A DNA stretch of 55,730 nucleotides from Campylobacterales bacterium (GTDB lineage Bacteria; Campylobacterota; Campylobacteria; Campylobacterales; JALSKU01), in assembly GCA_027065125.1 (NCBI GenBank), contig JAMOOV010000046.1, forward strand, positions 1 through 55,730. Direction: 5' to 3'. Positions 1 to 55,730 of this stretch are shown here, one piece after another. The position numbers were made by a program, and so were the translations under genes. The notes beneath the pieces were generated by a model. The model made no database searches and was not told the DNA's origin. It worked only from the letters and a program-made list of their open reading frames with translations. How positions within the stretch are numbered: position 1 is the first letter of the stretch; every line of letters begins with the position of its first letter.

Positions 1-413
1 AATTTTGATTTGAAATTATCTGTACCATCAATGATAAAATCATATTCTTGTATAATTTTTATCATATTTGTTTCATCAAGAAAAGTGTCGTATGTGATGA
101 CATTTGTATCGGGGTTTAAAGCATTTATGCTTTTTTTAGCAGATACTACTTTGGATACTCCTATCTCATCGGTAGAGTGGATTATCTGTCTTTGTAGGTT
201 AGATATATCCACCTCATCACCATCAGCTATACCTATGGTACCGACTCCTGTGGCTGCAAGATAAAGAGCAACAGGACTTCCAAGACCTCCTACTCCTATG
301 ATAAGCACTTTCGAATTTAAAAGTTTTAATTGCCCTTCTAAGCCAAAATATTTAAGAGATATGTGTCTTGCATATCTCTTTGCTTCGATATCCGATAACA
401 CCTCTTTTTTCAT
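1..413 (-). CDS. moeB: HesA/MoeB/ThiF family adenylyltransferase (5' part; runs off window start)
   Basis: Own translation from ATG at 413: MKKEVLSDIEAKRYARHISL...KVLIIGVGGLGSPVALYLAATGVGTIGIADGDEVDISNLQRQIIH...IIDGTDNF; GxGGLG and SNLQRQ motifs. Absent from ORF track because it has no stop in the window. Confidence 0.85.
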   Translation of the reverse strand, partial: MKKEVLSDIEAKRYARHISLKYFGLEGQLKLLNSKVLIIGVGGLGSPVALYLAATGVGTIGIADGDEVDISNLQRQIIHSTDEIGVSKVVSAKKSINALNPDTNVITYDTFLDETNMIKIIQEYDFIIDGTDNFKSK

Positions 414-415
414 AG

Positions 416-1531
416 CTACTCGTTAAAAAGTGATTTGAGAGCATTTGCATCCATAGTTTTTTCTCTATTTTCATTATTTTGTTCGGATGCTCCTCCTGCT
501 CTTTCGACAAGCTCTATTTCATAGCCTGTTAACATAGAAGCCAATCTTATGTTTATACCACTTTTGCCTATGGCTTTTGATTTTTGGTCGGCAGGCAGGG
601 TTACTATGGCTTTTTTACCCTCTATTTTAACTGCGGATACTATTGCAGGGCTTAGAGCTTTTGTTATATATATTTCAGGGATAGAGGAGTACTCTATGCA
701 GTCTATGTTTTCATTTTTAAGCTCTTTGCTAACCGCCATTATCCTAACACCTCTTGTTCCTACCGCGGCTCCTACCGGATCAATATTCGGATGTGATGAG
801 CTTAAAGATACTTTGGCTCTTTCTCCCGGAATTCTGGCAACATCGTGGATAATGACATTGCCATCTTTTATCTCAGGAACTTCAAGTTCAAGCAGTTTTT
901 CAAGAAATTTAGGAGTTGTTCTTGAGAGTTCCACTACCATACCTCTACCGGCATCTATATAAACTTTTCTTATAACACTTTTGACAACATTTCCAACCTT
1001 GAAACTCTCGCCTTTTATACGATTTCTTCTTGGAAGTATGGCTCTTACTTCATTTATCTCTATATAAGTGTTTTCTTCAAAATCAACTCTGACTACGGAA
1101 CCGGATATTATATGTCCTATCATTTTTTGATATTTTTCAAATATTTTATCCTCAAGAAGTCTTTGTATATGAAATTCAAGTTCTTTTTGAAGTACTGCTG
1201 AAGCAGTTCTTCCGAGATTGTCAAGAGGAAGTTTATAAGTCAATTCGTCCCCCACTTCAATATCGGAATCTATCTCTTTGGCTTTAGATAAAACCATATG
1301 ATTTTCATTGCTTTCTTTTGCTCTTTCATCATTATCGCTAACAACCAATACTTTTTGAAAAAGTTGTAAATTTTTTGTTTTGTCGTCTATATATACTTCG
1401 TACTCATACTCATCCCCATATACTTTTTTTGCAGTATTGTATAAAGATTTGACAACTACCTCTTTTACATTTTTTTTATCTAACCCTTTTTCATGAGCTA
1501 TTGATTCCACTATGTCTATGATTTTTTCCAT
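416..1531 (-). CDS. nusA: Transcription termination/antitermination factor NusA
   Basis: S1 and KH domains; ARIPGERAKV, DPVGAAVGTRGVRI, AIGKSGINIRLASMLTG motifs. Confidence 0.97.
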   Translation of the reverse strand: MEKIIDIVESIAHEKGLDKKNVKEVVVKSLYNTAKKVYGDEYEYEVYIDDKTKNLQLFQKVLVVSDNDERAKESNENHMVLSKAKEIDSDIEVGDELTYKLPLDNLGRTASAVLQKELEFHIQRLLEDKIFEKYQKMIGHIISGSVVRVDFEENTYIEINEVRAILPRRNRIKGESFKVGNVVKSVIRKVYIDAGRGMVVELSRTTPKFLEKLLELEVPEIKDGNVIIHDVARIPGERAKVSLSSSHPNIDPVGAAVGTRGVRIMAVSKELKNENIDCIEYSSIPEIYITKALSPAIVSAVKIEGKKAIVTLPADQKSKAIGKSGINIRLASMLTGYEIELVERAGGASEQNNENREKTMDANALKSLFNE

Positions 1532-1644
1532 AATATAATTCCATAACCTTTTAAACTTTTCTTTGCAATGAGAAAAAATGATTTTTTATATTGCAGATAT
1601 TTATTATACAGAAAATCTACTTAATTGGCAATTTATTATCAAAG

Positions 1645-1653
1645 TGGTATAAT
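1645..1653 (+). promoter_or_regulatory. Extended -10 sigma70-type promoter (TGgTATAAT) for HP0268-like/miaB operon
   Basis: TGnTATAAT about 33 nt upstream of ATG 1686, followed by AAGAGG SD. Confidence 0.6.
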
Positions 1654-1685
1654 AATATCCATTATAATAACTGAAAGAGGAAAAT

Positions 1686-1928
1686 ATGGAATTAAAACTT
1701 GCAAAAATGGAACTTGGCGGGAAAGTAAAAAAAATTAAACTTGAAAAGATAGAAGAGATTTTAAAAAATGAAGGGCAGAAGATATTTTATTTTGACAAAA
1801 GTAACTCTCATAAGGATTTAGTATCTTTAGTTGAGCATTTTGAAGAGCTTGGATATAGTGTTTATCTAAGAGAGGTTAAATACACCTTGGATGAAAATGA
1901 CTATATTTATGAGATACACATACTGTAG
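1686..1928 (+). CDS. HP0268-family small nuclease-like protein
   Basis: 80 aa, MELKLA...FYFDKSNSHKDL...YLREVKYTLDENDYIYEIH; typical position upstream of miaB in Campylobacterota. Confidence 0.8.
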   Translation: MELKLAKMELGGKVKKIKLEKIEEILKNEGQKIFYFDKSNSHKDLVSLVEHFEELGYSVYLREVKYTLDENDYIYEIHIL

Positions 1929-1940
1929 TTTTGGACAGAC

Positions 1941-3248
1941 ATGGGTAAAAAACTCTATATAGAAACTATCGGTTGTGCTATGAATGTTAGAGATAGCGAG
2001 CATATCATAGCAGAACTAAGAGATAAAGAGGGGTATGAAGTAGTAGAAGATATTTCGAGTGCCGATTTGATATTAATTAACACTTGCAGTGTCAGAGAAA
2101 AGCCGGTACATAAACTCTTTTCCGAGATAGGGGTTTTCAATAAAAAGAAAAAACCGGATGCAAAGATAGGGGTTTGTGGCTGTACAGCAAGTCATCTTGG
2201 AGAAGAGATACTTAAAAAAGCTCCATCAGTTAGTTTTGTTTTGGGTGCTAGAAATGTATCTAAGATATCTAAAGCCATAAAAACGGAAAATTTTGTAGAT
2301 GTAGATATAGATTATGATGAGAGCGAGTATGCCTTTGGGGATTTTAGAAGTTCCCCATATAAGGCATATATCAATATATCTATAGGATGCGATAAAAGTT
2401 GCACCTATTGCATAGTTCCTCATACAAGAGGAGATGAGATATCCATACCTCCTAATATCATCATAAATGAAGTTAAAAAAGCGGTTGATTCGGGAGCTAA
2501 AGAGATATTTCTTCTTGGACAAAATGTCAACAACTACGGAGTTAGATTTAGAGATAAAACTCTAAAAAAGATGGATTTTAGCGATCTTTTGGAAATGGTA
2601 TCGGAGGTAGAAGGTGTAGAGAGGATAAGATTTACATCTCCTCATCCTTTGCATATGGATGATAAGTTTCTAAAGGTCTTCGCATCCAATCCAAAGATAT
2701 GCAAATCCATGCATATGCCTTTACAAAGCGGATCTACAAAGATACTAAAGGCTATGAAGAGAGGCTACTCTAAAGAATGGTTTTTAGATAGAGCCTTTAA
2801 ACTAAGAGAGATGGTAAAAGATGTTCATATAAGTACGGATGTTATAGTGGCATTTCCCGGAGAGAGTGATGAAGACTTCGAGGATACTTTGGATGTTGTT
2901 AAAAAAGTTAGATTTGAGCAAATGTTCTCTTTTAAGTATTCTCCCAGACCGCTAACAAAAGCAGCTGAATTTAAAGAGCAAATTCCAAGTGATATAGGTA
3001 GTCAAAGATTGAAAACTCTTCAAGATTTGCATAGCGATATACTTGATGAAATCAGCCTTGCTCAGCAGGGAAAGATTTATACTGTTTTGTTTGAAGAGTT
3101 GAGATCAAACGATATGGTTGCCGGAAGAAGTGATAATAATTTTATGATACAAACTAATGGTAACAAAGAGTTATTGGGTAAATTTGCAGATGTCAAAATC
3201 ACAAACCCGAGAAGAATGGTTCTTTATGGAGATATTGTCAAGACATGA
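1941..3248 (+). CDS. miaB: tRNA-i6A37 methylthiotransferase MiaB
   Basis: [18 protein letters not shown], radical [12 protein letters not shown]-terminal TRAM domain. Confidence 0.96.
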
Positions 3249-3880
3249 GCAGGAAATTTAAGAGAAAATTGATACTTTTTCTTGCTCCTCCTATTGGCTA
3301 TGCAATAATAAATTTGATATATCTAAGTTGCAGAAAGAAGTTTTTTCTACCGACTAAAGAGTTGGGAGATGAGCCTTGTATTATAGCATTTTGGCATGGA
3401 AAACTTTTGATGCAGCCATTTTTATATAAAAAGCTTAGAAAGAATCATAAAGTTGCCACTATGATAAGTGAGCATTTTGATGGAGAAGTTTTATCAAGGA
3501 TGGTAAAATTTTTTGGATTTGACTCTATTAGAGGAAGTAGTAAAAAGGGAGCCATTAAAGTTTTAAAAGAGGCTTTTAAAAAAGTAAACGAAGGATATGA
3601 TATAGGGATAACCCCTGATGGGCCAAGAGGTCCCAAATATAGTGTGGCTGATGGTACGGTAGCTATAGCTCAAAAGAAAGATTTATCAATCGTGCCTTGT
3701 AATTTTTATGCAAACTCTTTTTGGAGATTGAAGAGTTGGGATGGTTTTATGATCCCCAAGCCATTTTCTACTATATATTTGTATGCGGATGAGCCTTTTT
3801 CCTTAAAAGGTTTAGATATGGATGTTGCAAAAGATAAGATAGTTGAGGTCTTGATGAAGAGAGAGGATATAGTGCTGTGA
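3245..3880 (+). CDS. DUF374 / lysophospholipid acyltransferase-family protein (LpxJ-like)
   Basis: [38 protein letters not shown] motifs. Confidence 0.8.
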
Positions 3881-4329
3881 ATAAAAGATTTTTTTATATC
3901 TTTATCATCATGATAGTGACCCTTGGAACTACATACTTTTTTATGTTTGATAACTCTTACAAAGAGTCTTTGAAGGCAAGATTTTATTATACTGTTGGGG
4001 AGTATGATAAAGCATATTCTTTATCAAAAAAAGTCTATCTGAAAAACTCTTATAATACGATGGCTTTAACCATCATGACTCAAAGTAAAATAGCACTATC
4101 TTATGAAAAATATATAAAAAATGCTAAGAAATATCTAAAAGAGATACAAATGATAAGCTCATCTAACAAAATATCTCAGAAAGATTTGATAAAGATAAAG
4201 TTGATTTGTGAAGTTGCGATGGGAGAGTATAAAAGTCTTAAATCGTCAGTTTTAAATAATGATACTCTTTGTGATAAAGCTACAAAGTTATATAAAAAAT
4301 TTGAGAAAATATATAATGAACTTTTTTGA
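3877..4329 (+). CDS. Membrane-anchored hypothetical protein (helical/TPR-like)
   Basis: N-terminal TM helix; overlaps neighbours in operon fashion. Confidence 0.65.
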   Translation: MNKRFFYIFIIMIVTLGTTYFFMFDNSYKESLKARFYYTVGEYDKAYSLSKKVYLKNSYNTMALTIMTQSKIALSYEKYIKNAKKYLKEIQMISSSNKISQKDLIKIKLICEVAMGEYKSLKSSVLNNDTLCDKATKLYKKFEKIYNELF

Positions 4330-5152
4330 AAAAGAGATAGATAAATTTTTAAGATATAAAAAAGAGGTTGCAGGTTTTAGTGAAAATTCATATAAGACTT
4401 ATAAGTTAAATTTGATAGAGGCTTGTAAATACATAGGGGTTGAAAAAAATGAAGATGTAATAATTGTTAATCTTATGCCGTATAGAGTAAAGATTTCCAA
4501 TAATAAGAAAAAAACTATAGCCAAAAAGATAAGTATTGTAAGAAGTTTTATAGAATTTTTAAAAGATAATTCTAAAAACATTAAACTTGTAGGGGATGAG
4601 TTGGTAAAGGTTCCTAAAACTTTGCCTAAACCTATAAATTTTAGCTATATAAAAAGTGTTCTTTTGGAAGCGGAGCCTATGGATAGGCTTATTGTTTTGC
4701 TTTTATATGGTCTTGGATTGAGGATATCTGAATTGTCAAATTTAAAAAAAAGTGATATTCAAAATAGTTGGATAAGAGTTGTGGGAAAAGGTTCAAAAAC
4801 AAGAAATATACCGTTATTGCCCTCAATCAAAGAAGAAATTGATAAATTTTTGAATGAAAATGAAACTTTTTTGTATATTTTTGAGAAAAAAGGAAAAAAA
4901 TTAAGCGAAAATAGTCTAAGATATAGAGTAAATAAAATTTTTAAGCATATTGGTATAAAAGTGACTCCTCATCAGTTGAGGCACTCTTATGCAACTGACT
5001 TGTTAAACAATGGTAGCAGAATAAGTGATGTTAGTATGCTTTTGGGGCATAGCTCTTTATCTACTACTCAAATATATACAAAACTTAATAGTGGATATAA
5101 GATAGAAAATTATAAAAAAGCACATCCTTTATGTAAGGAAATTTATGGATAA
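4316..5152 (+). CDS. XerC/XerD-like tyrosine recombinase
   Basis: Catalytic R-K-H-R-H-Y set: GLRISEL, GKGSKTR, HQLRHSYAT, LLGH, TTQIYT; probable start ATG 4316. Confidence 0.9.
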   Translation: MNFFEKEIDKFLRYKKEVAGFSENSYKTYKLNLIEACKYIGVEKNEDVIIVNLMPYRVKISNNKKKTIAKKISIVRSFIEFLKDNSKNIKLVGDELVKVPKTLPKPINFSYIKSVLLEAEPMDRLIVLLLYGLGLRISELSNLKKSDIQNSWIRVVGKGSKTRNIPLLPSIKEEIDKFLNENETFLYIFEKKGKKLSENSLRYRVNKIFKHIGIKVTPHQLRHSYATDLLNNGSRISDVSMLLGHSSLSTTQIYTKLNSGYKIENYKKAHPLCKEIYG

Positions 5153-6170
5153 AATTAGCAAAATGATACAAAAAAGGTTTGCAAATATTTTTGTTGCCAT
5201 AGTCTCTGAAGAAAACGAGTATGTTATAAAATATATTGTTGTAAAAAAAGGGAATATTGTCTCTAAAGATGAAAAAAGATTTTCTATGGGAGAAGATAAA
5301 AAATTATCTTCTGATACAAAGGGATTTTTGCACTCTTTTCAAAAAGATTATAAGTTTGTTTATATATCTTATCTGCTTGATTCTCTTGGACAAGGATGTA
5401 TTTCTACTTGTTCGAATGAAAAGATTGAAGAGTATAAAATAGATAAAAATAATATTTTTCAAGTTTGTGTAGAGAATAGTTGGATGGTATATACATCAAA
5501 AACGGATATAAAGTGGATAAAAAGTCTCTTTGGAGATATAGGGTTGGATTTTATCTTTTCTCCTTATATTGTTTTAAATAATTTTATAAATAAAAATAAA
5601 GATTGCAATAAACAAACATTGCATTTTTTATACATGGAAAATTCTATAACGATATTGATTTTTGATGAAAAAAAGTTGATTTTTAATGCTTTTTTTAAAA
5701 TCCCATATAAAGAGTTTAACTTTGACAATGATGAAGAGTTCAAACCTGAAAGTAGTGAAGATATTTCTGATGGTATTGAGCTTGACAATATTGAATCTGA
5801 AGAGGATGAATTTGAAAATTTTGTTGATATTGCAAAATTAGATGATGATAGTGATGATGAAATAGATGAAGAGGATGATATACTAAGTAGTGCTAAAGAA
5901 GATATCAAATCTTCTGCTTTAGAGGATTTGGAACTTTATGGTAAAGAGATGATAATCTTTAAATATCTTCACTCTGCCATAGAGGAGTATTATAAAAACG
6001 ATAAATATGAAAGTGAATTTTTGGAAGATATTATTATTTATAATGATTCTAATATTAGTAATGATATAATAACTATGATTGAAAACGATTTATTTTTAAA
6101 TGTAGAGATTCATACCGTAGATGCAAAGGAAGAAATGATAAATATGTCTATTGAAGAGGTGGATTTTTGA
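5145..6170 (+). CDS. Conserved hypothetical protein, PilM-like (acidic insertion)
   Basis: First of three genes in pilM-N-O arrangement; synteny with H. pylori miaB-DUF374-pilMNO region; long D/E-rich tract. Confidence 0.55.
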   Translation: MDKISKMIQKRFANIFVAIVSEENEYVIKYIVVKKGNIVSKDEKRFSMGEDKKLSSDTKGFLHSFQKDYKFVYISYLLDSLGQGCISTCSNEKIEEYKIDKNNIFQVCVENSWMVYTSKTDIKWIKSLFGDIGLDFIFSPYIVLNNFINKNKDCNKQTLHFLYMENSITILIFDEKKLIFNAFFKIPYKEFNFDNDEEFKPESSEDISDGIELDNIESEEDEFENFVDIAKLDDDSDDEIDEEDDILSSAKEDIKSSALEDLELYGKEMIIFKYLHSAIEEYYKNDKYESEFLEDIIIYNDSNISNDIITMIENDLFLNVEIHTVDAKEEMINMSIEEVDF

Positions 6171-6685
6171 AGTATAGCTTTATTGAACCCGGCAAAAAAG
6201 AGTTGATAGATACTACTTCAAAAATGTGGCTCGGCTTTATTGTATTTGTTGTTATATTTCTTTTCTCTTTTGATGTATTGATAAAATTTAAAATCAATTC
6301 CTTAAATAAACAAAGAGTGCAAAATACAGCAAAAATTTCTAATTTTAAAAAGAAAATCAAAAAGCTTCAGCAAGATATTGTTTTTTTAAATCAAGAAAAA
6401 TCTCAAGCTGAAGATATTTATGCATCAAATACGATTTTAAAAAATAGTATAAAAAATCTTTTCGATCTCGTTCCGGATAAAATAACACTAAGTCAAGTTA
6501 TTATGAAAAAAAATTCTTTAACTTTATACGGTATTACCCCATCAAAAGATACATTTAATTTTTTACTCGGTTCTCCATTGAAATCTATTTTTCAAAGCAG
6601 TAATACAATATTTTATTTAAATGATAATGGATGGTATAGGTTTGTTAGTATCAATAAAATAATTAATAAAGAAGATGGGTTATGA
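6167..6685 (+). CDS. PilN-like protein
   Basis: N-terminal TM, coiled coil, then LFDLVPDKITLSQV..SLTLYGIT resembling PilN core. Confidence 0.65.
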   Translation: MKYSFIEPGKKELIDTTSKMWLGFIVFVVIFLFSFDVLIKFKINSLNKQRVQNTAKISNFKKKIKKLQQDIVFLNQEKSQAEDIYASNTILKNSIKNLFDLVPDKITLSQVIMKKNSLTLYGITPSKDTFNFLLGSPLKSIFQSSNTIFYLNDNGWYRFVSINKIINKEDGL

Positions 6686-7197
6686 AAAATATAAATATAT
6701 TAAAGCTTTTAACATTTTTATTTATTTTTATATTTGTTGTATTCTCTATTGTTTTTATATTTATAGTGCCGGATATAAAAAAGTTAAAAACAGCAAGATT
6801 TAAAAGCAAGAAGGCATACAATGTGTATAGTTATACCAATAACACTTTAAAATCAAAAGAGAAAGAATTAAAAGAATTAAAGCATGACAATCTAAAAATA
6901 ATTAGAGCTTTTGATAATAGTTTTGATAAAAATGATTTTTTAAAATTTTCTAAAAAATATTTTATTTATGCAAAATTGATAAAAAATGAGAAAAAAACAT
7001 ATAAAAAAGATTTTATCCAATACAGCTTCAATACAGTTTCTAAAATAGCAGATCCGGCGGTATTTTATAAATTTTTAACAGCAATAAATAGTTACGATAA
7101 TATTATTCAAGTTAATTTTCCTATCCACATGAGAGCGGTAGGGGATGATATAAATACTACTTTTAATTTAAAAGTCTATACTTTAAAAGGTAAATAA
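6682..7197 (+). CDS. PilO-like protein
   Basis: N-terminal TM, coiled coil, C-terminal FYKFLTAINSYDNII...FNLKVY resembling PilO. Confidence 0.6.
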   Translation: MKNINILKLLTFLFIFIFVVFSIVFIFIVPDIKKLKTARFKSKKAYNVYSYTNNTLKSKEKELKELKHDNLKIIRAFDNSFDKNDFLKFSKKYFIYAKLIKNEKKTYKKDFIQYSFNTVSKIADPAVFYKFLTAINSYDNIIQVNFPIHMRAVGDDINTTFNLKVYTLKGK

Positions 7198-8181
7198 GTC
7201 TATATTTTTTTTATATAAATAACCTCTGATTTTTGGCGGTATTTTTTTTATTCTGCACTTTTCTTTAAATTTTTTATCCATCTTTGTTTTGATATAAGGT
7301 GAGATATATATTGAATTTTTATCTAAAACTATAGCAAATCTGTCTGATATTACTACATCTTTTTTTTGTATTATTTCGTCTCTTTGTGTTTTTGAGAGTA
7401 AATATCCGCAATGCTTAAGAATATTATCGATAATTCTTATCTCTAAAATGTCATCAAACGATCTTTCGATGATGTATAAATCTTCTATTTTCTTTATCTC
7501 TTTTTGATTGAAAATTTTATCTTTATCAGCTTTTAAGTATCTAAAGCTATTGATGATACCGTTTTTATGATTTTTTATAAGAGGAGAAGAGAAACTTTTT
7601 CTAAAATAGTTTCTTTTGTATTTTAAATCAAAATTGCTTTTATCGATAAAATAATTTAGTTTGTTTATTTGTAGAAATTCTATTAATTCGTCTTTAGAAT
7701 ACTCTATAAGAGGTCTGATTAAGGTATAATTTTCTCTTTTTTCTATCTCTTCAAATCCCAAAAGTTCTACCAATCCGGCTCCTTTTGTGAGTTGCATCAA
7801 GAACCATTCAAGTTTATCATCAAGCTGGTGTGCTGTTATGAGATTGTTATATCCTATATCTTTGATCGTTTTATCAAAAAAGTCATATCTTATACATCTT
7901 GCATTATATTCGAAATTATTTTTAGGGATAGTAACTTTTTTTATGTATATCTTTTTTTTATATTTCTTTGCCAACTCTTTTGCATAATTTTCTTCTTTAT
8001 CAGATTCATCTCTTGTTTGATAATTTACACTAATCATGTCAAAAGTAATATCATGTTCTTTTAATATAAAAAACAATGCCGAAGAATCAACTCCTCCCGA
8101 AAAAGCAAGTAAATTTTTCCCTGTCCTTAAGGCTTTTAGTGATTTCTCAGAGAGTTTATATAGCTTTTTTAACTGATGCAA
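7183..8181 (-). CDS. tilS: tRNA(Ile)-lysidine synthetase
   Basis: PP-loop [28 protein letters not shown]. Confidence 0.93.
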
Positions 8182-9463
8182 GTAATTTATCTCCTACCAA
8201 TTTTTCTATTTTTGCCAAATATATACAATCCGGTTCAAGATGAATTTCTGTATCATTTATAAGTATTTCACCATCAATTTCCGGAGCCCACAAAAGATCT
8301 CTAGCCCCCATAAAAAACTCTCCTTCGCTACTTTCACCGGTAGTTAAGACCAATCTGTCCTTTCCTATAAATTTTTTTAAGCTATTGTTTGTTTTTTTCT
8401 CTACAATTTTATCAAGGATATCAATTCTTTTGTTTATAACACTTTGTGGAACTTTTTCTTTCATTTCATAAGCCTTAGTATCCTCTTCATCAGAGTATGC
8501 AAAAAGACTAACCCTGTCAAAATCAAATTTTTCTAAAAAATCTTTTAATTCATTGAAATCTTCCTCATTTTCGCCCGGATGCCCCACTATGATAGATGTT
8601 CTTATGAAACTATTCTTAAAACTTTTCATAAGTTCTAATTGCTCTTTTATCCTATCTGTTCCCGCACCTCTTTTCATGATCTTCAGCATTTTATCGCTAA
8701 TATGCTGAATTGGCATTTCAAAATAGTTGTGAAATATAGATGAGTTAGCTATCTTTTTTATCAATTCATTGCTTGTGGTAGTGGGATATAGATATAAAAT
8801 TCTGGCACTTTTAATGGCATTAATTTTCTCTATCTCATCAATTAGCTTTATCAATCCATCTTTTTCATCAAAATCTTTTAAGTATGAGCTACTGTCTTGA
8901 GAAATAAAACTAAAGTCAAAAAATCCTTTGTCCACCAATCTTTTAACTTCAGCGACTATACTATCTATGCTTCTTGATTTTAATTTTCCCTTAAAACCCG
9001 GAATTGCACAAAAGCTACAAGTTTGATTGCACCCTTCGCTTAGTTTTATATATGCATGAGATCCACTTCCTGTTATAACCCTCTCTTCATCTTGTAAAAG
9101 ATATGTTTTAGTAGAAAACATAGATTTTTTTGCTTTTACAATTTTATCTATCTTGTCATAATCTCCAACACCTGTAAAAATATCAACCTCTTTTAACTCT
9201 TTTTGGAGTTCATCTTTATATCTTTGGCTCAAACAACCACTAACAACAAGCAAAGAGTCCTTTTTTCTTTGAGAGTGTAGTTCAAAGATTGTATTTAAAC
9301 TTTCCTCTTTTGCAGGATTGATGAAACCACAAGTATTGACTATGAGTAAATCCGCCTCTGAGGGATTGTCCGTTAGCTCATATTCTTTTAATTTAGCTAT
9401 CATAACTTCGCTATCTACTAAATTTTTAGTACAGCCAAGACTTACAAGATGTAATTTTTTCAC
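8156..9463 (-). CDS. rimO: Ribosomal protein S12 methylthiotransferase
   Basis: [32 protein letters not shown]. Confidence 0.95.
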
Positions 9464-9516
9464 TTACATTATCCTTAAAAGTTCTGTTTTTTCATCATCA
9501 AATATCATTTTATTCC

Positions 9517-10341
9517 TTATATCCAAATATTATCTATCAATCTTGTAATACCTACAAAAGCAGCTATGAGAATGATGCTGTCACCTATAGCTATCTCATT
9601 TTGTATATTAAAATCTCTATCCACTATCTCTACATATTCGATTTTGATATCTTGTAACTCATTTTTTATCTTCTCTTTTATCTTCTTTGATGATTTTTCT
9701 CCGTTTGATATGAGTTTTGCGGCATTTTTTAGGGATCGTGATATTTTTGTTGCTCTCTCTTTTTCACTTGATGTTAAGTAATCATTTCTGCTACTTAAAG
9801 CCAAACCGTTTTCATCTCTAATAATTTCGCACTCTATGATGTCTGTAGGTAAAAATAGCTCATTTACCATCTTTTTGACCAGATAGAGTTGTTGAGCATC
9901 TTTTTTTCCAAAGTATGCCTTGTTTGCTTTAGTGATATTTAAAAGCTTTAACACTACTTGTAAAACTCCGTTGAAATGCCCCGGTCTATGATATCCTTCA
10001 AGTATAAAACCTTTTGTTTTCGGAGCTACGATAGACAATTCGTCTTTAAAATATATCTCCTCTTTTGACGGTATAAAAAGTATATCAACTCCGGCAAAAT
10101 TGCATACTTTTTTGTCCGCTTCAATCTTTTTCGGGTACTTATCGAAATCTTCATTTTCAAGAAACTGAGTAGGGTTTACAAATATAGAAACTATTGTTAT
10201 ATCGTTTTCTTGAACAGATCTTTTTATTAAAGAGATATGTCCGTTATGCAATGCCCCCATGGTGGGTACGAAGCCTATTTGTTTATTCCTGAATTGAGAT
10301 ATATATTCAATTAAATTTTTTGTTTTTGTAAATATTTTCAT
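9517..10341 (-). CDS. panC: Pantoate-beta-alanine ligase
   Basis: VPTMGALHNGH, FVNPTQF, RPGHFNGV, FGKKDAQQ, GLALSSRN, RLIDN; start ATG 10341 (or TTG 10350). Confidence 0.96.
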   Translation of the reverse strand: MKIFTKTKNLIEYISQFRNKQIGFVPTMGALHNGHISLIKRSVQENDITIVSIFVNPTQFLENEDFDKYPKKIEADKKVCNFAGVDILFIPSKEEIYFKDELSIVAPKTKGFILEGYHRPGHFNGVLQVVLKLLNITKANKAYFGKKDAQQLYLVKKMVNELFLPTDIIECEIIRDENGLALSSRNDYLTSSEKERATKISRSLKNAAKLISNGEKSSKKIKEKIKNELQDIKIEYVEIVDRDFNIQNEIAIGDSIILIAAFVGITRLIDNIWI

Positions 10342-10398
10342 TTTAAGCAACTTTTTTGTAAAATAGATTTCAAATTATAACATAACTTAGGAGATTTT

Positions 10399-11499
10399 TT
10401 GGATAATTACGAATATAATGAACTTTTGAAAAGATTGAGTACAAAGATTGAAAATATACAAAAAATTATAAATCCCCAAAAGCTTGAAAATAGAGTTAAA
10501 GAGATAGAGCAGATGGAGGGTTCTAATGAATTTTGGAATGATGCCAAAAGAGCCGGAGCTTTGCAAAAAGAGAAAAATCTAGCTTTATCTATGTTATCTA
10601 AATTCAAAAAGGCTAAAAATGCACTTGAAGATGCTGTAGAGCTTTTAGAAATGTCAAATGAAGAGAATGATGAAGAAACAAAGCAGATACTTTTTGATGA
10701 TGCTCCAAAACTTGAAGAGTTGATAACTAAGCTTGAAATTACCATGATGTTAAGCGGCGAAAATGACGATAAAAATGCTATCATATCTATCCATCCCGGA
10801 GCCGGAGGTACAGAGAGTCAAGACTGGACCAGTATGATATACAGAATGTACCTAAGATGGGCTGAGAGAATGGGATTTAAGGTTGAGGTTCTTGACTATC
10901 AGGATGGAGAGGAAGCCGGTATAAAAGATGTAAGTTTCATTATCAAGGGTGAAAATGCTTATGGGTATCTGAAGGTGGAAAATGGCATACACAGACTTGT
11001 CAGGATATCACCGTTTGACAGTAATGCAAAAAGGCATACATCCTTTTGTTCTGTTATGGTTAGCCCTGAAGTTGATGATGATATAAATATAGTCATAGAA
11101 GATAAAGATATAAGAGTGGATACTTATAGAGCAAGCGGTGCAGGTGGTCAGCATGTAAACAAGACAGACTCCGCTATAAGGATAACACATATCCCAACAG
11201 GTATAGTAGTGCAATGTCAAAATGATAGAAGTCAACATAAAAATAGAGCTACAGCGGAAAAGATGTTAAAATCAAGACTATATGAGCTTGAACTCATGAA
11301 ACAGCAGTCTGAAAAGGATGGTGTTGAAAAAAGTGAGATAGGGTGGGGACATCAGATAAGGAGTTATGTCTTGGCTCCATATAGACAAGTAAAAGATAAT
11401 AGAAGTAACAAAGCATACTCAAATGTCGATGCTATACTTGACGGAGATATTACGAAAGTTTTAGAGGATGTATTGATAACAGTTAGCAATCAAAATTAA
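10399..11499 (+). CDS. prfB: Peptide chain release factor 2 (continuous ORF, no frameshift)
   Basis: SPF motif, GAGGQHVN; TTG start with AGGAG SD at 10389-10393. Confidence 0.97.
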
Positions 11500-11514
11500 A
11501 TTACGGAGGCTTTT

Positions 11515-11844
11515 ATGAGATATACGGCGGAAGCTATGTTAACACAACTTGGTTATACTATAAATGATAGTGTTATGTCGCAAATGAAAAGAATTATTCA
11601 AAATACGAAAGGTTTTAACGAAATACAAAAACATATCATACAGTTAAACGATGCTTTAAAACCCTTTCAGGCTTATATAGCAATGTCTAATTCAAATGAT
11701 TATTTAAAGATAAAAAATGAGTCTGATGAACAGAGTTTGAAAGAAGTTGACAAGATGATTAATGACTGGGCTAAAAAATATAAAATAGATATAAAAAAAG
11801 TTGACGGCAAAGAGACATATTATATCATAGGTTTTAAATCTTAA
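11515..11844 (+). CDS. Conserved hypothetical protein
   Basis: GGAGG SD, 109 aa, co-oriented with prfB. Confidence 0.7.
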   Translation: MRYTAEAMLTQLGYTINDSVMSQMKRIIQNTKGFNEIQKHIIQLNDALKPFQAYIAMSNSNDYLKIKNESDEQSLKEVDKMINDWAKKYKIDIKKVDGKETYYIIGFKS

Positions 11845-11849
11845 AAACT

Positions 11850-13451
11850 CTATACTTTCCTTTGTATCGTTATCTTTTTTGGAGTAAAGAGTTCTCTTGC
11901 TTTTTGCACAAAAGGATCATCCAAAATACTCTCTCTTTTTGAGTCATTATTTGGATTTTCAATATGCGATGCCACACAAGAGGACGGCATCTCTTCTTGC
12001 TCTTTTTCTTGTTTGGGTTTTGTATTTTCTATCTGTTTTTCTGTATGAGTACACGGTTTCATAGAGATTTTTGTATTTATGCCGTAAATATCTTTTACAA
12101 AATGTTTGATGATGCCGGAAGCATGCCTTAGGATATTTTTGCATTCATCTTTGGTGCAACTCTCAAGCTCTATCGTATCATTTTCAAATTTTATAAAGTG
12201 TACACCCTCTTCAAAACATTTGCCCGTTTCATAGTTTCTATCATAGATAGCTTTTATCAAGAGTTTGAATTTATCCTCTTTTTGAGTAGCTATCGGGGCT
12301 TCTTGTTTGGTTTGGGTTTGGTTTGGTTTGGTTTGGGTGTTTTTTATCTCAAGATTTTCTTGTTTGTTTAAGGTAGGTTTTTTTGCTATCTCCTCCTCTT
12401 TTTCAAGAGATTCTATAAGTTCATCTATGGATTTTAACTTTGTTGCCTCTAACATTTTAAAAAATAGCAAAGACAGAATAAACCCACTATCGGCATTTAG
12501 AAAAAGTAGGTTTTTGGCATCGCTTAATATCCTAAAGAACCTATCGTATAAAATGGTGCTAAATCTAGCATCCTCATTAAAAAAAGAGTTTTTAAGATAT
12601 GCTATCATCTCATCTATCACAACTTCGCTTTCATACTCTTCAAGCTCTTTTATGATATTTAGTAACTCTTTTTTATCATTTTTTATCACAACATCAAATA
12701 TATTATCAAGATAACTCGGATCAATTAAACCTAACATATCGGCTATGCTTTTTGTATCTATAAAGCCTTTTGTGTAGATAATGGCTTGGTCTAAGAGGGT
12801 TAGAGTATCTCTAAGCGATCCGTTTCCTGATCGACTGAGCATTTCAAGGGCTTCACTTTCATACTTTATATCCTCTTTATCAAGAATATATTCAAGATGA
12901 TGTTTGATATTTTTCTCACTAATTCTTTTAAATCTAAAGTGTTGTGTTCTTGAAAGTATGGTAGCCGGTAGTTTTAGAGGGTCAGTTGTAGCTAGTATGA
13001 ACTTGATATACTCAGGCGGCTCTTCAAGAGTTTTCAAAAGAGCATTAAAAGCCTCTTTGGTTAGCATATGAACTTCATCTATGATAAATATCTTATATCT
13101 AGCCATCGTAGGCTTATATTTTGTCTGTTCTATCAAATCTCTTATGTCGTCTATCTTTCTACTGCTTGCTGCATCCATTTCAATGATATCAATATGTCTG
13201 TTTTCATTGGCCGCTTTACAATTTTCACAAACTTCGCAAGGCTTTTCAGTAGGACCGTTGTCGCATACAAGAGATTTTGAAAAAATTCTTGCAGTAGAAG
13301 TTTTTCCACTTCCTCTTAAACCTGAAAACAGATAGGCATGAGAAAGTCTTTTGCCTTTAAGTGCACCTGTTAAAACTTGAGCTATAGAATCTTGTCCTAT
13401 GAGTTCATCAAATGTTTTTGGTCTATATTTTAGTGCTAAAACTTCCGACAT
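11850..13451 (-). CDS. dnaX: DNA polymerase III subunit gamma/tau
   Basis: LALKYRP, GLRGSGKTS, Zn-Cys cluster, EMDAAS, IIDEVHML, FNALLKTLEEPP; start ATG 13451 with AGAGG SD. Confidence 0.96.
   Translation of the reverse strand: MSEVLALKYRPKTFDELIGQDSIAQVLTGALKGKRLSHAYLFSGLRGSGKTSTARIFSKSLVCDNGPTEKPCEVCENCKAANENRHIDIIEMDAASSRKIDDIRDLIEQTKYKPTMARYKIFIIDEVHMLTKEAFNALLKTLEEPPEYIKFILATTDPLKLPATILSRTQHFRFKRISEKNIKHHLEYILDKEDIKYESEALEMLSRSGNGSLRDTLTLLDQAIIYTKGFIDTKSIADMLGLIDPSYLDNIFDVVIKNDKKELLNIIKELEEYESEVVIDEMIAYLKNSFFNEDARFSTILYDRFFRILSDAKNLLFLNADSGFILSLLFFKMLEATKLKSIDELIESLEKEEEIAKKPTLNKQENLEIKNTQTKPNQTQTKQEAPIATQKEDKFKLLIKAIYDRNYETGKCFEEGVHFIKFENDTIELESCTKDECKNILRHASGIIKHFVKDIYGINTKISMKPCTHTEKQIENTKPKQEKEQEEMPSSCVASHIENPNNDSKRESILDDPFVQKARELFTPKKITIQRKV
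12305..12337. repeat. Imperfect pentanucleotide tandem repeat (GTTTG)x6 in dnaX linker
   Basis: gtttg gtttg g gtttg gtttg gtttg gtttg g; encodes QTKPNQTQTK on minus strand. Confidence 0.75.
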
Positions 13452-13560
13452 ATCTATCCTCTGTTGATTATAATAAGTACAATTATACAATTATTTTGCT
13501 TAATAATGAAACTATACCGTATAGTAGCAATTCCCATAAAAATATAATTTGGGATAAAAC

Positions 13561-14316
13561 TTAAAGAGATAGCCACTTCTTTGCAGTTTTTTTAAGGTGG
13601 TTTGGATTTTCAGTTGCAAAGTATTTGATATTTGTTTTTGAAAAAAAATTTTTAAAAACAAACTTATCTTTAAGATACTCTGCTATGGCTTCTCCAGAGT
13701 GGATTAAAATGGTATTTTTAAAAAATTTTCTGTATTCATTCTCTATCAATGGAAAATGAGTGCATCCCATTATTAAAACATCCGGCTTTTGAATATCTTT
13801 GAAGTAGTGGTGCATTATAGCATCGACAACTTTTCCATTATAAATATCCTCTTCAACCATAGGAACAAAAAGTCCTGTAGCCTTTTCTTGTAGATTTTTG
13901 TAGCCTTGGTTTTGCAAAAGTTTTTTGTATTTACCGCTTTTTATGGTAGCATTTGTACCGGTTATTAGGATATTGCTATTTTTATCTTTTACTCTATTTT
14001 TCAATGCAACAACACCTGGCTCTATAACCCCTACAACTTCGAATGATGCTTGATTTTTTAACTCTTCTATTGCATAAGCACTGACTGTATTACAAGCCGT
14101 TATAAGTATATCTATATCGAAGTTTTTGAAAAATTCCAGAGCTTCAAGTGCATATCTTATGATAGTGTTTTTATCTTTTGTACCATAAGGAACTCTCGCA
14201 GTATCTCCATAATATATAATCTCTTCAAACAACCCCTCTTTGATAAGAGATTTTACAACACTTAAGCCTCCGATACCACTATCGAAAACCCCCGCTTTTA
14301 GCATCTTTTCACTCAT
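13561..14316 (-). CDS. murI: Glutamate racemase
   Basis: [32 protein letters not shown]. Confidence 0.96.
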
Positions 14317-15655
14317 TCATTATCGAAAGAAACTCTTTGTTGTCTTTTGTTTTTAAGAGTTTTGAATACAAGAATTTTAAAGCTTCTATCTCTTCCATTT
14401 GGCTTATAGCTGTTCTTAATGCCCAAATTCTTGGCAGATCATTTTTATCTACAAGTAGCTCCTCTTTTCTTGTGCCGGACTTGATTATATCGATAGCGGG
14501 ATAAATTCTTCTGTCTGATATGTGTCTATCAAGTATGATTTCACTGTTTCCTGTACCTTTAAACTCTTCAAATATGACTTCATCCATTCTGGAACCGGTA
14601 TCTATAAGTGCGGTTGAAATGATGGTTAAACTGCCACCTTGTTCTATATTTCTTGCTGCACCGAAAAATCTTTTTGGTTTATGAAGAGCATTTGCATCGA
14701 CACCACCGCTTAGAACTTTACCGCTACTTGGAGTAACTGTGTTGTATGCTCTTGCAAGTCTTGTTATGGAATCAAGAAGTATAACTACATCTTTGCCTAT
14801 CTCTACTCGTCTTTTTGCTTTTTCGATAACAAGTTCCGCTACTCTTACATGGTTTGTTGCTGCGAGGTCAAATGTAGAGCTATATACATCTCCTTTGACA
14901 CTTCTTTGCATATCAGTAACCTCTTCAGGTCTTTCGTCAACAAGTAAAACTATAAGTTCAATCTCCGGATGATTGTGTGTTATGCCGTGAGCTAACTCTT
15001 TTAAAAGTTCTGTTTTGCCACTTCTCGGAGGAGCTACTATCAAAGCTCTCTGTCCTTTTCCTATGGGTATAAATAGATCTAAAACTCTTCCCGTTAACTT
15101 TAAGGGGTCATACTCAAGTTTTATCCTTTCGGTAGGATAAAGTGGAGTTAAGTTTTCAAAAAGTGGTCTGTTTCTGCTCTCTTTTAGTGGTAGATAATTG
15201 ACGGCTTCTATCTTTAAAAGTGCATAATATCTCTCTTGGTCTTTTGGAGGTCTAACTTGTCCCGTGACCACATCACCGGTTCTAAGGGCAAATTTTCTAA
15301 CTTGAGTAGCACTTACATATGCATCATTTTGACTATCGCTTAGATTTTCATCTACTGCTCTTAAAAAGCCATACCCGTCATGCATTATTTCAAGTATGCC
15401 TGTAAATAGTATATATCCACCTTGGCTTGTTTGGGACTTTAATATTTCAAACATTATATCTTGTCGTTTTAGTTGATTTGGATTTTCTATGTCAAGCTTT
15501 TCGGCTATTTCTATAAGTTCGGTTATGCTTTTTTTTCTAAGCTCTTCTATTTTGTATCCGTCAACAGGAATATGTGTTCTTTTTCCATTATATTTTTTAT
15601 TTGGAGTATTGCCATTTTTGGCTTGTCCTCGTTTTGTATTTTCTGAAGTGTTCAT
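14309..15655 (-). CDS. rho: Transcription termination factor Rho
   Basis: [45 protein letters not shown]. Confidence 0.98.
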
Positions 15656-15785
15656 TGTGCCTTCTTTTGTTTATAAGATTTAATAGTATGCAATGCAGAT
15701 ATCTTTAAAATAAGATTTATCTCTATTCACAGATTGCTAAAATTTTGATAATGGTATTTTATAATAAGTTGAGTTTTTTGTCAAA

Positions 15786-16286
15786 TCATTTTTTGTATAG
15801 GGTGTATAATTCGGATTCTTCAATCTCTATTCTGGATTGTAAAATTTTTCCTATAGCTTCAAATTCTCTTTTAAAAAGCTCAAGGTATTGGTCGTTAAAT
15901 TCTATTGTTTCATATTTTTTTAAAAATGCAAAAACATCTTTATATATCTCTTCTGCTGATTTTGCCATATCTTCTATAAAATCAATATTTTCCGTATTTT
16001 TATAGTAATTTTTTAAATATGTGTATAACTGTATCTTTTCGCTATAATTATGTATTTCAAAATTGACTTTAAAGGCTTTTAGATACTGTTTTAAAGTTTT
16101 ATATTTTTTGCTTTGTGTAGCTTTTGATATCTTTGTAAACTCTTCAACTAATTTTTTGTGATCGCTTATAAGTTGAAGTATCAATCCCTCATTATAAGGA
16201 ATTCCGTCTTTTTGAGGTGTTTGCGATGTCTTTTTTTTTGCTAAAGTATCATTGGAGCTTCCAAAAAGTTTTCCAAAAAAACCCAT
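15786..16286 (-). CDS. Hemerythrin-like domain protein
   Basis: SDHKKL, HNYSEKIQLY, RIEIEESELY helical pattern; GGAGG SD. Confidence 0.65.
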   Translation of the reverse strand: MGFFGKLFGSSNDTLAKKKTSQTPQKDGIPYNEGLILQLISDHKKLVEEFTKISKATQSKKYKTLKQYLKAFKVNFEIHNYSEKIQLYTYLKNYYKNTENIDFIEDMAKSAEEIYKDVFAFLKKYETIEFNDQYLELFKREFEAIGKILQSRIEIEESELYTLYKK

Positions 16287-16411
16287 ATTTGCTACCTCCT
16301 TTAAAACTTTTAAACTATTGTACTATTTTAAGTCTTAAATTATATTATAACAAGGTCTAAATATTCAGCTAAATTGTTTTATAATACGATAAAAAATATA
16401 GGAATAAAATA

Positions 16412-18811
16412 TTGGCTAAAGTTATTTGCGATCATTGTCACTTGGAATTTGATGAAAAAGTGATGATAAAAGATGAAGTCAATGGGGAAACTTTATACTT
16501 TTGCTGTAAAGGGTGTCAGGGGATTTATCATCTTTTAAGAAGTGAAGGGCTTGATGATTTTTATGAGAAAGTTGGCAACAATAAGTTAGAGCCTCCAAAA
16601 AATATACATGATGATCTTCATAAATTCGATCTTGAAGGGTTTAAAAATAAATATATCAAAGAAAAAGATGGTTTTTATGAGATAAATCTTATCATTGAAG
16701 GTATCCACTGTTCGGCTTGTGTTTGGCTTAATGAAAAAGTTTTACATCAAACGGAAGGGATAATTGAAGCTACGATAAATTATACCAATAATAAAGCAAA
16801 AATAGTCTGGGATCCAGATACTATAAAACTTTCTCAAATTATAGAGAAAATTAGAAGCATAGGATACAATGGATACCCTTATGATCCGAAACTTCAAGAG
16901 GAAAGAGCCAATAAGGCAAGAAGGGATTATTATGCAAGACTTCTTGTGGCTATCTTTGCTACTATGAATATCATGTGGATAGCCATAGCTCAATATGCCG
17001 GATATTTTACAGGCATAAGAAGTGATATGAAAAATGTTTTAAATATTGCAGAGTTTGTATTGGCTACCCCGGCTCTTTTTTATACCGGTTGGATATATTT
17101 CAGAGGGGCTTATTTTGCTTTAAAAAATAAATTTATAAATATGGATGTATTAGTTATAACAGGTGCAAGTTTGGCATATGCCTATTCGGTTTATGCTATG
17201 ATTACCCATACCGGAGAGGTTTATTTTGATTCGGTAACTATGATAATAACTTTTGTTTTTGTGGGTAAATATCTTGAAGTTTTAAGCAAGAAAAAAGCCG
17301 TTGATGCTATGGATAATCTAATGGGTTCCATACCTACGGAGCTTACAATAATTAAAGATAAAGAAAAAAGTATAATATCTGTAGAAGAGATTGAAGAGGG
17401 TGATATAATAGAGATAAAACCCGGAGATAAGATAGTGATAGACGGGATTATTGTAAACGGGGAAGGTAATTTTGATCTTTCAAGTCTAACCGGAGAGAGC
17501 GAACCTGTATATAAAAAAGAGGGAGATGAGATACTAAGCGGTTCTATCTGTCTTGATGCGGTTATAAGATATAAAGCTACCAAAAATTTTAAACACTCTA
17601 TGCTTTCAAGTATTGTTACACTTCTTGAAGAGTCTATATCTAAAAAACCCTCTATTGAAAAATTGGCAGATACCATTTCCGGATATTTTTCTCTTGTTAT
17701 ATTGAGTATTGCATTATTGACTTTTATCGGTTGGTATATACATGGAGTAGGATTTGAAAAATCTCTTATCATAGGAATTTCAGTCATAGTTATAGCTTGT
17801 CCATGTGCTTTGGGGCTTGCTACTCCTATGGCTGCTCTGATAGGTATCAATACTGCTTCAAGCAAAGGAATACTCTTTAAAGAGGCGGAATTTTTAGAAA
17901 CTATGGCAAAAAGTGATACTATCGTGCTTGATAAAACGGGAACCATAACTGAAGGAAAACCAAAAGTTATAAATTCCAAAGTGTTGCATCCGTTTGATAA
18001 AAATTTACTATATTCACTTGTAAAAAGCTCAAAACATCCTATTAGTAAAGCGATTGTGAAATATTTAAAAGAATCTGATGAAAATATCAAAGAGTATTAT
18101 TTATCAAATCTTAAAAATATAGAAGCAAGAGGTATAAGCGGAGAATATAAAGAACACAAACTATTTGGGGGTAACATAGAGCTTATTAAGGAGATTGGTG
18201 TAGATTTTGATGATGATATAAATAGTACCGTGTTTGTATTTGTGATTGATAAAAAAGCTGTAGCCTATTTTGAACTTAAAGACTCTTTAAAAAAAGATGC
18301 GAAAGAAGTAATAAAGGAAATAAAAAAAAGAGGTATCAAACCCATAATGCTAACCGGAGACAATGAAAAGGTTGCCAATGAGATAGCAAGAGAGGTTGGT
18401 ATAGATGAGGTGCATCACTCTTTATTTCCAAAAGATAAAGCCGATATGATAGATAAACTTCACAAAGATAAAAAAATCGTTATAATGGTAGGAGACGGGA
18501 TTAATGATGCTTTGGCACTTTCAAGAGCCGATATTGCCATCAGTATGGGAAATGGTGCCGATGTAAGTGTGGAAGTGAGTGATGTGGTGCTTTTAAATGA
18601 TGATATGCAAAGTCTTTTAGATGCTTTAAAGATAAGTAAAAAAGCTTATGCAACTATTAAGGAAAATTTTACATTGTCGGTTATATATAACTCCATTACT
18701 ATACCTCTTGCAGTCATGGGATATGTTATGCCTCTTATCGCTGCATTATCTATGTCTTTGAGTTCTTTGATAGTAGTTGGAAATTCATTTAGGATAAGGA
18801 AGTTAAAATGA
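16412..18811 (+). CDS. ccoI: Copper-translocating P1B-type ATPase, CcoI/FixI type
   Basis: N-terminal CDHC/FCCKGC, HCSAC HMA motif, TGES, CPCALGLATP, DKTGT, GDGINDA; followed by ccoS. Confidence 0.9.
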   Translation: MAKVICDHCHLEFDEKVMIKDEVNGETLYFCCKGCQGIYHLLRSEGLDDFYEKVGNNKLEPPKNIHDDLHKFDLEGFKNKYIKEKDGFYEINLIIEGIHCSACVWLNEKVLHQTEGIIEATINYTNNKAKIVWDPDTIKLSQIIEKIRSIGYNGYPYDPKLQEERANKARRDYYARLLVAIFATMNIMWIAIAQYAGYFTGIRSDMKNVLNIAEFVLATPALFYTGWIYFRGAYFALKNKFINMDVLVITGASLAYAYSVYAMITHTGEVYFDSVTMIITFVFVGKYLEVLSKKKAVDAMDNLMGSIPTELTIIKDKEKSIISVEEIEEGDIIEIKPGDKIVIDGIIVNGEGNFDLSSLTGESEPVYKKEGDEILSGSICLDAVIRYKATKNFKHSMLSSIVTLLEESISKKPSIEKLADTISGYFSLVILSIALLTFIGWYIHGVGFEKSLIIGISVIVIACPCALGLATPMAALIGINTASSKGILFKEAEFLETMAKSDTIVLDKTGTITEGKPKVINSKVLHPFDKNLLYSLVKSSKHPISKAIVKYLKESDENIKEYYLSNLKNIEARGISGEYKEHKLFGGNIELIKEIGVDFDDDINSTVFVFVIDKKAVAYFELKDSLKKDAKEVIKEIKKRGIKPIMLTGDNEKVANEIAREVGIDEVHHSLFPKDKADMIDKLHKDKKIVIMVGDGINDALALSRADIAISMGNGADVSVEVSDVVLLNDDMQSLLDALKISKKAYATIKENFTLSVIYNSITIPLAVMGYVMPLIAALSMSLSSLIVVGNSFRIRKLK

Positions 18812-19050
18812 GTAGTAATATACTTGCTATGATGCTCGGAGTTTCTACATTTCTTGGAGCATTAGGTCTTTTAGCTCTTTTGTGGGGTTTAAGAACAGGA
18901 CAGTTTGATGATCAGGAAAAGTTTCTTGAAAGTGCTAAATATGATACAGAAGAAGAATTAAAAGATGCAATTGCTTTAGAAAAAAGAAAAAAAAAGATAA
19001 TACAAAAAAAGAAGAAAAAAGAGGAGAAAAATTATTCTCCTCCTGATTGA
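18808..19050 (+). CDS. ccoS: cbb3-type cytochrome oxidase assembly protein CcoS
   Basis: TM helix then LWGLRTGQFDD. Confidence 0.9.
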   Translation: MSSNILAMMLGVSTFLGALGLLALLWGLRTGQFDDQEKFLESAKYDTEEELKDAIALEKRKKKIIQKKKKKEEKNYSPPD

Positions 19051-19350
19051 TTACTTGATACCAGCTATATATTCAGAAACCGCTTTTATATCGGCATCAC
19101 TGTAAGTAGCTACTTGACCTTTCATAACACCTTTCATAGCTCTACCGTATGTTCCGGCTTTATAGCCCTCAAGAGCTTTTGCTATCTTATCAGCTGACCA
19201 ACCTTTTACTACTTTTGATGCACCAAGAGCTTTTTTACCAAAATCAGCTCCGTGGCATCCCAAACATTTTGCAGCCAAAGCTTTTCCGTCAGCAGCCATC
19301 AATGATAAAGCACCGGCAGTTATTAAAGCAACAATTGTTAATTTTTTCAT
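19051..19350 (-). CDS. Periplasmic monoheme cytochrome c553
   Basis: Signal peptide, CLGCH, distal Met (YGRAMKGVMKGQ). Confidence 0.9.
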   Translation of the reverse strand: MKKLTIVALITAGALSLMAADGKALAAKCLGCHGADFGKKALGASKVVKGWSADKIAKALEGYKAGTYGRAMKGVMKGQVATYSDADIKAVSEYIAGIK

Positions 19351-19481
19351 ATAATCTCCTTTAATTTAGTTTTATAATTATATCTATTTTTTCTTTATAA
19401 AAGCTTATTTTTTAAAGTAAGCTTTATGAACTTATGTGTTAGTATATATTTTTTTAATATAATAAAAAAAATATTTTAAGG

Positions 19482-20213
19482 TTGGAAATGAAAAAGAGTT
19501 CTCTTTTGTTATTGATATTTATATTTCCCATTATACTTTTAGCCGAAGATTCGAAATGTGCAGAGGGAAATTATCTTGTTTTTCAAAAAGAAAATAATCA
19601 TACTATAAATTCGCTACAAAAGATTTTACAAAAAAATCCCAATGATATGGAGTGCTTGGTGAAACTTATCAATCTTTATCTTAAAGAAGGAAAAGTATCT
19701 AAAGGTTTTGAGCTTTTAATTCGTGCATATAAAAAAGACCCTGATTTTATAAAAACTAAAAAAATTTATAAAATAGTTCATGTAGCTCAATATATAACAC
19801 GGTTAAAACAAAAAGCAAAAGAAACAAACAGTTCTAAGTATTGGAATTTGCTCGGGTTGAATTATTATAAAATGGGGTTTTTTAAAGAGGCTATAAAATG
19901 CTACAGGAACAGTTTAAAAGTGAATGCCGATCAAATAGAGCCTAAACTAAATCTTGCAATTGCTCTTTCAAGAGTGGGGCAAAAATATATGGCAATTGAA
20001 GAATTAAGTGATATTATAAAAAAAGATAAAAACAATTTCTATGCCTATTATTATGCCGGTAAAATACTTGAGTATCAAATAGGAGATAAAGATAAAGCAA
20101 AAAGATATTTGCAAAAAGCCAAAATACTCTGTAAAGCGGAAAAATCTAAATTTTCTAAAAAGATGTATGAACTGTATATGAAAGATTTAGATAGTGAAAC
20201 GGAAAAAAAGTAG
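19482..20213 (+). CDS. Exported TPR-repeat protein
   Basis: Signal peptide; WNLLGLNYYKMG..EAIKCY, AYYYAG TPR patterns. Confidence 0.75.
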   Translation: MEMKKSSLLLLIFIFPIILLAEDSKCAEGNYLVFQKENNHTINSLQKILQKNPNDMECLVKLINLYLKEGKVSKGFELLIRAYKKDPDFIKTKKIYKIVHVAQYITRLKQKAKETNSSKYWNLLGLNYYKMGFFKEAIKCYRNSLKVNADQIEPKLNLAIALSRVGQKYMAIEELSDIIKKDKNNFYAYYYAGKILEYQIGDKDKAKRYLQKAKILCKAEKSKFSKKMYELYMKDLDSETEKK

Positions 20214-20715
20214 AGCGATATTTCTCGATAGAGACGGTGTGATAAATGAAGATGGAGGATATGTTTATAAGATAGATGATTTTGTCTTTAAAAGTGAGAT
20301 TTTTAATGTTCTGAAAAAGCTACAAGAATTAGGCTATATTTTGATAATAGTTACCAACCAATCCGGTATAGGCAGAGGATACTATACGAAAGAGGATTTT
20401 TTAAAGCTAACATCTTTTATGGTTGAAGAGTTTAAGACAAGAGGTATAAATATAGCCAAAGTTTACTACTGTCCTCACAAACCGGAAGATAACTGCGAGT
20501 GTAGAAAGCCAAAAAACGGGATGCTTGAAGAGGCTATAAATGAATTTAATATAGATCCAAAATCATCTTGGATGATAGGCGATAAACTGAGCGATATCGA
20601 GGCGGCGAACAGAAGCGGCATTGAAAATACTATTTTAATTTCCGAGGATAAAAGTCAAAAAACTAAATTTTGCACTAATAGTATTTATGATATAATAAAT
20701 ATCATAAAATATTAG
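20194..20715 (+). CDS. gmhB: D-glycero-D-manno-heptose 1,7-bisphosphate phosphatase
   Basis: FLDRDGVIN, TNQSGIGRG, CPH..CECRKP, MIGDKLSD. Confidence 0.95.
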   Translation: MKRKKSRAIFLDRDGVINEDGGYVYKIDDFVFKSEIFNVLKKLQELGYILIIVTNQSGIGRGYYTKEDFLKLTSFMVEEFKTRGINIAKVYYCPHKPEDNCECRKPKNGMLEEAINEFNIDPKSSWMIGDKLSDIEAANRSGIENTILISEDKSQKTKFCTNSIYDIINIIKY

Positions 20716-20723
20716 GAATAATT

Positions 20724-21725
20724 ATGTGTTATAGTGACATAAACTTCAACGATAAAACAGTACTGATAACAGGCGGAGCGGGTTTTATAGGCAGTAATTT
20801 GGCTTTTTATTTTCAAGAGAACTATCCTGATTGCGAAGTGGTGATTTTTGACAAGTTTAGAAGTAGTGAAACATTTGACAATGGCAATCTTAAAAGCTTT
20901 GGTCATTTTAAAAATCTATTGGGTTTTAAAGGTATAGTTGTAAGCGGAGATATAACTGATAAAGAGGATTTGAAAAGATTAAATGAATATAAGTTTGATT
21001 ATATTTTTCATGAGGCGGCCATCAGTGATACTACCGTGGGTGATCAAAAGATTATGATAGATACCAATGTAAATGCTTTTGTCGATCTGCTTGAAATGGC
21101 AAAACAGATGAAAGCCTCCATGGTATATGCAAGTTCCGCCGCCACTTATGGGGATAGCGATATTTTCAAAGTGGGGTATGAAAAGCCAAATAATGTGTAC
21201 GGTTTTAGTAAGCTTATGATGGATAATATAGCTAAAAAATATATGCAAGGGAGTGATATCTCTATAGTCGGTTTAAGGTATTTTAATGTTTACGGTGAGA
21301 GAGAATTTTTTAAAAATAAAACAGCCTCTATGGTTTTACAATTTGGACTTCAACTATTAAGAGGAGAGAGTGCAAAACTTTTTGTGGGTAGTGACAAGAT
21401 AAAGAGAGATTTTATCTATGTGGAGGATGTCATTCAAGCCAATATAAAAGCTTGTAAGTCAAGAAAAAATGGGATCTATAATGTCGGAACGGGAGAGGCA
21501 AGAAGTTTTCAAGATATAGTTGATACTTTAAAAAATGAGTTAAATATAAAAAAAGAAGATGTGTGTATACTAAATCCCTATGAAAAACAGTATCAATTTT
21601 TTACCGAAGCTGACATATCAGATACAAGAAAGTTTTTAGAATATAATCCTCGATTTAGTCTGGAAAAAGGTATAAGATCTTATATACCGGAAATTAAAAG
21701 AATATACAAACATGAACAAGCTTAA
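20724..21725 (+). CDS. hldD: ADP-L-glycero-D-manno-heptose 6-epimerase
   Basis: TGGAGFIGSN, YASSAATYG, YGFSK, LRYFNVYG; within heptose operon. Confidence 0.92.
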   Translation: MCYSDINFNDKTVLITGGAGFIGSNLAFYFQENYPDCEVVIFDKFRSSETFDNGNLKSFGHFKNLLGFKGIVVSGDITDKEDLKRLNEYKFDYIFHEAAISDTTVGDQKIMIDTNVNAFVDLLEMAKQMKASMVYASSAATYGDSDIFKVGYEKPNNVYGFSKLMMDNIAKKYMQGSDISIVGLRYFNVYGEREFFKNKTASMVLQFGLQLLRGESAKLFVGSDKIKRDFIYVEDVIQANIKACKSRKNGIYNVGTGEARSFQDIVDTLKNELNIKKEDVCILNPYEKQYQFFTEADISDTRKFLEYNPRFSLEKGIRSYIPEIKRIYKHEQA

Positions 21726-23130
21726 AAATTTTATCCCTCATATCTTGGTTGTCGGAGATTTGATGTGTGATCACTATCTTTTTGGTAAAGTTGATAGGAT
21801 TTCTCCTGAGGCTCCGGTGCAAGTTGTTGAGGTTAAGAAAGAAAAGAGTCTTCTTGGTGGTGCAGGAAATGTTGTCAATAATCTTCTATCCCTTGGTGCA
21901 AAAGTTAGTGTAGCAAGTGTAATAGGCGATGATGAAAACGGTTTGTGGGTTAAGGAGAGATTGCAGAGTAAAGCTATAGATATCTCTCTTGTCTTAGAAG
22001 AGAAAGGAAGATATACCTCTAAAAAAACAAGAGTCATTTCTTCAAACCAACAGATAGTCAGATTTGATAAAGAGAGTAAAAATAGTATATTAAAAGATAG
22101 CGAAGATAAGATTGTCAGTAATTTAAAAGAAGATTATGATCTTATTTTACTGTCGGATTATGCAAAAGGTGTATTGACTGATAGGCTGACAAAAAAGATT
22201 ATTTTTTTTGCGAATGAGAAAAATATCCCTGTTTTTATAGATCCTAAAGATAGAGATTATAGTAAATATAGTGGAGCCACTCTTGTAACACCAAACAAAA
22301 AAGAGGCAGAACTTGCGATAAACTTAGAGATAAAAGATGATATGTCTTTGAAAAAAGCCGGTTTTGAACTAAAAGAGAGATATGATCTAAAAAGTGTCAT
22401 TATAACACTTGGTGAACAGGGTATGGCGATATTTGAGAATGATATGCTAAAGATACCGACGGTTGCAAAAGAGGTATATGATGTAACCGGTGCAGGTGAT
22501 ACCGTGCTTGCTACATTGGGATATGGAGTAGCTTGCGGACTTAGTTTGAGCGATGCTGCAAAACTTGCCAATCTTGCTGCGGGAGTAGTTGTAGGCAAGG
22601 TTGGAAGTGCTACGGCCACTTTGGCCGAAATTGAAGAGTATAAAAAATCTCTCCATAAAGAAAATAGTGAAGAGTTGATAAAGAGTTTTTCTGAGATAGA
22701 AAGTATAGTCAAATCATTAAAAGAGAAGAATAAAAAGATAATTTTTACAAATGGTTGTTTTGATATACTTCATTTAGGACATGTTAAATACCTTGAGGCT
22801 TCAAAAAAGATGGGTGATGTTTTGATAGTAGGGGTCAATAGCGACGAGTCTGTCAAAAGATTGAAAGGTAAAGATAGACCGATAAATCCGGAGTTTGATA
22901 GAGCATATCTTTTATCTGCTCTTGAATGTGTGGATTATACCGTGATTTTTGATGAGGACACTCCGTATGAGCTTATAAAGATAGTAAAACCTGATGCTTT
23001 AGTTAAAGGCGGAGACTATAGGTATAAAAATGTTGTCGGTAGCGATATAGCAAAAGAGGTTAGATTTGTGGATTTTGTTGAAGGAAAAAGTACAACTAAA
23101 GTTATAGGCAAGATAGGAAAAAATAGATGA
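21712..23130 (+). CDS. hldE: Bifunctional heptose-7-phosphate kinase / heptose-1-phosphate adenylyltransferase
   Basis: [34 protein letters not shown]. Confidence 0.96.
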
Positions 23131-23696
23131 TACAGATGATAAATGAAGAGATATTGGGACATATTCAAACAGTACAAAAGACTTTAGATGAGCTTCAAAG
23201 CTATATTTATACGGCTTGTATTATATCTACTGAGTGTTTGAAAAACGGAGGAAAGATATTGCTTTTTGGTAATGGCGGAAGTGCGGCGGATGCTCAACAT
23301 ATCGCAGCAGAATTAACCGGAAGGTATAAAACGGAACGAAAAGGACTTCCGGCTATCGCTCTTACTACCGATACTTCGGCTTTGACAGCTATAGGAAACG
23401 ACTTTGGTTATGATAAAATCTTTGAAAGACAGGTTGGAGCTTTGGCAAATAAAGGGGATGTGCTTATCGGTATATCCACAAGTGGTAATAGTGTAAATGT
23501 GATAAAAGCTTTATCTCTTGGAAAAGAGCTTGGTTGTAAAACTATAGGTCTTAGTGGCAGAGGTGGTGGAGAAATGAATAAAGTTTGCAATCTAAATATT
23601 ATAGTTCCCTCAGACAATACCCCAAGAATTCAAGAGATGCACATCATGATAGGGCATATTATTTGCCAAGCGATAGACAATACTTTTCTATCTTAA
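23127..23696 (+). CDS. gmhA: Sedoheptulose 7-phosphate isomerase
   Basis: [24 protein letters not shown]. Confidence 0.96.
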
Positions 23697-24701
23697 AAAA
23701 CCCTTAATAAAATTACCGATTCTAAAGCCAAAATATTTTAAAAGATCGTCTATGTGTCTTGCTCTCATCATTCTTTTTGAATAAATTTTAGCATTTGGAG
23801 TAAAGTCATATTCTTTTGAACTGTTTACAATTTCGCAGATCATATTTAAGAGATTATACTCATATATAACTCTTCTTCTTGCCTCTTTTACCGCTTCAAA
23901 TCGTCTTTCGTACTCTCCCGGAGTTGAAATGATCTTTTTGATTTTTTCTATGGAGCCTTTAGGATCATCTATGTCGATAGTGATAAGGCTATCTTTTGGA
24001 AAGTAATCATAAACATTCGGGCATCCGCAATATATAGGAACACAAAAACCCAAAAAAGCATCAGCAAGTTTTTCACTCCACATATGCTTTTCTATATGAT
24101 TTTCTATAACTACATGAAATTCATAATCATCTATGGCTTCATATTTTTTCTTTACAAATTCAAAACCTCTTCCATATCTATCAAGCTCTGGTATCTCTTG
24201 TTGCATAAGAAGTGTAAAATCGTATCTTTTTCTATGCATTGTGTGTCCCTCTTTTTTGTCGGAGCATATAGTGGAAATTTTTTTAGTTTTCGGTAAAAAA
24301 TCATCTTTTACTATATCGTCAAAATGTTTTCCATATAGCCAATAAATCCCCGTTTGACTTCTTTTTGCATTTGGATGAGGTAAGACTTTTTCATTATGAT
24401 TTGTTATGAGATATTTAAACTGTCCGGCATAACCTTTGCCATATCTTGCTATAGAGCTCGGTTCGCTCGTAACAAGTATAGTGTTTTCTTTCGGGCATTT
24501 TAAATGCTCTACTCCTCCAGGTAGCATATTTGGTATATTGTCAAATGCTACATACCAGTCGTACTCTTCGATGGTCGGATCATAAACAAATTTACAGTTT
24601 TTCCATATATTTTCATTATGCGGAGAGAGGTAAATATATAAAGATATTGCTTGTTTAGTAGAGCCTCTTGTTACGAATTTGATTATTTTATAGTTTTGCA
24701 T
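23688..24701 (-). CDS. Glycosyltransferase family 10 (fucosyltransferase-like)
   Basis: [34 protein letters not shown]10 motif. Confidence 0.8.
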
Positions 24702-25248
24702 TTTTTTCTCCCATATGTTTAAAATTTGGCAATGATATATCTTTTTTTGAAAGTATTAGTTTGCTTTTAGGCAATTTCCAATCTATAAAAAGTTTTTCAT
24801 CATTAAATACTATGCCTCTTTCATGTTCTTTGGAGTAATAGTTGTCAACTTTATAAGAGAGTATGCACTCTTCACTAAGTACAACAAATCCGTGAGCAAA
24901 TCCTTTTGGAATAAGAAGCTGTTTTTTATTGTTTTCATTTAGTTCTACAGATATATGCTTCCCATAGGTAGGAGAATTTTTCCTTATATCTACTGCTACA
25001 TCAAGAACTTTTCCTTTTATAACTCTAACAAGTTTTGTTTGAGCATATGGCTCTATTTGATAGTGAAGACCTCTTAAAACCCCATAGGATGATTTTGATT
25101 CATTATCTTGACAAAAATTTAATTTGTATCCTAAAAATTTTTCCAATTCATCTTGTCTAAAAGATTCAAAAAAATATCCTCTTTCATCGTAAAAGATTTT
25201 TGGTTTGATTATAATAACACCATCAATATTTGTTGTTTCAAATTCCAT
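24688..25248 (-). CDS. rmlC: dTDP-4-dehydrorhamnose 3,5-epimerase
   Basis: [28 protein letters not shown]. Confidence 0.96.
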
Positions 25249-26131
25249 ATATTTTCCCCTGTTTAGCTCTATTGATTAGATATTGACCATATTGATTTTT
25301 GCTTAGAGGTTTTGCAAGATCCAAAAGAGTTTCTTTTGGTATATATCCCATTTCATAAGCTATCTCTTCAATACATGCGATTTTTAAGCCCTGTCTTTTT
25401 TCTATGGTTTGTATAAAAAGACTTGCTTCAAGTAAACTTTCATGGGTGCCTGTATCGAGCCAAGCATATCCTCTACCCATTAATTTTATTTGTAATCTTT
25501 TTTCATTTAGATATAGTTCGTTTAAGGTTGTTATCTCAAGTTCTCCCCTTTGGCTTGGTTTTATCTTTTTTGCTTTTTGTATAACATCGTTAGGATAGTA
25601 GTATAATCCTACTATGGCATAGTTGCTTTTTGGATTTTTAGGTTTTTCTTCTATGTTTAATACATTTCTGTATTTATCAAACTCTACAACTCCGTATCTT
25701 TGGGGATCTTTAACATAGTATCCAAATATGACAGCTTTTTTTTGATTTTGCACATCTTTTACTGATTGTAAAAGCAAAGAGGTTAATCCATGTCCATAAA
25801 ATATATTGTCCCCAAGTACTAAACTGACATCATCTTTTCCGATAAATTCTTCTCCTATGATAAAAGCTTCTGCTATGCCGTTTGGTCGATGTTGTTCTTT
25901 ATAAGATATATTTAATCCTATTTTTTTACCATTGCCTAAAAGATGCTTAAATCGAGGTATGTCTATCGGGGTAGATATGATTAGTATCTCTTTTATTCCG
26001 GATAGCATCAAAACCGATAAAGGATAATATATCATAGGTTTGTCATAGATGGGTACTAATTGTTTGCTTATACTTTTTGTAATCGGATAAAGTCTTGTTC
26101 CGCTTCCTCCGGCTAAGATAATACCTTTCAA
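25238..26131 (-). CDS. rmlA: Glucose-1-phosphate thymidylyltransferase
   Basis: [29 protein letters not shown]. Confidence 0.97.
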
Positions 26132-26706
26132 TTTGTGTCCTTATTGTAAAATTTTTCTATAAAATCATCTATTTTATTGCTTAAAATAAGATCGAAATTT
26201 TCCTCTATCTTTTTTATATCCCAATCCCACCATTTGATTTTTAATAATTTGTCTATTTGTTTTTGATTAAATCTAAATTTTATATGTTTTGCAGGGTTTC
26301 CGGCAACTATTTCATAGGGTTTGACATCTTTTGTAACTACTGCTCTTGCACCTATGACTGCTCCGTCACCGATGGTAACTCCAGATAGTATAAAGGCACC
26401 ATCCCCTATCCATACATCGTTCCCTACAATTACCTTTCCTTTAGTGGTAGAACACTCTTTGCATTTAAATTTTGCACTAAAATGGTATGAACTAACCCAA
26501 TCATAGTGATGTTCAGCTCCAGCATAAAATTTTACATTTGCAGCGATTGAGCAGAATTTGCCTATAGAAAGCATTCCTTTTTCCGCTATTACTGCAGGTT
26601 TTCCATAGGTATATTCTCCAATGTCGAAATTTTTATACTTTTTATTATCTTTCATATAATAAGGATGCTTTTTTTCTTTAATATATCTTTTTAATTTTTT
26701 AAACAT
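26128..26706 (-). CDS. CatB/Vat-related hexapeptide-repeat O-acetyltransferase
   Basis: [27 protein letters not shown]. Confidence 0.88.
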
Positions 26707-26709
26707 AAT

Positions 26710-27702
26710 TTATCCTCTAAAGCCACATAAAGTTAAAATTTCTTTTGTTCTATTTCTATAAGAATATCCACTTTTTTCTGCTCTAATTTTACCATTTTTT
26801 GCTATTTTTTGAGCAAAATGCTTATCTTTTAATACCTTGTCAGATAACTCTTGTAGTTCATCCGGATTTTTATAAACCAATATCTCTTTATTAGGCTCAA
26901 AACACAACTCTATATCTTTTACATTATCATTTAAAAGGCAACTTCCGCAAGCTATAGCTTCAAAAGTTCTCATATTGACCATATTGATAATATTATTTTT
27001 TTGTGCAACATTTAAAGTTGCAATCGTCGAATTATAAATTTGTACCACTTTTTTTTGAGATATTTTTTTATTTGATATATTCCATTTATTTGATTTTGTA
27101 TTCAAGTTATTCCATTTTGCTCCGTAAATTTCTAAATGTTGATTTTTTAAATATGAAAATATTTCATCTCTTTCTTTGGTATATGAACCGACAAAATTTA
27201 TCGACATTTTCCTATCGATATTTAAATCTTTGTGCAGGTTTTCATCATAGCCGAATTGTAAAAAATGTCTATTTTCAAATCCTATATCTTGTGCAATTTG
27301 CATAAAAGCAGAATCGCTAAGAAATAGATGATCTAAGCTATCTATGTATATTTTTTTATCATTGTTAAATCTATCTCCAACCCAACCGGCCGTTACGATA
27401 TGTTTTTCTTTGCAAAAATTAAGCAAAGTAACATTTGTAAAGAATAAACCTATAAAAAATACCATATCCGGTTTAAAAGTTTTTATCTTTTTATTTAACC
27501 AATCAAGCTGTAGTAAAATTTCTCCATTTTTATCTTTTTTTAATTTTAATATAGCTTTTTTAATAGAACTTTTTATTGGCAATATATTTGTAAAAAAACT
27601 ATCCACAATGCAGTCATTTTGACGAAAACCATTTATCGTATGTTCTATCCATCCAAGATGATTTTTTTTACCTATGACTAAAATTTTAGTTTTTCTTGTC
27701 AC
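26710..27702 (-). CDS. Glycosyltransferase (CgeB/GT-B type)
   Basis: NFVGS..R, VNMRTFEAIACG, IAKNG. Confidence 0.8.
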   Translation of the reverse strand: MTRKTKILVIGKKNHLGWIEHTINGFRQNDCIVDSFFTNILPIKSSIKKAILKLKKDKNGEILLQLDWLNKKIKTFKPDMVFFIGLFFTNVTLLNFCKEKHIVTAGWVGDRFNNDKKIYIDSLDHLFLSDSAFMQIAQDIGFENRHFLQFGYDENLHKDLNIDRKMSINFVGSYTKERDEIFSYLKNQHLEIYGAKWNNLNTKSNKWNISNKKISQKKVVQIYNSTIATLNVAQKNNIINMVNMRTFEAIACGSCLLNDNVKDIELCFEPNKEILVYKNPDELQELSDKVLKDKHFAQKIAKNGKIRAEKSGYSYRNRTKEILTLCGFRG

Positions 27703-28688
27703 TTTAACTTCTTGATTTGTTTTTTCATTTTTTTGATATAGTTATCTATATTTTTTTCAGTTAGTATTATACCAAAATCTATATTTTTGCCATTTATTTT
27801 TTCTGCTATCAGATTGCCAAGAGCGGGTTTCATATGGTTTGAGTCAAAAAAATTATTATGATTTTTTGTGTATTTATCTATAATCATAAAATTATAAACT
27901 TTTTTATACACAAAAACCAATTCTCTTAGCCACTTAAAATAATATTTAAAAAGTTTCTCTTTTTTGTAAATGGAAAGCTGATCTATGGTAACGGGTGTAG
28001 TAAAGATAATAAATTTGCTTTTAGAAAACTCCCTTCTTAATTTTTTCCAATATTCTATCAAGCTGTCGTCATATTGGTAATTTTTTATTTTTTTAAGAGT
28101 TTTTTTGATCTTTTTTTCTAAATCTTTGGTCGGTTTTGGATATTTGATATTGTTTCTTGTGTAATATGCATGAGTTATTTTAAAATTTTGTTTTATATTT
28201 TTTATTGAGTATCTCAAAATATCGTAATTATAAAGTAATTTATATCTATAAAATTTGGAACTACTTTTTTGTAAAAAGTTTTGTTTGGAATGTTTATTGG
28301 TTTGCTTATTGGTTCCGAAAAAATCAACTCCAAGGATAATTTTTTTTGGATTTTTTTGTGTAAGTTTGGCAAAAGTTTTGATAAAGTATTCATATTCATA
28401 GGGATACATACCGTTAGAGGCATAATTAAAAAGATTGAAATTAAAGTTATATTGATTTATAAAAGTTGTTCTACTGCTACCAAGCATAACACTTTCAAAT
28501 TGATTGTTTATAAAATATAAAAAATTAGTTTTTTGCTCTCTTTCATTAAAGTCTATCTGTTTATTGTTTAAAAAGTTTGAGTGGTTAAATGTCCAATATG
28601 GATCTATATAAAAATTTAGCATTGCTATAAGATTTATTGCTACAAGGGTTACTGTTGTAAAAAAAATAACATATTTTTTTGGATTCAT
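27699..28688 (-). CDS. SGNH-like periplasmic acetyltransferase partner of MBOAT
   Basis: N-terminal TM, IDPY, LGSSRT, FFDSNH (DxxH); adjacent to MBOAT. Confidence 0.6.
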   Translation of the reverse strand: MNPKKYVIFFTTVTLVAINLIAMLNFYIDPYWTFNHSNFLNNKQIDFNEREQKTNFLYFINNQFESVMLGSSRTTFINQYNFNFNLFNYASNGMYPYEYEYFIKTFAKLTQKNPKKIILGVDFFGTNKQTNKHSKQNFLQKSSSKFYRYKLLYNYDILRYSIKNIKQNFKITHAYYTRNNIKYPKPTKDLEKKIKKTLKKIKNYQYDDSLIEYWKKLRREFSKSKFIIFTTPVTIDQLSIYKKEKLFKYYFKWLRELVFVYKKVYNFMIIDKYTKNHNNFFDSNHMKPALGNLIAEKINGKNIDFGIILTEKNIDNYIKKMKKQIKKLK

Positions 28689-28729
28689 TTGTTATCTCTT
28701 TGAAAAGTTAATAACATCGCTATAGCCTT

Positions 28730-30118
28730 TTAAAAATTAAAATATAAAAACTCAGAAACATGTTGAAGTCTCAATATGCTAATTATCAATACAACTATAC
28801 CGGCAATAAGAGTTTTATATGATAATTTATATATATTTATTACTTCAATTGTATTTTTGGATACTACACAAAAAATAATCAATAGAGCAAATTTCCATAA
28901 ATAATCTCTATCAAAATAAACACTCTCCGTATATACTATCCCATTAACTCCAGCCATTCCCTTAAGTACTTTTATAGCATCCGCCCAGTCTTTAGCCCTG
29001 AAAAAAACCCAACCTATATTTACAAAGTTAAAAGTTAAAAACCAAGCTAAAAATTTATTCATCTTGAAACCCATACTTTTCCAAATTCTTTGGATAGACA
29101 GAGCTATGCCATGTAAGAATCCCCAAAATACAAATGTCCATCCCGCTCCATGCCATATGCCTCCAAGTAAAAAAGTTACCATTATATTTCTATATACTTT
29201 TAATTTATCTACTCTATTTCCTCCAAGAGGTATGTATATATAATCTCTTAAAAATCTAGTTAATGTTATATGCCATCTTCTCCAAAAATCTTGAATAGAT
29301 ATGGCTTTGTATGGAGAGTTGAAATTGATAGGAAGTTTTATATTGAAAAGTAGTGCCGCTCCTATAGCCATATCGGTATAACCGCTAAAATCAAAATATA
29401 GTTGAAAAGTGTATGCCAATGAGGTTGACCAAGCTTCAAAAAAGTTTAATGTAGTAGCTGTATCAAAACCGGCATTTGCCCATTTTGCAAGATAATCTGC
29501 AATCATAACCTTTTTAAAAAGACCTGTAGAAAATATAAAAAGTCCATAGCCTATATTTTTATAATTAACAGCCTTATTTCTAATCTTTGCAAATTGAGGC
29601 ATCATCTCTTTGTGATGCACTATAGGACCTGCTATGAGTTGAGGAAAAAAAGTAACAAAAAGTGCATAGTTTAGGAAATTATACTCTTTCGTTTCTCCTT
29701 TGTAGCTATCTACGAGGTATGCTATTTGTTGAAATGTAAAAAAAGATATTGCCAGAGGTAAAGTTAGATGTAGCAAAGGATAGTGAGTATGAAATATAGT
29801 GTTGATATTGTCTAAGAAAAAATCACTATATTTATAGTATCCAAGTAGAGATAAATTTGCAATAATGCCTATCGTTAAAACTAATTTATTGCCAATTTTT
29901 TTATTTTTGTTTATGTTTTTGCCTATGATATAATTAAAAATCATAGAGATTAAAATCAGGGGAAGATATGATATATTCCACCAGCTATAAAAAAAGAGAG
30001 AAGCAAAAACTAAAAAACCTTTTGATGCAATAACTAATCTTTTTTTATTAAGAAAAAAGTATATAAAAAACACTAATGGCAGAAAGAAAAATATATATGT
30101 ATAACTGTTAAAAAGCAT
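28730..30118 (-). CDS. MBOAT family O-acyltransferase (AlgI/PatA-like)
   Basis: MLFNS, LPLAISFFTFQ, FFPQLIAGPI, YFDFSGYTDMA, FWRRWHITL, GIWHGAGW. Confidence 0.92.
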   Translation of the reverse strand: MLFNSYTYIFFFLPLVFFIYFFLNKKRLVIASKGFLVFASLFFYSWWNISYLPLILISMIFNYIIGKNINKNKKIGNKLVLTIGIIANLSLLGYYKYSDFFLDNINTIFHTHYPLLHLTLPLAISFFTFQQIAYLVDSYKGETKEYNFLNYALFVTFFPQLIAGPIVHHKEMMPQFAKIRNKAVNYKNIGYGLFIFSTGLFKKVMIADYLAKWANAGFDTATTLNFFEAWSTSLAYTFQLYFDFSGYTDMAIGAALLFNIKLPINFNSPYKAISIQDFWRRWHITLTRFLRDYIYIPLGGNRVDKLKVYRNIMVTFLLGGIWHGAGWTFVFWGFLHGIALSIQRIWKSMGFKMNKFLAWFLTFNFVNIGWVFFRAKDWADAIKVLKGMAGVNGIVYTESVYFDRDYLWKFALLIIFCVVSKNTIEVINIYKLSYKTLIAGIVVLIISILRLQHVSEFLYFNF

Positions 30119-31133
30119 ATTTATATTTCTTTAAATACCATTTTATAGTTTTGAGAATGCCAGATTCAAAATTCTCATTTGCCCTCCAGCCAAGCTCATT
30201 TTCTATTTTACTTGCATCAATCGCATATCTTTTATCGTGTCCCGGTCTATCTTTTACGAATGTTATCAAATCTTTATAATCTCCATCTTTTCTTGAATGA
30301 AGTTCATTTAAAATCTCACAGATTTTATCGGCTATATAGATATTTGTTCTTTCATTTCTTCCGCCTATGTTATAAGTTTCCCCAGCTTTTCCTTTATGAT
30401 ATGTGAGATCAATTCCATTGCAATGATCAAGTACATACAACCAATCTCTTATATTTTTTCCATCTCCGTAGATCGGAATAGGATTACCATTTAGAGCATT
30501 TCTTATGATTGTTGGTATTAGTTTTTCATCATGTTGTTTCGGTCCGTAATTGTTCGAGCAGTTTGTAATAATCGTATTTATACCATATGTATGATGATAA
30601 CTTCTAACTATCATATCACTACTTGCTTTGCTGGCACTGTATGGGGAATTGGGAGCATAAGGTGTTTTTTCTGTAAATAATACATTTGGATCTTCTGGAA
30701 GAGTTCCATATACTTCATCAGTTGAAATATGGAGAAATCTGCATTTTTTGTATTCATCTTTATATTTAAAAGGAGCTTTCATCCAATAGTTTTTTGCTAT
30801 ATCTATCAAGGTATAAGTTCCATTTACATTTGTTTTTATAAATACTTCGGGATTTTTAATAGAGTTATCCACATGGCTTTCAGCCGCAAAGTGTATCACT
30901 CCTTTTATATTAAACTCTTCAAATATATACTCTACTAACTCACGGTTGCAAATATTACCTTTTATGAATTTGTATCTTAGATTGTTTTGAACTTCTTTTA
31001 AATTGTTCAAGTTTCCGGCATATGTGAGCAAATCTAAATTAACTATATTATAATCGGGATATTTTTCTAAAAAGTAAGGAATAAAATTGCTTCCTATAAA
31101 TCCTGCCCCTCCGGTTATAAGTACAGTGATCAT
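30108..31133 (-). CDS. rmlB: dTDP-glucose 4,6-dehydratase
   Basis: TGGAGFIGSN, HFAAESHVD, STDEVYG, YSASK, DRPGHD. Confidence 0.96.
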   Translation of the reverse strand: MITVLITGGAGFIGSNFIPYFLEKYPDYNIVNLDLLTYAGNLNNLKEVQNNLRYKFIKGNICNRELVEYIFEEFNIKGVIHFAAESHVDNSIKNPEVFIKTNVNGTYTLIDIAKNYWMKAPFKYKDEYKKCRFLHISTDEVYGTLPEDPNVLFTEKTPYAPNSPYSASKASSDMIVRSYHHTYGINTIITNCSNNYGPKQHDEKLIPTIIRNALNGNPIPIYGDGKNIRDWLYVLDHCNGIDLTYHKGKAGETYNIGGRNERTNIYIADKICEILNELHSRKDGDYKDLITFVKDRPGHDKRYAIDASKIENELGWRANENFESGILKTIKWYLKKYKYAF

Positions 31134-31873
31134 ATATTCTCCATATAATAATATTTCATAGTTTCAAAAATCTTTTTTTTAAATTCTTGCATATTTTTTG
31201 GATTTTTATTTTTTTTGATATATTCTTTGCATTGACAAATCCATTTTGCAACTTCTCCTAAAGTTGTTTGATAAATGATAGACGGTTGTTTAAAAAAAAT
31301 GCCATTTTTATTAGTTTTGAGATCATGCATAAAATCTTTTATCAAATCATTTATATATGTATAACTTATATTGATATTTTCATCATAAATCACCATCTCT
31401 TTCTCTTTTATACAGTTATGCATCCAAGTTGTAATAACCGAATTGTGATTTGGCTTACATCCTTTGCCAAAAAGGTGAGGTAAATGATAAATTATTACAC
31501 TATTTCCGCTTTTTTTTGCATATTTTTCCAATAATATTTCTGCTTCTTTTTTGCTTTTGCCATAACTGTTTTTTTGAAATTTAGCATGTATGGAAGAGGA
31601 GAATATAATGGGAATATCTTTTTTTAGTTTTTTAATTATTTTAACAATTTCTTCCGTTAAGCCTTTGTTGCTTGTAAAAAAATCTTTATCACTGCAAGAT
31701 GGTTTTACTTCACCTGCAAAGTGATATATAATATCACTATTTTTGATATGTTTTTCTAAAGTTTCAAGAGAATCATGCCTGTTAAATTCATAAACTATAA
31801 ATTGATCTTTTATCAATCTTTTTTTTAAGCTACCTCCTACAAATCCTCTTGAACCAGTTATAAGTACTTTCAT
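31130..31873 (-). CDS. NAD(P)-dependent sugar reductase, CapF/WbjC N-terminal-domain-like
   Basis: TGSRGFVG, HFAG, SSSIHA, YGKSK, LFGKGCKPNHNSVITTW; 247 aa, no C-terminal cupin. Confidence 0.75.
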   Translation of the reverse strand: MKVLITGSRGFVGGSLKKRLIKDQFIVYEFNRHDSLETLEKHIKNSDIIYHFAGEVKPSCSDKDFFTSNKGLTEEIVKIIKKLKKDIPIIFSSSIHAKFQKNSYGKSKKEAEILLEKYAKKSGNSVIIYHLPHLFGKGCKPNHNSVITTWMHNCIKEKEMVIYDENINISYTYINDLIKDFMHDLKTNKNGIFFKQPSIIYQTTLGEVAKWICQCKEYIKKNKNPKNMQEFKKKIFETMKYYYMENI

Positions 31874-32169
31874 CTACAATCCTAAATATCCGAGAATTTT
31901 TTTAAAATATTTGGGCTATATATAATTTTATTAAATATTTTTTACTATATTTTCTCTTTTTTAATTTTTAAGATAGTATTTATGGGTTATTTGCAAATTA
32001 CTAAAAATAACTCATAATTTAAGTTAAATTAATTTAAAAAACTAATCCCTGCTTTTTGATATGATTTTTATTACAAAATACCCAATCTATCTTATAATAA
32101 TATATTGTACCAAAATTATCTTCCAATTTATCTAAAATGATGGGGTAAACTTTATCTCGATCACAAAAG

Positions 32170-33360
32170 TCAAGACAATTTCTGATTTTGTTTATAAGAA
32201 AATATAAAAAAAGCAAATAGCACCAAAGAAGATAGAGGAATTATACCTTTTATAACACTTTGATCAAATTGTGTTATAACTAAAAAAGCAAAAAATAGAG
32301 ATAGTTGGATAGCTGATTGATTAAGAAGAATTCTTTTAAAAATATTCCATAACAAAAATGTATAAGCAATTAAGCCAAATAGTCCAAGAAATAAAAATAT
32401 CTCAAGTATACTGTTGTGGACACCACTATGATGTATACCCCCGATTTTTATTTGTCCCAAGGTACTTGCAAATGTCATCAGTCCATGTCCTAAAAGAATT
32501 CTCTCTTTTGCCAAGTTGATAGTGTGTGTCCAGATTGCAAATCTATGAGAACTATTGGCATTAATTAGGCTATTAAATCTTGATAACAGGTGTTCATTGT
32601 CTAAAAAAACAATTATAACTAATGCTAAGATTGAGATTAATGCACCAATATGGTACCTATTTAGTTTTTTATAATTTTGAACAAGTAAAACAACAAGAAA
32701 TGTTAGAAAAAATAACCATGATGCTCTCGAATATGAAAATAATAAATTAAATATAAAAATTGTAAAAGCACTACAAAGAAAGAAAATTTCCATTTTTTTT
32801 AATTCAAATTTTTTGTAATAAAAAACTAAACCAAAACTGATGCTAGCACCAATTGCCATAAACATTCCAAATGGATTTCTATGAAAAACTGCTCCCGTTA
32901 AACCTGTTGCCGTTGAGCTAACATGATGTTTGATAAAATCATAATGAAAAATAGCTTGATAAATGCCATCTGTTGCTTGAAGAAGTAAAGAAGACAGGAT
33001 GGAGATTAAGATAAATTTTTTTGAAAAAAACTTTTCCTTATATAAAAAAGACAATATTAAAAAGATAAATAGATATCTAAACATATAGTTAAATTCTGTA
33101 TGCCAAGATAATAAGTTTGAAAGCGGACTTGATATGTTTGAAATCGTCATACTTATAATGATTAGTAAAAATGCAATAAGAATATTTTTATAAGTATAAA
33201 GCATTTCCTTGAACTTATAAATTCTATTATTTCTAAATAAATGTACTAAAAATATAATAACCATAAAAACATAACTTAACGGATAAAAAAATGTTTTCAT
33301 AGGAATAAAAATTATCCATATAAAAAGAAAGATTTTAAAGAGTGTAGGTAAAATATACAT
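32170..33360 (-). CDS. waaL: O-antigen ligase family protein
   Basis: About 12 TM helices, HRNPFG, SYSRASW, RFAIW, GHG, VHNSILE. Confidence 0.82.
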   Translation of the reverse strand: MYILPTLFKIFLFIWIIFIPMKTFFYPLSYVFMVIIFLVHLFRNNRIYKFKEMLYTYKNILIAFLLIIISMTISNISSPLSNLLSWHTEFNYMFRYLFIFLILSFLYKEKFFSKKFILISILSSLLLQATDGIYQAIFHYDFIKHHVSSTATGLTGAVFHRNPFGMFMAIGASISFGLVFYYKKFELKKMEIFFLCSAFTIFIFNLLFSYSRASWLFFLTFLVVLLVQNYKKLNRYHIGALISILALVIIVFLDNEHLLSRFNSLINANSSHRFAIWTHTINLAKERILLGHGLMTFASTLGQIKIGGIHHSGVHNSILEIFLFLGLFGLIAYTFLLWNIFKRILLNQSAIQLSLFFAFLVITQFDQSVIKGIIPLSSLVLFAFFIFSYKQNQKLS

Positions 33361-33364
33361 TATA

Positions 33365-34342
33365 TTATGCTTTTTGAAATATAGTTTTAATTATGTTGTT
33401 TGCAATAATTTTTTCATTAAAGCAAGTATGTGCCTTTTCCCAGCCTTTTTTTGCTATTTTTATTCTCTCTTTAGGATGAGATAGATAGTAATTAACTTTT
33501 TGCTTAAAATCTTTATTGTCTGAAAAGTAAACTATTTCATTATCGGTAAAAATTTTATTTAAGTTTGGTATTTTTGGAGAAAAAACCAATACCCCATTTG
33601 CCATTAAATGTATAATTCTATCTGAAGAGTACATGCTAATCTTATTGTTTCTGCTATAATTTATGCCTATTTTAGAAGAAGAGATGGTATCAAAATAATC
33701 ACTTCCGCTTATAATACTCATTTTATCTAAACCAAATAATCCAAGATTTAAATCAGGAAAAGCTTTTTTTATAAAATTTATAAAATTTTCTCGTTCTTTG
33801 TCATATCTACCTATAAATAATAGATCGTATTTATAATTTTTTTGCTCATAAGCTTTAAAAGTATCTATAGAACTATCACAAAAGTTTGGCAAATATTCGC
33901 ATTTATTGATAATATTTTCTTTTATATTTATTCTTTTTAGTTCATTAGGATCGCTGGTAATAAAAAAATTATCTATAATTTCCAATCTTGAGGATATGTT
34001 TTTTAAATTAAATACCCAATCAACCCACCACATTGCTATTTTTATATTTGGTTGTATTTCTTTGATTTTTAAAATAGTTTCATCTTTTATGAGTTCACTA
34101 TGTCCTAAAAGAAGTAAATCAGGTTTTATATTTGATATAGTTTTTATTAAAGCTTTATTCAATGGAGTAATGCCAAATTTTTTGCTTTTAAATATAGTGG
34201 CAAATTTGGCAATATTTCTATAACTAAAATTATAAACAAAATGTCCGTTTCTGATGAAACCGTTACTCATTTTTCTATCAATTGAATAATAAACCGATCC
34301 ATTTTTGGATTCGCTAAAATTTGCACAATGAACTATTTTCAT
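33365..34342 (-). CDS. Glycosyltransferase (CgeB/GT-B type)
   Basis: DLLFIGR, GINYSR, YSSDRI, IAKKG. Confidence 0.8.
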   Translation of the reverse strand: MKIVHCANFSESKNGSVYYSIDRKMSNGFIRNGHFVYNFSYRNIAKFATIFKSKKFGITPLNKALIKTISNIKPDLLLLGHSELIKDETILKIKEIQPNIKIAMWWVDWVFNLKNISSRLEIIDNFFITSDPNELKRINIKENIINKCEYLPNFCDSSIDTFKAYEQKNYKYDLLFIGRYDKERENFINFIKKAFPDLNLGLFGLDKMSIISGSDYFDTISSSKIGINYSRNNKISMYSSDRIIHLMANGVLVFSPKIPNLNKIFTDNEIVYFSDNKDFKQKVNYYLSHPKERIKIAKKGWEKAHTCFNEKIIANNIIKTIFQKA

Positions 34343-35328
34343 TTAATATCTTCTATTTTATTTACTAAAAAAAGTACCTGTTTTACTGTTATGTCTTCCA
34401 TGCATTCATGTTGTGTAGGGCATACTGTCTTATAACATGGATGGCATTTTATTGATTCTGAGGGTTTGATATACATATGTACTCCTTTGTAATTTTGAAA
34501 ACTGACACAATGCTTTATGTCAGTAGATCCAAAGATTGTTATAGTAGATGTTCCTACTCCAGCAGCGATATGAGAAGGTCCGCTGTCATTTCCTATATAT
34601 AAATCTGCTATTTTTAGTACATTTTTTAAATCATTTAAGTCTGTTTTGTCCACATAACTTATAATGTAATCTTTGCAATCCTCAAGTATAAATGCTTCAT
34701 CCTCTTTTTCAAGTTTACTTCCTATCAATACTATTCCGAATTGATTTTTAAGTTCCAATATAAGATCTCTATATTTTTCTTTTCCCCATTTTTTACTTTT
34801 CCATTTTTTACTTGATCCGGTAGATATAGCAATGATTTTCTTATCTTTAAATTTAGAATAAATATCTTTTTTGATGTTTGTGTTTTCTTTAAAAGGAAGA
34901 TTTACTAAAGAATTTTTTTTAAAATAATCATATATGATGTTTTCTTCTATATCACAAGATATAAGTAGTTCTTCTTTTGTTTTAGAATGAGTTTTAATTT
35001 TAAATATTTTTTGAATTAAATTAAATGATTTATTTACCGTTTTGTTTTTGTTAACAAAAAGATTTATATAGTGAGATGGCTTGTTGCATTGTAAATTAAT
35101 AACTAAATCAAACCTTTTTTTTGGAATTGATTTAATCGTATCAAAAAGACTTTTATGGATTATATACTCATCAAAATAATTACTATCTCCATACAATCCT
35201 TTTCCTATGTTGGTGGTTATAAAAGTTATATTTGCTTCTTTGTAAAAATATCTTATAGCTCTAAAAGTTGGCTCAAGTGTTACTAAATCACCAAGGGAGC
35301 TGAAACGAATGATAAGTATGTTTTTCAT
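34339..35328 (-). CDS. Glycosyltransferase family 9 (heptosyltransferase-like)
   Basis: [37 protein letters not shown]. Confidence 0.88.
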
Positions 35329-36464
35329 AAATATTGCCTTAAAAAATCTACTATTTTTTCACTTGCCCTACCGTCTCCGTAAGGATTGTGAGCCTGACTC
35401 ATCTTTTCATACTCTTGTTTTTGATTTATGAGCTTTTGTGTCTCTTTTGCTATCTTATTTTTATCCGTTCCTACAAGCTTTACAGTTCCAGCTTCCAAAG
35501 CTTCGGGTCTTTCGGTGGTATTTCTCATAACAAGTACCGGTTTGCCAAGAGAGGGAGCTTCTTCTTGTACTCCTCCGCTATCGGTGATGATAAGGTATGA
35601 TCTGTCCATAAGATAGACAAACTCTTCATATCCAAGCGGTTCTATAAGGTAAATATTGTTGATATTTTTCAATATCGATTTTACCGGTTTTTGCACATTT
35701 GGATTTAGATGAACGGGATATATGATACTGAAATTTGGATTTTTTAGTGCTATCTCTTTCAAAGCTTCACATATATTGATAAATCCCTCTCCAAAGTTTT
35801 CTCTTCTGTGACCGGTAACCAAGATAACCTTGTGATCATCTTTGAGTGTTAAGTTTTGAGTTTTGAGTGTTGAGTTAATTTTGTTTTCTAATTCTCTGTT
35901 TGACTTGATTTTATCAAGAGCTAAAAATAGTGCATCTATAACGGTATTGCTGGTTATTATTATATTTTCCTCTTTTTTGTTTTCTTTTAAGAGATTTTTT
36001 TTGCTTGTAAGAGTGGGGGCAAAGTGATAGTTTGATAGAATGCCTGTTATTTGTCTGTTTGCCTCTTCCGGCCAAGGATTATATATATCCCAAGTTCTAA
36101 GTCCGGCTTCAATATGTCCAACTTTTATCTTTTGATAAAATGCCGCTAAACTTGCCGTGCTTGTTGTCGTGGTGTCTCCATGGACTAAAACTATATCGGG
36201 TTTAAACTCTTCTAATACTTTTTTTATATCTTGCAAAATATTTATCGTAATATCGTAAAGATCTTGCCCCTGTTTCATAATGTTTAGATCATAGTCCGGT
36301 TTTATCTCAAAAAGCTCTAAAACTTGATCCAGCATCTCTCTGTGCTGAGCGGTAACACATACTTTAGTATTAAATATTGTTGGATATTTTTTAAGCTCTT
36401 TGATAACAGGTGCCATTTTTATCGCTTCCGGACGAGTACCGAAAACTACTAAAATGCTCTTCAC
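35325..36464 (-). CDS. wecB: UDP-N-acetylglucosamine 2-epimerase (non-hydrolysing)
   Basis: [42 protein letters not shown]. Confidence 0.96.
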
Positions 36465-37558
36465 AAAATTTCCTTATAAGCTTCCAAAGTTTTTTTAGCG
36501 ATTATATCCCAACTAAACTCATTTTTTACTTTTTCATAAGAGTTTTTGCCCATAACTTTTAAATCCTTACCAAGTAAAATATCTATCTTATCTGCCAAAT
36601 CTTTCTCATCCTCTTTTTTACATAAAAATCCGTTTTTCCCATCTTCTATAAGATCAGGAATACCTCCGGTAATAGTCCCCACCAAAGGTAAAGATGCCGC
36701 CATAGCTTCAAGTCCGCTTATACTTGTAGCTTCCATGATGGAAGGAAGTATGGAAAAGTCGGCTGCACTATAGTATGGAATGATTTCATCATGTTTTTTG
36801 GAGCCAAGAAGTATATATCTATCTTCAAAATTTTTGGATAATTCCTCTTTTATCTTTGCAAAGTCTTCCCCGTCGCCTATAAAAAGAAGTTTTGCTTTTT
36901 TGTTTTTTATATATTTTGTTGCTTTTGCAAGGTATAATACTCCATTTTTCCAAACCATTCTTCTTGTTACAATGCCTACTATTTCATCATCTTTGATATT
37001 GAGTTTTTTTCTTAAAATAGCTCTTTTTTCTATATCTTTTTTATATTTGTCTATCTCTACACCGTTTGGGATATATCTCTTTTTTGCATGGATTTTAAAA
37101 GGAGTTTCTAAAAGCTCTTTGCTTGGAGCTAAAAAAAGATCAGGCTTTTGAAAAAGTTTTTTCATTAAAGCTACCCTATATCCGCCTTTTTTAATCCTTT
37201 TTAGATATCCGGAGGTGTGATTGGTATATACCAAGGGAGTATTTTTTATATCAAAAAACTCCAAAGGTCTCATCCCGTGAATATGGATAATGTCAAAGTT
37301 TTCTTTTTTGTTTAACTCTTTTGCAAAACTGTTTATCTGCATCCCGTATATAAATCCTATATATTTCAAATCAAATCTATATATTTTAAGTCCCTCAATC
37401 TCTTCATATCTTTTTTGTTTTTTATCTACTCTTTTGGTTGCTATACTGACACTGTTGCCAAGTTTTAAAAGAGCTTTGGAGAGTTCATAAACATGTGCAG
37501 ATATGCCTCCGACAGTAGGAGGAAAATCTAAACTTATCATCAAAATTTTTAAATGCAA
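36461..37558 (-). CDS. Glycosyltransferase family 4
   Basis: [26 protein letters not shown] (Ex7E). Confidence 0.88.
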
Positions 37559-37581
37559 TTTTTATATGTCCTTATCTTTTT

Positions 37582-38019
37582 TTACAACTTTTCAAGTTCT
37601 TTTACAACAAAATCAAGATAGTGATTGTCCTCTATAAAAGCTTCTATTAACTCTTGTTTTGTTTTTGGCTCTATGTTTTTTATAAGTTCTAAAATAATTT
37701 TTATAAAATCATTTAAATCTTTATGTATAAGGTTCCAAATTCTATCTTTATCTATTCCAAAATATTCATGGGCAATATAATTTCTAAAATCCACAACTAT
37801 TTGATACTCTTTTTCTATGAGTTTGTCTCGAAGCAGATATTTACTCGCTTCTCCTATGATCTCAAACTCTCTTATAATTGTATCCCATGAGCGAAAATCA
37901 TAAAGTAGGTCTTGGATGTTGTCAAAATCTTTTACTACCTCTTTTATCTTTAGACTTGCTATATAGATGTCAAATACAAACATACCTATAGGTCTATCTA
38001 TTTTATTTATATCAAACAT
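37582..38019 (-). CDS. HepT-like HEPN ribonuclease toxin (DUF86)
   Basis: FEIIGEA and RNYIAHEY (Rx4HxY). Confidence 0.85.
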   Translation of the reverse strand: MFDINKIDRPIGMFVFDIYIASLKIKEVVKDFDNIQDLLYDFRSWDTIIREFEIIGEASKYLLRDKLIEKEYQIVVDFRNYIAHEYFGIDKDRIWNLIHKDLNDFIKIILELIKNIEPKTKQELIEAFIEDNHYLDFVVKELEKL

Positions 38020-38299
38020 AGATAAAATCCTTTTTTATTCTGTTTTTTATAAAAGTTTTCATACTGTTAAAATCTCCAATATCAACACTTTTATTTAGTC
38101 TGTCCTCTAAAAAACTTTTAGCCCTTAAAAGCAAAAAAAAGCTTTTTTTGTTATCTTTTAGTATGGCGATATCCACATCACTATCTTCTGTGTCGCAGCC
38201 TTTGGCAACACTGCCGAAAACCGCAAACTCTTCTATGCCGTATCTCTCTTTTAGTATCGGTTTTAACTCTCTGAGTTTTTCTATGATCTCTTTATTCAT
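38012..38299 (-). CDS. MntA-like minimal nucleotidyltransferase antitoxin
   Basis: FGSVAKG...SDVDI (GSx10DxD), 95 aa, overlaps HEPN gene. Confidence 0.88.
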   Translation of the reverse strand: MNKEIIEKLRELKPILKERYGIEEFAVFGSVAKGCDTEDSDVDIAILKDNKKSFFLLLRAKSFLEDRLNKSVDIGDFNSMKTFIKNRIKKDFIYV

Positions 38300-39390
38300 G
38301 ATCTCTTCTCCAAAATGAGATTTTTATACACCTCTACCGTTTTTTCTACCATATTTTCAAGCGAAAAGTTCTCTTTTATATACTCAAATCCGTCAAATTT
38401 CAACTCTTTTGCTTTTATGATTTTTTCTGCCAACTCTTTGTGATCTCCTATGCTAAAAAAGTATCCGTTTTTATTTTTTTGTATTATATCTAAAACTCCG
38501 CCATGATTGGTAGCAATGACGGGAGTGTTTAGTGCCAAAGCTTCGGCTACACTTCTTCCGAAACTTTCGGGTTTTTTCGAGCCGCTTACCACCACATCGC
38601 TTATATGGTATATTTCCGCTACTTTTGAGATGCTTCCTGTAAAGATGATATTTGCCTTTAACTCTTTTGAGAGATTTTTCAGAGAGTTAAAATACTCCTT
38701 TTTATCCTCTCTTGCTCCGCCTACTACCAAACCTTTTATAGAGGAATAATCTTTTTGAAGCAATGATATAGCTTTTATGAAAGTTTCGATATCTTTTAGC
38801 TGAGTTATTCTACCCACCGTAGAGACCGTGAAACTGTCTTTTAAGCCGTATTTATCTATAAATTTATCCATAAAGGCAATATCAATATTTTTAGGATTGA
38901 ATTTTTTTAGATCCACTCCTCTTGGTATAACGGTTATCTTTTGTTCGGGTGTGTCGTAGTGTTTTTGTATATACTCTTTTATGGCGGTGCTGACACATAT
39001 CACTTTGTCGGCTTTTGTCATAATTTTGCTATAAAAACTCACACTGTTAAAGCCGTGAACGGTGGATACAATAGGGATATGTAAACTATTGTTTGCAAAG
39101 TGGGTCAGCCATGCCGGAACTCTGCTTCTGACATGTAAAATATCGGGCTTTATCTCTTTTAAGATTTTTCTCAAACCCATCGCTCTATACGGAGCATTTA
39201 GGGGATTTTTGCTACAAATATCATATTTTATATGTTTTGCTCCATCGTTTTCTATCTCTTTTGCCAATTTTCCGCCGTTACTTATGACTATGGAGCTAAA
39301 TCCTCTTTTTATCAGCTCTCTTGAGAGTTCCACAACTCCTCTCTCGACTCCGCCTTCATTGAGTTCGGGTAAAAGTTGCACCACTTTCAT
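38296..39390 (-). CDS. Glycosyltransferase family 4
   Basis: GGVERG, HVRSRVPAW, GRITQLK, ESFGRSVAEA. Confidence 0.88.
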   Translation of the reverse strand: MKVVQLLPELNEGGVERGVVELSRELIKRGFSSIVISNGGKLAKEIENDGAKHIKYDICSKNPLNAPYRAMGLRKILKEIKPDILHVRSRVPAWLTHFANNSLHIPIVSTVHGFNSVSFYSKIMTKADKVICVSTAIKEYIQKHYDTPEQKITVIPRGVDLKKFNPKNIDIAFMDKFIDKYGLKDSFTVSTVGRITQLKDIETFIKAISLLQKDYSSIKGLVVGGAREDKKEYFNSLKNLSKELKANIIFTGSISKVAEIYHISDVVVSGSKKPESFGRSVAEALALNTPVIATNHGGVLDIIQKNKNGYFFSIGDHKELAEKIIKAKELKFDGFEYIKENFSLENMVEKTVEVYKNLILEKRS

Positions 39391-40238
39391 AGATTGATCC
39401 TCTCAAGATATGGCTTGTAGTCGAATTTGCCCTTTAACTGCTCTACATTTTTAGCAAGTTTGTGATATTTGGTATCTTTTATTTTACTTTCAAGCTCTAT
39501 AATGTGAAGGTTTGCACTGCTGTTTGCTTTTATCTCGCTAAGCATAGAGGTGGAATCCATAGTAACATATATGTCTCTGCAACTCTTTAAAAAGTAGGGT
39601 ATCGGGTTGATGTCGGGAGTTTTAGAATATATAATCTTGTAGTCAAAATCATAGCTTTCTATAAGCTCTTCTATCTCTTTTGGAGTTCTTCGGGAAGTAG
39701 TTACGAACTTTTTTTTATGAGGAAACTTTGTAAATATCTCATCCAAAACCCTTTTTATATCATCTTTTTGCATGGAAAATATCTTATTATCTCCTCCTAT
39801 GACAATCCCTATGCCATCTTTTGTGTCTATTTTGTTATCGGTTTTGTCATCTATGTATGATAGATTGACGGGTATGGTTATGATATTGTTTAGATTTGGC
39901 GGATTGTCGTGGCTTTGGGCTACGATATAGTCGAAGTCTTTGTATCTAAAACCTTTTGGTAGCATTATGGCTACCGATTTGACTTTTAGTTTTTTTGATA
40001 AAGCTTTGTTTAGATAGTAGGTGGCCGAACCAGCAGATACAACGGCTTTATACCTCTTTTTTGGGATTTTCGGTAGTAAAAAAGAGGGGTAAAATCGTAA
40101 AAAATCAAAAATATATGTTAAAAACTTATAATTGTTTTTGATATCGACAATGTCATAATCCAACCCTTTTAATTTGCAAAATGCAATAGATTGGTTTAGG
40201 TGACCCGCTTTTTGATCGCTTAAAATAAGAGTTTTCAA
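39387..40238 (-). CDS. ELM1/GtrOC1-family putative glycosyltransferase
   Basis: LSDQKAGHLNQS, IGG, TTSRRTP, INP, VTMDSTSMLSE; probable TTG start at 40238 overlapping lpxL stop. Confidence 0.78.
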   Translation of the reverse strand: MKTLILSDQKAGHLNQSIAFCKLKGLDYDIVDIKNNYKFLTYIFDFLRFYPSFLLPKIPKKRYKAVVSAGSATYYLNKALSKKLKVKSVAIMLPKGFRYKDFDYIVAQSHDNPPNLNNIITIPVNLSYIDDKTDNKIDTKDGIGIVIGGDNKIFSMQKDDIKRVLDEIFTKFPHKKKFVTTSRRTPKEIEELIESYDFDYKIIYSKTPDINPIPYFLKSCRDIYVTMDSTSMLSEIKANSSANLHIIELESKIKDTKYHKLAKNVEQLKGKFDYKPYLERINL

Positions 40239-41119
40239 ATAGCCAATCTCCAGCGATTGTGCATCCAAAACCACTGCTCGGGATATTTTCTTATAACGGT
40301 TTCTAAAATATCGTTATATTTTTGAGTCATTTTGGCTATTTTATCCTTTTCGTTTTCGCACTCATCGGCTATATACTCCACAGGCTCGAAAATCTCTATT
40401 TTATATTTTCCATCTTTTTCTCTTATGGCAAATGTGGGTATGATGAGGGGATTGTATTTTAGCTTTAAAAAGGCTATCGTGCTTACCGTATCGGCGGGAT
40501 GAGAAAAAAAGTTTACTTTGATACTACTGCTTCCGCCTGCTTTTTGATCCGCCATAAATCCTATATTTTTTGATCTTTTAAGAGTTTTTACCATGGAGAT
40601 GAGAGCATTTTTTTTATATACATTTTTATTGCCATATTTTTCTCTAAACGGGGTTGTAAAATGGTTTTCTATCAGTTCGTTGTTGCCTTTTCTGCCTATC
40701 ACTATCATAGGATAGCCGTTTTTTGCCAAAAAGTGAGCCATCAATTCCCAATTGCCAAAATGTCCGGTTACAAATATGATGCCTCTATCAAGCTCTAAAT
40801 TATCAAGTTTTTTCATGACTTCATCTTTGTTCGTTATCATACTGTCCAAATCTAATTTGTCATTTATCATAAATAGTATTTCGCTTACCGTGATAGCTAC
40901 ATTTTCATAGGCTTGTACGGCAAGTTTTCGTATCTCTTTGTCATCCTTCTCTTTAAATGCAAGAGAGAGATTTTTTAGAGTTAGTTCTCTTCTTCTTTTT
41001 TCAAAATTAAATATAGTTCTTGAGATAAATTTCATAAGCGAATATGCAAAGTTTTGAGGTAGCAAATTGGCTACATACACAAGAAATTTGACGGCAAAAT
41101 ACTCTAATTTATCTTTCAT
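40235..41119 (-). CDS. lpxL: Lipid A late acyltransferase (LpxL/HtrB family)
   Basis: TGHFGNWE, ADQ, YPEQWFWMHNRW. Confidence 0.9.
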   Translation of the reverse strand: MKDKLEYFAVKFLVYVANLLPQNFAYSLMKFISRTIFNFEKRRRELTLKNLSLAFKEKDDKEIRKLAVQAYENVAITVSEILFMINDKLDLDSMITNKDEVMKKLDNLELDRGIIFVTGHFGNWELMAHFLAKNGYPMIVIGRKGNNELIENHFTTPFREKYGNKNVYKKNALISMVKTLKRSKNIGFMADQKAGGSSSIKVNFFSHPADTVSTIAFLKLKYNPLIIPTFAIREKDGKYKIEIFEPVEYIADECENEKDKIAKMTQKYNDILETVIRKYPEQWFWMHNRWRLAI

Positions 41120-41188
41120 AGGTTAACTAATCTCACTTTTACCCTTTTTTAGATACAATTATATCAAATTTAGCCAAAAAGAAGATAA

Positions 41189-41968
41189 ATGATATGTGTA
41201 TTTGATTGTGAAACTATTCCTGATGTTGAGCTTGTCAAGAGTGAATTTGCTCTTGAGGGCGATTCTTTGGAAATTACCAACGAAGCTTTTAGATTGCAAG
41301 AGGAAAAAAGCGGATACTCGTTTTTGCCTATCCCTTTTCATCAAGTAGTTGCTATATCCGCCGTTATTTGCGATGATTTCGGTAAGTTTCAAAAAGTTAG
41401 CTCCATAGAGGGGGAGAGCGAAAAGCAGATGATAGAGAATTTTCTAAATTTTATAGATAAAAAAGAGCCTAAGCTTGTTAGTTTCAACGGCAGGGCTTTT
41501 GATATGCCGATGCTTATGATAAGAGCTATGAAATACAATCTCTCCTGCTTTGCATATTTTGAAAAAGACAATCGCGATACAAATAAAAGCAAATGGGACA
41601 ATTACCGCTCAAGATATAGCGATAGATTTCATGTCGATTTGATGGATCATATAGGGGAGTTCGGAGCGGTTAGGGGCTTAAAGCTTGATCTATTATGTAA
41701 AATGGCGGGACTTCCCGGAAAATATGATGTGCATGGCGATGAGGTAAGTGAGCTTTACTATACAAATGAGCTTAAAAAGATAAAGGAGTATTGCGAAAGC
41801 GATGTTTTAAACACCTATTGGCTATATCTAAAGTATGAGCTTTTAAAAGGCAATATAACCAAAGAGGAGTATTTTGATAATCTTATGATTTTTAAAGAAG
41901 CTTTGAATGATAAAAAGTCGTATGCTAAAGTGTTTAAAGAGTATTTGGATAGGGAGATGGGTTTGTGA
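41189..41968 (+). CDS. PolB-like 3'-5' exonuclease family protein (WlaX-like)
   Basis: VFDCETIPD, FNGRAFDMP, YCESDV (DEDDy); conserved flank of Campylobacterota LOS loci. Confidence 0.82.
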   Translation: MICVFDCETIPDVELVKSEFALEGDSLEITNEAFRLQEEKSGYSFLPIPFHQVVAISAVICDDFGKFQKVSSIEGESEKQMIENFLNFIDKKEPKLVSFNGRAFDMPMLMIRAMKYNLSCFAYFEKDNRDTNKSKWDNYRSRYSDRFHVDLMDHIGEFGAVRGLKLDLLCKMAGLPGKYDVHGDEVSELYYTNELKKIKEYCESDVLNTYWLYLKYELLKGNITKEEYFDNLMIFKEALNDKKSYAKVFKEYLDREMGL

Positions 41969-42582
41969 AGACAGGTATAGTCGATTATAATATGGGCAAC
42001 TTAAGCAGTGTGAAAAATGCTTTTTTAAAATATGGGATAGAGGTGCAAGTTGAAGGAGATGCGAACAGTTTAAAAGAGTTTGATAAGCTTATACTTCCCG
42101 GAGTAGGAGCTTTCGGGGATGCTATGGAGCATCTAAAAGAGAGAGGGCTTGACGAGGCGGTAAAGGAGTTTGCCAAAAGTGGCAAACCTCTGCTTGGGAT
42201 TTGTCTTGGCATGCAACTTCTTTTTGATAAAAGCGAAGAGTTTGGTTCTCATTTGGGGCTTGGTTTGGTACCCGGGGAGGTAAGATTTTTTGATAAATCA
42301 AAGTTTCAAAAAAGGCTTAAGATACCCCACATGGGATGGAATAAACTTTTTAAACAAAAAAACTCTCCTCTTTTGAAAGGTTTGGAAGAGAGTTTTTATC
42401 TATATTTCGTCCACTCTTATCATGCCGTTTGCGATGATAGATATGCCATAGGTAAAACTTTTTACGGATATGAGTTTGCAAGTGCAGTACAAAAAGAGAA
42501 TGTTTACGGTTTTCAACCACATCCCGAAAAGTCACATAACAATGGACTAAAAATCATAGAAAATTTTATAAAGGAAGTATAG
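41965..42582 (+). CDS. hisH: Imidazole glycerol phosphate synthase glutaminase subunit
   Basis: PGVGAF, GICLGMQ, PHMGWN, FVHSY, QPHPEKS. Confidence 0.96.
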
Positions 42583-43289
42583 TGGATATTTTACCCGCCA
42601 TTGATTTAAAAGATGGAAAAGCCGTGAGGCTCAGCAAAGGTCTTATGGATAGTGCAAAGATATATAGCGACGAGCCTTGGGAGGTAGCAAAAAGCTTTGA
42701 AGAGATGGGAAGTAGATGGGTTCATCTTGTGGATCTAAACGGAGCTTTTGCGGGAGAGCCTAAAAATTTGGAGCAAATTAAAAAAATACGAAAAAATACC
42801 GATTTAAAGTTGGAACTTGGCGGAGGCATAAGAGATGAAGAGACGATAAAGATGTATCTTGATCTCGGAGTAAACAGAGTAATACTCGGCTCGATAGCTC
42901 TTAAACAGCCTGATTTTGTCAAAGATATGGCAAAAAAGTATCCTATCGTGGTAGGTATAGATGCTATTGAGGGCATGGTTGCCGTGGAGGGTTGGGCTGA
43001 AGTTAGCGATATGAGAGCTACTGATTTGGCAAAAGAGTTTGCAAAAGCAGGAGTGGAAGCCATCATTTGTACCGATATAAGCAAAGATGGTATGCTTAGC
43101 GGTGTAAATGTAAGGTTTACCGAAGAGATTTATGAAGCAAGCGGGGTAGATACCATTGCAAGCGGAGGAGTTAAAGACATAGAAGATATCATAAAGTGCA
43201 AAGAAAGCGGTAAAATAGCGGGTGTGATAGTTGGAAAAGCTTTTTATGAAGGTAAGATAGACTTAAAAAAAGCATTTAAAGTAATCTAA
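42582..43289 (+). CDS. hisA: ProFAR isomerase
   Basis: [38 protein letters not shown]. Confidence 0.96.
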
Positions 43290-43352
43290 AACTAAAATAA
43301 GATAAAATTAAAAAAAATTAGTTACCAAAATACTAAAATAAAAGGAAAAACA

Positions 43353-43718
43353 TTGAAGCTTTTAGTAGTAGACGACAGCTCAACTATGAGAAGGATTATA
43401 AAAAATACTCTTGCAAGAATAGGACATAAAGATGTACTTGAAGCAGAGCATGGTCTTGAGGCATGGAAAATTATGCAGGAAAATTCTGATATTGATGTGC
43501 TTATAACTGATTGGAATATGCCTGAAATGAATGGACTTGAACTTGTCAAAAAGGTTAGGGCAGAAAGTAAATACGAAGATCTTCCTATTATAATGGTAAC
43601 AACTGAAGGCGGTAAAAAAGAGGTTATAACTGCACTTAAGGCAGGAGTTAATAACTATATTGTCAAACCTTTTACACCACAAGTTTTAAAAGAGAAGCTT
43701 GAAGATGTATTGGGTTGA
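43353..43718 (+). CDS. cheY: Chemotaxis response regulator
   Basis: VVDDSSTMRRI, TDWNMPEMNG, KPFT; cheY-prmA-ftsH synteny. Confidence 0.93.
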   Translation: MKLLVVDDSSTMRRIIKNTLARIGHKDVLEAEHGLEAWKIMQENSDIDVLITDWNMPEMNGLELVKKVRAESKYEDLPIIMVTTEGGKKEVITALKAGVNNYIVKPFTPQVLKEKLEDVLG

Positions 43719-43721
43719 TAT

Positions 43722-44552
43722 ATGCTTGAAACTTATAATGAACTTCTCGTAACTCCTTCAAAATATTTTCAACTTTTTTGTGATTTTATACTTGAGCTTG
43801 GAGTAGATGCGATAGAAGAGCAGAATGGTTCCATAATCGTTAGAAGTGAAGAGGATTTAAGTGAAATTAAGTTCGGAGTGGAAGAATTTGCCAAAAAACT
43901 TTCGAATGCTGTGAGTGAAAAAGTCGATGTTTCTCAAATTTTAACACAAAAAGAAAATATCGATTGGATTGAAAAATATAAAAATTCTATTCAGCCTGTT
44001 GAAATTGGAAAATTTTATATCCACCCTACTTGGGAAGATGACAAAGAAAAGTTTATTAATATTTTGATTGATCCCGCTTTAAGCTTTGGGACCGGACATC
44101 ACGAAAGTACTTCATCTTGCTTGGAGATCATAGGGGATATTGTTAAGGAAAAAGACACAGTTTTGGATGTTGGTTGTGGTAGCGGCATACTCTCTATAGC
44201 TGCTGCAAAGCTTGGTGCCTTAGTTGATCTATGTGATACTGATCCTTTAAGTGTGAAGAGTGCAAAAAAGAATTTTGAATTAAATCATGTTGCACATAAC
44301 AATATTTGGGAAGGTTCGGCAAATTTTGCACAAGAAAAATATGATACTGTTATAGCCAATATTGTGGCAGATGTTCTTGTTATGATAAGTGGAGATTTGA
44401 AAAAAGCTGTAAAGCAAAATGGCAATCTGATATTATCAGGGATATTGGATAAATATTTGGATAAAATATTATTAAAATATAATGATTTTCAAATCATGAA
44501 AAATATTAAAAAAGGGGAGTGGATAACTCTTCATTTAAAAAAGGGAAAATAG
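43722..44552 (+). CDS. prmA: Ribosomal protein L11 methyltransferase
   Basis: IDPALSFGTGHHEST, LDVGCGSGILS, ANI, LSGI. Confidence 0.95.
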   Translation: MLETYNELLVTPSKYFQLFCDFILELGVDAIEEQNGSIIVRSEEDLSEIKFGVEEFAKKLSNAVSEKVDVSQILTQKENIDWIEKYKNSIQPVEIGKFYIHPTWEDDKEKFINILIDPALSFGTGHHESTSSCLEIIGDIVKEKDTVLDVGCGSGILSIAAAKLGALVDLCDTDPLSVKSAKKNFELNHVAHNNIWEGSANFAQEKYDTVIANIVADVLVMISGDLKKAVKQNGNLILSGILDKYLDKILLKYNDFQIMKNIKKGEWITLHLKKGK

Positions 44553-46537
44553 TGGCACAAAACAATAATCAAAAAAATGATAATAATAATTTTTTTAATA
44601 ACAATCCATTATTAGTATTTGCAATCTTTTCTATAGTTGTCATATTGATTTTTAAAAGCTTTGTAAATCCTGCAACAGGTATTAACAATATGCAAAGTGG
44701 TATGTTTGACAACAATCAAAAAGTTATCAGTAAAAATGTAAGTTACTCTAAGATAAAAAATCTTATCGAAAAAAAAGAGGTAAATAGTGTAGCTATAGGT
44801 CAAACTATTATAAAGGCCGTATCCGATACAAATGGTATGAAAATCGTATATATAGCTAAAAAAGTAGGAGATGATCCTACTCTTATACCACTACTTGAGA
44901 AAAATCATATCTCTTATGCAGCTTTTAGTGAAACAACTTGGCTAAGCGAATTTCTCTTTTCTTGGGTGCTACCTATATTTATATTTTTTGGTATATGGAT
45001 GTTTTTGGCAAACAGAATGCAAAAAAATATCGGAGGTGGGATACTTGGTATGGGAAGCAGTAAAAAACTTATAAATTCTGAAAAACCAAATACTAAATTT
45101 TCTGATGTAGCAGGAGTTGAAGAGGCTAAAGATGAAGTAAAAGAGATAGTTGACTTTTTGAAGCATCCCGATAGGTACTTAAGACTTGGGGCAAAGATAC
45201 CAAAAGGTGTACTTTTGGTAGGACCTCCGGGTACAGGTAAGACTCTTCTTGCTAAAGCTGTAGCAGGAGAGGCTGATGTACCTTTCTTTTCTGTTTCTGG
45301 ATCATCATTTATAGAGATGTTTGTTGGAGTAGGAGCGAGTAGAGTGAGGGATTTGTTTGAGGGTGCAAAAAAAGAGGCACCATCCATAGTTTTTATAGAC
45401 GAGATAGATGCCATAGGAAAAAGTAGAGCAGCTGCAGGAAATTTCGGAGGAAATGATGAAAGAGAACAAACTCTAAACCAACTTTTAGCAGAAATGGATG
45501 GATTTAGCTCAGACAATTCTCCTGTTATTGTTCTTGCAGCTACAAATAGACCGGAAGTTTTAGATCCAGCCTTGCTTAGACCTGGAAGATTTGACAGACA
45601 AGTTCTTGTAGATAAACCGGACTTTAAAGGTAGAGTTGAAATTTTAAAAGTTCACATAAAAGGTATAAAACTTGCTAAAGATATAGATCTTGAAGAGATA
45701 GGCAGACTTACGGCAGGACTTGCCGGGGCAGATTTGGCAAATATTATCAATGAAGCCGCACTTCTTGCAGGTAGAAACAATCAAGACGAAGTAAAACAAA
45801 AAGATATGATTGAAGCGGTTGAAAGAGCCATAGCCGGACTTGAAAAGAAAAGCAGAAGAATAAATTCAAAAGAGAAAAGGATAGTAGCTTACCACGAAAG
45901 CGGTCATGCACTTATAGCCGAGACTACAAAAGGGGCTAAAAAAGTTTCTAAAGTTTCTATCATTCCAAGGGGTCTTGCTGCACTTGGATATACTCTAAAT
46001 ACTCCGGAAGAGAATAAATTTTTAATGCAACGACATGAACTTATTGCTGAAGTCGATACTCTTCTTGGCGGAAGAGCGGCTGAGGAAGTTTTTATAAAAG
46101 AGATATCTACTGGTGCGGGAAATGATTTAGAAAGAGCGACCGATATCATAAAAGCTATGGTTAGTATGTATGGTATGAGCGAAGTTGCCGGACTTATGGT
46201 ACTTGAAAAACAGCAAAACAGATTTATGCCAGGAGCTACTGTAAAAGAGTATAGCGACAAGATGGCTGAAAATCTTGACGAATATGTAAAAACCATGCTT
46301 GATGAAAGATATAAAAGGGTTCTTGGAACTTTAAGAGAGTATAGTGAAGCAATTGAAAATATCGTTAAAGAGTTGTTTGAAAAAGAGACTATAAAAGGAA
46401 CACTTGTTAGGAAAATTATAAAAGAGTTTGAAAAAGCCAATGGTATTCAAAGGGAAGATGATGAGGAAAGTGATATACAAAAAGCGGAATATAATGCTAA
46501 TAATGATAAAAAAAATGAAGAGGATAAAAAGTCTTAA
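44552..46537 (+). CDS. ftsH: ATP-dependent zinc metalloprotease FtsH
   Basis: Two TM helices, GPPGTGKT, FIDEID, SRH, HESGH; probable GTG start 44552. Confidence 0.97.
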   Translation: MAQNNNQKNDNNNFFNNNPLLVFAIFSIVVILIFKSFVNPATGINNMQSGMFDNNQKVISKNVSYSKIKNLIEKKEVNSVAIGQTIIKAVSDTNGMKIVYIAKKVGDDPTLIPLLEKNHISYAAFSETTWLSEFLFSWVLPIFIFFGIWMFLANRMQKNIGGGILGMGSSKKLINSEKPNTKFSDVAGVEEAKDEVKEIVDFLKHPDRYLRLGAKIPKGVLLVGPPGTGKTLLAKAVAGEADVPFFSVSGSSFIEMFVGVGASRVRDLFEGAKKEAPSIVFIDEIDAIGKSRAAAGNFGGNDEREQTLNQLLAEMDGFSSDNSPVIVLAATNRPEVLDPALLRPGRFDRQVLVDKPDFKGRVEILKVHIKGIKLAKDIDLEEIGRLTAGLAGADLANIINEAALLAGRNNQDEVKQKDMIEAVERAIAGLEKKSRRINSKEKRIVAYHESGHALIAETTKGAKKVSKVSIIPRGLAALGYTLNTPEENKFLMQRHELIAEVDTLLGGRAAEEVFIKEISTGAGNDLERATDIIKAMVSMYGMSEVAGLMVLEKQQNRFMPGATVKEYSDKMAENLDEYVKTMLDERYKRVLGTLREYSEAIENIVKELFEKETIKGTLVRKIIKEFEKANGIQREDDEESDIQKAEYNANNDKKNEEDKKS

Positions 46538-47190
46538 TGATTTGTAGAAAAACTGAGATAATTGCAAAAGAGGGGTGGAAATATACAGCGATTTTTACTG
46601 TTTTATTTCTATTTTTTGCTCTTGTGGGATGTACTGTTTTTGCACTATTTTTTGCATTTTTGGCTATATTTTTTGGCTATATTTTTAGAAATCCAGAAAG
46701 AATTCCTGATGAATTTGATGAAATGTCCATACTTGCACCAATAGATGGTAAGGTTTCATACATAGGAAAAACTGTTGAGGATAAATACCTTAAAAAAGAG
46801 ATGTTAAAAGTTTCTATAGATAATTCTATATGTGATGTATCTTTGCAAAGAAATCCATTTGATATGAATATTGAAAATGTATTATACACTCACGGATTGA
46901 GTATAGATATCAAATCAAATAAATCAAAAACTTTAAATGAGAGAGTGGAAATTTTATCAAAGCATGAAGAAAAAGATGTACTTATAGTATCTTATGCTGG
47001 AAAATGTGCAAGAAAGATACATACAATATGTAATAATTTTAAAAAAGTAAGAAAAGGTGATAGATATCTTATTTTAACAAGTGGAAAAGTTGAGCTTTTT
47101 TTGCCTCTTGAATGCAGGATAAAAGTTGTCGAAGGTGAAAAAGTAAAAGCCGGAGAGAGTATTCTTGGATATTTTTTAGATGATAAATAA
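46537..47190 (+). CDS. Phosphatidylserine decarboxylase-related protein (cleavage motif degenerate)
   Basis: IAKEGW, FRNPER, APIDGKV, VKAGES; lacks GS cleavage motif. Confidence 0.75.
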   Translation: MICRKTEIIAKEGWKYTAIFTVLFLFFALVGCTVFALFFAFLAIFFGYIFRNPERIPDEFDEMSILAPIDGKVSYIGKTVEDKYLKKEMLKVSIDNSICDVSLQRNPFDMNIENVLYTHGLSIDIKSNKSKTLNERVEILSKHEEKDVLIVSYAGKCARKIHTICNNFKKVRKGDRYLILTSGKVELFLPLECRIKVVEGEKVKAGESILGYFLDDK

Positions 47191-47920
47191 AAATAAATCT
47201 TATCTAATATATATAATCCCCAATCTATTTACTGCTGCAAGTGCTTTTACGGGAGTTTTGAGTATTATAGCCTCATCAAAAGGGGAATTCGAAAAGGCAG
47301 TATATCTCATACTGTTGTCTTTGCTTTTTGACGGACTTGACGGAAGAGTAGCTAGACTAACCAAAACCACTTCAAGATTTGGTGCCGAGTTTGACTCTCT
47401 TGCTGATTTGGTAGCTTTTGGAGTTGCACCTGCTATGCTTTTTTACTATAATATTGGTGTACACTATGGCAAATTGGGTTCTTTGTTAACTGCGATTTAT
47501 GTGCTTTTTGGAGCTATAAGACTTGCAAGATTTAATGTAACGATACCTACAAGTGAACCATCGGTTTTTATAGGGGTTCCTATCCCAACTGCTGCAGTTT
47601 TTATAAGCATTTGGATACTTTTTGGTATAAAATACCATATGGTAGATGGAAAATTTTCTTGGATAATTTTGATATTTATCACTCTTGTATCCTTTTTGAT
47701 GGTTAGCAACATAAGATACCCCAGTTTTAAAAAGATAGATTTTAAAAAAGCCAATATAAAAAAGGTTTTGATAATTCTTATAGCATTACTATCTTTTGTA
47801 TATTTGTTTTTGATAGAATCCATAGTACTATTTTTTACTTTGTATATTTTGTATGGTTTGTTTAGAGGATATAAAAGTTTTCAAAAACGAAGAAAAATTG
47901 CAAAAAATGGTAAAATTTAG
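47180..47920 (+). CDS. pssA: CDP-diacylglycerol--serine O-phosphatidyltransferase
   Basis: PNLFT, DGLDGRVAR..FGAEFDSLAD, RLARFN. Confidence 0.94.
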   Translation: MINKNKSYLIYIIPNLFTAASAFTGVLSIIASSKGEFEKAVYLILLSLLFDGLDGRVARLTKTTSRFGAEFDSLADLVAFGVAPAMLFYYNIGVHYGKLGSLLTAIYVLFGAIRLARFNVTIPTSEPSVFIGVPIPTAAVFISIWILFGIKYHMVDGKFSWIILIFITLVSFLMVSNIRYPSFKKIDFKKANIKKVLIILIALLSFVYLFLIESIVLFFTLYILYGLFRGYKSFQKRRKIAKNGKI

Positions 47921-47926
47921 TATAAT
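47921..47926 (+). promoter_or_regulatory. -10 box (TATAAT) of leu leader/leuA transcript
   Basis: Perfect TATAAT right after pssA stop, 12 nt before AAGGAG SD of leader ORF. Confidence 0.6.
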
Positions 47927-47950
47927 AAATCAAAATTCAAGGAGAGTTAT

Positions 47951-48040
47951 ATGCAAGGTACAATAACTGGCACGGTAAAAGCCATCAAATATTTACCAAA
48001 AATTGAGACAAAAAACTCTCTACTGTTACTACAATTTTAA
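47951..48040 (+). CDS. Putative leucine-sensing leader peptide (29 aa: MQGTITGTVKAIKYLPKIETKNSLLLLQF)
   Basis: SD AAGGAG 47939-47944, ATG 47951, tandem Leu codons CTA CTG TTA CTA at 48020-48031, TAA 48038-48040, 48 nt upstream of leuA. Confidence 0.72.
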   Translation: MQGTITGTVKAIKYLPKIETKNSLLLLQF

Positions 48041-48088
48041 TATTTTACACAATCTATCATAAAAATCATATACAATAAGGAAAAATAA

Positions 48089-49606
48089 ATGCAAGATAAA
48101 ACTATAAAAATATTTGATACGACTTTAAGAGACGGTGAGCAAAGCCCCGGAGCTTCGATGAATACTGAAGAGAAAATCCAAATAGCCTTACAGCTTCAAA
48201 AACTCGGAGTTGATATCATAGAGGCGGGATTTGCGGCGGCAAGCGAGGGCGATTTTGATGCTATAAGCAAAATAGCCTCCGTTGTGGATGAAAGCACGGT
48301 ATGCTCTTTGGCAAGAGCGATGGAAAATGATATAAAAAAGGCTGGTGAAGCCATAAAAAATGCCAAAAAAAGAAGAATACACACCTTTATAGCTACAAGC
48401 CCCATCCATATGGAGTATAAGCTTAAAATGAAGCCCGAAGAGGTGATAAAAAGAGCTGTAATGGCCGTGGAGTATGCTAAAACTTTTGTAGATGATGTGG
48501 AGTTCTCTTTGGAAGATGCTTGTAGAAGTGAGATGAGTTTTATGAAAGAGATTATCGATGCTACCATAAAAGCCGGTGCCAATACTATCAATATACCCGA
48601 TACCGTTGGTTATTTATTGCCTGATGAGATATATGAGGTAACCAAGGAGGTATGTAATTTTATAGGAAATAGAGCTATAGTATCTCTTCACAACCATAAT
48701 GATCTTGGTTTGGCAACAGCAAATACACTTTCTGGTATTCAAGCCGGAGCAAGACAGGTAGAATGTACTATAAATGGTATTGGCGAAAGAGCAGGCAATG
48801 CTGCACTTGAAGAGATAGTAATGACGATAAAAACAAGAAGCGATAAATTTGAGGGATTTAAAACCAATATAAACACAAAAGAGATATATCCTACCAGCAG
48901 ACTTGTGGCAAATATAACTGGTATCAATCCTCAACCCAATAAAGCGATAGTTGGTAAAAATGCTTTTGCTCACGAAAGCGGTATCCATCAAGACGGAGTT
49001 TTAAAACACAAAAATACATATGAGATAATGAGAGCTGAAGATATAGGACTTAGCCAAAACTCATTGGTGCTTGGTAAGCACTCCGGTCGTCATGCTTTTA
49101 AAGATAGGGTGTCACAACTTGGATATTCCTTGAATGATGAAGAGATCAATAAAGCATTTTTGAGATTTAAAGATTTGGCAGATAAGAAAAAAGAGATATT
49201 TGATGATGATATTAGAGCGATTGTAACAAGTCAAATAACAAAAACAGAAGAGATGTATAAGCTTGTCAGTATGCAACTTAGCGATTGTAGTGGCGGAGTT
49301 CCGAGTGCAGCAGTTGCTATAGAACATAGCGGAGAAACCATCACAGATGCTGCCATAGGAAATGGTACTATGGATGCAGTCTTTAAAGTAATAGATAGAG
49401 TTTCTAATATTCATGGAGAGCTTAAAGAGTATAAGGTAAATTCTGTAACACAGGGAAAGGATGCTTTGGCAAGAGTTGTAGTAAAAGTAAAGTTTGAAGA
49501 GTGTAAAACTCCCGTTATGGGGCATGGACTTAGCCTTGATACTATGGAAGCAAGTGCGAAAGCCTATATAAATGCTTTAAATAATTATCTATCTATCAAA
49601 AAGTAA
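48089..49606 (+). CDS. leuA: 2-isopropylmalate synthase
   Basis: [37 protein letters not shown]-terminal regulatory domain. Confidence 0.96.
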
Positions 49607-49616
49607 ATCATGAGAG

Positions 49617-49648
49617 TACTGTGAAACCACCGCACAGTAGAAATTTTT
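49617..49648 (+). terminator. Possible intrinsic terminator after leuA
   Basis: TACTGTG-9 nt-CACAGTA stem followed by GAAATTTTT; U-tract is offset, so weak. Confidence 0.45.
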
Positions 49649-49651
49649 ATA

Positions 49652-49747
49652 ATATCAATAGGTTTTATTCAGATGAGACAATCGTTTTGTAGGACTAATT
49701 TGTTAACAAAAAGCGATTAACGAAATATGTGTGAAACCTATTGATGT
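49652..49747. repeat. ~96-nt imperfect palindrome (MITE/REP-like or structured RNA)
   Basis: Perfect 12-bp inverted repeat ATCAATAGGTTT (49654-49665) / AAACCTATTGAT (49734-49745) enclosing inner stem AATCGTTTTGT / ACAAAAAGCGATT. Confidence 0.65.
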
Positions 49748-49847
49748 CTTTCTGAAATCCTAAATTATTATATTATTAATTTAATTTTTACATAACTTAT
49801 CCTATACTTACATAATCGAAGATAAAAATAACACAAAAAGGTTTTGT

Positions 49848-50876
49848 ATGAATTTTCCAAATTTTCCAAAAGATTGCAAATCTCTACTTTGCAAATACTT
49901 GACAAAAGAGGTTTTTGAAGAGTTAAAGAACAAAAAGACACCAAACGGTTTTACTATAGAAAAAGCAATTAATTCTGGAGTTAAAAATATAGACAGTGGC
50001 ATAGGAGTCTATGCAGGAGATAAAGAGAGTTATGATGTTTTTGCTCCTTTATTTGATCCTATTATAAAAGAGTATCACGGTTTTGAAAAGAGTGATAAAC
50101 ATATAAGTAATTTCAATCCGAAAGATTTAAAGATGACCAATCCAGATCCAAGCAGTCAATATATCCTATCCACAAGGATAAGAGTAGGTAGAAATTTGGC
50201 TGATTTTCCACTTGGTACTATCATATCAAAAGAACAAAGAGATGAGGTGGAAAAAAGAGTGAGCGATGCATTAAAATCTTTCGACGGAGAGTTGAGTGGA
50301 AGCTATTATCCTTTAAAAGGAATGAGTAAAGATATTCAAGAACAACTCATAAAAGATCATTTTCTGTTTAAAGAGGGGGATAGGTTTCTTGAGGCTGCGG
50401 GGTTAAATAGAGATTGGCCTGAGGGCAGGGGAATATACCATAATGACGATAAAACTTTTTTAGTATGGATAAATGAAGAGGATGAACTTAGGATTATCTC
50501 TATGCAACAAGGCGGAGATATCAAAGAGGTTTTTGACAGATTGGCAAAAGCGGTGGATTTTATACAAAATAGTGTAAAGTTTATGAAAAGCGAACATCTC
50601 GGATATATAACAAGTTGTCCTACAAATCTTGGAACGGCCATGAGAGCAAGTGTTCATATAAAGTTACCCAAGCTTTCAAGAGATATGGATCTATTTAAAA
50701 AGATAACAGACAAAAATCATCTTCAGATAAGAGGAGTTCACGGCGAACATTCCGAGAGTGAAGGTGGTATTTTTGATATAAGTAATAAAAGAAGACTTGG
50801 TGTTAGTGAAGTTGACTGTGCCTATGACCTTTATAATGGTGTAAAAGAGCTTATTGAGGTGGAAAAAAGTTTGTAG
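49848..50876 (+). CDS. Phosphagen (arginine) kinase, eukaryote-type with N-terminal domain
   Basis: KSLLCKYLT, DSGIGVYA, STRIRVGRN, DHFLFKEGDRFL, WPEGRG, WINEED, CPTNLGT, RGVHGEH, DISNKRRLG. Confidence 0.93.
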   Translation: MNFPNFPKDCKSLLCKYLTKEVFEELKNKKTPNGFTIEKAINSGVKNIDSGIGVYAGDKESYDVFAPLFDPIIKEYHGFEKSDKHISNFNPKDLKMTNPDPSSQYILSTRIRVGRNLADFPLGTIISKEQRDEVEKRVSDALKSFDGELSGSYYPLKGMSKDIQEQLIKDHFLFKEGDRFLEAAGLNRDWPEGRGIYHNDDKTFLVWINEEDELRIISMQQGGDIKEVFDRLAKAVDFIQNSVKFMKSEHLGYITSCPTNLGTAMRASVHIKLPKLSRDMDLFKKITDKNHLQIRGVHGEHSESEGGIFDISNKRRLGVSEVDCAYDLYNGVKELIEVEKSL

Positions 50877-50890
50877 ATAAGGAAAAAGCA

Positions 50891-52270
50891 ATGAGCGATG
50901 CAAAAGAAAAAGATAAACAAGAGTCAAAAAACAAGGATAAAAAGAGTTGTTCTATCGAACATAAAAAGGATTATAAAGCTTATATTGCAAGATGTTTTAA
51001 TCATAATATAGAGATAAAATTTGATCTTTTGGTAATAGCTCACTTTTTTGGCAGATGGATACCATTTGCTATAGCGGTAGGTCTTATTACCGGTATAATG
51101 GCGGCACTTATGGATTTGATTATAGTTAATATAAATGAATTTTTAACTACAAATATTATTTTGCTTTTAGTTTATCCTATTTTTGTTTCTATTTTGGTTG
51201 GCATGGCTATTTCAAAAGATGATGCTGTAGCGGGTGCAGGTATAGGATTTTCCATACTGCATCTAAAATCTAAACAATATTTAAAATTGAAGTCTCTTTT
51301 TATGAAATTTTTACTTTCTATTTTTACTCTATCGGGAGGATTTATAGCCGGTCGTGAGGGTCCATCATTTTTCCTTGGTGTTGGGATTGGCGAATGGATA
51401 GGCAAGTCTTACGGACTTGGAAAGAGATTTAAAAGCAGTCTTGGTCTTATAGGAGGAGGTGCATTTACCGGAGCACTTTTGAAAGCTCCTCTTGGAAGTT
51501 CTATATTTGCCATGGAGCTTGAAAATATGTATGATTTTGACTATCGTCCTTTTGCTCCGATGATTATCGCCTCTATTGTGAGCTATTTGACATTCTCGTT
51601 TTTTAGAGGAACTCATCCGTTTATACTTTTGGTAGATAAGCCTATGTGGACACTTACAAGTATCCCCTATATTGTTATAATGGGGCTTCTTGTTTCATTT
51701 ATTACCTATGTATATACATTTTTGTTTCATTTTAGTATAGATGTTTCAAAGATTATATCTCCGATGAGAAGACCGATAATAGGAACATTGATAGCATTTC
51801 CTTTTCTTGCGGGATTGTATTATGTGACCAATGATATAGATATTCTCTCTGCTCCGGCACATATGAGTATCATATCAAAACTTGCTCAAGTTCCATTTTC
51901 TGTTCAAATTGATATAGCTATTATTATATTAACCCTTTTTATAACAAGTTTTACCATAGGGTTTGGAATACCGGGAGGTTTGGTATTGCCAAATCTTCTA
52001 ATAGGTGCGGCAACAGGCAATATGTTCGGTCATCTTTTTCCAAACGAGATGGTTATGTTTACTCTTGCGGGTATGGGTTCGGCTCTCTCGGCAGGGGCTA
52101 AAACACCGCTTGCCGCTATAGTTATGATAACTGAGATGAGTCATGCAGATGTCGTTATACCGATGACGGCAGCGGTTATAACAAGTTATATCACAAGTTT
52201 TGGTTTTAGTCTGTATCTTGGGCAAGAAAATGGTATAAAACCGCTTGTAGGGCATAGATTGAAAAAATAA
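50891..52270 (+). CDS. CLC family chloride channel/transporter
   Basis: GREGP, LLKAPLG..FAME, PGGLVLP, KTPLAAIVMITEM, SLY; multi-TM, no CBS domains. Confidence 0.88.
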   Translation: MSDAKEKDKQESKNKDKKSCSIEHKKDYKAYIARCFNHNIEIKFDLLVIAHFFGRWIPFAIAVGLITGIMAALMDLIIVNINEFLTTNIILLLVYPIFVSILVGMAISKDDAVAGAGIGFSILHLKSKQYLKLKSLFMKFLLSIFTLSGGFIAGREGPSFFLGVGIGEWIGKSYGLGKRFKSSLGLIGGGAFTGALLKAPLGSSIFAMELENMYDFDYRPFAPMIIASIVSYLTFSFFRGTHPFILLVDKPMWTLTSIPYIVIMGLLVSFITYVYTFLFHFSIDVSKIISPMRRPIIGTLIAFPFLAGLYYVTNDIDILSAPAHMSIISKLAQVPFSVQIDIAIIILTLFITSFTIGFGIPGGLVLPNLLIGAATGNMFGHLFPNEMVMFTLAGMGSALSAGAKTPLAAIVMITEMSHADVVIPMTAAVITSYITSFGFSLYLGQENGIKPLVGHRLKK

Positions 52271-52314
52271 ATTTGCTATATTTGTGGATTGTTATTAAAA
52301 TAAAAAGATTAATA

Positions 52315-52323
52315 TGTTAAAAT
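52315..52323 (+). promoter_or_regulatory. Extended -10 (TGtTAAAAT) upstream of nifJ
   Basis: TGnTAAAAT about 29 nt before ATG 52352, followed by AGGGAG SD. Confidence 0.45.
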
Positions 52324-52351
52324 TAGTCAACTATAAAAAAAGGGAGTTAGT

Positions 52352-55300
52352 ATGAGTAAAAAATTTGCGACAATTGATGGAAACGAAGCGGTTGCGAGAG
52401 TAGCCCATAAGATAAATGAGGTTATCTCGATATACCCTATTACACCGTCATCTCCAATGGCTGAGCTTAGTGATGTCTATTCGACTAAAGGTGAAAAAAA
52501 TATTTTCGGCACCGTTCCTTTGATAATGGAGATGCAAAGTGAAGGCGGAGCGAGTGCTACGGCTCACGGATCTATCCAAGCGGGTTCTTTGACGACAACC
52601 TTTACGGCTTCACAGGGTCTTTTGCTGATGATCCCTACGATGTATAAGATAGCCGGAGAGTTAACGCCGACCGTTTTTCATGTGGCTTCAAGGTCTCTTG
52701 CGGCTCAAGCACTTTCGATTTTCGGAGATCATCAGGATGTTATGGCGGTAAGGCAGACAGGATTTGCCCTTCTTAGCTCCAACTCCGTTCAGGAGGCTCA
52801 CGATTTTGCTCTCATATCTCAAGCCGCCACACTTGAGTCAAGGATACCTTTCGTACACTTTTTCGACGGTTTTAGGACTTCTCATGAGGTAAATAAGATA
52901 GAACTTCTTAATGAAGAGATTATGAAGAAAATGATAGATATGAAGTTTGTAAAAGCCCATAGAAAAAGAGCTCTAAATCCGGACAATCCATTCATAAGAG
53001 GAACTTCTCAAAATCCCGATGTCTATTTTCAAGGTAGAGAAACGGTCAATAAATATTATGACGAAGTTGCTAAAATATTGCAAAAAAATATGGACAAATT
53101 TGCCGAGCTAACAGGCAGAGAGTATAAAGTTTACGAATATCACGGAGCAAAAGATGCTAAAAAAGTGATAGTCATTATGGGTTCTGCTACCGAAGCTACC
53201 GAAGAGACGGTCGAATATCTTGTAAACAAAGGTGAAAAAGTAGGAGTTATTAAAGCAAGACTTTTCAATCCTTTTGATAGAGAGCTTTTTGTCAAAGCAT
53301 TACCTAAAACGGTGGAGAAGATAGCGGTTCTTGATAGGACAAAAGAGCCCGGAGCCGTCGGAGAGCCTATGTATCTTAGTGTTATCGGAGCTTTAAGTGA
53401 AATGAATGAGATGGGTGAGCTTGATTTTGATATGCCGAAGGTTGTCGGAGGCAGATACGGTCTTTCATCTAAAGAGTTTACACCTGCGATGATAAAGGGT
53501 ATATTTGACGAACTTGAAAAAGATAGACCTAAAAATCACTTTACGGTCGGTATCGTAGATGATGTAACACATACTAGCATTGAGTATGACGATAACTTTA
53601 CGATAGACGATCAAGATACTTTCAAAGCGGTATTTTTCGGTCTCGGAAGCGACGGAACGGTCGGAGCCAATAAAAACAGCATCAAAATCATAGGAGAAGA
53701 GACACCAAACTATGCTCAAGGCTACTTTGTGTATGACTCCAAAAAAGCGGGTTCAGTTACAACTTCATTTTTGAGATTTGGACCAAAACCTATCAAATCG
53801 ACATATCTTATAAAAAGAGCCGATTTTGTCGCTTGTCATCAAGCGGTATTTTTGGAGAAATTCGAGATACTCAAATATGCTAAAGAGGGAGCTACTTTCC
53901 TTTTAAATACTCCATATTCCAAAGATGAGGTTTGGGACAGATTGCCAAGAAAAGTGCAAGAGGAGATGATAGAGAAAAAGTTGAAATTTTATGTCATAGA
54001 CGGTTATAGTGTTGCCAAAAAAAGCAACATGGGAGCAAGGATCAATACCGTAATGCAAACATGTTTCTTTGCAATTTCCGGTATTTTGCCAAAAGATGAA
54101 GCTATCAAAAAGATAAAAGAGGCGATACATAAAACTTACGGCAAAAAGGGCGATAAGATAGTGCAGATGAACTATCAAGCGGTCGATAACACTTTGGCAA
54201 ACCTCTATGAAGTTATCGTTCCTGAGAAGATAACAAGCAACATACCTTTAGAGCCGGTTATCAAAGGTGAAAATTTACCTGAATTCGTGCAAAAAATTAC
54301 CAAAACCCTTATCGAAGGAAAAGGTGATGAATTGCCGGTAAGTGCGATGCCGGCGGATGGAACTTGGCCAAGCGGTACTACTCAGTATGAAAAGAGAAAT
54401 GTAGGGCTTGAAGTTCCGGTTTGGGATCCGGATACTTGTATCCAGTGCAACGAATGTGTCTATGTATGCCCTCATAGTGCTATCAGATCAAAATTGATAG
54501 AGGATGAGAGTCTTGCTATTTTGCCGGAGGGATTTAAAACGGCAAATGCTAAAGGCAAAGATTTTAAAGGGTTGAAATTTACCATACAAGTTTCTGTGGA
54601 GGATTGTACCGGATGTACTTTGTGTGTCGAGGTTTGTCCGGCCAAAAACAAACAAAACCCCGAACTAAAAGCTATCAATATGCACGAGCAGTTGCCTTTA
54701 AGGGAAGAGGGTGCGAGAAATTGGGATGCATTTATGAAGCTACCCAATTTCGACAGAAGCAAATTAAATCATGAAAAGATGAAAGAAGCCCAATTTCTTG
54801 AGCCTCTATTTGAATTTAGCGGAGCATGTCCGGGATGTGGTGAGACTCCATATATCAAACTTGCTAGTCAGCTTTTCGGAGATAGGATGCTTGTTTCTAA
54901 TGCTACCGGATGCTCCTCAATATACGGCGGAAACTTGCCGACTACTCCTTGGAAGAAAAATGCCGAGGGAAGAGGTCCTGCTTGGATAAATTCGCTTTTT
55001 GAGGATAATGCCGAGTTTGGACTTGGAATGAGACTTACGATAGACAAACATCAAGAGTTGGCTATAGAGTTGCTAAAGGGATTGAAAGAGAGAGTTGATG
55101 CATCTTTGGCAGATGAGATCATAAATGCAAAACAGTATACCGAAGAGGAGATAAATGCTCAAAGAGAAAGAGTTGCGAAGCTAAAAGAGAGATTGAAAGA
55201 GATAGATAGCGAAGATGCGAATACTTTGCTTGATGTTGCCGATTATCTTGTGAAAAAATCCGTTTGGATTATTGGCGGTGACGGTTGGGCTTACGATATA

Positions 55301-55730
55301 GGATATGGTGGACTTGACCATGTGCTTTCAACCGGCAAAAATGTCAATATATTGGTGCTTGATACACAAGTGTATTCCAATACCGGCGGACAGCAGTCAA
55401 AAGCGACTATGACCGGAGCGGTTGCCAAGTTTGCAGCGGGAGGAAAAGCTGCGATGCCGAAAGATTTGGCAATGATGGCGATAGCTTACGAAAATGTCTA
55501 TGTAGCAAGAGTTGCAATGGGAGCAAACAGTAAGCAAACAGTCAAAGCTTTTATGGAGGCTGAGAAATATGACGGAGTTTCGCTTATCATAGCCTATTCT
55601 CAATGTGTTGCTCATGGATACGATATGAGATACGGCATGGATCATCAAAAATTGGCGGTTGATTGCGGATTGTGGCCGATATTTAGATACAACCCCGATC
55701 TTTTAAAAGAGGGTAAAAATCCTATGATTT
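52352..55730 (+). CDS. nifJ: Pyruvate:ferredoxin/flavodoxin oxidoreductase, single-chain (3' end outside window)
   Basis: Own translation: MSKKFATIDGNEAVA..IYPITPSS, EMQSEGGA, TTFTASQGLLLM, CIQCNECVYVCP, CTGCTLCVEVCP, GACPGCGE, GGDGWAYDIG. Confidence 0.95.
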   Translation, partial: MSKKFATIDGNEAVARVAHKINEVISIYPITPSSPMAELSDVYSTKGEKNIFGTVPLIMEMQSEGGASATAHGSIQAGSLTTTFTASQGLLLMIPTMYKIAGELTPTVFHVASRSLAAQALSIFGDHQDVMAVRQTGFALLSSNSVQEAHDFALISQAATLESRIPFVHFFDGFRTSHEVNKIELLNEEIMKKMIDMKFVKAHRKRALNPDNPFIRGTSQNPDVYFQGRETVNKYYDEVAKILQKNMDKFAELTGREYKVYEYHGAKDAKKVIVIMGSATEATEETVEYLVNKGEKVGVIKARLFNPFDRELFVKALPKTVEKIAVLDRTKEPGAVGEPMYLSVIGALSEMNEMGELDFDMPKVVGGRYGLSSKEFTPAMIKGIFDELEKDRPKNHFTVGIVDDVTHTSIEYDDNFTIDDQDTFKAVFFGLGSDGTVGANKNSIKIIGEETPNYAQGYFVYDSKKAGSVTTSFLRFGPKPIKSTYLIKRADFVACHQAVFLEKFEILKYAKEGATFLLNTPYSKDEVWDRLPRKVQEEMIEKKLKFYVIDGYSVAKKSNMGARINTVMQTCFFAISGILPKDEAIKKIKEAIHKTYGKKGDKIVQMNYQAVDNTLANLYEVIVPEKITSNIPLEPVIKGENLPEFVQKITKTLIEGKGDELPVSAMPADGTWPSGTTQYEKRNVGLEVPVWDPDTCIQCNECVYVCPHSAIRSKLIEDESLAILPEGFKTANAKGKDFKGLKFTIQVSVEDCTGCTLCVEVCPAKNKQNPELKAINMHEQLPLREEGARNWDAFMKLPNFDRSKLNHEKMKEAQFLEPLFEFSGACPGCGETPYIKLASQLFGDRMLVSNATGCSSIYGGNLPTTPWKKNAEGRGPAWINSLFEDNAEFGLGMRLTIDKHQELAIELLKGLKERVDASLADEIINAKQYTEEEINAQRERVAKLKERLKEIDSEDANTLLDVADYLVKKSVWIIGGDGWAYDIGYGGLDHVLSTGKNVNILVLDTQVYSNTGGQQSKATMTGAVAKFAAGGKAAMPKDLAMMAIAYENVYVARVAMGANSKQTVKAFMEAEKYDGVSLIIAYSQCVAHGYDMRYGMDHQKLAVDCGLWPIFRYNPDLLKEGKNPMI

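Follow-up and report, generated by a model that had tools for sequence, protein, structure and literature searches.

A Putative LeuL-Type Leucine-Sensing Leader 5' of leuA in an Uncultured Genus of Campylobacterales

Introduction

A short open reading frame (ORF) that ends in a run of leucine codons lies directly 5' of leuA in a Campylobacterales genome, raising the question of whether leucine supply is sensed through its translation and, if so, how the outcome reaches leuA. The locus was analyzed in the window (the whole stretch of DNA, 55,730 nucleotides) and by comparison with related genomes. On present evidence the ORF is probably a Leu-sensing regulatory leader.

Leucine leader peptides have been described in this phylum, contrary to the original prediction, which knew of no such description but allowed for one. 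Porcelli et al. (2013; PMC3847290) gave the name LeuL to the C. jejuni leader, with its rare CUA, CUC, and CUG codons, and the text available from that paper reports orthologs in most Epsilonproteobacterial genomes with leu genes; membership of the family is based there on position and composition and not on sequence. Ribo-seq of C. jejuni, with ribosome and initiation-site peaks on LeuL, showed that it is translated (Froschauer et al. 2025; PMC11955535, available part). The ORF in the window agrees with LeuL on every point of position and composition given in the accessible text of these two papers: it is an SD-preceded ORF in the 20–35-codon range, directly 5' of leuA in the same phylum, with several C-terminal Leu residues drawn from the rare CUA, CUC, and CUG codons. 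The peptides themselves are similar only in the Leu tail. In the C. jejuni-like genus, leaders (L141 and L143) have the form M(K/E)QIFK...NLLLQLSL and a U-rich spacer of 104–110 nt, whereas the window has a KAIKYLPKIETKN block and a G-free spacer of 48 nt.

The Leader ORF and Its Locus

The locus comprises the following features.

47898 to 47926, plus strand: promoter-like site TTGCAA-17 nt-TATAAT, which overlaps the end of pssA (final codons and stop; consensus scan only, 10/12 match)
47939 to 47944, plus strand: leader Shine-Dalgarno sequence (SD) AAGGAG, 6 nt 5' of the leader ATG (sequence)
47951 to 48040, plus strand: leader ORF of the LeuL type, 29 codons plus stop, MQGTITGTVKAIKYLPKIETKNSLLLLQF (ORF listing, comparison of loci)
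48077 to 48081, plus strand: leuA SD AAGGA, free of sequestration by the Leu region (sequence; duplex only -2.7 kcal/mol)
48089 to 49606, plus strand: leuA, 2-isopropylmalate synthase, the putatively regulated gene (ORF listing, NCBIfam)

The leader start codon is at 47951 and that of leuA at 48089, with 48 nt between the leader stop and leuA; the four Leu codons are followed by CAA TTT TAA, giving the peptide end SLLLLQF*. NCBIfam models identify both leuA (NF002086, 773.7 bits versus a cut-off of 532) and the upstream gene pssA (TIGR00473, 162.8 bits versus 107). The elements named in the original prediction (TATAAT at 47921, AAGGAG at 47939, the 29-codon ORF, its Leu codons, and the 48-nt gap to leuA) are all present in the sequence and the ORF listing.

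The TATAAT hexamer (47921–47926) is directly 3' of the pssA stop codon (47918–47920), and the promoter-like site would place the transcript start at about 47932–47934. Three such sites occur in 1 kb versus 4.4 expected from shuffles, so that the match alone is weak evidence for a promoter. The promoter string TTGCAAAAA...TAAAATTTAGTATAAT is shared by relatives in the genus (L002, L004–L007, and L009); in relatives the retained string doubles as sequence encoding the pssA C-terminus. A listing of sequencing runs that contain the sequence gave five DNA entries, from two studies, and no RNA entry.

The leader peptide matched no Pfam family at E values up to 10 and no NCBIfam family at E values up to 1. 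A genome-wide scan for SD-preceded short ORFs with amino-acid runs 5' of long ORFs returned four matches; among these the leuA leader is the only credible one and the only one to precede an amino-acid biosynthesis gene.

Conservation among Relatives

Comparison genomes were all taken from the window's order, Campylobacterales. The original prediction had proposed a search upstream of leuA in relatives for a conserved SD, upstream ORF (uORF), and Leu run, and such a leader, of 18–34 codons with the Leu run near its end, is present in 93 of 109 related loci (a strong SD, found in all 93 accepted leaders, was part of the search criterion; one additional locus with merely 4 nt of upstream sequence was excluded from the 109). 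These loci cover the window's genus, Sulfurospirillum, Hydrogenimonas, Nitratiruptor-like organisms, Sulfurovum, Nitratifractor, Sulfurimonas, Wolinella, and the Campylobacter concisus and C. showae groups. The leader is missing despite the presence of leuA in the other 16 loci and in loci of family f13. A stricter LLL rule, which visibly overlooked at least four Leu-rich leaders, found the leader in 10 of 21 further loci. Conservation of a comparable uORF across relatives makes the leader ORF more than a chance occurrence.

Lineages whose leaders have unrelated N-termini retain the position, length, SD, and CUN Leu run. Comparison of the sequences shows a conserved putative sensing module, made up of a strong SD, some 20 codons, a CUCUCC arm, and, close to the stop, a run of CUN Leu codons; the module appears to be joined to output modules that are specific to each lineage.

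Leucine Codons

48020 to 48031, plus strand: four Leu codons in tandem (CTA CTG TTA CTA), the candidate sensing site (sequence, codon counts, leader comparison)

Codon counts from 1211 crude ORFs of the genome (at least 200 aa each) gave Leu codon shares of 26.8% for TTA, 20.8% for TTG, 33.2% for CTT, 6.0% for CTC, 9.8% for CTA, and 3.4% for CTG, in agreement with an earlier estimate by eye that CTA and CTG are less common than TTA and CTT. Three of the four leader codons (CTA and CTG) are therefore rare in the genome; the fourth, TTA, is common. Among 89 distinct leaders, the codons of the Leu run are CTG (139), CTC (79), CTA (63), CTT (57), TTA (3), and TTG (0), a CUN share of 338/341, and the run lies one or two codons from the stop in 65 of these leaders. 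The genome has one tRNA-Leu(tag) gene.

The preferred explanation is a LeuL-type leader that probably gauges charged tRNA-Leu(CUN) by how fast it is itself translated and thereby sets leuA expression in cis. It resembles enterobacterial leuL in having four tandem Leu codons with rare CUN codons among them, a short leader ORF before leuA, and the same logic of tRNA-Leu charging. The Leu run of enterobacterial leuL is located in the middle of the peptide, whereas that of the window is two codons from the stop. The window also differs in having no Rfam or Pfam match (E up to 10), including to the Leu_leader entries of both databases, which we take to represent the enterobacterial leu leader attenuator, and in having no terminator/antiterminator pair. 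The proposal of a Leu-sensing leader is well supported by sequence comparison (conservation in 93/109 loci, CUN codons at 338/341 positions, and a pN/pS of 0.17, described below), and the accompanying analogy to enterobacterial attenuation is incomplete, given the missing terminator and antiterminator and the lack of an Rfam match.

A Conserved Peptide Block

47975 to 48016, plus strand: peptide block VKAIKYLPKIETKN, type-A motif K-A/S-I-K-F/Y-L-P-K-I-E-I-K-N (pN/pS, pattern search)

The leader of the window belongs to a type (type A) with a common block of 13 residues preceding the Leu run. From 31 distinct nucleotide versions, this block has an in-frame pN/pS of 0.17, as opposed to 2.10 and 1.06 when read in the two alternative frames, and its synonymous sites are almost saturated (pS 0.74); the corresponding value for the type-C block is only 0.60. 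By this measure the type-A block, KAIK(F/Y)LPKIEIKN, is under purifying selection at the codon level, which lends indirect support to translation of the ORF. A DNA pattern for the motif is found in 114 of 401 genomes of the order. Thirty pattern loci were fetched: 21 lie within ORFs (26–80 codons, stop to stop) immediately 5' of leuA, and the remaining nine are chance matches inside other ORFs. Type-A LeuL was found in at least five families of the order. Selection on 13 residues is unusual for a leader built on a codon run, and the block co-occurs with the absence of any terminator.

Strong purifying selection on these residues would also be expected of a small protein with its own function in trans, whose location ahead of leuA would be incidental or of secondary importance; one leader peptide for which action in trans has been described is Sinorhizobium peTrpL (bioRxiv 10.1101/864512, available part). 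Such a role is very improbable here: N-termini are unrelated across lineages, yet position, length, SD, and CUN run are kept; among the 30 fetched loci, the motif in small ORFs is found only directly 5' of leuA; and the peptide belongs to no Pfam or NCBIfam family.

Predicted Pairing of the Leader SD with the Leu Region

47941 to 47948, plus strand: 5' arm of helix P1, GGAGAGUU, formed by the SD core with its adjoining 3' spacer (minimum free energy fold, duplex -11.1 kcal/mol, comparative tests)
48014 to 48021, plus strand: 3' arm of P1, AACUCUCU, codons N22 and S23 and the first two bases of Leu24 (fold, duplex, comparative tests)

The leader's own SD is predicted to form an 8-bp helix (P1) with the codons that lead into the Leu run. 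Sequences were compared by tests of duplex energy and helix length that do not depend on register, because the SD register varies from one sequence to another. Among 72 distinct pairs, the longest contiguous SD:pre-Leu helix averaged 7.06 bp for cognate versus 6.44 bp for non-cognate combinations, and at the level of 23 peptide clusters 7.09 versus 6.07 bp; in neither case were any of 5000 permutations as good, although the permuted sequences are related and not independent. Random windows of each locus's own leuA gave a mean of 4.78 bp, and helices of at least 7 bp were found in 69% of cognate pairs versus 8.5% of random leuA windows. An NCU codon directly precedes the Leu run in 61 of 89 leaders, although the encoded residue varies (S, T, or A). 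Complementary SD and pre-Leu segments differ by lineage, for example GGAGGAUAG/CUAUCCUCC (L013) versus GGAGGAUGG/CCAUCCUCC (L050), with GGAGAAGCG/CGCUCUCC in Sulfurospirillum.

Most of the P1 signal comes from a shared core, GGAGAG with CUCUCC. Duplex energies for cognate and non-cognate pairs are -11.82 and -10.89, a gap of only about 1 kcal/mol; a shuffled Leu region pairs with the leader SD at -8.9, versus -11.15 for the real one. A test restricted to extensions of the helix was not significant (586 of 5000 permutations as good), the fold of the window's 180-nt leader is no better than shuffles (z -0.11), and RNAalifold detected no consensus structure in 30 type-A leaders. P1 is a predicted helix supported by comparison, and it could in part be a by-product of two separate constraints, a strong SD and CUC-CUG codons.

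A related arrangement reportedly exists in the E. coli trp leader, where work in the Yanofsky laboratory is said to have found the trpL ribosome binding site sequestered and leader translation limited to the first ribosome. There, as in the window, the leader's SD can pair with a downstream leader segment; in the window, unlike trpL, the partner is the sensing codon run itself, and therefore a stalled ribosome and P1 would be mutually exclusive. Closure of the leader ribosome binding site by P1 would mean that mainly the first, co-transcriptionally loaded ribosome reports.

Candidate Mechanisms of Read-Out

48026 to 48078, plus strand: G-free 53-nt tract, high in A, U, and C, that extends from the third Leu codon across the spacer to the leuA SD; unstructured, rut-like (sequence, base counts)

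The genus has neither an intrinsic terminator nor a sequestered leuA SD at this locus; what it has is a G-free, C-enriched spacer. A standard scan identified no terminator-like sites within 47500–48500, and a more permissive scan (minimum stem 5 bp, dG at most -3, 5 U in 7) of the region from the Leu run to leuA+140 identified no terminator in 11 type-A loci, eight of them from the genus. Sequence complementary to the Leu run was not seen 3' of the run in the genus, no terminator/antiterminator pair was found in the window or the genus, and an Rfam cmscan of 47700–48300 on both strands gave no matches at E values up to 10, T-box and other riboswitches included. Folding with the ribosome footprint masked alters P1 alone.

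These results bear on classical attenuation, in which a weak, AU-rich intrinsic terminator after the leader stop would form unless a ribosome stalls on the Leu codons. Intrinsic termination and antitermination, not Rho, were proposed for C. jejuni by Porcelli et al., and leader RNAs of that species are said in the text available to "terminate shortly behind the stop codon" (PMC3847290). Other lineages offer candidate terminators: clear hairpin-plus-U elements lie 50–80 nt after the stop in Sulfurovum, Nitratifractor, and Sulfurimonas leaders (types B and C), and the Leu codons and stop region form a small hairpin followed by a U-rich run in C. concisus (CUGCUAC-UUAG-GUAGCA) and the C. showae group (GCUGC-GCUAA-GCAGC). 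The Sulfurovum-type hairpins, however, persist in folds with a stalled ribosome masked, and these folds identified no antiterminator even there. Together with the empty terminator scans of the window and the type-A loci, and a Leu run that has no complement after it in the genus, this makes classical attenuation quite unlikely for the present leader. Since the same leader precedes hairpin-plus-U elements in other lineages, the output module appears to be lineage-specific.

Direct control of leuA translation can be considered by comparison with the actinobacterial LEU element, located 5' of leuA and having a base stem between its Leu-codon run and the leuA SD (Seliverstov et al. 2005; PMC1262725, available part). 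Both systems have a Leu-run leader ORF 5' of leuA and a base stem joining the Leu run to an SD box; in the window the SD partner belongs to the leader and not to leuA, and no pseudoknot was seen. A switch of this type, with the leuA SD paired to the Leu-codon run until a stalled ribosome frees it, is suggested by the resemblance of the pyrimidine-rich Leu region to an anti-SD (CUCUCC). It is scarcely credible on energetic grounds: cognate duplexes of the Leu region with the leuA SD have a mean energy of -4.39 kcal/mol, weaker than permuted (-4.87; 1999 of 2000 permutations as good or better) or shuffled (-5.67) combinations, and in the window is -2.7 kcal/mol. Sequestration of the leuA SD by the Leu region was rejected on these duplex energies.

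Control could instead be post-transcriptional, with stalled and queued ribosomes holding P1 open and covering the 5' end, so that leuA mRNA is stabilized (in an erm-like manner) or its initiation is improved, without regulated termination. The leader begins about 6 nt from the predicted 5' end, the opening of P1 is the sole structural change on stalling and would free a very strong SD, and the unstructured A/C-rich spacer is what would be expected of a leuA ribosome binding site that is always open. Campylobacterota depend on RNase J and are not known to have RNase E, which also favors this explanation. The leuA SD, however, is unsequestered in every state, and hence a translational switch has nothing to act on; moreover, with P1 close to the 5' end, the mRNA would also be protected in the unstalled state. 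We regard post-transcriptional control as unlikely.

Rho-dependent termination is our leading, and tentative, candidate for the output in this genus, and is preferred because the genus lacks both an intrinsic terminator and any structure over the leuA SD. In leaders of the tnaC-tnaA and mgtL/corL types, leader translation controls Rho-dependent termination. A tna-like mode has also been suggested for terminator-less cys leaders (PMC1262725, available part). Features shared with the tnaC and mgtL types are a proposed stall site beside the leader stop, an unstructured tract with C in excess of G after it, the absence of a terminator hairpin, and a genome that encodes Rho. As in Rho-dependent leader control generally, Rho is present and the C-over-G tract takes the place of a terminator. 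The signal would differ: uncharged tRNA-Leu at hungry codons would take the place of a free amino acid detected in the tunnel or of effects of proline or Mg2+. The rho gene is inside the window (Rho_RNA_bind domain, C46:15191-15403, 107 bits versus a cut-off of 27).

The base composition of the spacer is uncommon. The window's 34-nt spacer has no G and six C, versus genome background means of 4.1 and 3.4; among 354 upstream segments in the genome, 2.5% have no G and 0.56% have no G together with six or more C. Spacers of nine genus leaders contain 5 G and 66 C in 359 nt, and those of 60 short-spacer leaders are 3.3% G and 19.5% C. Alternatively, depletion of G could have the role of preventing the leuA ribosome binding site from pairing. 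Three observations are to be set against the Rho step: the putative rut site would lose 8 nt to P1; a stalled ribosome leaves the spacer naked behind RNA polymerase, which could favor Rho in the wrong condition; and the G-free tract is only 53 nt long.

Proposed Mechanism

The preferred reading, a Leu-sensing leader acting in cis with Rho as its tentative output, can be set out as a series of steps. Transcription would begin a few bases past TATAAT (47921). A ribosome would load at AAGGAG and translate the 29-codon ORF, as conservation and codon-level selection suggest. When leucine is scarce, this ribosome may stall on CUA-CUG-UUA-CUA, two codons before the stop, at which point the conserved block KAIKYLPKIETKN would sit in the exit tunnel. 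Once the Leu codons are free of ribosomes, the segment AACUCUCU (codons 22–24) is predicted to pair with the leader's own SD, forming P1 between 47941–47948 and 48014–48021. Rho might then load on the G-free, C-enriched tract (48026–48078): a stalled ribosome together with a ribosome initiating on leuA would, speculatively, leave too little naked RNA for Rho, whereas a ribosome that terminates and leaves would expose the RNA to it. The final step, the output module, would be specific to the lineage.

A bolder proposal, which we consider a longer shot than the Rho output in itself, is that the 13-residue block is a nascent-chain arrest or tuning element that makes CUN elongation hypersensitive to Leu-tRNA or even to free leucine, with read-out by Rho on the G-free spacer and with P1 acting as a one-ribosome gate. 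If true, this would be a new architecture for amino-acid attenuation, combining nascent peptide, codon run, and SD:codon helix without a terminator.

Implications

No description of the peptide block, the SD:Leu-codon helix P1, or the missing terminator was found in the literature searched; supplementary Figure S7 and Table S12 of PMC3847290, in which the orthologs are listed and which were outside the search, may show the same peptide alignment. Leucine leader peptides of leuA have been reported across Epsilonproteobacteria since 2013, and the present leader adds an uncultured hydrothermal-vent genus of Campylobacterales. The interest of the locus is in the mechanism by which LeuL may control leuA in Campylobacterota: two concrete, mutable hypotheses come from the peptide block under selection and from the SD:codon helix, and these bear on terminator-less attenuation, whether by Rho or by mRNA stability, in a phylum poor in intrinsic terminators.

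The Leader ORF and Its Locus

The 168-nt gap between pssA and leuA (encoding 2-isopropylmalate synthase) houses a 29-codon, Leu-rich leader ORF with its own Shine-Dalgarno (SD) sequence. Window coordinates are as follows.

47898–47926: promoter-like TTGCAA-17-TATAAT (consensus scan)
47918–47920: pssA stop codon (TIGR00473)
47921–47926: TATAAT
47939–47944: leader SD, AAGGAG
47951–48040: leader ORF, product MQGTITGTVKAIKYLPKIETKNSLLLLQF
48020–48031: Leu codons CTA CTG TTA CTA
48089: leuA start codon, ATG (NF002086 and TIGR00973, both above cut-off)

The TATAAT box, the SD, the Leu-rich ORF, and the 48-nt spacer from leader stop to leuA, all named in the original prediction, are borne out by the sequence; the promoter assignment is only a lead, because the scan yields no more sites than on shuffled sequence. 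The rarity of CTA and CTG, earlier judged by eye, agrees with a codon count over the genome (2.02 Mb, 32.4% GC; 1,211 crude ORFs of ≥200 aa), in which CTA makes up 9.8%, CTG 3.4%, TTA 26.8%, and CTT 33.2% of Leu codons, and three of the four leader Leu codons are rare. The tRNA-Leu genes number one each for anticodons tag, gag, taa, and caa.

The genes ftsH, psd (PF02666), and pssA lie head to tail (44519–47920, + strand) and lead into the leader, whose promoter-like −10 box begins one base past the pssA stop. With no terminator between pssA and the leader, transcripts started at the lipid genes could continue into it. Just downstream of leuA (49848–50876, + strand), a 342-aa ORF carries both phosphagen (arginine/creatine-type) kinase domains (PF02807, 108.1 bits; PF00217, 266.2 bits). 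This kinase family is uncommon in bacteria.

Relation to LeuL and Conservation

This kind of leader is already known in the phylum, although the original prediction was aware of no description. Porcelli et al. (2013; PMC3847290) report a 28-aa ORF, LeuL, ahead of leuABCD in C. jejuni. Its five C-terminal Leu codons are all rare (CUA, CUC, and CUG jointly make up 10.5% of Leu codons); leader RNAs end shortly past the stop codon, and termination is proposed unless the ribosome stalls. Strong translation-initiation peaks on LeuL appear in Froschauer et al. (2025; PMC11955535). Literature searches turned up no other treatment of LeuL. Leaders recovered in the C. jejuni-like genus fit the published description (e.g., MKQIFKISNSVQQKSKDNAFNLLLQLSL, 28 aa) and have nothing but the Leu tail in common with the peptide encoded here, an additional member of the LeuL family, which is defined by position and composition. 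The window's ORF does not match the curated models (Rfam, Pfam, and NCBIfam) of the enterobacterial Leu leader.

Among leuA loci from the same order (30) and from public contigs (80), one of which was left out for having only 4 nt of upstream sequence, 93 of 109 retain an SD-preceded ORF of 18–34 codons upstream of leuA with a Leu run within its last 12 residues, representing 89 distinct leader regions. The other 16 lack a leader, and in some of these pssA or another gene abuts leuA. A stricter rule, which visibly missed at least four Leu-rich leaders, found them in 10 of 21 further loci; those from one family of the order (f13) had none. Leu-run codons in the 89 leaders are CTG (139), CTC (79), CTA (63), CTT (57), TTA (3), and TTG (0). 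In 65 of the 89 the run ends one or two codons ahead of the stop; 42 have Leu as their last residue, and 69 terminate with UAA. A genome scan for comparable amino-acid-run leaders gave four matches, of which only that of leuA precedes an amino-acid biosynthesis gene. By sequence comparison, the leader ORF is real and conserved.

A CUC(U)CACUCUAAUAC string recurs round the leader stop in lineages with unrelated leader N-termini (e.g., loci L002, L004–L008, L060–L064, and L141–L143). In the C. jejuni-like genus, a leuA match at E ≤1e-100 was present in only six of 15 sampled genomes; the LeuA proteins matched there are 45–49% identical to the window's, against up to 63–74% in other families of the order.

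A Selected Peptide Block

Directly ahead of the Leu run, leaders of the window's genus carry the block K-A/S-I-K-F/Y-L-P-K-I-E-I-K-N, which defines type A and is shared with Sulfurospirillum, Hydrogenimonas, Nitratiruptor-like genomes, and the C. concisus group. N-termini in other lineages are unrelated (MIYTIN..KQFNK..STLLLL, MKTIIN.N.IF..DSTLLLLSL, and MNGNVKFNAFFSLLLLLR). The 14-codon block, compared in 31 distinct nucleotide versions (pS 0.74), has a pN/pS of 0.17 when read in the leader frame versus 2.10 and 1.06 in the other two, and invariant residues use all four Pro, three Leu, and three Ile codons; for the equivalent block of Sulfurovum-type leaders the ratio is only 0.60. Of 401 genomes sampled from the order, 114 contain a match to a degenerate DNA pattern for LPKIEIKN (≤1 mismatch), most of them in five families (8/10, 21/22, 21/39, 15/22, and 27/38). 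Of 30 matches fetched, 21 lie in ORFs (26–80 codons, stop to stop) directly upstream of leuA, and nine are chance occurrences inside other ORFs. The in-frame ratio and this distribution indicate that the type-A peptide itself, beyond its Leu codons, is under selection, which argues for translation of the ORF. A small protein acting in trans is a very improbable alternative.

A Predicted SD:Codon Helix

The minimum free energy fold pairs the leader's own SD with the codons leading into the Leu run (helix P1).

47941–47948: P1 5′ arm, GGAGAGUU (leader SD and following spacer)
48014–48021: P1 3′ arm, AACUCUCU (codons N22-S23 and start of Leu24)

Such pairing is predicted in nearly all 89 leaders (mean −11.8 kcal/mol), but non-cognate partners reach −10.9 and shuffled Leu regions −8.9, the signal coming mostly from a shared GGAGAG:CUCUCC core. 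No significance was reached in an extension-only test (586/5,000), and RNAalifold on a MAFFT alignment, within which the register shifts, returned nothing. A register-free statistic supports lineage-specific matching: the longest contiguous helix averages 7.06 bp in 72 distinct cognate pairs versus 6.44 bp in non-cognate ones (0/5,000 permutations as good), and 7.09 versus 6.07 bp over 23 peptide-level clusters (0/5,000 as good). Helices of ≥7 bp occur in 69% of cognate pairs versus 8.5% of random windows of the same locus's leuA. All these counts overstate the case because related sequences are not independent. In 61 of 89 leaders an NCU codon, variously encoding S, T, or A, immediately precedes the Leu run, and there are clear compensatory variants, such as GGAGGAUAG/CUAUCCUCC versus GGAGGAUGG/CCAUCCUCC, with the 3′ arm changed through a synonymous Ser codon; both help the case for P1, which is likely real, though not proven.

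Output Module and Possible Mechanism

The apparent output differs by lineage. Sulfurovum, Nitratifractor, and Sulfurimonas leaders (types B and C) have spacers of 95–270 nt with conserved hairpins followed by U runs, and in C. concisus and the C. showae group a small hairpin, built from the Leu codons and the stop region, precedes a U-rich stretch. Sulfurovum/Sulfurimonas loci (L062, L087, L090, L091, L108, and relatives) carry a conserved hairpin, UCUAAUUAACC...GGUAAAAUUAGA, 50–80 nt past the leader stop, then CAAUUUU, and often a second GC-rich hairpin with UUUU just ahead of the leuA SD; Nitratifractor-like loci (L013, L039, L050, and L093) have a related one, CCGAUUUAG..CCC UUUU GGG..AAAUCGG. 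Masked folding revealed no antiterminator in these hairpin loci.

Neither arrangement occurs in the window's genus. A standard scan found no terminator at the window's leader, and a lenient scan of 11 type-A loci, which began at the Leu run and extended 140 nt past the leuA start, found none either; a cryptic intrinsic terminator is quite unlikely here. The leuA SD does not pair with the Leu region (duplex −2.7 kcal/mol in the window, with cognate pairs weaker than permuted ones), which led us to reject a switch like the actinobacterial LEU element (PMC1262725). When a ribosome footprint over the Leu codons or the stop is masked, P1 is the only fold change. Stalled and queued ribosomes acting through stabilization or translation effects would require no terminator, and this output is unlikely.

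A G-free tract is what the window's genus has instead.

48026–48078: G-free tract, 53 nt

The 34-nt spacer has no G and six C, against means of 4.1 G and 3.4 C in 354 upstream segments of the genome, 2.5% of which lack G and 0.56% of which lack G with at least six C. Nine leaders of the genus total five G and 66 C over 359 nt; in 60 short-spacer leaders of various lineages, G makes up 3.3% and C 19.5%. The window also encodes rho (about 15191–15403, − strand; Rho_RNA_bind, 107 bits, within a 453-aa open frame), which is relevant to a Rho-dependent reading.

The observation in the original prediction stands, and its interpretation, that ribosome-mediated Leu sensing controls leuA, finds partial support. 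The leader probably senses Leu-tRNA(CUN). A first ribosome would load on the strong leader SD during RNA synthesis, and P1 would form behind it once codons 22–24 were transcribed and free, closing the leader's ribosome binding site. When leucine is limiting, the ribosome would stall at the four Leu codons while its tunnel contains the conserved block, which would keep P1 from forming. Our leading guess for the output in the window's genus, a tentative one, is Rho-dependent termination on the unstructured C-over-G tract, which would resemble tna and mgtA-type leaders. A stalled ribosome together with one initiating on leuA would leave naked RNA too short for Rho; once released, the ribosome would uncover that RNA. 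Against this, the tract is short, P1 would mask part of it, and a stalled ribosome could uncouple RNA polymerase. Modest interest remains in three testable features: the peptide block under selection, the SD:codon helix, and the architecture without a terminator.
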